From: an uncultured Saprospiraceae bacterium
GTDB taxonomy: Bacteria; Bacteroidota; Bacteroidia; Chitinophagales; Saprospiraceae
Direction of reading: 5' to 3'
Length of the DNA stretch: 49,599 nucleotides
Assembly: GCA_937139495.1 (NCBI GenBank)
Contig: CAKZQC010000009.1
Span: forward strand, 1-49,599
Position 1 is the first letter of the stretch, and each line of letters opens with the position of its first letter. Shown here one piece after another: positions 1 to 49,599 of this stretch. Both the position numbers and the translations under genes were made by a program. Below the pieces are notes generated by a model that searched no databases, was not told where the DNA came from, and worked only from the letters and a program-made list of their open reading frames with translations.

Positions 1-35
1 TTCATGAGCGAAGCGAACTGGGTGGCTTGATGCTT

Positions 36-140
36 GGCATCAACTGTAGAGGCTCTTTTATTCGCCCTAGACTTTGCCTTGATTTGCTAATCAAACAAAT
101 CTATCTCTTTACCTAAATGCAACTTCTACTTGCATAATCT
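36..140 (+). repeat. Copy A of a ~105-nt conserved intergenic element, upstream of sbcC
   Basis: ggcatcaa ... cttgatttgctaatcaaacaaatctatctctttacctaaatgcaacttctactt aligns with 35587-35690 with the same internal spacing. Confidence 0.6.
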
Positions 141-201
141 TTAGTATTAGATAGAAATTTGTAATTTGGTTGCACATTTTCCAATTCGCAACGCCATAGA
201 C

Positions 202-3200
202 ATGAAGATACTAAAAATTCAGTTTCAAAACCTCAATTCCCTACGAGGAGTACACGTTTTAGATTTCCGCAAAGCTCCCTTGCGAGATTGTGGTCTGTTT
301 GTGATTACGGGCAATACAGGAGCAGGCAAATCAACGATATTAGATGCGATTACTTTGGCATTATATGGTCAAGTGCCTCGCTATGATAGCACTACGGCAC
401 AAGAAATATTGACGCATGGCACCAATAGTTGTTATGCCGAGGTAGAATTTGAAACAAAGCAGGGGGTATTTTTGAGCAAATGGGCGTTTGGCAAAACTCG
501 TACAGGGAATCCCAAGCCGATAGAAAGAGAGGTCGCAAAAATAGACCCAACTAGCGAGCATCGCCAAATTTTGGCAACCAAAGTAAGAGAATGCAATGCT
601 AAAGTAGAAGAAATTTTGATGGGCTTAACGTTTAGCCGATTTACTCGGTCTATTATGTTGGCACAAGGCGATTTTGCGGCTTTTCTGAAAGCTACCGATG
701 AGCGGTCGAGTATCTTGGAGCGAGTGACGGACTCCGAAAAATATTCGGAAATATCGAAGGCGGCACACGAACGCCACAAGGAAGCTGCCGCTCAATTGCA
801 ACAGTTATTAGATCAGTCAGAAGCTATTCAATTATTGACGCTGGAGGACAAAGCAGCCCTGCAATTGGCATTGCAACAAAATCAAATACAACAAGAAGAA
901 GACAGTGCTACGTTGCATCAATTGCAACAGCAGTTGCAGCAATATGAACAGTGGCAAAAGCTAGAGGAACAAGCACAAGCGTCGCAATTAGAACTGGATA
1001 AATGGCAACTACAGCAAGCGACCACCGAAGAGGATAGAGTGCAGTTGGAACAGCACAAAAAGGCAGTAGTCTTTTTGCCTGCTCGGCAACAACTCAAAAC
1101 GGCTCAAAATCAATTGGAGACTGTACAGCAAAGTTTAGATAAGCTAGCGAAGCAACAAGCAGCATTGTCGCAGCAGCTACAAACAGGACAAACCAAACTC
1201 CAGACTGCCAACACGGCTTGGCAAAGTCAGCAAGAAGATTGGGCAGCTTTTGAAGCGATTCAGACGGAAGTGCTACAGTTGGATAATACGCTGGAACACC
1301 AGCAGCAACAGCAGAAAATAGCTCAAGAAAACAAGACAAAATTACAAAAAACGATAGACGAACAAGCGAGCTTGGAAACTACCACAGCGGCTCAGTTGCT
1401 GGATTTGGAAAAGCGAATAGTGGCAGCAAAAGAATGGCTGGACGCTCATCGTTCGTATGCCAAACTAGCGGAAGAAGAAACGGTGGCGGTGTTCAAAAAC
1501 ACCTATCAACAATGGCAACAAGGGAAGCAATTGCTGGTCAAGCAAAAGCAACAAAAAAAGACCATTAGCGACAAGCTAAAACAGACGATTTCGGAGCAAA
1601 AAAAACTAAAGGAGCAACAAGAAACACAACAAACAAAAATAACAAAGTTGGAAGAGGCTTACCAACAGATAGCGACAAAAAATGAGATAGATAGCACGAT
1701 AGAACAAGCGACCGTACTACTCCAAACGACTGCCCACAAACAGCGGCTACGAACAGAAATAGATGCACTCAAAATAGCTTTGGATTTGTACGAAAAACAA
1801 GCAGCTATTTATATAGAAATTGACGAACTAGAGGAGCAGCAATATAGCCAAGATAGACGATTGGAATTGTTGGATAATCAGGAAATGATGGCAACGGAAA
1901 TGGTGCAGACCTTACGACAGAAAAAGCAATATTATGAAATAGTACAACAGCAACAGCTCGAAAAAAGCAGCTTGAGTAGCCATCGTGGTTCGCTGCAAGA
2001 AGGGGAGGAGTGTCCGCTTTGTTTTGCTACGGAACACCCCTTTCGGGCAATCGCCAATATTGATATAGATACGATGCTTCAGCATGCTCAAAAAGATGTG
2101 CAGCAGGCGGACAAAAAATTGCAGCAAGCAGAAGAGCAATTCAAAAATACTTTGGTGGAACAGTTGGCGACCTTCAAGGAATTGCAACAGCTGCAAAAAA
2201 ACAAACAGCGTTTGGTGGATAATGGGCTAATATTGGAAGCGAAGTTGAGAGATAATGCCGCTGCTTTTGATGGTCAAATAAGAGCTATTTTGTTGGATAA
2301 AAATCAAGTGCAGCCACAGCTTTCGCAATTTCAGAACGACCAACAGCGATTGGAGGAATTGAGTGACCAATTGCAGCAACTTTTTTCGGATTGGAATGCC
2401 TTGCTGCAAGCACAAGAGTACACCCAAAAAGAATTGGCAAACAAGGAGCAATATCAAATAGAGCTGCAAGAGCAGCAGCAGACAATTCTGCAAGAGCTAG
2501 ACGACCAGATTACGGAAATAGCAGCCTTGGAGCAGCAATTGGAAGGAATTAAGCAAGATTTTGACCTAAAAGGGAGTTTTGAAGAGGTTATTGAGCGGTT
2601 GCAAACCATCAAAAAGAATTACCAAAAAGCGATTGATAAAGAAGTGTTGCTACAAAATCATAGAGAGAAATTGCTGCTGGAGCAGCAACATCAAACGAAG
2701 CAAAAAACAGCAACTTTAGCACAGCTAGAAGTAGCAACTGCCGCACTACAGAAAATAAATGCGGTTTTGGAGGAGTTGCAAAATAAACGGAAAGACTTGT
2801 TTGGGGAGCAGGTAGTAGCCACAGTTGCAGCCGAAAAAAAAGCACTGCTACAGCAACAAAAAGAGGAAGTATCACGCTACCAAAAGCAGCTAGAAGAACA
2901 ACAGCAGGAAGTAGCCGAATTGGTAGGGCAGCAAAAGCAGCAACAAGCCACCGCACAAGAATTGGAACATAAAATAGCAGAAGAAGAGCCTGTTTTGTTG
3001 AGCGAATTGGAGCAGGCTGGTTTTGATAATATAGCGGCTTGGGAAGAGCAGCTGCTAGAGGTTGCCACGGAAAAGATGCTGCAAGATAGACAGCAAGAAT
3101 TGACGCAGCGAATTGCTATTTTGATGGATAGAATCAAGCAAAATCGAGCGGAAAAAATGATGCTGGAATCTGATGGGCTTTTGGCTCAGACAGAAGCGGA

Positions 3201-3885
3201 AACCTTGCGAGAACAAAGGGAAGCCTTGCAGCAAAAAAGCCATCAGGTGTTAGAGTTGATTGGTAGTCAGAAGCAACAATTGGAGCAGAATGCTCAACAA
3301 GAGAAACAGCATCAATCGCTTTTGGAGGCGATAAGCATACGCAAAAAAGAAACACTCAAATGGCTCAAATTACGTCAAATTATTGGTTCGGAAAATGGTA
3401 AGAAATTTAGAGTATTTGCACAAAGCATTACGCTGCAACAATTGGTGCAATTGGCAAATAAACACTTGCGTAATTTCCTGAATGGTCGTTATTTTTTGCA
3501 AAAAAGACTGATTGGGACGAGTCGCAAAATAACGAGCGAATTGCTCGAAATAGATATTGTCGATACGTTTCAGGGTGGCAATAGTCGTTCGCTCAAAACG
3601 CTATCGGGGGGTGAGAGTTTTTTGGCGAGTTTGGCGTTGGCTCTTGGCTTGTCGGATATGTCTAGCCAGACGGCTTCTATCGAATCTTTGTTTATTGATG
3701 AGGGATTTGGTACGCTCGATGCGGATACACTGGTCGTGGCGGTTCATGCCTTGCAGTCGCTACAAGCGACGGGCAAAACGATTGGCGTTATTTCGCACAT
3801 TGAGCAGCTACGCAATAGCATTGATACGCAAATAAAAGTGATTAAGAAAGGCGGTGGTTTTTCTAGTATTGAGTTGATTGGGTAG
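202..3885 (+). CDS. sbcC: DNA double-strand-break repair ATPase SbcC (Rad50/SMC-like exonuclease subunit)
   Basis: N-terminus MKILKIQFQNLNSLRG matches the canonical SbcC start. Walker A GNTGAGKST. Very long Gln-rich coiled coil with a central zinc-hook CPLC. C-terminal ABC signature LSGGESF and Walker B LFIDEGFGTLD. The ORF track extends to a TTG at 166, but the ATG at 202 fits the family N-terminus. Confidence 0.9.
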   Translation: MKILKIQFQNLNSLRGVHVLDFRKAPLRDCGLFVITGNTGAGKSTILDAITLALYGQVPRYDSTTAQEILTHGTNSCYAEVEFETKQGVFLSKWAFGKTRTGNPKPIEREVAKIDPTSEHRQILATKVRECNAKVEEILMGLTFSRFTRSIMLAQGDFAAFLKATDERSSILERVTDSEKYSEISKAAHERHKEAAAQLQQLLDQSEAIQLLTLEDKAALQLALQQNQIQQEEDSATLHQLQQQLQQYEQWQKLEEQAQASQLELDKWQLQQATTEEDRVQLEQHKKAVVFLPARQQLKTAQNQLETVQQSLDKLAKQQAALSQQLQTGQTKLQTANTAWQSQQEDWAAFEAIQTEVLQLDNTLEHQQQQQKIAQENKTKLQKTIDEQASLETTTAAQLLDLEKRIVAAKEWLDAHRSYAKLAEEETVAVFKNTYQQWQQGKQLLVKQKQQKKTISDKLKQTISEQKKLKEQQETQQTKITKLEEAYQQIATKNEIDSTIEQATVLLQTTAHKQRLRTEIDALKIALDLYEKQAAIYIEIDELEEQQYSQDRRLELLDNQEMMATEMVQTLRQKKQYYEIVQQQQLEKSSLSSHRGSLQEGEECPLCFATEHPFRAIANIDIDTMLQHAQKDVQQADKKLQQAEEQFKNTLVEQLATFKELQQLQKNKQRLVDNGLILEAKLRDNAAAFDGQIRAILLDKNQVQPQLSQFQNDQQRLEELSDQLQQLFSDWNALLQAQEYTQKELANKEQYQIELQEQQQTILQELDDQITEIAALEQQLEGIKQDFDLKGSFEEVIERLQTIKKNYQKAIDKEVLLQNHREKLLLEQQHQTKQKTATLAQLEVATAALQKINAVLEELQNKRKDLFGEQVVATVAAEKKALLQQQKEEVSRYQKQLEEQQQEVAELVGQQKQQQATAQELEHKIAEEEPVLLSELEQAGFDNIAAWEEQLLEVATEKMLQDRQQELTQRIAILMDRIKQNRAEKMMLESDGLLAQTEAETLREQREALQQKSHQVLELIGSQKQQLEQNAQQEKQHQSLLEAISIRKKETLKWLKLRQIIGSENGKKFRVFAQSITLQQLVQLANKHLRNFLNGRYFLQKRLIGTSRKITSELLEIDIVDTFQGGNSRSLKTLSGGESFLASLALALGLSDMSSQTASIESLFIDEGFGTLDADTLVVAVHALQSLQATGKTIGVISHIEQLRNSIDTQIKVIKKGGGFSSIELIG

Positions 3886-4036
3886 GTGTTTTTTTAGATG
3901 GTTAGAAGTTAGAACGCTTTGCTGGTAGATTTTTAGATTTTTTTTGCCAATTATGAGTGTTGAGGTGGAAGTTGGAAGGTTTTATTTTAGTAGTAGCATT
4001 AACTTAATTTATGCACGGTTACTTATTGTACTGAGT

Positions 4037-4079
4037 ACAAAAAAAAGTGGTTAATGAATGTTGTATTCATTAACCACTT
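4037..4079. terminator. Rho-independent terminator for the minus-strand calpain-like gene (perfect 15-bp hairpin, T-run on minus strand); bidirectional with sbcC
   Basis: aagtggttaatgaat [gttgt] attcattaaccactt at 4045-4079, preceded on the plus strand by an A8 run, which is T8 after the hairpin on the minus strand. Confidence 0.8.
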
Positions 4080-4105
4080 TGCTTCAAATTAGGTGTCGTT
4101 TTTCT

Positions 4106-6076
4106 CTAAAAATCGACGACTACTCTAGAGAAGTAGAATTGTAAGCTATTGATGGGCATTTTTTTGATGTGATTCTTGCCATGTGGGTTAATTAGACTAA
4201 CGATACCATTACTAATAGAGTCCAATGCGTAGGCGTGTCCTGCTACAATGCGTTCTTCTCCATCATCTTTGCTGGTCATCATGATCAATTCGCCTGCATT
4301 TCCACGTAGGTTATTACCGTTTTCGTCCAAGGCGTAATTAGCAGCCATATTAGGTGGGGTAGCGAAAGTAACGCCTATTTTCTTTTCGGCGGCTTCCAAT
4401 ATCATCTTGATAGCGTGTTCGTTATTGTCCGAAAATTCAAAACTTCTTCGAGGAGTACCAGTGAGGACAGCGTAAGCTTCTTCCGAAAACCCTGCATCAA
4501 TTTCGTCGTATCCGCCCATGAGTTTAGCGAATGCTTTTTCGAGTATGAGCGGCCACATTTCGCCTTCATCTTGTGAGCGAGCATAGAGAGCGTTATCTTC
4601 CGTTTTGCTGAACCAAACATCACCTTCTACTACTACATCAACGGCTTCAAAACCGACGGTAGAAGATTTGATATTGTTGTGTAGTTCGTCCTTGCTTCGT
4701 ACATTGATAGGGCGGTACAGCTTGACGGTAAAGGTACCATCGCTGTTAGCGGTTATCATGTCTTTGATTTTTTGTGGTCCTCCTTTGGAGTTGGCTATTG
4801 CGGAAAGCGAACACATAAAATAACAGTTACCTAAGGCACCTTGTATAATATCATAAGGATCAATTCCAGAGGCATCTCTATCGTCTGCGCCTACTTTGAA
4901 TAGGTCGTCTTCTGTCACTTTTTTCTTGACAAACTGTCTGCCATCTTCATTCTTAACGAAGCGATCCATTTTTTGATAGATAGCGCCTAGTTTTGGGTCT
5001 TCGCCCGTAATGGTGTCCACTACATTATGATTGATGGTTGGTTTTGGATTGCTCAAGCGATTGGTGTGCTGTTCTGTAATTTTTACTTTAGTGATATTCT
5101 TTTGTATCGTATCAAATAGAGTTTTGGTTTGCTTCGCCCAATTGCTGGTCAATGACTCAAATTCTTGTTGAATAGAATCGTTGCTTTTGTCAAATTTGAA
5201 GTTGAAATTTTCGTATTGATTGAGGAAACTATAAACAGCATCATGTTCTGGCATTGTTAATACGACTAAGTCACCTCCTGCTTTGTTGTAGGCGGGGGTG
5301 AAGATACTATTGGCTTGATTATAGGCACTTGTAATAGTGTCTCTCAATTGGACGAGTCCATTTACTTGCGTATTGGAAGATTGTACTGGATTGGCTTCTA
5401 CCGAATTGGTGTCGATAACGGTGCTGTCGGTTGTGTTGGACTGCTCAGTAGTCGTATCCTGCCAAGTGGTATCTTCTGGGATAGTCGTCGTTGTGTCTTG
5501 CCAAGTGGTGGTGTCTTCTGGCGTTGTATTGGTGTCTGTTGTATCTTCCCAATTATTGGTGGGTTCTTCTTCGTCTGCTGTGATTTCTTCGTCTGCCATG
5601 ATTCCTGTGCGTTGAATAATCGCTTCAAAATTGGCGTGGTATTTTTTTACTCTTTGGTCGTATTCATTGGTGATTTGCCCAAAAATATCTTGTGTACTTT
5701 GTTGGCTAGATTGGAACGTGCTATCAAAGGTATAGTAGGCAGAGCGAAAAGCGTCCAGTATATCATATTGACTACGAGTCATGAAAATCATACCGCCACT
5801 AAGGTCTTTCGTCTTCAAAAATGCGTCGGCATTTTTGCGGATTGCTTCCATTTTTTTCATCAAGCTATCCAGTTTAGCGAAGTCATTGTCTTCACCTTCT
5901 TCTTGTGCATGTGCTTGCTTGACAGAGTCAATAAGAGATTCTCTCAAGGTATTGATTTGAGCTTTTTGTTCCGAAAACTTAGGGTCTTCGCTTACTTGGT
6001 TGCCTACTTTTTGGTAGGTTTTGTCCCATTTGTTGACCAATGCAATGAGTGTCTGCAATCGCTGTACTAAAATCAT
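4106..6076 (-). CDS. Calpain-like (peptidase C2 family) cysteine protease with N-terminal helical region and Thr/Asp-rich repeat linker
   Basis: C-terminal half contains DPYDIIQGALGNCYFMCSLSAIA, matching the calpain catalytic-Cys signature QGxLGDCW. There is no signal peptide. The middle region has TTWQDTTT repeats. Confidence 0.65.
   Translation of the reverse strand: MILVQRLQTLIALVNKWDKTYQKVGNQVSEDPKFSEQKAQINTLRESLIDSVKQAHAQEEGEDNDFAKLDSLMKKMEAIRKNADAFLKTKDLSGGMIFMTRSQYDILDAFRSAYYTFDSTFQSSQQSTQDIFGQITNEYDQRVKKYHANFEAIIQRTGIMADEEITADEEEPTNNWEDTTDTNTTPEDTTTWQDTTTTIPEDTTWQDTTTEQSNTTDSTVIDTNSVEANPVQSSNTQVNGLVQLRDTITSAYNQANSIFTPAYNKAGGDLVVLTMPEHDAVYSFLNQYENFNFKFDKSNDSIQQEFESLTSNWAKQTKTLFDTIQKNITKVKITEQHTNRLSNPKPTINHNVVDTITGEDPKLGAIYQKMDRFVKNEDGRQFVKKKVTEDDLFKVGADDRDASGIDPYDIIQGALGNCYFMCSLSAIANSKGGPQKIKDMITANSDGTFTVKLYRPINVRSKDELHNNIKSSTVGFEAVDVVVEGDVWFSKTEDNALYARSQDEGEMWPLILEKAFAKLMGGYDEIDAGFSEEAYAVLTGTPRRSFEFSDNNEHAIKMILEAAEKKIGVTFATPPNMAANYALDENGNNLRGNAGELIMMTSKDDGEERIVAGHAYALDSISNGIVSLINPHGKNHIKKMPINSLQFYFSRVVVDF
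5457..5573 (-). repeat. Three tandem ~39-nt coding repeats (PEDTTWQDTTTTI units) inside the calpain-like gene
   Basis: The units tcctgccaagtggtatcttctgg and tcttgccaagtggtggtgtcttctgg are directly visible in the sequence. Confidence 0.7.
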
Positions 6077-6387
6077 AATATGGTAATAAGATATAGTGTA
6101 ATATATTGATATTGAACCAATAAGAATAAAAGTTGTTTGGTTTTGAAATACAGATAAACTTACTACTTTTTTGATGAAAAAACAAACTATTTTTTGATTA
6201 TCCTGCTAAGAATAGCTTTCTGTAACAAAAATAGGAGTATCTATTATTAGGGCTATTTAGTGAATTAGTCAAGAGTAAGCAATAAAATATTAACCATAAG
6301 GTTAGATAATAAACAAAAGGCTTTTGCATATCCATTTTTTTGGTTAATATTAGGGAATCTCTAGGATAGAGACATTTTAAAAGGACT

Positions 6388-8202
6388 ATGAAATTGATTA
6401 CAGAAAATTATCAGGCACCCACTACCAAGTATTGCAAGACAAAAGAAATGTTTGATCAGGCAGTTGGGGAGGATTTTATTGTACATGCCAATAAAATAAC
6501 CTCAAGGGGCAAAAAATTCTTGGTGGGTTTAGCACATGGGCAATCGCCAGCAGGAGCTTACCAGTATATATTGGATCATTATGGCGAGATAAATAGCTCT
6601 AGCTTGCTGCGTTTTACGTTTGTCAATTCTCCACTCCAAAGCCAGCGAAATCTGGATTCTAGTATTATTGATGCAGGGGCGTTTCTCAAAAAAATGTTGC
6701 GTTTGGGCTTGATTAACAAAGACCAAATATTAGGTAGAAGTTTGAGTCGAGAAAATATTGAAGAATATGCCATTGGGTTCAATCAGAAGCTACACGAATA
6801 TTTAGAAGAGGAGAAAAAAACAGGCTTAGATTATATCTTTTTGGCGGCAGACCCAACAGGTAGAGTCGCTGGTATTGCTAGAGATTCTACGGCATTTGAT
6901 TCGACCGAAAAAGTGATATTGGTCAACGACTTGGGAGAGCCAGAAGTGACTGGAACACCGCACTTTATTTTGCAATCTAGGCGAATTGCTTTTTTGGCAA
7001 CTAAAGCAAACAAAAGGCGACCGCTGGCTTGGCTGTATTCCAGATGGGGCAGACCAGACCAAAGTCCCTCTTTTCTGAGGTTTGGGGACAATATTCATCA
7101 AAAAATGATGGTGTTTATAGATGACACCGCTCTGACTTGGCCACAAATTACGCTACAGCGAAAAACGCCTTATGGCTCGACTTATATTCGATTGGATTTG
7201 GCAGAAGATTTGGACGAAAGTCGCAAAACAAAACGCCCTGTCATTCTCTTTATTCATGGCTTTTTGGGACTCAATTCTTTTGATTCGTTACTGACGACTA
7301 TACCTGAAGATAAATACATATCGGTAGCCATGCACTATGGTTCTATTCCGCATGATTTGCCATTGGAGGAATACTCTAAACATGTGGCATTGAATATTGA
7401 TTTTGTAGTGCAGCATTTTGGAGAAAAAGGACACCCAGTGTATATTTTTGACCATTCGATGAGTAACATCTACTTCATGATATTGGAGCGAGATTTTGAC
7501 CAAATGAATGGCGTTAAGAAATATTTGCGTGGTCGTATTGGAGCCAATCCATTCTTTGGAGAAGAAGCCAAACACGCTATGACAGGGTTTTTGGATAATG
7601 TCGTATTGCCTGCCATCAAATTCTCTAAAGAGCCTAGAGATGTAATGATTGCGATGGCACTCCGTCGAGTAATTCCTTTCGATACCAAGAAAGGGGTACG
7701 CAAACGAGGTATTAATTTCTTGAAATTTTTAATCAAAAAAGATTCTTCGGCTAGAAACATACTTTGGGACGCTGTCAAGGAGCGAATCGTGACCTTGATG
7801 ACCAATATGGATTCGTTGCCTGAAGTCAATAAAATACCGATTGCTAGAGCATTGACACGACTGCCAGCCAAAGTGTTTGCGATACAGGTACAGTCGGCAC
7901 TCGAAGAGTCTTATACATTGGATTTGGCAACAGATTATCGCAATATGGAGCATCATCATATTCCGATTCTGATATTGCAAAGCAGGAAAGATGTAGTCGC
8001 TAAGTATGTAGCTAGAATGCACAAAGGCAAAAATATAACGGTGATAGATGTGACCAATGAAAAAGAACGCAAAGATTTATTTAGAGAACACCTTTTTCAC
8101 ATGATTTTCCCACTAGAAACGGTGGAGTATATCGAGCGTTTTATACAAAAAACAGAACGCAATTATAAGGCACGTATCAAGCAAGAAAAAAGCAAATCAT
8201 AA
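6388..8202 (+). CDS. Fusion protein: N-terminal 6-phosphogluconolactonase/glucosamine-6-P deaminase-like domain plus C-terminal alpha/beta-hydrolase domain
   Basis: N-terminal FLVGLAHGQSPAGAYQ and DYIFLAADPTGRVAGIARDS resemble the Pgl/NagB motifs LALSGGSTP and DLVLLGMGEDGHTASLFP. C-terminal RPVILFIHGFLGLNSF and IFDHSMSN resemble the hydrolase HGxxG oxyanion region and nucleophile elbow. A strong terminator follows the gene. Confidence 0.5.
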   Translation: MKLITENYQAPTTKYCKTKEMFDQAVGEDFIVHANKITSRGKKFLVGLAHGQSPAGAYQYILDHYGEINSSSLLRFTFVNSPLQSQRNLDSSIIDAGAFLKKMLRLGLINKDQILGRSLSRENIEEYAIGFNQKLHEYLEEEKKTGLDYIFLAADPTGRVAGIARDSTAFDSTEKVILVNDLGEPEVTGTPHFILQSRRIAFLATKANKRRPLAWLYSRWGRPDQSPSFLRFGDNIHQKMMVFIDDTALTWPQITLQRKTPYGSTYIRLDLAEDLDESRKTKRPVILFIHGFLGLNSFDSLLTTIPEDKYISVAMHYGSIPHDLPLEEYSKHVALNIDFVVQHFGEKGHPVYIFDHSMSNIYFMILERDFDQMNGVKKYLRGRIGANPFFGEEAKHAMTGFLDNVVLPAIKFSKEPRDVMIAMALRRVIPFDTKKGVRKRGINFLKFLIKKDSSARNILWDAVKERIVTLMTNMDSLPEVNKIPIARALTRLPAKVFAIQVQSALEESYTLDLATDYRNMEHHHIPILILQSRKDVVAKYVARMHKGKNITVIDVTNEKERKDLFREHLFHMIFPLETVEYIERFIQKTERNYKARIKQEKSKS

Positions 8203-8220
8203 TCATACTGATTTCTATAA

Positions 8221-8269
8221 AATAAGCCCCTACAAGAAAACTTCTTGTAGGGGCTTATTCATTTTTTTG
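8221..8269. terminator. Bidirectional intrinsic terminator (18-bp perfect stem plus T7) between the 6388-8202 gene and msrB
   Basis: aataagcccctacaagaa [aac] ttcttgtaggggcttatt followed by cattttttt. Confidence 0.85.
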
Positions 8270-8284
8270 CTATGAAATTAGTGG

Positions 8285-8845
8285 TTATTGATCTGCTCTA
8301 GCAGGCTCAAAACCTAATGAAATAGAATTGATGCAATAACGCAAACCTGTTGGTTCTGGACCGTCGTCAAAAATATGTCCGAGGTGACCATCGCATCTAG
8401 CACAAGTAACTTCTACACGTTTCATACCATAGCTGTTGTCCGTATATTCTTTGATATACTTGTCAGCAATAGGCTCATAGAAACTGGGCCAGCCTGTGCC
8501 TGATTTGAACTTGGTATCCGAATCAAATAAGGGCAATTGGCAAGCACCACAAGTGTAAACGCCTTTCTTTTTGTTGTCCCAATATTTGCCTGTGAAAGCT
8601 CTCTCTGTACCTTTTTCTCGTAGCACGTGATAGGCTTCTGGACTCAGCTGAGCTTTCCATTCTTCCTTCGTTTTGACGATAGGCGTTAGGTCAGATTTGT
8701 TGTATCCATTGGCAGGAGGGACTTCTAGTACTATCTCGCTGTCCTTGGCATCGACTGTGCTAGCAGCAGGCGAGGTGGAGGAGCGACAAGAAGTAACCAT
8801 TATGAGTAGCAAAAGGGGTAAGCAAATGGTTAATATATTTTTCAT
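8285..8845 (-). CDS. msrB: Peptide-methionine (R)-S-oxide reductase MsrB, lipoprotein/secreted form
   Basis: Lipoprotein-type signal ending TSC. Two CxxC pairs (CGACQ and [16 protein letters not shown]) and the RYCINS catalytic motif typical of MsrB/SelR. Confidence 0.9.
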
Positions 8846-8946
8846 CGGTAAGTTTTTTTTGTTTGTAAATCAGTAGCTAGATTATTGCTACACAAACGTT
8901 TAGAATACTGATGAAACAAAAAAAAGTGTGCTTTAGTTTTTGGCTC

Positions 8947-10545
8947 TTACGATTCTTCGGATAGTATCAAGAAACGCTTATCCAATACATCAAGATGTTG
9001 TATTAAGCTATCTACAAAATCGTCACCATAGCGAACGTAGTACGCCAAAAAATTGTCATAACGTTCTTGTAGCCCATTGCTTGGAAATAGTTTTTCTTTG
9101 ATGTTTTTGATGGCGTTAAGAGCCGTTTCGTGATTGTTTTTTTCTGCACGGACAAGCTTTTTTTCTATTTTATCAATACTGTTGATAATCTGAGCTTGTG
9201 TACCCAATACCGCTTTTTCGAGCGTTGGGTCTATCTTGATAGCGTGCTTCAATAGGTCTTCCAAAATACGATTGAGCTGCTCTTTTTGAGTTGTCAAGGA
9301 GAGTTCATGTTCTGTATTTTCGAGCGTATATTGCTTTAGCAATCTATCGGTATCTTCAAATATTTGAGCAATCGTTAAGCCTGCTTTTGCTACTTTTTGA
9401 GTCATGCCTTTGTCTATCCAGAGTACCGAACAGCGTCGGAGAAGCATGGGGTAGGGAACGCCAAAATGTTGAAATTGGGTTTTGCGCTCCAACCAATATG
9501 CCAATTCTCCACCACCACCAATGTACGCCAAATTGGGCAGTATCGTCTCTTGATAGAGTGGTCGCAAAATGACATTGGGACTAAATTTTTGAGGGTTTTT
9601 GTCTAGCTCTTGCAGTATTTCTTCTTCCGAAAATACCAATTCGGTATCCAATACTTGGTACTGCTTGCCTTGCTGCACAATACGGCTACGTTTGTTAGCC
9701 GTCAGGTAAAAAAGGTTGATTTCTCTAGCGTACGCTTGATTGCTAAATCCTGCTTGAGTTAGTTGTTCGGCTGTTTTTTCCAATATTTCCTTGGAAGGCT
9801 GGTGTAGTAGTTCTTCCTTGAATATAGCTTTCATTTGCGACTTGAAAACAGCTGCTTGAGCATTGCAAATAACTAAACCATGCTTGCCAAATATCCAGTT
9901 GACAAACTGCGTATGTGCCTCGCCATAGTTGGCACTGGTGGTGTAGATTTCGGTGAGCTTTTCGCTCAATTTAGCTGCTCTAGGGCTATTGCCTAATATT
10001 TCTTTGGTTTGTGCCAATACTTGGTCAAAACCTTGTAGCTGATAAGCCCCAACAGAACCACCTTGATGCTCGTCCCAGCTGATTTTGTTGCCAAACAAAT
10101 TGAAATGATTAACCTCTTCAAAATCATGGTCTTCGCCACCTGTCCAGAAGATCGGCACAAAATCAAAAGTAGGATAAGTAGCTTTTAGTTTTTTGGCTAA
10201 ATTGATGGTAGAAACAATCTTATATATACTATACAAAGGACCTGTAAACAGGTTGGGCTGGTGTGCCGTCGTGACCGTATAAGTGTCCGTTTTTTGTAGC
10301 CGTTTTATATTATCGAGCGTAGCGGAAGATGTTTCGATAGATTGATATTGCTGCTCCAGAGCAGCTACCAAAATAGCTCTTTTTTGTGGGTCAAAATCTT
10401 GCTTGGTAGCGATGACTTGTTCAAATTGTTCGACCTGAGTCGAATACTCAAAGAACGGTTGTAGGGCAGCTACTTGTTGTTGATACGCAAGATCAATGGA
10501 AGAGAGTTGTGGAATTTGATCAAAATCCAGTGCAGTAAGCTTCAT
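8947..10545 (-). CDS. bshC: Bacillithiol biosynthesis cysteine-adding enzyme BshC
   Basis: About 530 aa. Contains the AYIGGGGELAYWLE motif, which is the YxGGGxEx-AYW hallmark of BshC. Lies in the same window as bshB1. Confidence 0.7.
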   Translation of the reverse strand: MKLTALDFDQIPQLSSIDLAYQQQVAALQPFFEYSTQVEQFEQVIATKQDFDPQKRAILVAALEQQYQSIETSSATLDNIKRLQKTDTYTVTTAHQPNLFTGPLYSIYKIVSTINLAKKLKATYPTFDFVPIFWTGGEDHDFEEVNHFNLFGNKISWDEHQGGSVGAYQLQGFDQVLAQTKEILGNSPRAAKLSEKLTEIYTTSANYGEAHTQFVNWIFGKHGLVICNAQAAVFKSQMKAIFKEELLHQPSKEILEKTAEQLTQAGFSNQAYAREINLFYLTANKRSRIVQQGKQYQVLDTELVFSEEEILQELDKNPQKFSPNVILRPLYQETILPNLAYIGGGGELAYWLERKTQFQHFGVPYPMLLRRCSVLWIDKGMTQKVAKAGLTIAQIFEDTDRLLKQYTLENTEHELSLTTQKEQLNRILEDLLKHAIKIDPTLEKAVLGTQAQIINSIDKIEKKLVRAEKNNHETALNAIKNIKEKLFPSNGLQERYDNFLAYYVRYGDDFVDSLIQHLDVLDKRFLILSEES

Positions 10546-10566
10546 GTGTTGATGGTATAAGAAGGT

Positions 10567-10917
10567 CTATTTTTTGAGCAAAAATGTAAATAAGGCAATC
10601 AATATAATTAGTCCCAAACTGACAAGGAGACCACGTTTGATGAGCCGACCAAAAAGTTCGTCTGAAGTTTTCTGAAACTTATCGCTGTTTACTTCACTTT
10701 TTATCGCTGTTTTTCGTTTCATTTCTGCCAGTTCTTGTTGGCTGTGCAGTATTCCTTTATCTGTAAGCACACTTTTGGCTAGTACTACTTCGTGCGGTTT
10801 ATAATCCTCTGGAAATAGAATAATATTGAGTGCTTCTTGAACGGTATGTTCTTGTTTGAAACGGTTTTTTTCGGCTTCGTGGTTATTTTCTGGATTGTCA
10901 GGCATAGGGCTTATCAT
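10567..10917 (-). CDS. Hypothetical protein with C-terminal transmembrane anchor
   Basis: ORF with a C-terminal hydrophobic helix LLVSLGLIILIALFTFLL. Its end overlaps the upstream small ORF by 4 nt, consistent with translational coupling in the bshC operon. Confidence 0.4.
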   Translation of the reverse strand: MISPMPDNPENNHEAEKNRFKQEHTVQEALNIILFPEDYKPHEVVLAKSVLTDKGILHSQQELAEMKRKTAIKSEVNSDKFQKTSDELFGRLIKRGLLVSLGLIILIALFTFLLKK

Positions 10918-11099
10918 TTATCAGATTCTTTTTTAGAAAGTTTTTCAATCTCTGTCCAGAGTGCTTCTGCTTCGCCCAATTTGCGAACACTAGCTTCTCT
11001 GTCAGTATGCGAAAGCTTGTACGATTCTTCTTGAAGAGCTTCATATTGAGCCTTCATTTTATCCAATTTTGTTTTTTTCTTTCCAAATAATCCGAACAT
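10914..11099 (-). CDS. Small hypothetical coiled-coil protein (61 aa)
   Basis: Short ORF that is tightly packed, with a 6-nt gap to the upstream gene and a 4-nt overlap with the downstream gene. Charged helical sequence. Confidence 0.35.
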   Translation of the reverse strand: MFGLFGKKKTKLDKMKAQYEALQEESYKLSHTDREASVRKLGEAEALWTEIEKLSKKESDK

Positions 11100-11105
11100 G
11101 ATTTA

Positions 11106-11645
11106 TCAAATTTTGTAACACTGTTGCAATATTGCAGCGAGTTTTTCTGCACCCATTTTAGTAGTCAATGCGATGTTTTTTGCTGGAATTTCTTCTGGCG
11201 AAGCATAATGTTCCAATGCCTGCTCGACGCTGTCCTCTCTCAATAGGTGCAAAATAGGATAGGGCGCTTTGTTGGTATAGTTGGACGCATCGCTAGGCAG
11301 ACTACCCTCAAAACAATAATCAGGGTGAAAGGTTGCAATTTGATAAACGCCCTCGTAGTTCATTTTGATTAGTAAATCTTCTGCCAAATAAGCGAGATCC
11401 AAAAAAGATTCAAAATCTACTAAATCGGGCAAAAGTATCAAGGTGGTGGCAATGTTAGGTTGAGTGTCTAGTTCCTGAAAGGAAGCTATCAAATCTTTGA
11501 ATAATTCCTCGGCATTACTCACGTGATAGGCGACGCTTTTTTGCACGACTACTCGACGAGCGAAGGGACAAAAATTGAGGTCAATAACCATATTTTGTAG
11601 CCAGTTTTGGACTTGCTGTATTTTTTGTGGATTGCTGTAGTTCAT
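11106..11645 (-). CDS. DUF1415-like conserved hypothetical protein
   Basis: N-terminal LNFCPFARR motif as remembered for the DUF1415 family. About 180 aa. Second gene of the minus-strand operon ending in bshC. Confidence 0.45.
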   Translation of the reverse strand: MNYSNPQKIQQVQNWLQNMVIDLNFCPFARRVVVQKSVAYHVSNAEELFKDLIASFQELDTQPNIATTLILLPDLVDFESFLDLAYLAEDLLIKMNYEGVYQIATFHPDYCFEGSLPSDASNYTNKAPYPILHLLREDSVEQALEHYASPEEIPAKNIALTTKMGAEKLAAILQQCYKI

Positions 11646-11655
11646 GGTGTTACAT

Positions 11656-12033
11656 TCAATGTTTTTGATTCAGTAATTTTAATAAAAAAGCTATCATAAC
11701 CAATCCAGAAACTTCCAATCCGATAGCCAATAATATTACGATATCAAAACCATCTAATAGCAAGCTAATAACACGACTAAACAAAATGCAGCCCATTAGT
11801 ACAGCAGTAGGGTAGAGCCATTGTTTGCCTTGGCGGAAATACAACAATAGGCAAATAGCAAGGCACAGAAAAGCACCACCTACATCGCTTTTGACAGTAT
11901 TGATGCCTCTGCTCGAACTGGCTTGTACCTCAAATACGTCAAATGCAATGGTATCGAAGAAGAGCCAAAAAGCCCACATGGCAGTCATGAGCAAGAGCAT
12001 CATGAAGAGCGAAAAATCTAGTAGTTTTTTCAT
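11656..12033 (-). CDS. Small integral membrane protein
   Basis: Four predicted hydrophobic helices. First gene of the operon, 10 nt upstream of the next CDS. Confidence 0.5.
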   Translation of the reverse strand: MKKLLDFSLFMMLLLMTAMWAFWLFFDTIAFDVFEVQASSSRGINTVKSDVGGAFLCLAICLLLYFRQGKQWLYPTAVLMGCILFSRVISLLLDGFDIVILLAIGLEVSGLVMIAFLLKLLNQKH

Positions 12034-12238
12034 AAAAAAAATTGAAGTAATCTAAATTAGTCGGTGAAAATACAAAAAAATAAGCGTCATCTCACAGAGT
12101 GAGATAGACGCTTATCCTAATAAACTAAAAAAAAGAAACTTCAAACTAAATTAGACAAGAGTCTTGGTTTCTATCTTAAAATTTTTTCAGCTATTATTCT
12201 CTATACAACAGGAAGAATAGCTATTTATTTTGTTTACA

Positions 12239-12766
12239 TTATACGGTTGCCGCATGGTCATACTTGAAGAGTAGTATGGCAAAACTAGTAATCATTGCCA
12301 TTACAAATACTTCCATAAACAACATCATGCCTGATACAAAAGGTATCATCAGATTGCTAGTAGCGGTGTGTAGCTCAGTCATGTTTCCTGTAATCGTGGC
12401 AAAGTTGATTCCTTCAAATGGAATTGTAACGGCATAAGCAACGACCATTATCAATGCAGCTGTACCAGCAGCTACGGCAGCATAAGAAATTCCTTTTTGA
12501 AAGAAGCGTTTAGCAAATTTTGTATTTTCCTTCAGCTTCTGAATCCCTATCCAGAACGGGATTGCCAATACTAGATATTTTAGGAATTTTAAGCCAATAA
12601 AATCAGGACCGGAAACGAGTTCCAGTACTAATAAAAAAGCAATCATTCCGATACTTGCCATCAAGCCTGTACTCATGGCATTACTATAGTTTACGGGGGT
12701 AGTTCTTTCTATTATGGTCTCGTTTTTCATCTGTTTATTTTTAGTGTTCTTCAATCTCAAATACAC
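12239..12766 (-). CDS. Integral membrane protein of unknown function
   Basis: Multiple hydrophobic helices. Confidence 0.5.
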   Translation of the reverse strand: MYLRLKNTKNKQMKNETIIERTTPVNYSNAMSTGLMASIGMIAFLLVLELVSGPDFIGLKFLKYLVLAIPFWIGIQKLKENTKFAKRFFQKGISYAAVAAGTAALIMVVAYAVTIPFEGINFATITGNMTELHTATSNLMIPFVSGMMLFMEVFVMAMITSFAILLFKYDHAATV

Positions 12767-12826
12767 TAATACAACGCATATAAGTTACTTTTGTTTAAAG
12801 ATTCTATGAAAAGATTCTACAATTAA

Positions 12827-12835
12827 GGGGGGGGG
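12827..12835. repeat. G9 homopolymer in AT-rich intergenic region (candidate slipped-strand/phase-variation tract)
   Basis: aattaaggggggggggtaagc, about 60 nt upstream (on the minus strand) of the start of the 12239-12766 membrane protein gene. Confidence 0.6.
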
Positions 12836-13085
12836 TAAGCATTTTGGGACTACTAAATTGTCCAGAGGCAAGGCTCTAATTAATAATAGGAATCAATGAT
12901 TTAGTGAGTGGGGGATAGAAACCGAATTATGATTTATTAGTGATGAAGTAGTGTTGTTTTGGAGGATTGGAATACTAAGTTTTTTTGTAGAGATAGGCGT
13001 AGTACTTGAACAAAAAAAAAGCATCTAATAACAATTGTTATTAGATGCTTTTGGTAGCGTTAACGCTAAAAATCAATGCTATCTT

Positions 13086-13442
13086 CTAGATAGAGTGAAT
13101 TTCTGCATTGATATTGTAATCATCTACAATCTTCTGCGTAAACATTTTGTGTCCTTTGGGAGCTAATAAATGAAAATGACCTTTTTTGACAGTTGCCATT
13201 GTGCTAAACAATCTCCATCTTGTTACCAACTTACGTACGTCGGGTTCTTTCATAGCAATATCGGAATAATGCACCGAGCCGTCTTTGGTAGTGAAAGACA
13301 AATCAGGTTGAATTGTTTCTTCTGTAGATTGATTCTTGAATCCAGCAGGTGTGTCGTACCCTTCAATCGTAGCCTTTACAGGAGTAGTTGACTTTTTTTC
13401 TGCCCAAACAATAGCCTTCTCGATAAAAGTATTCTTTTTCAT
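13086..13442 (-). CDS. Hypothetical protein
   Basis: ORF only. No recognisable motif. Confidence 0.4.
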   Translation of the reverse strand: MKKNTFIEKAIVWAEKKSTTPVKATIEGYDTPAGFKNQSTEETIQPDLSFTTKDGSVHYSDIAMKEPDVRKLVTRWRLFSTMATVKKGHFHLLAPKGHKMFTQKIVDDYNINAEIHSI

Positions 13443-13499
13443 AAAATTAGTTATATATTTTAATATAATAGTTCGTGTTGTTTTTTAGTTATAGTAGTA

Positions 13500-14033
13500 C
13501 TACTTTTTGGCTTTGAACGACCAAGTAAATTCAAATCTAGAAACCTCCTGTATGGTTCCATCTTTGGCTACTTGTGTACCAATGGTCTGCATGACGACAC
13601 TTTGGCTTTCGCCTGTATCAATAGCACGCTGTACGGTCTCAATGACTTTCAGTCCATCTTGGCATCTAAAAGTCGCTTTTTGAGTCGCCTTTTTGCCATA
13701 GCTTCCGGTTACGTTCGTGACCAACATAGAGATACGTCCTCTGCCTTGCAGGGCTCGCATTGCCAACACGCCCGTTGACATTTCAGCGGCAGCTGCCTGA
13801 GCAGCAAAATAAGTAGATTTGAATGGATTTTGAGAACTCCAACGAAACGGAACAGTTACGCTTGCTTCCTCCTTTGCCATTGCTTGAATACGTATTCCCA
13901 TAAAAAAGGCACTGGGTAGCTTTGCCAACAAAAACAAGCGTTGCAATACAGGATTTAGTAACTTTTTACTAAATGCCGCTATCGCTGGATTACTATCATC
14001 ATAAGAAGATGTATCGGCTGCTTTGCTAGTCAT
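13500..14033 (-). CDS. Hotdog-fold thioesterase-like protein (DUF4442-like)
   Basis: Sequence AAQAAAAEMSTGVLAMRALQGRGRISMLVTNV is consistent with the hotdog/DUF4442 family. I placed the start at the internal Met (MTSK). The longer ORF reaching 14141 runs through an AT-rich promoter-like sequence. Confidence 0.45.
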   Translation of the reverse strand: MTSKAADTSSYDDSNPAIAAFSKKLLNPVLQRLFLLAKLPSAFFMGIRIQAMAKEEASVTVPFRWSSQNPFKSTYFAAQAAAAEMSTGVLAMRALQGRGRISMLVTNVTGSYGKKATQKATFRCQDGLKVIETVQRAIDTGESQSVVMQTIGTQVAKDGTIQEVSRFEFTWSFKAKK

Positions 14034-14403
14034 TCTACTAAGATATTGCTTTGTTTTGAGAAAAGAACCAAGGTTACAAATGTACGATAATCTGTCAATA
14101 TAAACGAATATATTTGGTAGGAATCTAGTTAATAAACCCACAAAATCTAAAAAAAAGCTAAGAGGCTATAAACTACAAAAGCTATAGAATGGTTGTGGAA
14201 ATAGTACTTTAAGTAGTGAACAGGTCAGAAATCTAGTCTGTAGATAGGTATATTTTTGACCTCCAAACCATACACCTGCAACTATTTTTGCGTTTAAAGA
14301 ATAAAACTAAATAGTTTGTAGTAAATTTGCAAACAGAACAAACTATTAGGCATATTCTTATTAGTCTGTTCTTCTTTCCTTAATAATTCGATATTACTTC
14401 CGT

Positions 14404-16371
14404 ATGATATTTTTCAAAGCTATCCAAAAAATTGCTTTTTTTACGTTGCCCTTGTTTATTATTCCAGTTGGTTTGCAAGCACAACAACTGCCTATTCGTA
14501 TAGTACCGCTTGGCAATAATCCTACGATTGTTCGACAGCTAGAGCAGTATCCCAACAATAGCAGAAACAATCAAGTTTGTCCAGTGGATACCCTTTCGCT
14601 GCCTTTCTTCGATGATTTTGCCAACAACAATTCTATTTATCCCAATTGTGCCAAATGGCAAGACAATCATGTATTTGTCAATCAAGATATGGCAAACAAT
14701 CCGCCTTCTATTGGCGTAGCCACATTTGATGGATTGCGCCCCGACGGTATGCCCTATGACCCAACGGCTGGCGTCTCGTTGGGTTTACCAGCGGATACAT
14801 TGACTTCGCAAGCCATTGATTTGAGTGGTGTTGGAGTAGGCGATGATTTGTTTTTGAGTTTTTATTTGCAAGCACAAGGATTGGGCGACCGCCCCCAGGT
14901 ACAAGATTCTTTCTTTATAGAGCTAAAAGATAGTGCTGATAACTGGATTACGATACTAGAGTTTGGCGGAGTAGATAACAGTGTTTCGACGTTAACAATT
15001 CCTGATTTTGAGCAGTACTTTTTAGCTATTGACGAAACTCGATTTTTATACGATGGTTTTCAATTCCGATTTAGAAACTATGCTGCCATTTCTGGCAATA
15101 ATGACCATTGGCATTTAGATTATGTGTATTTAGAAAAAAATCGTAATAATGCCAATCCTACCCAAGTTAATTTTGGCAAATATCCTGATGTGGCGTACAC
15201 CAAACCACCTCGTTCGCCCCTTGGCAACGGCTATACGGCTATGCCATGGACGCACTTTGCAGCCAACCCAATGTATAGAGATAGTATCACGCTCAATAAT
15301 TTCAATCATAACCCTTGTAATACCGCAGGTACATTGGATAGACGCTACGAAGTGAGTGAACTTAGCCCCAATGCTACGCCTTTGTTGACGATGCCGATTG
15401 CGGCATTAGCCAATTATTCGTGTAGCCCCAATTCGGAAGATGAGCAAAGTTATAGTATATTGGGTACGTTTGCCCCTTTAGTGCCAACCGAAAAAACAAT
15501 TTTAGAATCGAAATATAGTATCTTGTTTCCAACTGATTTTCAGAGCGGAACGGATTTCGTCGGTAACGACACCACTACCACACAAACCGTATTGGACAAC
15601 TATTTTGCTTATGATGATGGCACGGCAGAGAGTCGTGTTTTGGCATTAGATATAGGAACACAAATAGCCGTAGAATTTACAGCAGAAGTAGATGATACGG
15701 TGCGAGGCGTTTATTTTCATTTGCCTTACTTTCGCAATAGAAATGCAGAAATCGATTTCGTAAATGTCAAAATTTGGCTCGATACTTTAAGTAATGAAGT
15801 CTTTAGCAATGATATTTATCGCTTGCGTTATTCCAATGGTTTCAATGGGTTTCACTTTGTGGAATTTGAAGATTTTACGGGACGCAAAATACCGATTCCA
15901 GTACAAGCAGGACAAAAATTTTATGTAGGTTGGCAACAATCTTCTCGCACAGAAGTGCCTGTTGGATTCGATAGGAGTAACGATGCACGAGACAAAACGT
16001 TTGTGAGTATTGGCTCTGCTTGGGTGAACAATGATATATCAGGAGCGATAATGATACGCCCACTGCTATCTGTAGACAGTAGCTTCACGCTAATACCAAT
16101 CGAAAAAATTGCAGAAGAATCAGCACTTACGACCTTGCAGATTTATCCAAATCCAACAACGAACCAAGTGTATTTGCAGCTAGACGAAGCAAGCCAAAAC
16201 AAGGCAGCAGATTACCAAATTCAACTGCACAATATGTTGGGACAGCAAATTTATCAAGGAGCTTTCTCAACTGAATTGTCTTTATTTGATTATACTAATG
16301 GTATTTATGTCCTTTCGTTGATTGATGCCGAAGGCAATTTGCTCACACAACAGAAAATTATAAAACACTAA
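14404..16371 (+). CDS. Secreted T9SS cargo protein with C-terminal Por/T9SS sorting domain
   Basis: N-terminal signal peptide. C-terminal ~80 aa (LQIYPNPTTNQVYLQL ... GIYVLSLIDAEGNLLTQQKII) matches the T9SS type-A CTD. Confidence 0.75.
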   Translation: MIFFKAIQKIAFFTLPLFIIPVGLQAQQLPIRIVPLGNNPTIVRQLEQYPNNSRNNQVCPVDTLSLPFFDDFANNNSIYPNCAKWQDNHVFVNQDMANNPPSIGVATFDGLRPDGMPYDPTAGVSLGLPADTLTSQAIDLSGVGVGDDLFLSFYLQAQGLGDRPQVQDSFFIELKDSADNWITILEFGGVDNSVSTLTIPDFEQYFLAIDETRFLYDGFQFRFRNYAAISGNNDHWHLDYVYLEKNRNNANPTQVNFGKYPDVAYTKPPRSPLGNGYTAMPWTHFAANPMYRDSITLNNFNHNPCNTAGTLDRRYEVSELSPNATPLLTMPIAALANYSCSPNSEDEQSYSILGTFAPLVPTEKTILESKYSILFPTDFQSGTDFVGNDTTTTQTVLDNYFAYDDGTAESRVLALDIGTQIAVEFTAEVDDTVRGVYFHLPYFRNRNAEIDFVNVKIWLDTLSNEVFSNDIYRLRYSNGFNGFHFVEFEDFTGRKIPIPVQAGQKFYVGWQQSSRTEVPVGFDRSNDARDKTFVSIGSAWVNNDISGAIMIRPLLSVDSSFTLIPIEKIAEESALTTLQIYPNPTTNQVYLQLDEASQNKAADYQIQLHNMLGQQIYQGAFSTELSLFDYTNGIYVLSLIDAEGNLLTQQKIIKH

Positions 16372-16379
16372 CATTCAAT

Positions 16380-17096
16380 ATGAAACTAGATATATTAGCA
16401 ATTGGAGTACACCCCGATGATGTAGAATTGTCTTGTGCAGGAACACTCCTACACCACGTCCAAATGGGGAAAAAGGTAGGCATACTTGACTTGACAGCAG
16501 GCGAACTCGGGACTCGTGGCAGTGCCGAAATAAGAATGAAAGAAGCAGAGGCGGCTTCGAGAATGATGGGTGCTGCTGTTCGTGTTAACTTAGGTATGGC
16601 AGATGGTTTTTTTGAGTACGACAAAGAAAATCTGCTCGAAATTATAGAGATTATTCGCCTTTTTCAGCCCGAAATTATACTGACAAATGCCATTAGTGAC
16701 CGTCACCCTGACCACGGCAGAGCTGCCAAGCTGACGGCTGATGCGTGTTTTTATAGTGGATTGATCAAGATAGAAACAAAATGGGAGGACGAAGTGCAAG
16801 CACCTTGGAGACCAAAAACTGTGTATCATTATGTACAGGATTATTATTTGGAGCCTGATTTTGTAGTAGATATTACGCCTTATGTCGAGAAGAAAATTGA
16901 CATTATTCAGTGTTACAAAACACAATTCTACGATCCAGATTCTAAAGAGAATAATACACCAATTTCTACTAAATCTTTCTTGGAATTAATAACAGGAAAA
17001 GCTCAATTGTTAGGCAGACCTGCGGGCTTCGAATACGCCGAAGCGTTTACCAAAACTAGAACAGTAGGGGTTAAGAACTTATTTGATTTGCATTAA
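16380..17096 (+). CDS. bshB1: Bacillithiol biosynthesis deacetylase BshB1 (LmbE/PIG-L family)
   Basis: N-terminus ILAIGVHPDDVELSCAGTLL and GELGTRG are characteristic of BshB1/LmbE. 238 aa. Confidence 0.8.
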   Translation: MKLDILAIGVHPDDVELSCAGTLLHHVQMGKKVGILDLTAGELGTRGSAEIRMKEAEAASRMMGAAVRVNLGMADGFFEYDKENLLEIIEIIRLFQPEIILTNAISDRHPDHGRAAKLTADACFYSGLIKIETKWEDEVQAPWRPKTVYHYVQDYYLEPDFVVDITPYVEKKIDIIQCYKTQFYDPDSKENNTPISTKSFLELITGKAQLLGRPAGFEYAEAFTKTRTVGVKNLFDLH

Positions 17097-17113
17097 TTTT
17101 TATAAACGAAAAC

Positions 17114-17518
17114 ATGACTTCAAAAGCTATTTATTTGGGTGAGTTGCGTGTAGAATCTACACATCTACAATCTGGACAGGTAATTCTTTCAGATGCACCA
17201 ACCGACAACAACGGCAAAGGACAAGCTTTTTCGCCAACCGACTTGGTGGCTACAGCTTTAGCCACTTGTTTGCTTACCATTATGGGGATTGTAGCCGCTC
17301 GCCATGAGTGGGATATTGCAGGCGCGACTGCTGCTATTACCAAGACCATGGCTTCCAACCCAAGACGAATTTCTAAAATAGAAATAGTCGTACATCTAGC
17401 TCAAAAAGACTTGACAGAAGGAAATAAGAAATTGCTCGAAAATGCAGCACTTACTTGTCCTGTTGGGCAGAGTCTGCACCCAGATTTGGAGCAAGATATT
17501 CGGTTTGTTTGGTCGTAG
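17114..17518 (+). CDS. OsmC/Ohr family peroxiredoxin-like protein
   Basis: 134 aa. Conserved Cys pair (ATCLLT and LTCPVGQ) with OsmC fold spacing. Confidence 0.75.
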   Translation: MTSKAIYLGELRVESTHLQSGQVILSDAPTDNNGKGQAFSPTDLVATALATCLLTIMGIVAARHEWDIAGATAAITKTMASNPRRISKIEIVVHLAQKDLTEGNKKLLENAALTCPVGQSLHPDLEQDIRFVWS

Positions 17519-17563
17519 GATAGGTATTTGGTTTGGTAAAATAAGAAAAAATAGAATAGAAAG

Positions 17564-18952
17564 ATGCAACGAATTATAATCAGGAATTTTTTGGGAATAA
17601 AAGAAGCAGACATTCGTATCAATAAGGTATTGGTTCTGATAGGCGAGCAAGCTAGTGGCAAAAGTACCTTAGCTAAGTTGATTTATTTCTTTCAGACCTT
17701 AAAAGATGATATTTTTGATGCCGTCTATACAAATGATACTGATAGCGATTTTGATGACGATTTTTTTTTAAAAATAGTAGCTAAAAAATTTTATGAATAT
17801 TTTGGTTTCCTTCATGGTTGGGATAGTTTTGATGTAGTGTATTATTATAGTTCTGGGAAAATAATGTGCTTAAACCATAATTCTAAGAAGGGAACTTTTA
17901 CCAAAGAAACAAATAAGGAATTTGATGACTTGCTTTATAAGACTTGCGATAACGCAATGAAAGAACTATCGGGGTTGTCCTCGTCAAAGAATAGTAAAAG
18001 TGCTTATCTTAATCAAGCACAACGATTCAAAACAGCACAAAAATTCACTAAAAAACTGAATCAAATATTTGAATCTAAACAGGAAGACTACCTATACACG
18101 ATAGCAGGAAGAAATGCTACAGTAGCCTATTCAGGTTTATTTGAAAAATATCTTTTTCACGCCCTCGAATCTGCTATGGAAGAAAGCAGAAAGCAAAATA
18201 CTCCTAGAAAAAAATCCCAAAATATTGAAGAAATATTGATGTTGGATTTTATCAAAAAAGTAGAAACTATCAAAAGTCGCCTACTAAAATCAGGTGGTTT
18301 GGAAGGGATACTCGCAGAATCGGATAATAAAGCAGTACTAGAAGTAGCTGTATCAAAGATAGAAAGCATACTGAAAGGAAAATACATCTATGACAATGGA
18401 GAGGAAAAAATAGTGCTGGATACGAAAAATGATAGGTACGTCGCTTTAAAAAATGCCTCCTCTGGACAGCAGGAAATAATACGAATATTGCAAGATTTAT
18501 TTTTGATTATTGCTGACAAGCAACCCGTGATGCGCATTATCGAAGAGCCAGAAGCCAACCTTTTTCCTGTGGCTCAAAAAGCAGTCATTGAGTTGATGGC
18601 ATTGATGGTATCGAGTGTCAAAGATTCGCAAATTATCCTGACTACTCATAGTCCTTATATCCTTTCTGTTCTCAATAATTTGCTTTTCGCAAAAAGAGTG
18701 GCTACCAAAAATCCCGCAACACGACTAGCGGTGAACGCTGTGATAGCAGAAAATCAATGGTTAGACGCCAATGAAGTGAGTGTTTACTCACTCGGTAATA
18801 GTTATGATAAGCAGGCGGATTACTGTCGAAATTTATTGAATCCAAAAACAGGAACAATTGACCAAAATTATCTAGATAGTGTATCTGGTATGTTAGGAGA
18901 AGAGTTTGATGAACTATTTGAAATTCATGCTAAATCCTACGTTAATGACTAA
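17564..18952 (+). CDS. OLD/ABC-type ATPase (AAA_15/AAA_21-like), defence-associated
   Basis: N-terminus IRNFLGIKEADIRINKVLVLIGEQASGKSTL contains the Walker A. ABC signature SSGQQE. Walker B/D-loop MRIIEEPEANLFP. H-loop ILTTHSPYIL. There is no TOPRIM or nuclease domain in this protein. Confidence 0.8.
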   Translation: MQRIIIRNFLGIKEADIRINKVLVLIGEQASGKSTLAKLIYFFQTLKDDIFDAVYTNDTDSDFDDDFFLKIVAKKFYEYFGFLHGWDSFDVVYYYSSGKIMCLNHNSKKGTFTKETNKEFDDLLYKTCDNAMKELSGLSSSKNSKSAYLNQAQRFKTAQKFTKKLNQIFESKQEDYLYTIAGRNATVAYSGLFEKYLFHALESAMEESRKQNTPRKKSQNIEEILMLDFIKKVETIKSRLLKSGGLEGILAESDNKAVLEVAVSKIESILKGKYIYDNGEEKIVLDTKNDRYVALKNASSGQQEIIRILQDLFLIIADKQPVMRIIEEPEANLFPVAQKAVIELMALMVSSVKDSQIILTTHSPYILSVLNNLLFAKRVATKNPATRLAVNAVIAENQWLDANEVSVYSLGNSYDKQADYCRNLLNPKTGTIDQNYLDSVSGMLGEEFDELFEIHAKSYVND

Positions 18953-27668: not shown

Positions 27669-29384
27669 ATGACCTCGAAACAAACACAAATAGACACGAA
27701 AAAAATACAGACCTTAACTATTGAAAAAATATTGACTATTGTTGATGTTTTTCATGTAGCTCCTTATCAGAGGGGCTATCGTTGGGGGACAGAGCAGGTA
27801 TTGGCATTGCTCAATGATATTAATGGGAATGCAGATGGTTTTTATTGCTTACAGCCAATTGTAGTAGCTGACTTGTCTGAGACAGAAAAGCCTAAAAAAT
27901 GGGAATTGATAGATGGGCAGCAGCGCATGACTACTATCTTTTTGATATTGCATGCGTTGAAGGACGTTGAGGAAATATACCGTTTAGATTATCAAACAAG
28001 GAAAGAAACATGTACATACTTGGAGGAAATAGGAGAAAACTACGATATTGTTACTAACCTAGAAAAGAATGATGATATTAATAATATTGATAGTCGTTGT
28101 ATTCATAACAGTGTAACCGAAATAAATAAATGGCTGAAGGATAGTGAAATAGATAAAGAAATTTTCAAGAATAAACTACTCCAAAAAACGCTACTTATTT
28201 GGTATCCAGTTTATAATGCTGATGTCAATGCTGAACAAGTATTCCTTAATCTCAATAGTGGTAAAATTAGGCTCAATAGTTCAGAGCTGATTAAGGCACT
28301 TTTTATATTTGATATAGAAAAAGGCGATAAAAAAGACAAGAAAAGTTGGGAGTTGAAAGAAATTAAAAAACAGACATTTGCTCAAGAGTGGGACGCTATC
28401 GAAAAAGGACTACACAATGACAAATTGTGGTACTTCTTGCAGCCGCTACAATCCAATAATGCTCATACTCGTATTGGGTTGTTGTTTGATTTGATTAGTG
28501 ATAGAAAGGGCAATGAAAATCCACTTCATGCGTACCAATATTATAGTAAAGATTCAACAAAATTAGACTGGGATAAGGTCAAACAGCACTATCAGACGAT
28601 ACAAAGCTGGTACAATAACATAGAGCTTTTTCACCGTATTGGTTATCTGGTCAATAGCAGTGCGAAGCATACTTTTGGCGATTTGATGACAGATTTGAGC
28701 TCAAAGCAAAAAAGTGAAGTAAAGGCGGAATTGGAAGAGAAAATAAAGCAGCATTTTAAAAAGCGTACTGAAATAACAGATGGCAATATTGATGCGTTGA
28801 CTTATAGCAATAAGAAAGAAAAAACTCAATGTCAAGATGTACTGCTGTGGCACAATATCATAACGACAGAACAACTGCTAGTACAGCAGCGTTTTCCCTT
28901 TTATTTGTACCAAAAAGAAAAATGGTCGCTAGAGCATATCCACCCACAAAATCCAAATGAAAAGGATAGAGAAGAATGGCAAAAAGGATTGGCAGAGATG
29001 CTTGGAAAAGAAGGACAACTTACTGAAGAGCAAAAAAAACTAGCAAGTGAAAAAACAGTAGAAGAAAGGCAAAAGGAACTAGAGGAGGAACATGGTGAAC
29101 TGTTGAATACGATTGGTAATTTAGTACTGTTGGATAGGCAATCGAATAGTAGTTTATCCAATAATAATTTTCAAGAAAAAAGACGACTGTTACTGGATAG
29201 GGAAGGCGGCAAGAAAAACTATATTCCTGTAGCTACTTTGCACGCCTTCCTGAAGAAATATAATAATACAACAGAACCAGTCTCGTTGACGTATTGGACA
29301 GCAGAAGATTCGGCAGCTTATCAAGCTGATATAGAGAAAAGTATCAAAGACTTATTATCGCAAACTCCAAACCCTCAAAAGTAA
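27669..29384 (+). CDS. GmrSD-like type IV restriction endonuclease (DUF262 + DUF1524)
   Basis: N-terminal DUF262 motifs YQRGYRW and DGQQRMTT. C-terminal DUF1524 His-Me finger region WSLEHIHPQNPN ... GNLVLLDRQSNSSLSNN. Confidence 0.8.
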   Translation: MTSKQTQIDTKKIQTLTIEKILTIVDVFHVAPYQRGYRWGTEQVLALLNDINGNADGFYCLQPIVVADLSETEKPKKWELIDGQQRMTTIFLILHALKDVEEIYRLDYQTRKETCTYLEEIGENYDIVTNLEKNDDINNIDSRCIHNSVTEINKWLKDSEIDKEIFKNKLLQKTLLIWYPVYNADVNAEQVFLNLNSGKIRLNSSELIKALFIFDIEKGDKKDKKSWELKEIKKQTFAQEWDAIEKGLHNDKLWYFLQPLQSNNAHTRIGLLFDLISDRKGNENPLHAYQYYSKDSTKLDWDKVKQHYQTIQSWYNNIELFHRIGYLVNSSAKHTFGDLMTDLSSKQKSEVKAELEEKIKQHFKKRTEITDGNIDALTYSNKKEKTQCQDVLLWHNIITTEQLLVQQRFPFYLYQKEKWSLEHIHPQNPNEKDREEWQKGLAEMLGKEGQLTEEQKKLASEKTVEERQKELEEEHGELLNTIGNLVLLDRQSNSSLSNNNFQEKRRLLLDREGGKKNYIPVATLHAFLKKYNNTTEPVSLTYWTAEDSAAYQADIEKSIKDLLSQTPNPQK

Positions 29385-29390
29385 ATTCCC

Positions 29391-31889
29391 ATGATTAATG
29401 AATCACAAGCAGAACAGCAATATAATTTACGTAAATTATTAGGCGAATACACTATCGAAATTCCGCCTATACAGCGAGATTATGCCCAAGGTAGAGTAGA
29501 TGATACTAGAGTGACTACCATACGAGAACAGTTTGTAAGTACCTTGTTGGATACACTCCAAGAAGGTGATAGCTTAGGATTGGACTTTATTTATGGCAAG
29601 TCATTTAACAAAGAACTGCGACTGAATCAACAGAAAAAAGAAGAGGCACTCGAATCTCTTTTGCAGCCAATTAAGAAGTACAGCGAGGAGATAGATTGTA
29701 CCATTACCTACAAAATAACAGCTACATTAAATACAAAGGAATCGGGAGAAAAGGTACTTATTCTGTTGGACGGACAGCAACGAGTGACGACACTATTTTT
29801 GCTGCATTGGTGGGTCGGGGCAATAGCAAAAAAAGATCTAGCACTACTCAAAAAATTTAGTTATAAAACACGTAGCAGTTCTACAGATTTTTGTGCCAAA
29901 CTCATAGAGAACGCCAACACGGTTATTGCAGACCAGGAAAATTATAATAGTATAGAAGAAAATATTGTGGATCAAAGTTGGTTTGCAGATAGCTGGCTGG
30001 CTGATCCTACGGTACAGGGTATGCTAGTGATGTTGTGCGAGATAGAAAAGCAGGCTAAAAGCAAAGCATTAGATTATGAAAATGTGTGGGCAAATCTTGA
30101 CAAAATTACTTTCGATTTTTTTGATATGAAAGAACATGGCTTGTCTGATGAGTTGTATGTCAAAATGAATGCAAGGGGGAAGCACTTGAGTGATTTTGAA
30201 AACTTCAAAGCATGGTTGTTAAAGCATATTACTAAGAAAGAATACAGTATTGCCAATGAAAATTGGGAAACTAAACTAGATAAAGATTGGCTTGATTTGT
30301 TTTGGCGGGTAACTTCTGAAGAAAAATCGTTGGAATTAGAAGAGCAGATAAAAGTAACAGACAGCTATTACTTATCTTTTTTCAAGACGATGGCTTTGTA
30401 TGGCTATATCTTACGAGAGAATCCAAAGGATGAGGAAAGAGAAAAACAAGAAAAAAAGGTCTACGAGCTATTCACAATCAATCAATTTGTCCCAACCCAA
30501 ACCTATGAAGATTATGAGCTTTTTGATGAAAAAACTATCAATAATGCCTTTAAGGTATTAGAAGTTTTGAGAGATAAAACTAAACTTGATTTATTAGAAT
30601 GTATTGTGAAAAAATATTGGAAATTTCCTTTTACCAAGAAAGACGAATTCAAGTCATTTAAGAATGCCTTGCTTAAAGATTTTGGGGCGAAATCACAACC
30701 TCATCAGGTTTTTATATTTTCTATTGTTTCGCTTATGTTGAAAAAAGACATTACTGAAAGTAATAAAGCAGCATTGGAGCAACAAGTACGTTTACAGCGA
30801 AACTTGATTTATAATCAAACTATACAATCTAAAGAAAATGTTTTTGATGCCATTCAACAAATTAATGAATTTGATTATAAAATCTCATCGATAGCTAGGC
30901 TATTTTTTGCGACTCAAAAACAACGCGAAGAGGAAAAAAAGAAACTTGAATTATTAGAGAAAGATGACAAATGGTTGGATGCAATCGAAAAAGCAGAAAA
31001 TCACTTTTACTTATATGGACAGATTGGATTTTTGTTGGACTTGGCGAAGGTAGATGATGGCAAGTATGATTTGAAATTATTTGAAGACTACTACGGTAAG
31101 ATAGAATCTTTGTTAGAACTTATTGAAAAAGAAAAGTCTAATGAACACTTGTTACAACGTTATCTATTAGCTAAGTATGATGAGGAACAGATATTACAAA
31201 AATTTGGAGATTGGAGGCAAAGGAGTCGTATCTACAGTAATACACATGCTAACAATAGAGAAAGAAATGAAAATTGGCGTAATTTATTCAAGAATCAAAA
31301 GCTTAAAGAGATACTTGATGATTTTTGTGGGATAGCTACCGGTAATGATAACGAAGTTAGGATTAATGAAGCTAGAGCTATCATTAATGATTATGTACCA
31401 TCAATGCAGCCTAATAATTGGAAAGGGATGCTGAGCGAAAAATATAAAGCGTGTTTTGACTACATGAAGAAAAATATCATCATAATAGGTGACAATGAAT
31501 ATGAAGTAGAAATATTGAAGGGGAATGATTTTAGGTCAGACCATACCTCGCTATATCTGTACATGTTGTTCTTGGAGCTAACTAAAAATAAGGAAACGAA
31601 TAATTGGCTAAAAACAACTACGGTACGCCATGATTCTATCAAGGGCGATACTAACAGAAAAAACGATAATTATCCTTGGATACAATTAGAGCCAGAAGGT
31701 AAGCCAAATATATGGATTAGCTTTTTGTCAGATACAGATTCAGCTAGATTCATAATAGAATACCTGAACGAAGAGGAGGAGGTTCAAATATGTGAATGGA
31801 TACCTAATGAAGAAATTAATATCTATGATTATATAGCAAAAGCAGTTATTAGAATACAAGAAATAATAGAAAATCCACCAAACGAATAA
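29391..31889 (+). CDS. DUF262 domain protein with long uncharacterised C-terminal region (GmrS-like paralogue)
   Basis: N-terminal IPPIQRDYAQGR and LLDGQQRVTTLFLL are DUF262 motifs. The remaining ~550 aa have no recognisable motif. Starts 7 nt after the upstream gene. Confidence 0.7.
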   Translation: MINESQAEQQYNLRKLLGEYTIEIPPIQRDYAQGRVDDTRVTTIREQFVSTLLDTLQEGDSLGLDFIYGKSFNKELRLNQQKKEEALESLLQPIKKYSEEIDCTITYKITATLNTKESGEKVLILLDGQQRVTTLFLLHWWVGAIAKKDLALLKKFSYKTRSSSTDFCAKLIENANTVIADQENYNSIEENIVDQSWFADSWLADPTVQGMLVMLCEIEKQAKSKALDYENVWANLDKITFDFFDMKEHGLSDELYVKMNARGKHLSDFENFKAWLLKHITKKEYSIANENWETKLDKDWLDLFWRVTSEEKSLELEEQIKVTDSYYLSFFKTMALYGYILRENPKDEEREKQEKKVYELFTINQFVPTQTYEDYELFDEKTINNAFKVLEVLRDKTKLDLLECIVKKYWKFPFTKKDEFKSFKNALLKDFGAKSQPHQVFIFSIVSLMLKKDITESNKAALEQQVRLQRNLIYNQTIQSKENVFDAIQQINEFDYKISSIARLFFATQKQREEEKKKLELLEKDDKWLDAIEKAENHFYLYGQIGFLLDLAKVDDGKYDLKLFEDYYGKIESLLELIEKEKSNEHLLQRYLLAKYDEEQILQKFGDWRQRSRIYSNTHANNRERNENWRNLFKNQKLKEILDDFCGIATGNDNEVRINEARAIINDYVPSMQPNNWKGMLSEKYKACFDYMKKNIIIIGDNEYEVEILKGNDFRSDHTSLYLYMLFLELTKNKETNNWLKTTTVRHDSIKGDTNRKNDNYPWIQLEPEGKPNIWISFLSDTDSARFIIEYLNEEEEVQICEWIPNEEINIYDYIAKAVIRIQEIIENPPNE

Positions 31890-31894
31890 AAACA

Positions 31895-31930
31895 TAAAAA
31901 AAGAGCAATACACTTGAGGTGTATTGCTCT
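31895..31930. terminator. Bidirectional terminator between convergent DUF262 gene and tricorn protease gene
   Basis: agagcaatacac [ttgag] gtgtattgctct. The A7 run on the plus strand upstream of the hairpin gives a T-run on the minus strand. Confidence 0.75.
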
Positions 31931-31954
31931 AACTATTTTATAGATTCCTAATCT

Positions 31955-34900
31955 TTATTTTCCTTCCACTTCTCGAAGTAATTCTTTCACTGCCGCTTCG
32001 ATTTGCAAATCTTGACCAGCCGTAACAGAGGCAGGCGTATTTTCTACTTTAATATCGGGATTAAGTTGCGTGTTTTCTAGAAAAGTACCATCATTGGTGA
32101 CCATACCCACCTGCGGAATACCAAAGACATAACCACCGGGGAGACGTTCCCACCAAACAGCCGTAGCTGTACCAGGGACAGGCATGCCCACGAGTTTGCC
32201 GACACCCAATGCCTTGTACGTGTAGGGGAACATGTGCGCATCAGAATAATTGCCTTCGCCCATCAAAACGATAGAAGGTTTGTACCATTTGAACATCGGT
32301 TCTGTTGCTAGTTTTTGGTCTCTCGGTTGTACTTGCAAATATACTTTTCCGTTTAGAAATGTCGCCAAATCATCGTGCAACCAACCGCCTCCATTGAAGC
32401 GAGTATCTACGATAATTGCCTTTTTGTTGGCATTCAAACCCAATACTTCTTCATAGACCGTTTTGAAACTCTCGTTGTTCATGCCTTTGACGTGAACATA
32501 GCCGATTTTTCCGTCCGAAGCCTTATCGGCAATCGCTCTACAATTTTCTACCCAACGCTGATAGCGGAGTTCAAATTCTTGCCCTCTTGTTATGGGTTTT
32601 ACCGTTTCTTCCCAACGCTCACTGGTGGCAGGGTCGTAGAGCGAAAGTAAGGTGTATTTGCCTGCTTTTCTGTTTAGAAATTGATAATGATTGGTTTTGA
32701 AATCAAGCGTTTGACCGTCTATTTTTTCGATAACAACGCCTGCTTTTATTTTAGAATTTTTGGTCAACATCGGGTGCTTAGGCAGCACTTCCGATATTTT
32801 TAGACCATTCTGCTCGTAGCTATTGTCATAGAAAAAACCAAGGGAAGCGGTTGCGTCGCCATTTTTCAATTTGCCACCATAATAACGACAGCCAGTATGC
32901 GAAGCATTCAGCTCGCCCAATAGTTCGGACATCATTTCCGAGAAGTCAAAACCATTGTTGATGTGCGGCAAATATTTTTTGTATTCTTTCTTGTAGAATA
33001 CCCAATCAACACCATGCAGGTCTTTTTTGTAGAATTTTTTGACCACTTGTCTCCAAGCGTGTTCAAAGAGATAATCTCTTTCGGCAGCCTCTTTGAGTTC
33101 CATTTCTCCTTTGAGGGCAATCGGTTTGCTTTTGGCGTTCGATAGCTCGATGCGCATCAGTTTGCCACCATTGATAATGAATAGATATTTGCCATCTTTA
33201 GAGAGCTCCATTCCGCCACCACGAGAACCCATTTTTTTTAGGATTTTAGTTTCTCTGGTACGCAAATCGGTTTGCCACAAATCAAAACCTTTCTCAAAGG
33301 CAGCCATATAATACAGCTTTTCGCCATCTTTGGAAACAACCGCATCGGTCAGCGAAGATGAGTGCAGCGTCAAGCGTCTTTTTCTGTCAAAAATACCGTC
33401 CAAATCAATCTCAATAGACTTGATGGTATCTGTTTTAGCTTTGTCGTCCTCGTCGGTGTCTTCTTTCTTGTCGTCCTCGTCCGTATCTTTTTTATCCGCT
33501 TTAGCAGGTTTATCTTTTTTTGTTTTGTTGTCTTTTTCCGCTTCTTTTAGCAATTGAAATTCTTCTTTGGTCAATCGCATTTTGTCCCACGCATCTTGGG
33601 TCAAGTACATACCATAGACATCGGATTGGCTTCCCCAACTCGCTTGGTTTTTCATGCCATCTCTACCCGAAAACCAAATCATCATTTTGCCGTCCATCAT
33701 CCACTTTGGGCTGCCGTCGCCATAGCCACTACGAGTCAAGTTGAGCGGCTCCTTTGTCGAGCCATCGGAAGGAATCAGACCAACTTCCGAAATCCATTGT
33801 CCGTCTTGCAGATAATTGACCAAAAACCATTTGCCGTCAGGCGACCATTGATAATGTTGATCACCATCAGAGTACGAATAATTTTTGCCACCATCGAGTA
33901 TGGTGCGTACTTTTTTGCTCTCCAAATTGATGACTTGCAGTTCGGTTCTTTCCGAAAGGAACGCTACTTCTTTGCCTGTTGGCGAATAAGCAGGTTGGAA
34001 TGTTTCTTGGTCGGTCGTCAATACTTCTTCTTCTACTAAAATAGTAGCGTTGAAAAAATACTTTTCTTCTTCTCTCGCCAATTTAGTTTGGTACAAATTC
34101 CATGAGCCATTGCGCTCCGAAGCGTACAAAATACTACGTCCGTCAGGACTAAAACTAGCAGTACGTTCCATTTCTGGCGTGTTGGTAATCCGTTTGGTCA
34201 AGCCACTCTCGATAGACGAAACAAACACTTCACCTCTATTGACAAACAAAACTTCCTTGCCGTTGGGCGATACATCCATTTCATTAGCGGAGCTAATCGG
34301 GACTATTTTTTCAGCATTGTAGCGGTCATCGACTAGCACTTCTATTTTTACTTTTTTTGGCTTTTCGCCAACACGCATAGTATAAATTTCACCATCATAA
34401 TTGAAGCAAAGCGTGCCATCACTCGCCATGGTCAACGAGCGAATCGGATGCTTTTTTAGTTTGGTCAATTGCTTGCTGGTCGTTTCGTTGGCAAGCGGCA
34501 TGTCGTTTTTCATGTCGTACGTGATGCTGTGCACATTATAGCTGCCACTTTCTTCACTCAAGTAATACAGTGTTTTGCCATCAGGAGCAAAAATTGGATT
34601 TCTGTCTTCGCCTGCGAAGTTGGTAATCTGTTTGTATTTTTTGTTCTTGACATCATAAATCCACAAATCTCTAGCAATAGAAGAGGTGTGATGTTTTCTA
34701 AATTCGTCTTCGTATCCTTTCTTGTCATGGTACGCCATCAAGTTGCCTGTTTGGTCAAATTTGGCGTCGCCAGTCGGTATGGTCAAGTATAGATAAGGGC
34801 GACCGCCTTCTCTAGGTATCAAGTACGTTTCGGGCAATCTTCCAGAAGGAAACATTCGATTGTCGGCATCATCTGTTCGCAAAGAAGAAAAAATAACGGA

Positions 34901-35266
34901 CTGGTTATTTCTAGTAAAATCCATCGGGAAATCATCGGCAGAATGATACGTCAATCGAGTAGGGGCGCCGCCTTTGGCAGACATAATATAAACATCAAAA
35001 TTGCCGTAGCGATTGGACGCAAAAGCAATGTGTTTGGCATCGGTTGACCATACTGGTTTGTAGTCGTGGGCTTCGTGTAGCGTCAATATTTGAGCGGTGC
35101 CGCCTTGTGTCGGCACTTTGTATAAGTCGCCTTTGTAGCTGAATACAATGTTTGCCCCGTCAGGGGCAATAGCAGGATAGCGAGTCCAGAGTGGCGTTTC
35201 TTGTGCTATCAATGGAGTCATTGTCAAACTCACAAGAATTAGCAATACAAATTTGATTGTTGTCAT
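31955..35266 (-). CDS. Tricorn protease homologue (S41 peptidase with beta-propeller domains)
   Basis: Signal peptide, then IAPDGANIVFSYKGDLYKV typical of the tricorn N-terminus. Repeated beta-propeller segments. C-terminal S41/tail-specific protease-like domain. Internal acidic Lys/Asp/Glu insert. Confidence 0.75.
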   Translation of the reverse strand: MTTIKFVLLILVSLTMTPLIAQETPLWTRYPAIAPDGANIVFSYKGDLYKVPTQGGTAQILTLHEAHDYKPVWSTDAKHIAFASNRYGNFDVYIMSAKGGAPTRLTYHSADDFPMDFTRNNQSVIFSSLRTDDADNRMFPSGRLPETYLIPREGGRPYLYLTIPTGDAKFDQTGNLMAYHDKKGYEDEFRKHHTSSIARDLWIYDVKNKKYKQITNFAGEDRNPIFAPDGKTLYYLSEESGSYNVHSITYDMKNDMPLANETTSKQLTKLKKHPIRSLTMASDGTLCFNYDGEIYTMRVGEKPKKVKIEVLVDDRYNAEKIVPISSANEMDVSPNGKEVLFVNRGEVFVSSIESGLTKRITNTPEMERTASFSPDGRSILYASERNGSWNLYQTKLAREEEKYFFNATILVEEEVLTTDQETFQPAYSPTGKEVAFLSERTELQVINLESKKVRTILDGGKNYSYSDGDQHYQWSPDGKWFLVNYLQDGQWISEVGLIPSDGSTKEPLNLTRSGYGDGSPKWMMDGKMMIWFSGRDGMKNQASWGSQSDVYGMYLTQDAWDKMRLTKEEFQLLKEAEKDNKTKKDKPAKADKKDTDEDDKKEDTDEDDKAKTDTIKSIEIDLDGIFDRKRRLTLHSSSLTDAVVSKDGEKLYYMAAFEKGFDLWQTDLRTRETKILKKMGSRGGGMELSKDGKYLFIINGGKLMRIELSNAKSKPIALKGEMELKEAAERDYLFEHAWRQVVKKFYKKDLHGVDWVFYKKEYKKYLPHINNGFDFSEMMSELLGELNASHTGCRYYGGKLKNGDATASLGFFYDNSYEQNGLKISEVLPKHPMLTKNSKIKAGVVIEKIDGQTLDFKTNHYQFLNRKAGKYTLLSLYDPATSERWEETVKPITRGQEFELRYQRWVENCRAIADKASDGKIGYVHVKGMNNESFKTVYEEVLGLNANKKAIIVDTRFNGGGWLHDDLATFLNGKVYLQVQPRDQKLATEPMFKWYKPSIVLMGEGNYSDAHMFPYTYKALGVGKLVGMPVPGTATAVWWERLPGGYVFGIPQVGMVTNDGTFLENTQLNPDIKVENTPASVTAGQDLQIEAAVKELLREVEGK
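33441..33496 (-). repeat. Tandem ~27-nt duplication encoding an acidic DTDEDDKKE insert in the tricorn protease
   Basis: ttgtcgtcctcgtcggtgtcttctttc followed by ttgtcgtcctcgtccgtatctttttt. Confidence 0.6.
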
Positions 35267-35586
35267 GTCTATCTTTTTTGGTGGAACGAGCAGCCCAAGG
35301 CACTCAAATTTAGTTGATTGGCAAGTTATAAAATATCTGTCTCATTTGGAGGGAGATGAGAAAACGAAAATAAAAAAGTGACAGAAGGCGTGTATCTTTT
35401 GTAGAGGGAGCTGTCTTGGTTTTGTCCTACATGGTAGTTTGTCGACAAAAAGGTAAACGAAACGGTATGTTCATCAAAGAACGACGCTTTTTCTACTTTA
35501 TCGCAAATAAATCGTATTATTGCACTTTATTAAAGGTTATGTAAGTAAATTTCGTATGGCGAAGAAAATATCTTTTTCCGATTAGC

Positions 35587-35690
35587 GGCATCAAATGCTC
35601 GCCAAGTAGCTATGGCTACTTGACTGTGCTTTGATTTGCTACTCAAAAAAATCTATCTCTCCACCTATCATACAAAATCTACTTAAATAA
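35587..35690 (+). repeat. Copy B of the conserved intergenic element, upstream of ychF
   Basis: ggcatcaa ... ctttgatttgctactcaaaaaaatctatctctccacctatcatacaaaatctactt. Confidence 0.6.
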
Positions 35691-35727
35691 CCTTTATTTT
35701 TAATATTATAATTAATACGATCATAAA

Positions 35728-36828
35728 ATGGCTTTAAAATGTGGTATTGTAGGTTTGCCCAATGTTGGCAAATCCACCTTGTTTAATGCACTATCTAGTG
35801 CCAAAGCACTAGCAGCAAATTACCCATTCGCAACTAAAGAACCGAATGTAGGAACGATAACCGTACCTGACGAAAGGCTCAATAAATTGGAAGCGATTAT
35901 CAATCCTCAGAAAGTAATCCCAACAACGGTTGAGATTGTGGATATTGCAGGTTTGATCAAGGGAGCTAGCAAGGGCGAAGGATTGGGAAATCAGTTCTTG
36001 GGAAATATCCGTGAAGTAGATGCAATTGTACACGTTGTGCGTTGTTTTGACGATGGCAATATTGTACACGTAGATGGTAGTGTCAATCCAGTTCGTGACA
36101 AAGAAGTCATTGATATGGAATTGATATTCAAGGATATGGATTTGGTCGAAAAAAGAATCCATAAGCTGTCTAAACTAGCCAAAACAAACGATAAAGCAGT
36201 GGTGCGTCAGCTTGATATTGCGAAGGCATTGCTTCAGCACCTAGAAGACGAAAAGCCTGCTCGTAGTTTTGAGTTGGATAACGAAGATGCCGTTGCACTT
36301 GTTGCAGAAATGCAATTGTTGACAGCCAAGCCTATTATATATGTTTGTAATGTAGATGAAGAATCAGTTATAGACGGCAATAAATACACGGAACTTTTCA
36401 AGGAATTGGTGAAAGACGAAAACGCTGAAGTCCTATTGGTATCTGCTGCTATCGAAGCCGATATTGCAGAGTTAGAAAGCTATGAAGAACGCACTGAGTT
36501 TTTGGGCGAAATGGGACTGACGGAACCAGGTGTCAATAAAGTAATTAAGGCGTGTTACAACATCTTGAATTTGATTACTTATTTCACAGCAGGAGAGAAG
36601 GAAGTACGTGCTTGGACGATTATCAACGGCATGAAAGCACCACAAGCAGCAGGTGTTATCCATAGTGATTTTGAGCGTGGATTTATTAAGTCTAGAACCG
36701 TAGCGTACGAAGACTTTGTGACGCTTAATGGTTGGAAAGGGGCACAAGAAAATGGAGCATTGCGCCAAGAAGGAAAAGAATATATCGTAAAAGATGGCGA
36801 TTTGCTAGAATTTATGTTCAATGTATAA
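35728..36828 (+). CDS. ychF: Redox-regulated ribosome-binding ATPase YchF (OLA1)
   Basis: [23 protein letters not shown]-loop, TGS domain at the C-terminus, 366 aa. Confidence 0.95.
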
Positions 36829-37047
36829 AGATATAGTTGCAAACTATTTACTTGTTTAAGTAGTTTTAAATAAAGCATTTGAGTAGCAATATAAGCTGTT
36901 CAGATGCTTTTTTGTTATAAAGCTAGGTTTGCTGTAGTTCTATTTTGGTACAGTTTTGTGGCATTCTACGAGAAGTCTATCTATGGTGACGGCTGTTGCA
37001 GTCTAAAAAATTAGCTTCTAAATTTATATTATAAAAATACAATATTC

Positions 37048-37650
37048 ATGAAAAGTACAATCTTATTAAGTTTAATTTTAGCAGTCTGCTTGTCCTCTTG
37101 TCAATTATTGAGCGACATTAGCGGAAGCACGACTTCTACTCGTACACCTGCTCCTTCTAGTCCTGCACCTTCAGAGCCTACTGGCGATGTGTATGCGGCT
37201 ACCAAATTCAAAATAGCAGGACCTTCGAATGCCGTAGCTTATGTCGAAAAGTACAAATATATAGCGGTTTCCGAAAGTCATCGAGTCAATATGCCAGCTA
37301 GTATCAAGCTGGCGCAAGGCATTTTGGAGTCTGGTTATGGGAGCAGTACTTTGGCGACCAAAGCGAATAATCACTTCGGGATCAAGTGTGGCATGGGCTG
37401 GAGTGGTCCTACGATGAGCTACAAGGGGAGTTGTTACCGCAAGTTCACGAGCGGCATGGATGCCTACAAAGAGCATTCTGATTTTTTGGTGAATGGTGAT
37501 CGTTACGACTTCCTTTTTAAGCTCAAAAGAAACGATTATAAAGGTTGGGCAAAAGGACTCAAAAAAGCAGGCTATGCCACCAATCCTTCTTACCCTGCCA
37601 AAGTAATTGAGTTGGTAGAACGTTATAAATTGTACAATTACGATAAATAA
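37048..37650 (+). CDS. Lipoprotein with GH73 mannosyl-glycoprotein endo-beta-N-acetylglucosaminidase domain
   Basis: Lipobox LSSC. AQGILESGYGSSTLATKANNHFGIKC matches the glucosaminidase (FlgJ-like) catalytic region. Confidence 0.7.
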   Translation: MKSTILLSLILAVCLSSCQLLSDISGSTTSTRTPAPSSPAPSEPTGDVYAATKFKIAGPSNAVAYVEKYKYIAVSESHRVNMPASIKLAQGILESGYGSSTLATKANNHFGIKCGMGWSGPTMSYKGSCYRKFTSGMDAYKEHSDFLVNGDRYDFLFKLKRNDYKGWAKGLKKAGYATNPSYPAKVIELVERYKLYNYDK

Positions 37651-37840
37651 GAGGCATATTGCTGCCTTGCAGTATCGAAATATTCTAACAAAATGCGTAC
37701 TATTGTGTAGCATTGGGCTAGAACCTAATATAGAAATTGTAAGCGTGTTTTTTTAAGTACCTTTTTTAGGGATTTGAATGCTACACTCATGGACATAATT
37801 TCTATTCAATCAAGAAAATTTCTAGAAGAACAGTAACATA

Positions 37841-38854
37841 ATGGAAACAAGAAAAAAAGTTTTGTCAGCGATACAGCCTACGGGCAATATGCACTTTGGT
37901 AACTATTTTGGTGCGGTACAGAATTGGGTCAATCTACAAGAATCGTATGATTGTGTGTATGGTGTAGTGGATTATCATGCTATGACGATGCCCTACAATC
38001 CCAAAAAACTGAGAGAAAATGTCTGGGAACTTCTGTTCAATTTGTTGGCAGTAGGGGTCAAGGCAGAGCATTTGTTTATACAGAGTTTGGTGCCAGAACA
38101 TACCGAATTGAGTTGGATTTTCAACTGCTTTTGTTCTTACGGACAATTGAGCAGAATGACACAATTCAAGGACAAAAGTCAGCAATCGAAGCAAAAGGCA
38201 GACGATAGCTTTATTTCGGCTGGTATCTTTGATTATCCTGTCTTGCAGGCGGCAGATATTTTGATTTACAAAGCAGATTTTGTGCCTGTCGGCAAAGACC
38301 AAGAACAGCACTTGGAGTTGACTCGCAATATAGCAGAGCGATTCAATAAGCAAGTAGGGAAAGATTATTTTGTATTGCCCGAAACGCTCTACACGGAATT
38401 GCCTAAAGTGATGTCAACGGCTGATCCGACCCGCAAGATGAGCAAGAGTGCAGGCGAGAAACATTATATTTCGGTGTTTGCAGACGAAGCTCGTATTCGC
38501 AAGCAAATCAAGTCGGCAGTGACAGACACAGGCGACCAAGTAGCAGGCGTGATGAGTGCAGGAGTACAAAACTTATTCAATTTGCTCAAAGCATCGGGCA
38601 GATTGGATAGCTATGCTGGATTGATGGCAGATTACGACCATGACCGCTTGAAATATTCCGACCTCAAAGCAGCAGTAGCAGATGGTTTGGTCACGATGTC
38701 GAACCAATTCAAAGAAAGAAAGTCAGAGATTTTGGCGAATAAGAAAGAGTATAAAAATCAAATAAAAGCTTCTTCGGCAGCTATTCGCAAACAAGCCCAA
38801 CAAACGGTTCAGGAAGTAAAAGACTTGGCTGGTTTGGCTAATGTGAAGTATTAG
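37841..38854 (+). CDS. trpS: Tryptophan--tRNA ligase
   Basis: Class I HIGH-type motif QPTGNMHFGNYFGA. KMSKS motif. 337 aa. Confidence 0.95.
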   Translation: METRKKVLSAIQPTGNMHFGNYFGAVQNWVNLQESYDCVYGVVDYHAMTMPYNPKKLRENVWELLFNLLAVGVKAEHLFIQSLVPEHTELSWIFNCFCSYGQLSRMTQFKDKSQQSKQKADDSFISAGIFDYPVLQAADILIYKADFVPVGKDQEQHLELTRNIAERFNKQVGKDYFVLPETLYTELPKVMSTADPTRKMSKSAGEKHYISVFADEARIRKQIKSAVTDTGDQVAGVMSAGVQNLFNLLKASGRLDSYAGLMADYDHDRLKYSDLKAAVADGLVTMSNQFKERKSEILANKKEYKNQIKASSAAIRKQAQQTVQEVKDLAGLANVKY

Positions 38855-39069
38855 ACTACTAGATATTAGAAGTTAGACATGCTCTAAATCGAGTTTCTAA
38901 CAAGCTAAAAAAATACATTGCTGCTAATTGCTCCGCAGGAGTGATTGGCAGTTTTTGTTAAAACAGTACACTTGCATTACTTTTTGAAAGTATAAATACA
39001 TGATAAAACCTTCATGTATTGGGTTTTATTTTTATCTTTAATAACACAGATTGCTACAAGTATATAACT

Positions 39070-40035
39070 ATGCACGATCATCATGACCATCACGGTCACC
39101 ACCACCACGAAATTCAACTTTCAGACGTCAACAAAGCGTTAATTATTGGTATTGTTTTGAATGTTATTTTTGTTGTTATCGAAACAGGGGTAGGACTGTG
39201 GTACAATTCTTTGGCACTGCTTTCTGATGCAGGACACAACTTTAGCGATGTTATTGCTTTAGTGATCGCTTTGGGAGCGTTCAAGTTATTGGCGATACAG
39301 CCCAATCAAAACTATACGTATGGTTACCGCCGTACAACGATATTGGCAGCATTGATTAATGCTATTTTGCTGTTGGTAGCAGTAGGAGCTATCTTATGGG
39401 AAAGTATTGGCAGATTGTTGAATCCAGTAGCCATAGATGGCGTCACCACCGCTATTGTAGCAGGCATTGGTATTCTTATCAATGGGTTTACCGCTTGGTT
39501 ATTTGTCAAGGACAAAGACAAAGATTTGAATATAAAAGGAGCTTATTTGCACATGTTGGCAGATACCTTGGTCTCGGCAGGGGTTGTGGTTAGCGGTGTT
39601 GTCATTTGGGCTACGGGCTGGTTTGTGGTCGATACGATTATGAGTTGGGTGATTGTTGTTATGATTTTGCTATCGACTTGGCACTTACTCAAAGACTCTA
39701 TCAAACTGAGTTTAGATGGTGTTCCAACAGGCATTGATATACAAAAGATAAAAGATAAAATAAAAAAAGTAACCACAATAGAATCGATACATCATGTCCA
39801 TATTTGGGCATTGAGTACCGCAGAAAATGCGTTGACGGCTCATTTGGTTGTGGCAAACGACAGTACGTTTGAGGCAATAACCGCCGCCAAAAAAGAGATT
39901 AGACACCTACTGGCACACGAAAATATACATCACGTGACGCTAGAAGTAGAGCGGGAGTCAGATGATTGCCCTGGAGAAGATTGTACGATTATGCTAGAGT
40001 CAGAGGAAGGGCATGAACACCACCATCATCATTAG
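39070..40035 (+). CDS. Cation diffusion facilitator (CDF) family metal efflux transporter, His-rich termini
   Basis: His-rich N-terminus (HDHHDHHGHHHHE) and C-terminus (HEHHHHH). Six TM helices. Motif HMLADTL. I used the ATG at 39070 rather than the upstream extension. Confidence 0.85.
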   Translation: MHDHHDHHGHHHHEIQLSDVNKALIIGIVLNVIFVVIETGVGLWYNSLALLSDAGHNFSDVIALVIALGAFKLLAIQPNQNYTYGYRRTTILAALINAILLLVAVGAILWESIGRLLNPVAIDGVTTAIVAGIGILINGFTAWLFVKDKDKDLNIKGAYLHMLADTLVSAGVVVSGVVIWATGWFVVDTIMSWVIVVMILLSTWHLLKDSIKLSLDGVPTGIDIQKIKDKIKKVTTIESIHHVHIWALSTAENALTAHLVVANDSTFEAITAAKKEIRHLLAHENIHHVTLEVERESDDCPGEDCTIMLESEEGHEHHHHH

Positions 40036-40070
40036 GCTACTCTATTTTTATGAAATAAACAATTGATATT

Positions 40071-40895
40071 ATGATAAATGTACTCAAAAATAGCGTGCTG
40101 CTGCTAGCACTTTTGTTCGTTTCGATTGGCTGCGAAGAAATACCACCTGAGATTACGCCCTGTCAAACCAATCGGGTGATTTTGGTCGAAGAGTTTACAG
40201 GGATTGATTGTGTCAATTGCCCAACAGGGGCAGAAAGATTGGAGCAGCTTTCTAATCAGAATCCCGGTAAAATGATTATAGTTGGGATTCATGCAGGTTT
40301 TTTTGCCACAAATAGAAACGGTTTTGATTTGCGTTGTTCAGACGGGCAAGCCTTAGAACAGTTCTTAGGACCTGTACAAGGCTATCCAGCCGCTACGATC
40401 AATAGACGCATATTTGAGGGCGAAAATCAATTGCCACTTGGACAGTCGCAATGGGCAGGGGCGATCAATAGCGAAATTTGCCAGCCACCAATTGTTGATA
40501 TTACGATTACGCCGACGTTTGACGAAATAGACAACAAAGCTTCGGTTGTAGTAGATGTTGTTAGAGGTCCTTTCTACAACGAAGTACTTCAAGAAGATTT
40601 GGCATTGACGATAATGATAACGGAAGATAATATAGTAGGTTATCAGTTGACGCCAGCAGGAGGCGACAATAGTTATAAGCACAAACATGTATTGCGCGAT
40701 GTGTTGAGCAACGATTTTAAAGGTGATGTGATACTCGGAAAAGGAAACCCTATCACTGCTCAACAAGTGGTGATTAATGAGTATCAAATTCCTGCCGATT
40801 GGAAAGCAGAAGATTGTCATATTATTGCTTTTGTACACAACAAAGGACTCAACTCAGAGGTGCATCAAGTAGTAGAAGCTAAACTCAAACCCTAA
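40071..40895 (+). CDS. Omp28-related outer-membrane lipoprotein (thioredoxin-like CxxC)
   Basis: Lipoprotein signal LLFVSIGC. EEFTGIDCVNCPTG motif as in the Omp28 family. Confidence 0.45.
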   Translation: MINVLKNSVLLLALLFVSIGCEEIPPEITPCQTNRVILVEEFTGIDCVNCPTGAERLEQLSNQNPGKMIIVGIHAGFFATNRNGFDLRCSDGQALEQFLGPVQGYPAATINRRIFEGENQLPLGQSQWAGAINSEICQPPIVDITITPTFDEIDNKASVVVDVVRGPFYNEVLQEDLALTIMITEDNIVGYQLTPAGGDNSYKHKHVLRDVLSNDFKGDVILGKGNPITAQQVVINEYQIPADWKAEDCHIIAFVHNKGLNSEVHQVVEAKLKP

Positions 40896-40907
40896 ACGAC
40901 TAATCGT

Positions 40908-41732
40908 ATGAATGGGCATAGAAAACCAACCGCAAAAGAGGTCAAGGCAATGTACAATATATTCAAACCATTGTATTGGCTCAACGAACCTGTATTTTAT
41001 AATATGGAAAATATTCCAACTAAAGGTCCTGTACTTTTTGTGGGGAATCATACCCTTTTGGGGCTTTGGGACGCTAGTCTGATGTGGTTCAAGCTGTATC
41101 AAGATTTGAATATTTTCACTTATACCTTGGGAGATACGGCTCATTTCAAAGTGCCACTTTGGCGAGATTTGGCATTCAAGTTTGGTATAGTGGAAGGTAG
41201 TAGAGAAAGCTGTGCACAGCTGATGAAAGAGGGCGAATATATTTTGGTGTTCCCCGGAGGCTCAAAAGAGGCATTCAAAAACAAAGGTGAAGCCTACCAA
41301 CTCAAATGGGAAGACCGAGTCGGTTTTGCCAAAATGGCAATACGTAACCAATGTACAATTGTGCCGATTTCGGCAGTAGGAGGAGAGGAGTGTTACGAAT
41401 TGGTGATGGATAGCAAGGAAATATTAGCTTCTCCCGTAGGGAAAATACTCAAGCTGATGGGGGTGCGAAAAGATATGGTCATTCCGTTGGTCAAGGGGGT
41501 TGGTATTACGCCATTGCCACGCCCACAGAAATTTTACTATCAATTTGGAGAGCCTATTTCTACCACCGAATACTTGGGTATGGAAGAGGATAAAGAGGCG
41601 TTGTATGCACTCAAAGAGAAAGTGCAACTGAAAGTAGAAGAAGGGCTATCCGATTTGTTGAAAATACGAGATAATGACCCTGATAGCAAGTTATTAGATA
41701 GACTTTGGCATAAAATCAAGCACAAAAAATAG
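40908..41732 (+). CDS. Lysophospholipid/glycerol-3-phosphate acyltransferase family protein
   Basis: VGNHTLLGLWD (HX4-6D acyltransferase motif-like) and the VFPGG motif. Confidence 0.55.
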   Translation: MNGHRKPTAKEVKAMYNIFKPLYWLNEPVFYNMENIPTKGPVLFVGNHTLLGLWDASLMWFKLYQDLNIFTYTLGDTAHFKVPLWRDLAFKFGIVEGSRESCAQLMKEGEYILVFPGGSKEAFKNKGEAYQLKWEDRVGFAKMAIRNQCTIVPISAVGGEECYELVMDSKEILASPVGKILKLMGVRKDMVIPLVKGVGITPLPRPQKFYYQFGEPISTTEYLGMEEDKEALYALKEKVQLKVEEGLSDLLKIRDNDPDSKLLDRLWHKIKHKK

Positions 41733-41970
41733 CTAATTAAGCTAAGTTTTTTTTTGATATAATTGATTGGTTTTGAGTGATTTATGTTCTATGAGGTAGC
41801 TTTTGGAGGATAGTATGAATTAAGTTTTGGGCAATTTATGGTTTGAAAAAAAAGAAGGAGGTCTCTATATTTGTATCAGATAGTTGAGATAGTAATTTTT
41901 CTTCCCTAAATGTGACCCCTAAATCACACAGAGAAGATAGTGATTGAAAGGATGGCGTGATTTCCATCTT

Positions 41971-42006
41971 ATGCCTTCAGGAGTAGTGACCTGAAGGCAT
42001 TTTTTT
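41971..42006 (+). terminator. Hairpin plus T6 located 15 nt upstream of the PPTase start (terminator of an upstream sRNA/leader, or an attenuator)
   Basis: atgccttcag [gagtagtgac] ctgaaggcat followed by tttttt. It is 240 nt downstream of the previous gene. Confidence 0.6.
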
Positions 42007-42020
42007 GTATATTACGAACC

Positions 42021-42656
42021 ATGCCTATTGTACAAACATATCAGAAAGCGGCTTACCAAATTTGTGTTTGGGAATTGACCGAAACCACTACCGTACTCGA
42101 AACGTTGTTGGGATTGTCTGCCATAGAATGCACGCAGCAGTCAGCGTTATTCAAGCACGAACCAGCCTATCAAAACTGGCTCGCCAGTCGAATTTTGTTG
42201 CAGTCGATGACGCAGCAATCTTATACGGCATTTATTCGTAGCCCTGCGGGCAAATTACAATTGCCACAACAAGCCATAGAGATTTCGATTAGCCATTCGG
42301 CTCAATGGGTGGCGGTAGCCACTAGCCCTATTTCATTAGGAATTGATATACAGATTCCGAGCACTAAACTCGAACGTATTGCCAGTAAGTATATTGCCGC
42401 TCAACGGCTAGAAGAACTCCAACAGTCAGTGGATTATATAGCAAATTTGCATTGGTATTGGGGTATCAAGGAAGCACTTTTTAAGGCGTACGGAGTAGGG
42501 CAAATTGATTTTCGCAAACACTTGCAGATTGTACCTTTTGAGCTTAATTCAGGACAGACGGTGGCACAAGTTGTCAAATCGAATTTTGAAGGAAACTATC
42601 AAATTGAGTATTGGAAGCAGCCAAATTATTATCTTTGTATTGCTTACGCTCAATAA
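42021..42656 (+). CDS. 4'-phosphopantetheinyl transferase (Sfp-type)
   Basis: GIDIQ metal-binding motif and the W-x-x-KEA-x-x-K motif (WYWGIKEALFKAYG). Confidence 0.75.
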   Translation: MPIVQTYQKAAYQICVWELTETTTVLETLLGLSAIECTQQSALFKHEPAYQNWLASRILLQSMTQQSYTAFIRSPAGKLQLPQQAIEISISHSAQWVAVATSPISLGIDIQIPSTKLERIASKYIAAQRLEELQQSVDYIANLHWYWGIKEALFKAYGVGQIDFRKHLQIVPFELNSGQTVAQVVKSNFEGNYQIEYWKQPNYYLCIAYAQ

Positions 42657-42697
42657 GTAGGTAGAATACATTTTAAACACTAAAAATTACAAGACCA

Positions 42698-43189
42698 ATG
42701 AAATATTTTTTTGCCTTGATTTGCTTTGTTTTACTGACCGCTTGCGGCGAACCCCACGAAATAGCCTTAGATGATAATGGCAACGAGAAATTTGAAGATT
42801 TTTATGTCAAGTTTCATGCAGATAGCAGCTTTCAGATGGCTCGAATCGAATTTCCGATGCTCAAAGAGCCTGAAAAAGGAGAACGAATGGAGTTTTGGGA
42901 AGCAGAAGATTGGGCAGTTGTCAAACCTGTGGTAGAAAAGAAAGGAGAAGTAGAAAGTAATGTAGAACACTTGGGTGAAGTTGTTAGAGAACGAGTGGTA
43001 TTGCACAACCGATTTATAATAGAATTCATGTATTCTTTGATTAACAAAAAGTGGTACTTGACCGAATATTCAGGAACAAAAACGCTGAATGCCTTTTTTG
43101 GACAAGAGCAAACAGAAACGCCTTCAGCAACAGAAGAAATGCCTATGGCTCCTGCTGTTAATTTGGAAATACCTACCGAAAACGAGTAA
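42698..43189 (+). CDS. Hypothetical lipoprotein
   Basis: Lipobox LLTAC. No other motif. Confidence 0.5.
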   Translation: MKYFFALICFVLLTACGEPHEIALDDNGNEKFEDFYVKFHADSSFQMARIEFPMLKEPEKGERMEFWEAEDWAVVKPVVEKKGEVESNVEHLGEVVRERVVLHNRFIIEFMYSLINKKWYLTEYSGTKTLNAFFGQEQTETPSATEEMPMAPAVNLEIPTENE

Positions 43190-43192
43190 CCT

Positions 43193-43756
43193 ATGCAAAC
43201 TTATATAGCTTTATTGAGGGGCGTAAATGTGAGCGGTAAGAACAAGCTCAACATGGCAGAACTCAAAATGATGTTGGAAGATTGGTGGAAATACAAGCAG
43301 GTAGAAACCTACATTCAGACAGGAAACATTATATTTCAGTACGAAAATATTCCACCCAAAGTATTGGCAACAGATATTCATAATTCGATTCGGGATACCT
43401 TCGGATATGAAGTGCCAGTACTCGTTATGACCAAAGCCAACTTTCTGAATACAGTTGATAATAATCCATTTTTGGAAGAATCAAAAGTACTAGACCCTAA
43501 GTTCCTACACGTTACTTTTTTGGAAGATATTCCTGTTCTTGCGCTGGTACCCAAAGTACTAGAAGCCGATAATGGCAGTGAAGAAATTCGATGGGTGAGA
43601 GACAAGTTGTACCTCTATTATCCCGATGGATATGGTCGAGCCAAAATGACCAATAACAAAATAGAAATCAAACTAAAAGTCAATGCGACCACTCGTAATT
43701 GGCGTACTTGCAATAAACTAGCAGATATGTTGCGAGCTTACGAAGAGGAGTTTTAG
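43193..43756 (+). CDS. DUF1697 domain protein
   Basis: N-terminus YIALLRGVNVSGKNKLNMAELKMML is typical of DUF1697. Confidence 0.6.
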   Translation: MQTYIALLRGVNVSGKNKLNMAELKMMLEDWWKYKQVETYIQTGNIIFQYENIPPKVLATDIHNSIRDTFGYEVPVLVMTKANFLNTVDNNPFLEESKVLDPKFLHVTFLEDIPVLALVPKVLEADNGSEEIRWVRDKLYLYYPDGYGRAKMTNNKIEIKLKVNATTRNWRTCNKLADMLRAYEEEF

Positions 43757-43774
43757 AGATAAAAAAACACTTAC

Positions 43775-44926
43775 TTACCTCCGTATTAGTGATATGGGGG
43801 CTCGATTCGTCTTTTTGTCAATGGGAGATGCTTGTCTTTGATTTATGTAAATAGAAATCCGAGCCAAAACTTCTTTTTTATGGCACGTTAGCGTGCTACT
43901 GCTATCTGTATTGTCAGGCAGTGTTTTTTGTTCTGAATCTATAGAGAAAACCGCGTTGCAAACTTGACGATTGTAATCTAATAAGCAATTGTAGGTTATA
44001 GAGCTATCACTTTTTGGAAGCAATTCTTTGCAAATCCTATTTAGCACGGGTTGGTAAAATTTGTGAATACTATCAACCTGCCATTGGGTGTAAGAAAATT
44101 CGGGGACGTATTCAAAACTAACAGTAGTGAATACATTGTTTGTGTCCACTCTATTTTCTCGATAACCTTTTATCTTGGTAGGCACACTGTCCAACCCAAA
44201 ACCTGTAATGTGCTCCATTGCTTTGGGGTCAATAAAGTACCAAAATCTACTAACAGAAGATTTTAAATTCCTATTAGAATCATAGCAAGTAGAATCATAA
44301 TGTTGAAAGAGAAGTGTCCGAGCGTCAACAAAAAATATACTTTTAGTGACTGAATAGGCACTGGTTTCATACAAATAAAAAGAATCAACTACCGCTCCTT
44401 TATTATAACTTTTTTTAATGCTAATTCTTCTATTATTAGTGTTGTATCGGGTGTCCTCTGTTCGAGTCAATACAAACTGATTTTCTATTTTGGTGTAATT
44501 TTTTTGACTGATGGTATTCCATTTTTCCGCTTGTTTCGCTCGCATCTGTACCTTAATGAAGGAATCTCCTTCCAATAGATTATAGGTGTACGCTTTTTCT
44601 AAATATTCCTGATTCGTTTCCATCTGAACGATGGAATCAATACTAATAATTTCGTTTTTGATAGTATCAATGGTGTAAGTTGTCTCATAACTAATATTGT
44701 CCACCTCTTGATGATAGCATACACATTTACAGTTTTCGATAGCAGGTATACTTAAGGAACAAGCACGCTTTTGACGAACGCTGTCGAACGAATGGCAGGA
44801 CGGCAATGAAATGATACTCCATGCCAATAATAGGAAAATACAGACTGTGTTAAAGTATTGCTTGTGATAGTCTTCTAGCACCTTTTTAATTGAAAATAGC
44901 CCTTGGCAGAAATTCGTTCTTACCAA
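43775..44926 (-). CDS. Hypothetical membrane-anchored/secreted protein
   Basis: N-terminal hydrophobic segment VCIFLLLAWSIISLPSC. Rich in Asn, Tyr, Ser and Thr. No recognisable domain. Confidence 0.45.
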   Translation of the reverse strand: MVRTNFCQGLFSIKKVLEDYHKQYFNTVCIFLLLAWSIISLPSCHSFDSVRQKRACSLSIPAIENCKCVCYHQEVDNISYETTYTIDTIKNEIISIDSIVQMETNQEYLEKAYTYNLLEGDSFIKVQMRAKQAEKWNTISQKNYTKIENQFVLTRTEDTRYNTNNRRISIKKSYNKGAVVDSFYLYETSAYSVTKSIFFVDARTLLFQHYDSTCYDSNRNLKSSVSRFWYFIDPKAMEHITGFGLDSVPTKIKGYRENRVDTNNVFTTVSFEYVPEFSYTQWQVDSIHKFYQPVLNRICKELLPKSDSSITYNCLLDYNRQVCNAVFSIDSEQKTLPDNTDSSSTLTCHKKEVLARISIYINQRQASPIDKKTNRAPISLIRR

Positions 44927-44967
44927 AGGCTATTGATTATTTTTATGGAAATAAAGAAAGTGTACCT

Positions 44968-45735
44968 TTACTTCTTGCTACTCAAGTAAGCCACTACTTG
45001 ACCCATGATAGCCCGACTTTCGTCAGATAATAACTGTTGGTGCAGTTGCTCCAAATCATTATCAAAATCTGCCATCATTTTTTTGGCTAAACCACCTTTG
45101 AGGGCTTTTTTGGTTTGAGCAAAGGCTTGTGGCGGCAATTTTAAGTACGTTTTCATTTTCTTTTCGGCTTCTTCCAATACGATAGACATCGGCACCAATT
45201 GATCAATCAATCCATACTCCAACGCATCATGCCCAGATAGGAGCGTCCCTTCGAGTAGCAGTTGATAGGCTCTACGGCGACCAATCCAGAAGGCGTACAA
45301 ATCCAAAATACTTTCTCTTGGAGCAATACCTACGGCTATTTCGTTCAGACCAATCTTGTACTTATCGCCAGTGGCCATGACACGATAATCGGCACAGCAC
45401 GCCCAAATACAACCACCTGCAGGGCTGTGTCCAGTAATAGCCGTGATGACCGCTTTAGGAAAAGCAGTCATTTCCGCAGCCAATTTCAGAAACGTACCCC
45501 AAAAGTGTTTGGTAGCAGCCGAGTCATACTCATAGACTTCCACCAAATCAACACCACCCGTAAAAAAAGGAGCATCACCTGTTAGGATAATTCCTCTAAT
45601 AGCGGCATCTTTTTCGGTATCTTGTAGCAATTGACGCAGTTCATCAACCATCAATTGATTGATGGCATTGGCAGCGCCACGGTTGAGTTGCACAATGAGG
45701 TAATTTTCTTTATTGGTTATTTTTAGCGTTTGCAT
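44968..45735 (-). CDS. Enoyl-CoA hydratase/isomerase (crotonase) family protein
   Basis: ILTGDAPFFTGGVDL and ITGHSPAGGCIWACCADYRV crotonase-fold motifs. Confidence 0.85.
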   Translation of the reverse strand: MQTLKITNKENYLIVQLNRGAANAINQLMVDELRQLLQDTEKDAAIRGIILTGDAPFFTGGVDLVEVYEYDSAATKHFWGTFLKLAAEMTAFPKAVITAITGHSPAGGCIWACCADYRVMATGDKYKIGLNEIAVGIAPRESILDLYAFWIGRRRAYQLLLEGTLLSGHDALEYGLIDQLVPMSIVLEEAEKKMKTYLKLPPQAFAQTKKALKGGLAKKMMADFDNDLEQLHQQLLSDESRAIMGQVVAYLSSKK

Positions 45736-45834
45736 AATGTTCGTATGAATGGATATAAAAATAGTCTAAAATTAGGAATTAAATCCTGCGACTAAATTAC
45801 AAGAACAAAACCAAATTTCAGACTATTTTCAAAT

Positions 45835-47325
45835 TTATTTGAAAGTAACTTTCTTTACTTCTTTTTTGTGCGTACCAACCAAACCGCTTGGGCCTCTATT
45901 TCCATCTTCGCCATGAGAACCGTAACTACAGCCATTGCAAATGCCACCACGTCCGCCAGTGCCACCCACTCCAGCAGCTATATTATAAGTATATTCAAAA
46001 TCTGTAGCACTCGGGTCTAGTACTACTACAATAGCACCACCATTGCCACCACGGCGACCGTCACTGCCTCTTGCTGGAGGACCACTACCATCTCTTTCTC
46101 TTTTTGAGTTGCCATCTACACCACTATGTCCATGTTCTCCAGGAGAATTGAAGTGTGCTTTCATACCCTTTTTGCTCAATTTGTAATAATTGAATTGATT
46201 ATTGGAGCCATCAGTTACCTTGACCAAATAGAGCGGCTCACTTGTTTCGGAATGTTTTGTAGTCGTTACTTCTATCAGAAGTGGAGCATTATAAACGGTA
46301 TTGTTTACCGTTAAATTACTACCATATTTAGCAGTAATAGAATGTGTTGTAGTGACACTAGGGTCAAATACAGAAGAAAAAGTATATTCAACTTTGTCCT
46401 TTGCAAATGGCTCATTGACTTTGTAGTACAATGTGCCAGAAGAGCCTTTGTATTTGGCTGCATCAGCAGCAAAACTAAATTCAGATGGCATGTAAGAGGA
46501 TTTACCATTGGCGGTAGAAGTCGCTTTGATGTCGCCAATGAATACCGTGCCGCCCAAGTTTTCTGTTTTAAGTACTTTGCCATCTGCTAGTGTAACAATG
46601 AAACCTACGCTTACTTTTTCGTAAGTCGTGCCATCATTGCCGCTTTGTATTTCTGTTTCCAGTATTTTGGTTTCTATTTTAGCTATTTTTTTGCCTTCCA
46701 ATGTATTTTCTGCTCGATAGGCTTTGCGTGCTGCTATTGCATCGATTTCCTTCTGCTTGAAGTTGGCTCTATACTGCGCTTGTACTTTTTTGACGTAAGC
46801 CAAGGCTTCGTTATGTGGTATTTTTTCGCCATAAATATTTTCAATACGCATAATGTCAGGTTTTTGGTAGCCTTCTGGACGAAACTGTACGATGGTATTT
46901 CTATACAGTACAAAAGAACCAGTATGACCTTCAGTGTAGCAGAATACTTCATCGGAGCCATCTACTTTTAGAGGGTAATACTTATCGGCATATTTTACAT
47001 CTGAGTAAGTACCAAAATAGACATATTTAACTTGGTCATCTTCTTTTACAATCGTTACCTTTTTTTCCCCCTTAGGAGTAGTTCTTTCATAGCTGCCTTC
47101 ATAGATGTAGTGCTTGTAGGCTTGTGACCTAAAATTTTTGATTAGCTCACTTTGGTCGGTAGAAGTAAGTGTAATCTCTTCTGGCTTTACTTCTCTAGGT
47201 TTGCCAATATTTCGTAGTGCTTGGTCTGCTTTGGTAAGTCCATCAGTCATTTTTTTGAAAAACTGTGCCTGAGTGGGTGCCAAGATAGTCCCGAACAGAA
47301 ATAAAATTAATGCAATTTGTTTCAT
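45835..47325 (-). CDS. Secreted hypothetical protein with Gly-rich, Cys-containing C-terminal tail
   Basis: Signal peptide ending TQAQ. C-terminus GSDGRRGGNGG ... GVGGTGGRGGICNGCSYGSHGEDGNRGPSG. Confidence 0.55.
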   Translation of the reverse strand: MKQIALILFLFGTILAPTQAQFFKKMTDGLTKADQALRNIGKPREVKPEEITLTSTDQSELIKNFRSQAYKHYIYEGSYERTTPKGEKKVTIVKEDDQVKYVYFGTYSDVKYADKYYPLKVDGSDEVFCYTEGHTGSFVLYRNTIVQFRPEGYQKPDIMRIENIYGEKIPHNEALAYVKKVQAQYRANFKQKEIDAIAARKAYRAENTLEGKKIAKIETKILETEIQSGNDGTTYEKVSVGFIVTLADGKVLKTENLGGTVFIGDIKATSTANGKSSYMPSEFSFAADAAKYKGSSGTLYYKVNEPFAKDKVEYTFSSVFDPSVTTTHSITAKYGSNLTVNNTVYNAPLLIEVTTTKHSETSEPLYLVKVTDGSNNQFNYYKLSKKGMKAHFNSPGEHGHSGVDGNSKRERDGSGPPARGSDGRRGGNGGAIVVVLDPSATDFEYTYNIAAGVGGTGGRGGICNGCSYGSHGEDGNRGPSGLVGTHKKEVKKVTFK

Positions 47326-47510
47326 TATTTTGTAATATTTAATGAGGGTGAAATAATTTTTAAGAAATCAAAAGTAATAATATTTTTCTATTGAGAAAAA
47401 ATAATGCTAACTAAAATAGTTTCTGTTTTTATTTATATATTAGGGTTTAAAAAAAAATGCTCTAAGAAATTCTTAGAGCATTTTTTTTAAACTAGTTGTA
47501 TCTCAGGTGG

Positions 47511-49599: not shown

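What the first reader, a model, noticed from the sequence alone, without database searches (positions are those of the whole stretch)
36..140. ~105-nt conserved element repeated upstream of sbcC and ychF
The two segments 36-140 and 35587-35690 align at roughly two-thirds identity. They share the blocks ggcatcaa, cttgatttgct, aaatctatctct and tctactt, with the same 45-46-nt spacing between the first two. Each copy ends 40-60 nt before the start codon of an unrelated plus-strand gene. I found no other copies in the other intergenic regions of this window. It may be a shared promoter or 5'-leader regulatory element, or a small dispersed repeat. It also means sbcC here is preceded by non-coding DNA rather than sbcD, at least in the 200 nt visible.
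Basis: seen in the sequence. Interest (0 to 1): 0.5.

Follow-up and report, generated by a model that had tools for sequence, protein, structure and literature searches.

The report
Small mobile palindromic repeat (MITE-like)
The repeat is real, but it is two copies of a roughly 160-base palindromic mobile DNA element that inserted upstream of two unrelated genes, not a conserved regulatory signal; this is an ordinary kind of bacterial junk/mobile DNA.

Summary

- **Structure.** Each copy is a ~160-nt imperfect palindrome. Copy B is 35532-35694, with 28-nt terminal inverted repeats that are 89% complementary. Copy A runs off the window start (window -18..141).
- **Location.** The window is a whole MAG contig from an uncultured Saprospiraceae bacterium, so copy A sits at a contig end.
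- **Empty site (decisive).** Two contigs from a strain with 98%-identical YchF have the same flanks but lack exactly 167 nt. That is the 163-nt element plus one of two flanking TATT copies.
- **Direction of change.** Two related species (YchF 89% and 85%) have an uninterrupted, conserved ychF promoter across that point. The element is therefore a derived insertion, about 9 nt after the -7 box, at the start of the ychF leader.
- **Searches.** There is no Rfam match, no transposase in the window, and no further copies in any collection I could search.

Best reading: a non-autonomous, MITE-like transposable element, and a new member of a known kind. Any regulatory effect would be a by-product. 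Low interest.

The parts
1..141 (+). Copy A of the element, truncated by the contig/window start. The full copy is 160 nt, window -18..141 = L001 32-191. It is a decayed copy whose left arm is poorly preserved.
   Evidence: Right arm is 75% identical to the right arm of copy B; A-left vs A-right is only 43%. DNA fold z = -2.0.
142..145 (.). TAGT immediately right of copy A. The matching left flank (TATT) lies outside the window, at L001 28-31. This is a possible degraded 4-nt target duplication (3/4 match).
79..108 (+). Best-conserved 30-nt core of the right arm, copy A. On the minus strand it contains TAGATTTG (103->96), which matches the Bacteroidota -7 consensus TAnnTTTG, with a TTG about 17 nt upstream, reading inward.
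   Evidence: (D2).
35515..35522 (+). Predicted native ychF -7 promoter box (TATTATTG). It aligns with TAAATTTG and TAGTTTTG in two related species.
   Evidence: Inference from the Bacteroidota promoter consensus; no transcription start site data.
35528..35531 (.). Left copy of the duplicated target TATT.
   Evidence: TATT occurs once in the empty site of L003/L004 and twice in the window.
35532..35694 (+). Copy B of the element: 163 nt, a complete, end-to-end imperfect palindrome, absent from the 98%-related strain.
   Evidence: empty site; inverted repeats; fold z = -5.7 and -5.3.
35531..35558 (+). Left terminal inverted repeat of copy B (TAAAGGTTATGTAAGTAAATTTCGTATG).
   Evidence: pair I1: 28 nt, 89% complementary.
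35603..35622 (+). Central perfect hairpin of copy B (CAAGTAGC-TATG-GCTACTTG), the axis of the palindrome.
35631..35660 (+). Best-conserved 30-nt core, copy B. The minus strand carries TAGATTTT (35655->35648) with TTTTG 17 nt upstream.
35669..35696 (+). Right terminal inverted repeat of copy B (CATACAAAATCTACTTAAATAACCTTTA).
   Evidence: pair I1.
35695..35698 (.). Right copy of the duplicated target TATT.

Best explanation
The two segments are two copies of a ~160-bp non-coding, palindromic, non-autonomous transposable element: a MITE-like element in an uncultured Saprospiraceae (Bacteroidota) genome.

**Shown**
- Copy B (35532-35694) has 28-nt terminal inverted repeats and is flanked by a duplicated TATT.
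- It is a derived insertion. A closely related strain and two related species have the uninterrupted site.
- It landed about 9 nt downstream of the predicted ychF -7 promoter box. This leaves the last 33 nt before the ATG untouched.
- Copy A (window -18..141) is an older, decayed copy 60 nt upstream of sbcC.

**Inferred**
- The element was moved in trans by a DDE-type transposase. That transposase would be encoded by a full-length insertion sequence elsewhere in the genome, would recognise the terminal repeats, and would make a staggered 2-4-nt cut at AT-rich TA(TT) targets.
- The two copies sit upstream of genes because AT-rich promoter regions are both preferred targets and tolerated sites.
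- If ychF is still transcribed from its old promoter, its mRNA now starts with a long hairpin of about 165 nt. The hairpin could alter mRNA stability or processing.
- The strongly conserved 30-nt core carries an inward-facing Bacteroidota-type promoter-like motif. It may be the relic of the parent element's transposase promoter or of a transposase binding site.
- Any regulatory effect on sbcC or ychF is a side effect, not the reason for the conservation.
For: - **Real repeat.** Score 48 vs 10.7±1.9 in shuffles; the core is unique to the two sites.
- **Palindromic architecture.** nhmmer finds an inverted self-match at 35529-35696. The inverted repeats are 28 nt and 89% complementary. Copy B folds end to end with z = -5.3 to -5.7. 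A four-arm alignment gives B-left/B-right 68% and A-right/B-right 75%.
- **Empty site.** It is seen in two independent Logan assemblies (L003, L004; YchF 98% identical). Fifty-five nt of left flank and 33 nt of right flank are identical to the window. The window has 167 extra nt: 163 plus a second TATT.
- **Outgroups.** L005-L008 (YchF 89%) and L009/L010 (85%) show a conserved promoter-like block. In L009 the stretch GCACCTTATTTTTAATAT runs continuously across the insertion point.
- **Non-coding.** The longest ORF overlapping the element is 42 aa, and no genes are called there in the public assembly.
- **Not a known RNA.** No Rfam family matches at gathering score, or at any meaningful E-value.
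- **Assembly breaks.** Two different assemblies break at copy A. The window contig starts 19 nt inside it; the ENA contig ends 31 nt outside it.
- **Typical for the class.** MITEs are reported to be widespread, about 90% intergenic and mostly genus-specific in prokaryotes, including Bacteroidota (bioRxiv 10.1101/2024.01.18.576219).
Against: - Only two copies are known. I could not show that the element is multi-copy genome-wide, because the source genome is not in the searchable collections.
- No cognate transposase or full-length insertion sequence was found. There is none in the window.
- The exact length of the target duplication is ambiguous (2-4 nt), because the palindrome termini overlap the TATT. 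Copy A shows only TATT/TAGT.
- No empty site could be found for copy A.
- The two copies are only about 70% identical, which is lower than in recently active MITE families.
- There are no transcription data, so every statement about effects on ychF or sbcC expression is inference.
Confidence: 0.85

Rival explanations
1. The element is a hairpin element moved as single-stranded DNA by a Y1 (HUH) transposase. It would be an IS200/IS605-derived palindrome-associated element, or REPIN-like. Such an element inserts just 3' of a specific tetranucleotide (TATT) without duplicating the target. The right-hand TATT would then be the element's own cleavage site.
For: Both copies have TATT immediately 5' of the left end. 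The element is strongly hairpin-forming as a single strand. The comparison of empty and filled sites cannot distinguish a 4-nt duplication from a 167-nt insertion 3' of TATT.
Against: The very termini are 28-nt inverted repeats of each other, and the whole element is one palindrome. That is the hallmark of cut-and-paste DDE-type MITEs. IS200/IS605 ends carry separate subterminal hairpins and are not mutually inverted (established knowledge). At 163 nt it is larger than typical REPINs. No Y1 or RAYT gene is in the window.
Confidence: 0.07
2. The element is, or has become, a functional mobile regulatory or small-RNA module. The conserved core promoter on the minus strand would drive a structured small RNA, or transcription towards the divergent neighbour. 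Selection on that function would explain why the 30-nt core is much better conserved than the rest.
For: The core has 2 mismatches in 30 nt, against 18 in the remaining 51 nt of the right arm. TTG-N17-TAGATTTG/T is present on the minus strand of both copies. The centre forms a hairpin in both copies despite different sequence.
Against: There is no Rfam match. The motif is imperfect in copy B (TAGATTTT). The core region was picked after seeing the data. The element is absent from a 98%-related strain, so it is dispensable at the ychF locus. No copies are seen in related species. There are no expression data.
Confidence: 0.05
3. The element is a conserved host cis-regulatory element (a shared promoter, operator or 5'-leader) that co-regulates sbcC and ychF.
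For: Both copies lie in the same orientation, 33-60 nt upstream of plus-strand start codons.
Against: The element is missing, with precise boundaries, from the same locus in a 98%-related strain. The orthologous ychF promoters of two related species are conserved without it. It is not found upstream of sbcC in relatives. It has the architecture of a transposon.
Confidence: 0.03

Closest known systems
Bacterial MITEs in general (non-autonomous derivatives of DDE-transposase insertion sequences), including those described in Bacteroidota such as the Porphyromonas gingivalis MITEs (PMC4596501) and the census in bioRxiv 10.1101/2024.01.18.576219
   Same: Small (about 160 bp), non-coding, with terminal inverted repeats and a short flanking direct duplication. 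Intergenic location, presence/absence polymorphism between strains, and restriction to a narrow lineage.
   Different: No sequence match to anything in the collections I could search. No cognate insertion sequence was identified. Only two copies were seen, and they are rather diverged (about 70%).
Correia elements (CREE/NEMIS) of Neisseria
   Same: By my own knowledge of that family: 100-155-bp elements with about 26-nt terminal inverted repeats and a duplication of TA. They insert close to genes, are co-transcribed into mRNA leaders as hairpins, and sometimes carry promoter-like boxes. Copy B here sits in a predicted 5' leader, begins its duplication with TA, and carries a promoter-like box.
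   Different: A different phylum and an unrelated sequence. The promoter motif here is of the Bacteroidota type and faces inward. No evidence of RNase III processing or IHF binding was tested. Not a member of that family.
ERIC / RU-1 and related enterobacterial intergenic palindromic repeats (PMC2759123)
   Same: An imperfect palindrome of 100-170 bp in intergenic, transcribed regions. It is MITE-like, and its copies are diverged.
   Different: Unrelated sequence and host. A clear terminal duplication and an empty site are documented here.
REPINs / IS200-IS605-derived palindromic elements
   Same: Hairpin-forming intergenic repeats. The same tetranucleotide (TATT) lies 5' of both copies.
   Different: The termini here are long mutual inverted repeats. 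The element is larger than typical REPINs. No Y1 or RAYT transposase is nearby.

Membership tests
MITE (miniature inverted-repeat transposable element) | Small size (tens to a few hundred bp) and no coding capacity | tested here: met
   163 nt (copy B) and 160 nt (copy A). The longest overlapping ORF is 42 aa. No gene is called there in the public assembly.
MITE (miniature inverted-repeat transposable element) | Terminal inverted repeats | tested here: met
   Copy B: 28 nt, 89% complementary, at the very ends. Copy A: the right end is conserved, the left end degraded.
MITE (miniature inverted-repeat transposable element) | Target-site duplication flanking the element | tested here: met
   Copy B: TATT occurs once in the empty allele and twice in the filled allele. 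The length is ambiguous (2-4 nt). Copy A: TATT/TAGT, 3 of 4.
MITE (miniature inverted-repeat transposable element) | Evidence of mobility: presence/absence polymorphism with an intact empty site | tested here: met
   L003/L004 (YchF 98%) lack exactly the element plus one TATT. Outgroups L005 and L009 are uninterrupted. No comparable data for copy A.
MITE (miniature inverted-repeat transposable element) | Multiple dispersed copies in the genome | tested here: inconclusive
   Two copies in 49.6 kb. The rest of the genome is not available. The core pattern gave only chance hits in genome, metagenome and viral collections.
MITE (miniature inverted-repeat transposable element) | A cognate autonomous insertion sequence with matching terminal repeats that supplies the transposase in trans | not testable with these tools
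   No transposase domain in the window's proteins. The source genome could not be searched.
IS630/Tc1-mariner-derived MITEs (e.g. Correia-like) | Duplication of exactly TA at the insertion site | tested here: inconclusive
   Both copies are compatible with a TA duplication. Copy B is equally compatible with TAT or TATT.
IS200/IS605-derived or REPIN-type hairpin elements | No terminal inverted repeats and no target duplication; separate subterminal hairpins; insertion 3' of a fixed 4-5-nt target | tested here: not met
   Long terminal inverted repeats are present. The fixed TATT 5' of both copies is compatible with this family, but the architecture is not.
Known structured RNA family (Rfam 15) | Match to a covariance model at gathering score | tested here: not met
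   No hits at gathering score in the whole window. Only chance-level hits (E > 0.6) in the two regions.

The most novel reading that the evidence does not exclude
The element is a mobile 'promoter plus hairpin' cassette. Its unusually conserved 30-nt core would be a working Bacteroidota-type promoter (TTG-N17-TAGATTTG), maintained by selection. Each insertion would then launch an antisense or divergent transcript or a MITE-borne small RNA, and would add a long hairpin to the neighbouring gene's leader. In that way it would rewire expression of genes such as ychF and sbcC in Saprospiraceae.
Probability: 0.1. Interest if true: 0.4.

Novelty: new member of a known kind. Interest (0 to 1): 0.17.

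Why it matters
It matters mainly for annotation. The shared sequence upstream of sbcC and ychF should be labelled as a mobile repeat, not as a regulon signal, and it explains why assemblies of this organism break at this point.

It adds an uncatalogued MITE-like family from an uncultured Saprospiraceae lineage. It also gives a clean natural filled/empty allele pair at the ychF promoter, which could be used to test how a 165-nt leader hairpin affects expression in Bacteroidota. Beyond that it is ordinary.

Tried and rejected
- **Rfam.** I scanned the whole window at gathering score and the two regions at E ≤ 10. Only chance hits came back (eukaryotic lncRNA and miRNA models), so I rejected a known RNA family.
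- **Core pattern in GTDB species genomes.** One hit, in a Ruminococcus MAG. The nhmmer match is confined to the core, so I rejected it as chance.
- **Core pattern in JGI metagenomes.** Two hits, both lying in what reads as the 3' end of a coding sequence, with no flanking similarity. Rejected.
- **Terminal-repeat and core patterns in viral contigs.** One chance hit inside a coding region. Rejected.
- **blastn of copy B against plasmids and phages.** No match.
- **nhmmer over about 170 kb of related loci, including Aureispira anguillae.** I used full-length and arm profiles. No further copies.
- **Search with the first 200 aa of SbcC.** I was looking for a close strain that would reveal an empty site and the left flank of copy A. 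The best hit was only 54% identical, so this led nowhere.
- **Exact look-ups of the window's YchF and tricorn protease translations.** Both returned nothing. The same YchF, queried as P0001, did work.
- **MAFFT global alignment of filled vs empty site.** It misaligned the large gap. I replaced it with an explicit flank comparison.
- **Short upstream ORFs (MSEANWVA / MAKKISFSD) as leader peptides.** Rejected: they lie inside the element's left arm and are not conserved.
- **An intrinsic terminator.** Rejected: the hairpins are not followed by T-runs on either strand.
- **A second breakpoint in L003/L004 left of 35472.** The 32 nt there share ACGGT...CATCAAAG with the window. They are probably just diverged intergenic DNA.

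Full report
**1. The observation**

The two segments are really similar. GGCATCAA and AAATCTATCTCT occur nowhere else in the window. The 30-nt core TTGATTTGCTAnTCAAAnAAATCTATCTCT matches only these two sites even with 3 mismatches allowed, with none expected in shuffles. A local alignment of window 1-200 against 35501-35727 scores 48. Composition-preserving shuffles give 10.7±1.9 (max 21), and the best other place in the window scores 19. An nhmmer profile of the two copies finds no third copy on the plus strand.

**2.

The same nhmmer search gave a significant minus-strand hit at 35529-35624 (E = 2.5e-8; extended to 35529-35696). Copy B is therefore an imperfect palindrome.

- The repeat finder reports 28-nt arms at 35531-35558 and 35669-35696, 89% complementary.
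- The stretch folds end to end, with z = -5.7 as RNA and -5.3 as DNA. The axis is a perfect central hairpin, CAAGTAGC-TATG-GCTACTTG (35603-35622).

The window is an entire 49,599-nt contig. The clusters of its own YchF and SbcC list a longest contig of exactly that length. Copy A therefore sits at a contig end.

An ENA metagenome contig with an identical SbcC (L001) reaches 50 nt further left. It shows that the similarity between A and B continues into a left arm. Aligning the four arms gives these identities:

| Arm pair | Identity |
|---|---|
| A-right vs B-right | 75% |
| B-left vs B-right | 68% |
| A-left vs its own right arm | 43% |

Copy A is thus a decayed copy (fold z = -2.0). Two different assemblies break within 50 nt of each other at copy A, which is typical behaviour at repeats or palindromes.

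**3. Organism**

The best named YchF relatives are Aureispira and Saprospira at 75-78% identity. The contig is therefore from an uncultured member of the Saprospiraceae (Bacteroidota).

**4. The decisive result: an empty site**

A YchF 98% identical to the window's is encoded on two Logan contigs from two different runs (L003, L004). Their upstream sequence is identical to the window for 55 nt (window 35472-35526). After one SNP, it then jumps straight to the 33 nt that precede the ATG.

- Window: ...GCACT-T-TATT-[163 nt]-TATT-TTTAATATT...
- Other strain: ...GCACT-C-TATT-TTTAATATT...

The difference is 167 nt: the element (35532-35694) plus a second TATT.

Two more distant relatives were recovered with their upstream regions: YchF 89% (L005-L008) and 85% (L009/L010). 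They share a conserved block, TTTAT..CAAA.AAAT.G followed by TAAATTTG or TAGTTTTG. This aligns with TATTATTG at window 35515-35522. In L009 the sequence GCACCTTATTTTTAATAT runs uninterrupted across the insertion point. The empty state is therefore ancestral, and the element is a derived insertion in the window's lineage.

TAnnTTTG is the -7 consensus of Bacteroidota housekeeping promoters (established knowledge). The insertion lies about 9 nt after that box, at the very beginning of the predicted ychF 5' leader. This is an inference; I have no transcription start site data.

**5. Ends**

Copy A, in the same register, is TATT-[GAAAGGTGAT...GCATAATCTT]-TAGT. Both copies are thus preceded by TATT and followed by TA. 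The target duplication is 2-4 nt and begins with TA. Its exact length is ambiguous because the palindrome termini overlap the TATT.

**6. Search for more copies or a parent element**

- There is no Rfam family.
- The core pattern gave one chance hit in 185,579 species genomes. It gave two chance hits in JGI metagenomes, in what reads as the end of a coding sequence with no flanking similarity.
- The terminal-repeat pattern gave one chance coding hit in viral contigs, and the core pattern gave none there.
- blastn against plasmids and phages found nothing.
- About 170 kb of related Saprospiraceae loci contain no copy.
- Pfam scans of 24 of the window's proteins show no transposase.

The source species is evidently not in the DNA collections I could scan. 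Genome-wide copy number and the cognate transposase therefore remain unknown. A search with the SbcC N-terminus found no close strain, so there is no empty site for copy A.

**7. How it most likely works**

*Shown:* a small, non-coding element with terminal inverted repeats and a flanking duplication, which is present or absent between near-identical strains.

*Inferred:*
- It is a non-autonomous element mobilised in trans by a transposase that binds the 28-nt ends and makes a short staggered cut at AT-rich TA(TT) sites.
- It accumulates upstream of genes because such AT-rich, non-coding sites are both preferred and tolerated.
- If the old ychF promoter still fires, the mRNA begins with an autonomous hairpin of about 165 nt, while the 33 nt before the AUG are unchanged.
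- The 30-nt core is clearly better conserved than the rest of the arm. On the minus strand of both copies it carries TTG-N17-TAGATTTG/T, a Bacteroidota-type promoter-like motif reading inward.
- The simplest reading is a relic of the parent element's transposase promoter or of a transposase binding site. A live promoter is the more interesting but less likely option.

**8. Comparison with known families**

It works like a bacterial MITE. It meets the tests for size, non-coding nature, terminal inverted repeats, target duplication and mobility. Copy number is inconclusive, and the cognate insertion sequence is untestable here.

It resembles Correia elements of Neisseria and ERIC/RU elements of enterobacteria in architecture and in sitting in mRNA leaders. 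It shares no sequence with them and is not a member of either. An IS200/IS605-type or REPIN-type origin is a minority rival: TATT lies 5' of both copies, but long mutual terminal repeats argue against it.

A recent census reports MITEs in most prokaryotic genera, about 90% intergenic and largely genus-specific, with tens of thousands in Bacteroidota (bioRxiv 10.1101/2024.01.18.576219). The kind is well known.

**9.

The side remark on sbcD holds. No sbcD precedes sbcC here, and in Aureispira anguillae sbcC also follows an unrelated secreted-protein gene.

**10. Verdict**

This is a real feature with an ordinary explanation: a new member of a known kind. Interest is low. It is useful mainly for correct annotation, and as a natural filled/empty allele pair at a promoter.

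Noticed in passing
window 22247-24730 (+): An 827-aa protein with Major Vault Protein domains: MVP_shoulder (E = 8.6e-31), Vault_3 and an SPFH/Band 7 domain. A bacterial homologue of the eukaryotic vault shell protein is unusual and may deserve its own look.
   Followed up: no
window 4106-6076 (-): A 656-aa protein carrying a calpain-type cysteine protease domain (Peptidase_C2), according to the precomputed Pfam hits for the identical ENA locus. This domain is uncommon in bacteria.
   Followed up: no
window 27669-29384 and 29391-31889 (+): Two adjacent GmrSD-family (modified-DNA restriction) genes. They sit between the E1 dehydrogenase / TerB-DnaJ genes and the tricorn protease gene. In the 89% relative (L005), E1_dh, TerB-DnaJ and tricorn are adjacent on one strand with no GmrSD genes. 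This suggests a defence-gene insertion plus an inversion in the window.
   Followed up: partly
window 17564-18952 and 18906-19508 (+): An AAA_15/AAA_21 ATPase (the 'AbiEii/OLD-like' type) followed by an overlapping 200-aa ORF with no Pfam match. This may be a two-gene defence or toxin-antitoxin module.
   Followed up: no
window 1 and L001 1-50: Both public assemblies of this organism break at copy A. The 49,599-nt contig starts 19 nt inside the element; the ENA contig k127_65586 ends 31 nt outside it. What lies upstream of sbcC in this genome is therefore unknown.
   Followed up: partly
L003/L004 1-32 vs window 35440-35471: The 98%-related strain's contigs both start at the same base, and their first 32 nt differ markedly from the window. 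Only ACGGT...CATCAAAG is shared. This is either a fast-diverging intergenic stretch or a second structural difference next to the insertion site.
   Followed up: partly
L015 1-72: In the closest other SbcC locus (52% identity, Logan ERR13834999), the contig also ends only 72 nt upstream of sbcC. The 72 nt show no similarity to the element.
   Followed up: partly
window 8947-10545 (-) and 16380-17096 (+): BshC (context) and a PIG-L family deacetylase that may be BshB-like. These point to bacillithiol biosynthesis genes in this Saprospiraceae genome.
   Followed up: no
whole window: No tRNA, rRNA or other Rfam family reaches gathering score anywhere in the 49.6 kb.
   Followed up: yes

Follow-up and report, generated by a model that had tools for sequence, protein, structure and literature searches.

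Why should a gene for a complete GmrSD-like restriction enzyme be followed, only a few nucleotides on, by a second DUF262 gene that carries no recognisable nuclease? The question is posed by a 49,599-nt stretch of DNA from an uncultured Saprospiraceae bacterium (GCA_937139495.1, CAKZQC010000009.1:1-49599), hereafter the window. It is a local form of a broader problem, namely why some GmrSD-type nucleases need a nuclease-less DUF262 partner (PMC11411939, PMC11014532, PMC12373910).

Both open reading frames lie where the original prediction placed them, and the quoted motifs of both proteins are all present (Table 1). The spacer between stop and start codon is 6 nt long; counted from the final nucleotide of the gene 1 stop codon, the ATG of gene 2 begins 7 nt on, in agreement with the spacing first described. 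On the upstream side the unit is bordered by a hairpin and T-run (AAGGCTAATT...AATTAGCCTTTTTTTT), which is likely the terminator of the neighbouring E1-dehydrogenase gene (PF00676, E1_dh), and on the downstream side by a bidirectional hairpin. The short spacer, the hairpin terminators on both sides and the overlapping genes in most homologous loci support the proposal that gene 1 and gene 2 form a single expression unit. The block is as AT-rich as claimed: its GC content is 0.345, against 0.399 for the remaining window, and none of the 185 other segments of equal length goes as low (minimum 0.371, mean 0.397, sd 0.013). A chance origin is ruled out by domain matches far above the Pfam thresholds and by recurrence of the gene pair in many genomes. 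The immediate flanks are the E1 dehydrogenase and tricorn-like protease genes, with no Type I restriction-modification (R-M) operon around the pair; the eight neighbouring genes examined are housekeeping genes, and the pair does not sit within a defence island there.

Table 1. Features of the two-gene block and its borders, in window coordinates.
Feature	Position (nt)	Strand	Description
Upstream hairpin + T-run	27600..27640	+	sequence inspection; upstream border of the two-gene unit
Gene 1	27669..29384	+	ORF, 571 aa; GmrSD-like: N-terminal DUF262 NTPase/sensor domain and C-terminal DUF1524 His-Me nuclease
Gene 1 DUF262 (ParB-like NTPase) domain	27750..28304	+	aa 28-212; YQR 33-35, DGQQR 82-86, F192xxxN196
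Gene 1 DUF1524 His-Me finger nuclease domain	28827..29198	+	aa 387-510; Pfam
Gene 1 catalytic residues (predicted)	E422-H423 28932-28937; N484 29118-29120; N493 29145-29147	+	
Spacer, gene 1 stop codon to gene 2 start codon	29385..29390	+	6 nt
Gene 2	29391..31889	+	ORF, 832 aa; DUF262 protein without nuclease domain; obligate neighbour of gene-1-type genes
Gene 2 DUF262 domain	29430..30221	+	aa 14-277; IQRDYAQGR 27-35, DGQQR 127-131 (nt 29769-29783), KMNARGK 258-264
Gene 2 family-specific all-alpha region	30243..31490	+	aa 285-700
Gene 2 C-terminal alpha/beta sandwich domain	31491..31886	+	aa 701-832; most variable part of the family
Downstream bidirectional hairpin terminator	31902..31930	.	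13-bp stem; separates gene 2 from the convergent tricorn-like protease gene; downstream border of the unit

Gene 1 has the two halves that define a GmrSD protein, an N-terminal DUF262 domain (QR, DGQQR, FxxxN) and a C-terminal DUF1524 domain ((D/E)H...N...N/H), matched in Pfam by GmrSD_N (PF03235, E 1.2e-27) and GmrSD_C (PF07510, E 2.8e-11). Its motifs are YQRGYRW at residue 33, DGQQRMTT at 82 and EHIHPQN at 422, the last followed by IGNLVLLDRQSNSSLSNNN. Among homologues, the DUF262 motifs YQR, DGQQR and F192xxxN196 are conserved at a level of at least 97-100% (66-68 sequences), and E422, H423, N484, N493 and K504 are invariant (66 sequences, in 40 of which GmrSD_C is detectable). This conservation supports the original description of gene 1 as a complete GmrSD/BrxU/SspE-type protein, with the predicted NTPase and His-Me residues retained. 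NCBIfam gives no meaningful match for either protein. The PADLOC models HEC-06, Orf5 and SspE match gene 1 at the domain level, mainly in the first 100-170 residues, which indicates kinship with these systems at the family and not the subfamily level.

Gene 2 is a DUF262 paralogue in which Pfam finds GmrSD_N alone (PF03235, E 6.6e-19), with the motifs IQRDYAQGR at residue 27 and DGQQRVTT at 127 and a lineage-specific helical insertion of ~45 residues at about residues 75-120. The family is large, with more than 5,600 homologues, mostly full length and about 700-870 aa; none was found in the phage genomes searched. Across 58-67 homologues from many phyla P25, Q28, R29, D127-R131, N260, R262, G263 and K273 are invariant. 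The invariance of Q28-R29, D127-R131 and N260/R262/G263 indicates that selection maintains gene 2 for nucleotide binding and that it is no duplicate in decay; the pair as a whole has kept its catalytic residues. Beyond the DUF262 domain, a conserved patch (nt 30789-31019) comprises R467/N471 (RNLIYN), E515/K518 (EExxK) and E536/G543 (ENHxYxYGQ). Pfam, profile and fold searches bear out the claim that the C-terminal region has no recognisable nuclease motif, with neither nuclease profiles nor folds lending support; it has neither a beta-beta-alpha-Me fold nor an H...N...N motif, and is not a DUF1524 or His-Me finger.

Three candidate assignments for gene 2 were rejected. ENH(536-538)...GQIGFLL might have been a compact His-Me finger, but many homologues have another residue in place of H538 (Vibrio has EKN, others ENQ or ENN), the structure model has no beta-hairpin there, and profiles and folds do not support it. 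An RNase III-like fold for the helical region was suggested by several Dicer and RNase III chains, which reached a Foldseek probability of at most 0.23 at a TM of about 0.1 and are treated as noise. PDB 20yv, an 818-aa DUF262 protein, was considered as a solved relative; its match is confined to the surroundings of DGQQR (E 1e-3), and in place of the gene-2 signature it has a motif of the YQRQYSW type.

The two genes occur together over a wide phylogenetic range. Relatives of gene 2 led to 80 loci, 75 of them with enough upstream DNA to be informative, and in all 75, from more than 10 phyla, a gene-1-type gene lies directly upstream on the same strand (69 whole, 4 cut by a contig end, 2 split). 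The nuclease-bearing gene comes first in every homologous locus. Overlaps of 1-11 nt are usual: the intergenic gap in 67 pairs has its mode at -4, and most values lie between -11 and +16 nt. Distance matrices for the two genes correlate (Pearson 0.85, Spearman 0.65), with none of 1000 Mantel permutations reaching the observed value. Homologous pairs are often found inside Type I R-M operons, with hsdS on one side and hsdR on the other (loci L007, L039, L055, L068, L079, L081), in the order hsdM-hsdS-[gene 1]-[gene 2]-hsdR-YgjP in Vibrio alginolyticus, Psychrobacter, Christiangramia, Belliella and Gillisia and hsdM-hsdS-[gene 1]-[gene 2]-hsdR in Kaistella; the pair is also found on plasmids. 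In E. coli genomes a gene-2 homologue persists as an orphan, its partner missing, which could reflect decay or an independent function.

The suggestion that this architecture is uncommon therefore did not hold, since the pair is a widely distributed and strictly conserved two-gene module. Moreover, systems with a nuclease-less DUF262 partner have already been demonstrated experimentally, as TgvAB and GmrS1/GmrSD2 (PMC11411939, PMC11014532, PMC12373910), and an enterobacterial counterpart of the present pair appears as CLS_043/CLS_020 in the supplementary data of PMC12373910. PADLOC-DB v2.0.0 does not include the family, and both proteins are annotated as "DUF262 domain-containing protein" and nothing more, so that current defence annotation misses or mislabels it in genomes of Bacteroidota, Clostridia, Campylobacterota and others.

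We hypothesize, with somewhat more confidence than doubt, that the block forms a single operon whose products make up a two-component restriction system of the GmrSD superfamily, most likely of the modification-dependent kind (Type IV). For GmrSD-type enzymes a defining activity is NTP-stimulated cleavage of modified DNA, glc-hmC DNA for example, and not of unmodified DNA. The pair has the arrangement of a two-gene GmrSD-type doublet: adjacent and co-oriented genes, a DUF262 domain with DGQQR in both, and a nuclease in one. By analogy with such doublets, its product is most likely a modification-dependent restriction enzyme of heteromeric build, with a sensing or regulating role for gene 2; the best reading of gene 2, we infer, is as a specificity or regulatory subunit. 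Gene 1 would be the effector, coupling a DUF262 NTP-binding/sensor domain to a DUF1524 His-Me nuclease, and gene 2 would contribute an intact nucleotide-binding pocket together with its family-specific helical region and variable alpha/beta domain. The two proteins may form a hetero-oligomer held together by their DUF262 and helical parts, for which the intertwined homodimers of BrxU and SspE provide a template. Gene 2 would then supply target or infection sensing, or NTP-dependent licensing, upon which the gene 1 nuclease would cleave invading modified DNA. In other words, we infer complex formation, a need for both genes (indirectly supported by their strict co-occurrence, overlap and co-variation) and a dependence on DNA modification. 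The two GmrSD domains and invariant residues of gene 1, the invariant pocket of gene 2, the strict co-occurrence and co-variation of the genes, the precedents TgvAB and GmrS1/GmrSD2, the terminator-bracketed unit, the lowest GC of the window, the embedding in Type I R-M operons and the occurrence on plasmids speak for this reading; single-chain relatives that work alone, the lack of orthology to the two precedents, the housekeeping neighbours and the orphan gene 2 of E. coli speak against it.

It is possible, albeit unlikely, that gene 1 is instead a single-chain Type IV enzyme sufficient in itself, as Eco94GmrSD, BrxU and HEC-06 are, and gene 2 a dispensable accessory that might broaden specificity or serve to divert or block phage anti-restriction proteins such as IPI*/Ip1-3, as a decoy or a shield. 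Nothing that a stand-alone GmrSD possesses is missing from gene 1, HEC-06 and BrxU need no partner, and an inhibitor-countering role was put forward for TgvA by Vizzarro et al.; the hypervariable C-terminal alpha/beta domain of gene 2 would also fit an arms-race surface and resembles protein-binding folds. However, a dispensable accessory is not expected beside gene 1 in every informative locus, nor with overlaps of the translational-coupling type and co-variation, and in the two tested doublet systems the nuclease-bearing protein alone was inactive. We consider it rather improbable that the C-terminal 550 residues of gene 2 are a new sensor/effector module, which would give a mechanistically distinct two-component restriction system and not a re-arranged TgvAB. 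The module in that case is without a relative among solved structures, combining an all-alpha region that bears the invariant N471/E515/K518/E536 patch with the hypervariable alpha/beta domain. If it were so, the doublet would recognise a DNA modification or phage protein beyond the known GmrSD range, or would have a second catalytic activity.

A separate possibility is that gene 2 is a second effector whose all-alpha region (R467, N471, E515, K518, E536) is a new catalytic domain powered by the DUF262 NTPase of the same protein, a metal-dependent nuclease for instance. In its favour, a few polar residues are invariant within an otherwise divergent 400-aa helical region, and several RNase III/Dicer all-alpha nuclease domains are among the best Foldseek matches, though these are non-significant; we think this quite doubtful. 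Slightly more doubtful still is an antitoxin-like or guard function, by which gene 2 would restrain a toxic gene 1 nuclease until infection instead of activating it. GmrSD-type systems are toxic when over-expressed (GmrSD-ECOR17, CT596), and tight coupling with co-variation fits a toxin-partner pair. However, gene 2 lies downstream of the nuclease gene and is larger than it, keeps a complete NTPase pocket that a simple inhibitor does not need, and is retained in E. coli without gene 1, the opposite of the order of loss that addiction logic would give. A simple tandem duplication, with gene 2 a degenerating copy or its C-terminal region a diverged DUF1524, is very improbable, being already contradicted by the invariant pocket and by the absence of a DUF1524.

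A two-component, most likely modification-dependent system remains our preferred reading. Among its known relatives, the single-chain enzymes Eco94GmrSD/GmrSD-CT596, BrxU (7p9k), SspE (6jiv), DndI (9jfl) and HEC-06 act as single polypeptides or homodimers. Single-chain GmrSD, BrxU and HEC-06 function alone, and SspE and DndI depend on PT-modification genes; no sspABCD or dndBCDE genes occur among the eight neighbouring genes examined here. Similarity to SspE is confined to the DUF262 domain (E 1e-4). The best match of HEC-06 (PADLOC; Payne et al.) has an E of 1.4e-19, its best stretch covering residues 11-113 of a 569-position model, and in gene 1 homologues the match to this model is likewise confined to an N-terminal stretch.

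The closer parallel in organisation is TgvAB (VC1767/VC1766) of the Vibrio cholerae island VPI-2 (Vizzarro et al. 2024, PMC11411939; Gomez et al. 2024, PMC11014532). Activity there requires both genes, the DGQQR of both proteins and the His-Me/HNH site of the nuclease-bearing partner. Both systems consist of two adjacent, co-oriented DUF262 genes with DGQQR, overlapping or nearly abutting, and a DUF1524 His-Me nuclease in one only. TgvAB is flanked by hsdS and hsdR within a Type I R-M operon (PMC11411939), a niche shared by homologues of the present pair but not by the pair in the window. Orthology with TgvAB was first suggested by the Vibrio alginolyticus synteny and is contradicted by sequences and gene order. 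In BLASTP comparisons with the first 399 residues of TgvA and TgvB, recovered from Table S3 of PMC11411939, identity to gene 1 is 24% and restricted to the DUF262 domain (E 3e-8 and 1e-10), while the corresponding E values for gene 2 are 0.01 and 3e-6. In TgvAB the DUF262-only gene is upstream of the DUF262+DUF1524 gene, whereas the order is reversed here, and the partner here is larger (700-870 aa) and ends in a C-terminal region peculiar to its family. In the parts of the TgvAB survey tables examined, the gene 2 signature QRDYAQGR does not occur.

The "GmrS/GmrSD doublet" Type IV enzyme of E. coli ECOR17, GmrS1/GmrSD2 (CLS_003/CLS_004; Silas et al. 2025, PMC12373910), likewise needs both genes, with a nuclease active site that is present in one partner only and is required. 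GmrS1 (483 aa) is the upstream gene, whereas the nuclease-less partner is downstream here. By sequence the ECOR17 proteins fall in with TgvA and TgvB (E 2e-19 and 3e-20). Their similarity to gene 1 extends over no more than some 90-100 residues at the N-terminus (E 5e-10 and 3e-7), and gene 2 gave no match to them within an E of 0.01; equivalence with GmrS1/GmrSD2 was accordingly rejected. Since the present pair is orthologous to neither TgvAB nor the ECOR17 system, extrapolation from them is by analogy only.

An enterobacterial relative is catalogued as the CLS_043/CLS_020 pair of the same study, which synthesised 15 groups; the pair is listed in Supplementary Data 6 and left without description in the text. 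A CLS_020 member, E. coli WP_072657381 (840 aa), is 28% identical to gene 2 over 793 residues (E 2e-53), an alignment that includes IQRDYAQGR and ENHxYxxGQ; the link is one of family-level homology. In the Citrobacter europaeus example (LA337_13945/LA337_13940), the CLS_043 gene encodes a 585-aa DUF262 protein directly upstream with an 8-nt overlap, and gene order and protein sizes agree with those of the present pair. Identity between the Bacteroidota proteins and their enterobacterial counterparts is low, at about 28%.

The pair is best read as an uncharacterised, widespread variant of the two-protein anti-phage restriction systems of V. cholerae and E. coli. Its lineage offers an independent and phylogenetically broad solution of the same kind, with the opposite gene order and a much larger partner. 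Comparison with TgvAB could separate the essential features from the lineage-specific ones: a pair of DGQQR pockets with a single nuclease may be all that is essential, and the C-terminal module is what is specific to the lineage.

Both open reading frames of the gene pair lie where the original prediction placed them, 6 nt apart, and all of the motifs it quoted occur at the expected positions. Both GmrSD domains of gene 1 are confirmed by Pfam. The AT-richness of the block is confirmed too: it has a GC content of 0.345 against 0.399 in the remainder of the window and falls below all 185 other windows of equal length. The hairpins on either side indicate that the two genes are a discrete unit amid housekeeping genes, a solitary low-GC insert with an E1 dehydrogenase gene on one flank and a tricorn-like protease gene on the other.

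Features of the gene pair and its surroundings in the window (nucleotide positions refer to the window; aa, residues of the protein)
Feature	Position	Strand	Description
MVP-like gene	22247-24730	+	827 aa
TerB-DnaJ gene	25683-26441	+	252 aa
Hairpin and T-run	27600-27640		3' of the upstream E1-dehydrogenase gene
Gene 1	27669..29384	+	ORF, 571 aa
Gene 1 GmrSD_N/DUF262 (PF03235)	aa 28-212		Pfam E 1.2e-27
Gene 1 GmrSD_C/DUF1524 (PF07510)	aa 387-510		Pfam E 2.8e-11
Gene 2	29391..31889	+	ORF, 832 aa
Gene 2 GmrSD_N, sole Pfam domain	aa 14-277		E 6.6e-19
Gene 2 helical insertion within DUF262	29610-29750 (aa ~75-120)		~45 aa
Bidirectional hairpin	31902-31930		13-bp stem; between gene 2 and the convergent tricorn-like protease gene

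Two further genes of the window deserve mention in their own right. One encodes a bacterial MVP-like protein, in which a vault repeat and an SPFH/Band 7 domain accompany the shoulder domain of Major Vault Protein (PF11978, E 9e-31). In the product of the other, a TerB domain (E 8e-17) is joined to a DnaJ J-domain at the C-terminus (E 9e-12), and a hydrophobic segment lies at the N-terminus.

The nuclease of gene 1 is well preserved. Its His-Me residues E422, H423, N484, N493 and K504 are invariant in 66 homologues, and the DUF262 motifs YQR, DGQQR and F192xxxN196 are 97-100% conserved in the same set, where PF03235 is found in every member and PF07510 is detectable in 40. Among solved structures, profile comparison places DndI (9jfl, E 6e-23), SspE (6jiv, E 3e-15) and BrxU (7p9k, E 4e-4) closest to it. 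The PADLOC models HEC-06, ‘Orf5’ and SspE match gene 1 and its homologues, the best stretches covering mainly the first 100-170 residues of models of ~570 positions, and we therefore assign gene 1 to the GmrSD family but to no named subfamily.

Gene 2 has a DUF262 domain of a distinct subfamily, whose signature is (I)QRDYAQGR. Residues P25, Q28, R29, D127-G-Q-Q-R131, Y158, R161, N260, R262, G263 and K273 are invariant across 58-67 homologues, and thus the nucleotide-binding pocket is conserved. The insertion, which is mostly helical, occurs in the window protein and in its near homologues among the Bacteroidota and is missing from most of the family. As predicted, the C-terminal region has no recognisable nuclease: PDB sequence and profile searches with the other 550 residues of the protein gave nothing outside DUF262, and Foldseek found no match to the region at E up to 1e-3. 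An ‘ENH’ at residues 536-538 was considered as the site of a catalytic histidine and rejected, as H538 is substituted in many homologues and E536 alone is invariant. The Menshen study described an eight-helix ‘M’ or ParB-associated domain 3' of DUF262 in GmrSD, SspE, DndB and NsnA and linked it to DNA binding; the helices that directly follow DUF262 in gene 2 may be the counterpart of this domain. A full-library phmmer search with residues 285-832 matched 295 cluster representatives, 109 of them with E up to 1e-10; nearly all are 700-870 aa long with the match starting at residue 240-300, and the C-terminal module therefore occurs essentially only behind the DUF262 subfamily of gene 2. The family also includes a 976-aa member from an uncultured Lachnospiraceae (locus L038:5700-8630). 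Of 58 family members scanned, one, probably this long protein, has a match to the C-terminal domain of bacterial RNA polymerase alpha (PF03118, E 1e-14), which hints at an added DNA-binding module.

Relatives of gene 2 are numerous (5,692 with E up to 1e-3 among 8,000 candidates), the best being full-length Bacteroidota proteins of ~830 aa labelled merely as DUF262 proteins. A scan with the alignment of the gene 2 family, covering a single genome for each species, yielded 80 loci distributed over Bacteroidota, Clostridia and other Bacillota, Campylobacterota, Actinomycetota, Gamma-, Beta- and Alphaproteobacteria, Verrucomicrobiota, Spirochaetota, Chlorobiota, Acidobacteriota, Chloroflexota, WOR-3 and others, and their ORFs were searched with the separate halves of gene 1 and gene 2. 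In all 75 loci with sufficient upstream DNA, a gene of the gene 1 type with both the DUF262 and the DUF1524 half lies directly upstream on the same strand, so that the survey of co-occurrence proposed originally found the two genes adjacent in every informative locus, and the pair is common rather than, as had been suggested, an uncommon architecture. The upstream gene is intact in 69 of these loci, truncated by the contig end in 4 and split in 2. Three loci (L012, L032, L078) show a gene of the gene 1 type divided into two consecutive ORFs of ~300-440 and 170-300 aa, which could reflect a frameshift, a pseudogene or a genuine separation of DUF262 from DUF1524. The two genes usually overlap (mode -4 nt, most pairs -11 to +16). 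Pairwise distances within one family are strongly correlated with those within the other (Pearson 0.85, Spearman 0.65; 0 of 1000 Mantel permutations attain the observed value), and we therefore conclude that gene 1 and gene 2 are inherited and diverge together and are not a local tandem duplication.

Elsewhere the pair is found within Type I restriction-modification operons. In Vibrio alginolyticus the order is hsdM-hsdS-[602 aa, GmrSD_N and weak GmrSD_C]-[821 aa, GmrSD_N]-hsdR-YgjP, and the same embedding from hsdM to YgjP recurs in Psychrobacter (L055), Christiangramia (L007), Belliella (L039) and Gillisia (L068), and as far as hsdR in Kaistella (L079). The pair is also present on plasmids and chromids of Pseudoalteromonas, Chryseobacterium, Paenisporosarcina and others, annotated always as two ‘DUF262 domain-containing proteins’; no relative of gene 2 was found in sequenced phages. 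On a 108-kb plasmid of Chryseobacterium balustinum (NZ_CP033935, 7934-22030; locus L086), it has as neighbours a 3'-5' exonuclease, an AAA ATPase, a WYL-domain protein and two dynamin-like GTPases of the LeoA/HP0731 type, surroundings that may constitute a defence island. In both Campylobacter loci (L003:9711-11189, L015:8152-9567) the pair is followed on the same strand by a DUF2779 protein (RecB-like or RNase H-like), which may be a lineage-specific third component.

The lineage is not wholly unrecorded, as it has prior catalogue entries in CLS_020 and CLS_043. Of the 5,426 complete E. coli genomes covered by a distant DNA search, 29 carry a homologue of gene 2; one of these proteins, WP_072657381 (840 aa; 28% identity to gene 2 over 793 aa, E 2e-53), belongs to CLS_020 (Supplementary Data 6, Silas et al., PMC12373910). 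In Citrobacter europaeus a 585-aa DUF262 gene of CLS_043 directly precedes the CLS_020 gene with an 8-nt overlap. Among the 20 most frequent GmrSD clusters of enterobacteria, Silas et al. report three architectures made up of two genes; because CLS_020 has no nuclease domain, it is probably one of these ‘two-gene systems’, and it may be among the 15 groups synthesised there. On the chromosomes of E. coli HUE1 and MIN6 (L084:6329-8851, L085:6467-8851) the two inspected, the gene 2 homologue (CLS_020, 794-840 aa) is orphaned, directly 3' of an ISEc35 transposase, with the O-antigen/his region on one side and yecA on the other; neither locus has an annotated gene-1-type partner upstream. PADLOC-DB v2.0.0 contains no model for the gene 2 family, and current defence-system libraries overlook the lineage of the window pair.

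With moderate confidence, we propose that the pair is a hetero-oligomeric Type IV restriction enzyme, in which gene 1 would supply the nuclease and gene 2 a second DUF262 protomer together with a sensing or regulatory module. The conserved nuclease of gene 1, the conserved nucleotide pockets of both proteins, their obligate adjacency, coupling and co-variation, the Type I restriction-modification niche and the signs of horizontal transfer all fit this model. By analogy with the two-gene systems TgvAB and ECOR17 and with BrxU and SspE, which are dimeric and NTP-regulated, the two proteins would form a complex, both genes would be required and the target would be modified DNA.

Other roles for gene 2 must be weighed against this proposal. 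Gene 1 carries both GmrSD domains and might be self-sufficient, with gene 2 an accessory or anti-inhibitor; we consider this possible but doubtful. It is unlikely that the helical region of gene 2 holds a second catalytic activity, and slightly more so that gene 2 acts in restraint or as an antitoxin. Least credible by far is that gene 2 is a decaying duplicate or conceals a diverged DUF1524, an option that the original prediction had left open along with a loss of catalytic residues: none of 58 family members matches PF07510 even at E up to 1, hhalign gives a probability of 0.1% between the C-terminal profiles of the two genes, and E422, H423, N484 and N493 of gene 1 and DGQQR of gene 2 are invariant. 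The original observation is confirmed, and its interpretation partly supported.

The general kind of system has been experimentally established since 2024-2025. In 2024 two groups showed that TgvA and TgvB (VC1767/VC1766), whose genes lie inside the Type I restriction-modification operon on V. cholerae VPI-2, act together as a GmrSD-like Type IV system against glucosyl-hmC phages; TgvA has DUF262 only, and defence depends on both genes, on the DGQQR motif of each protein and on the His-Me site of TgvB (H571, N602) (PMC11411939, PMC11014532). ECOR17 of E. coli follows the same two-gene logic, with GmrS1 (483 aa) upstream of GmrSD2 (680 aa), according to Silas et al. (2025; PMC12373910). Compared over their first 399 residues (Table S3, PMC11411939), TgvA and TgvB resemble gene 1 in DUF262 only (24% identity, E 3e-8 and 1e-10) and are barely like gene 2 (E 0.01 and 3e-6). 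The ECOR17 proteins (Supplementary Data 5, PMC12373910) cluster with TgvA and TgvB (E 2e-19 and 3e-20); they match gene 1 in the first 90-100 residues only and have no match to gene 2 at E up to 0.01. The parts of the TgvAB survey tables consulted contain no instance of the gene 2 signature QRDYAQGR. These comparisons therefore place the window pair in a separate lineage, an uncharacterised one whose partner protein, gene 2, is structurally distinctive. In composition this lineage resembles the known systems, as just one of its two DUF262 proteins carries a nuclease, and its niche is the same; unlike them, it has its genes in the opposite order, and its partner is different and much larger.
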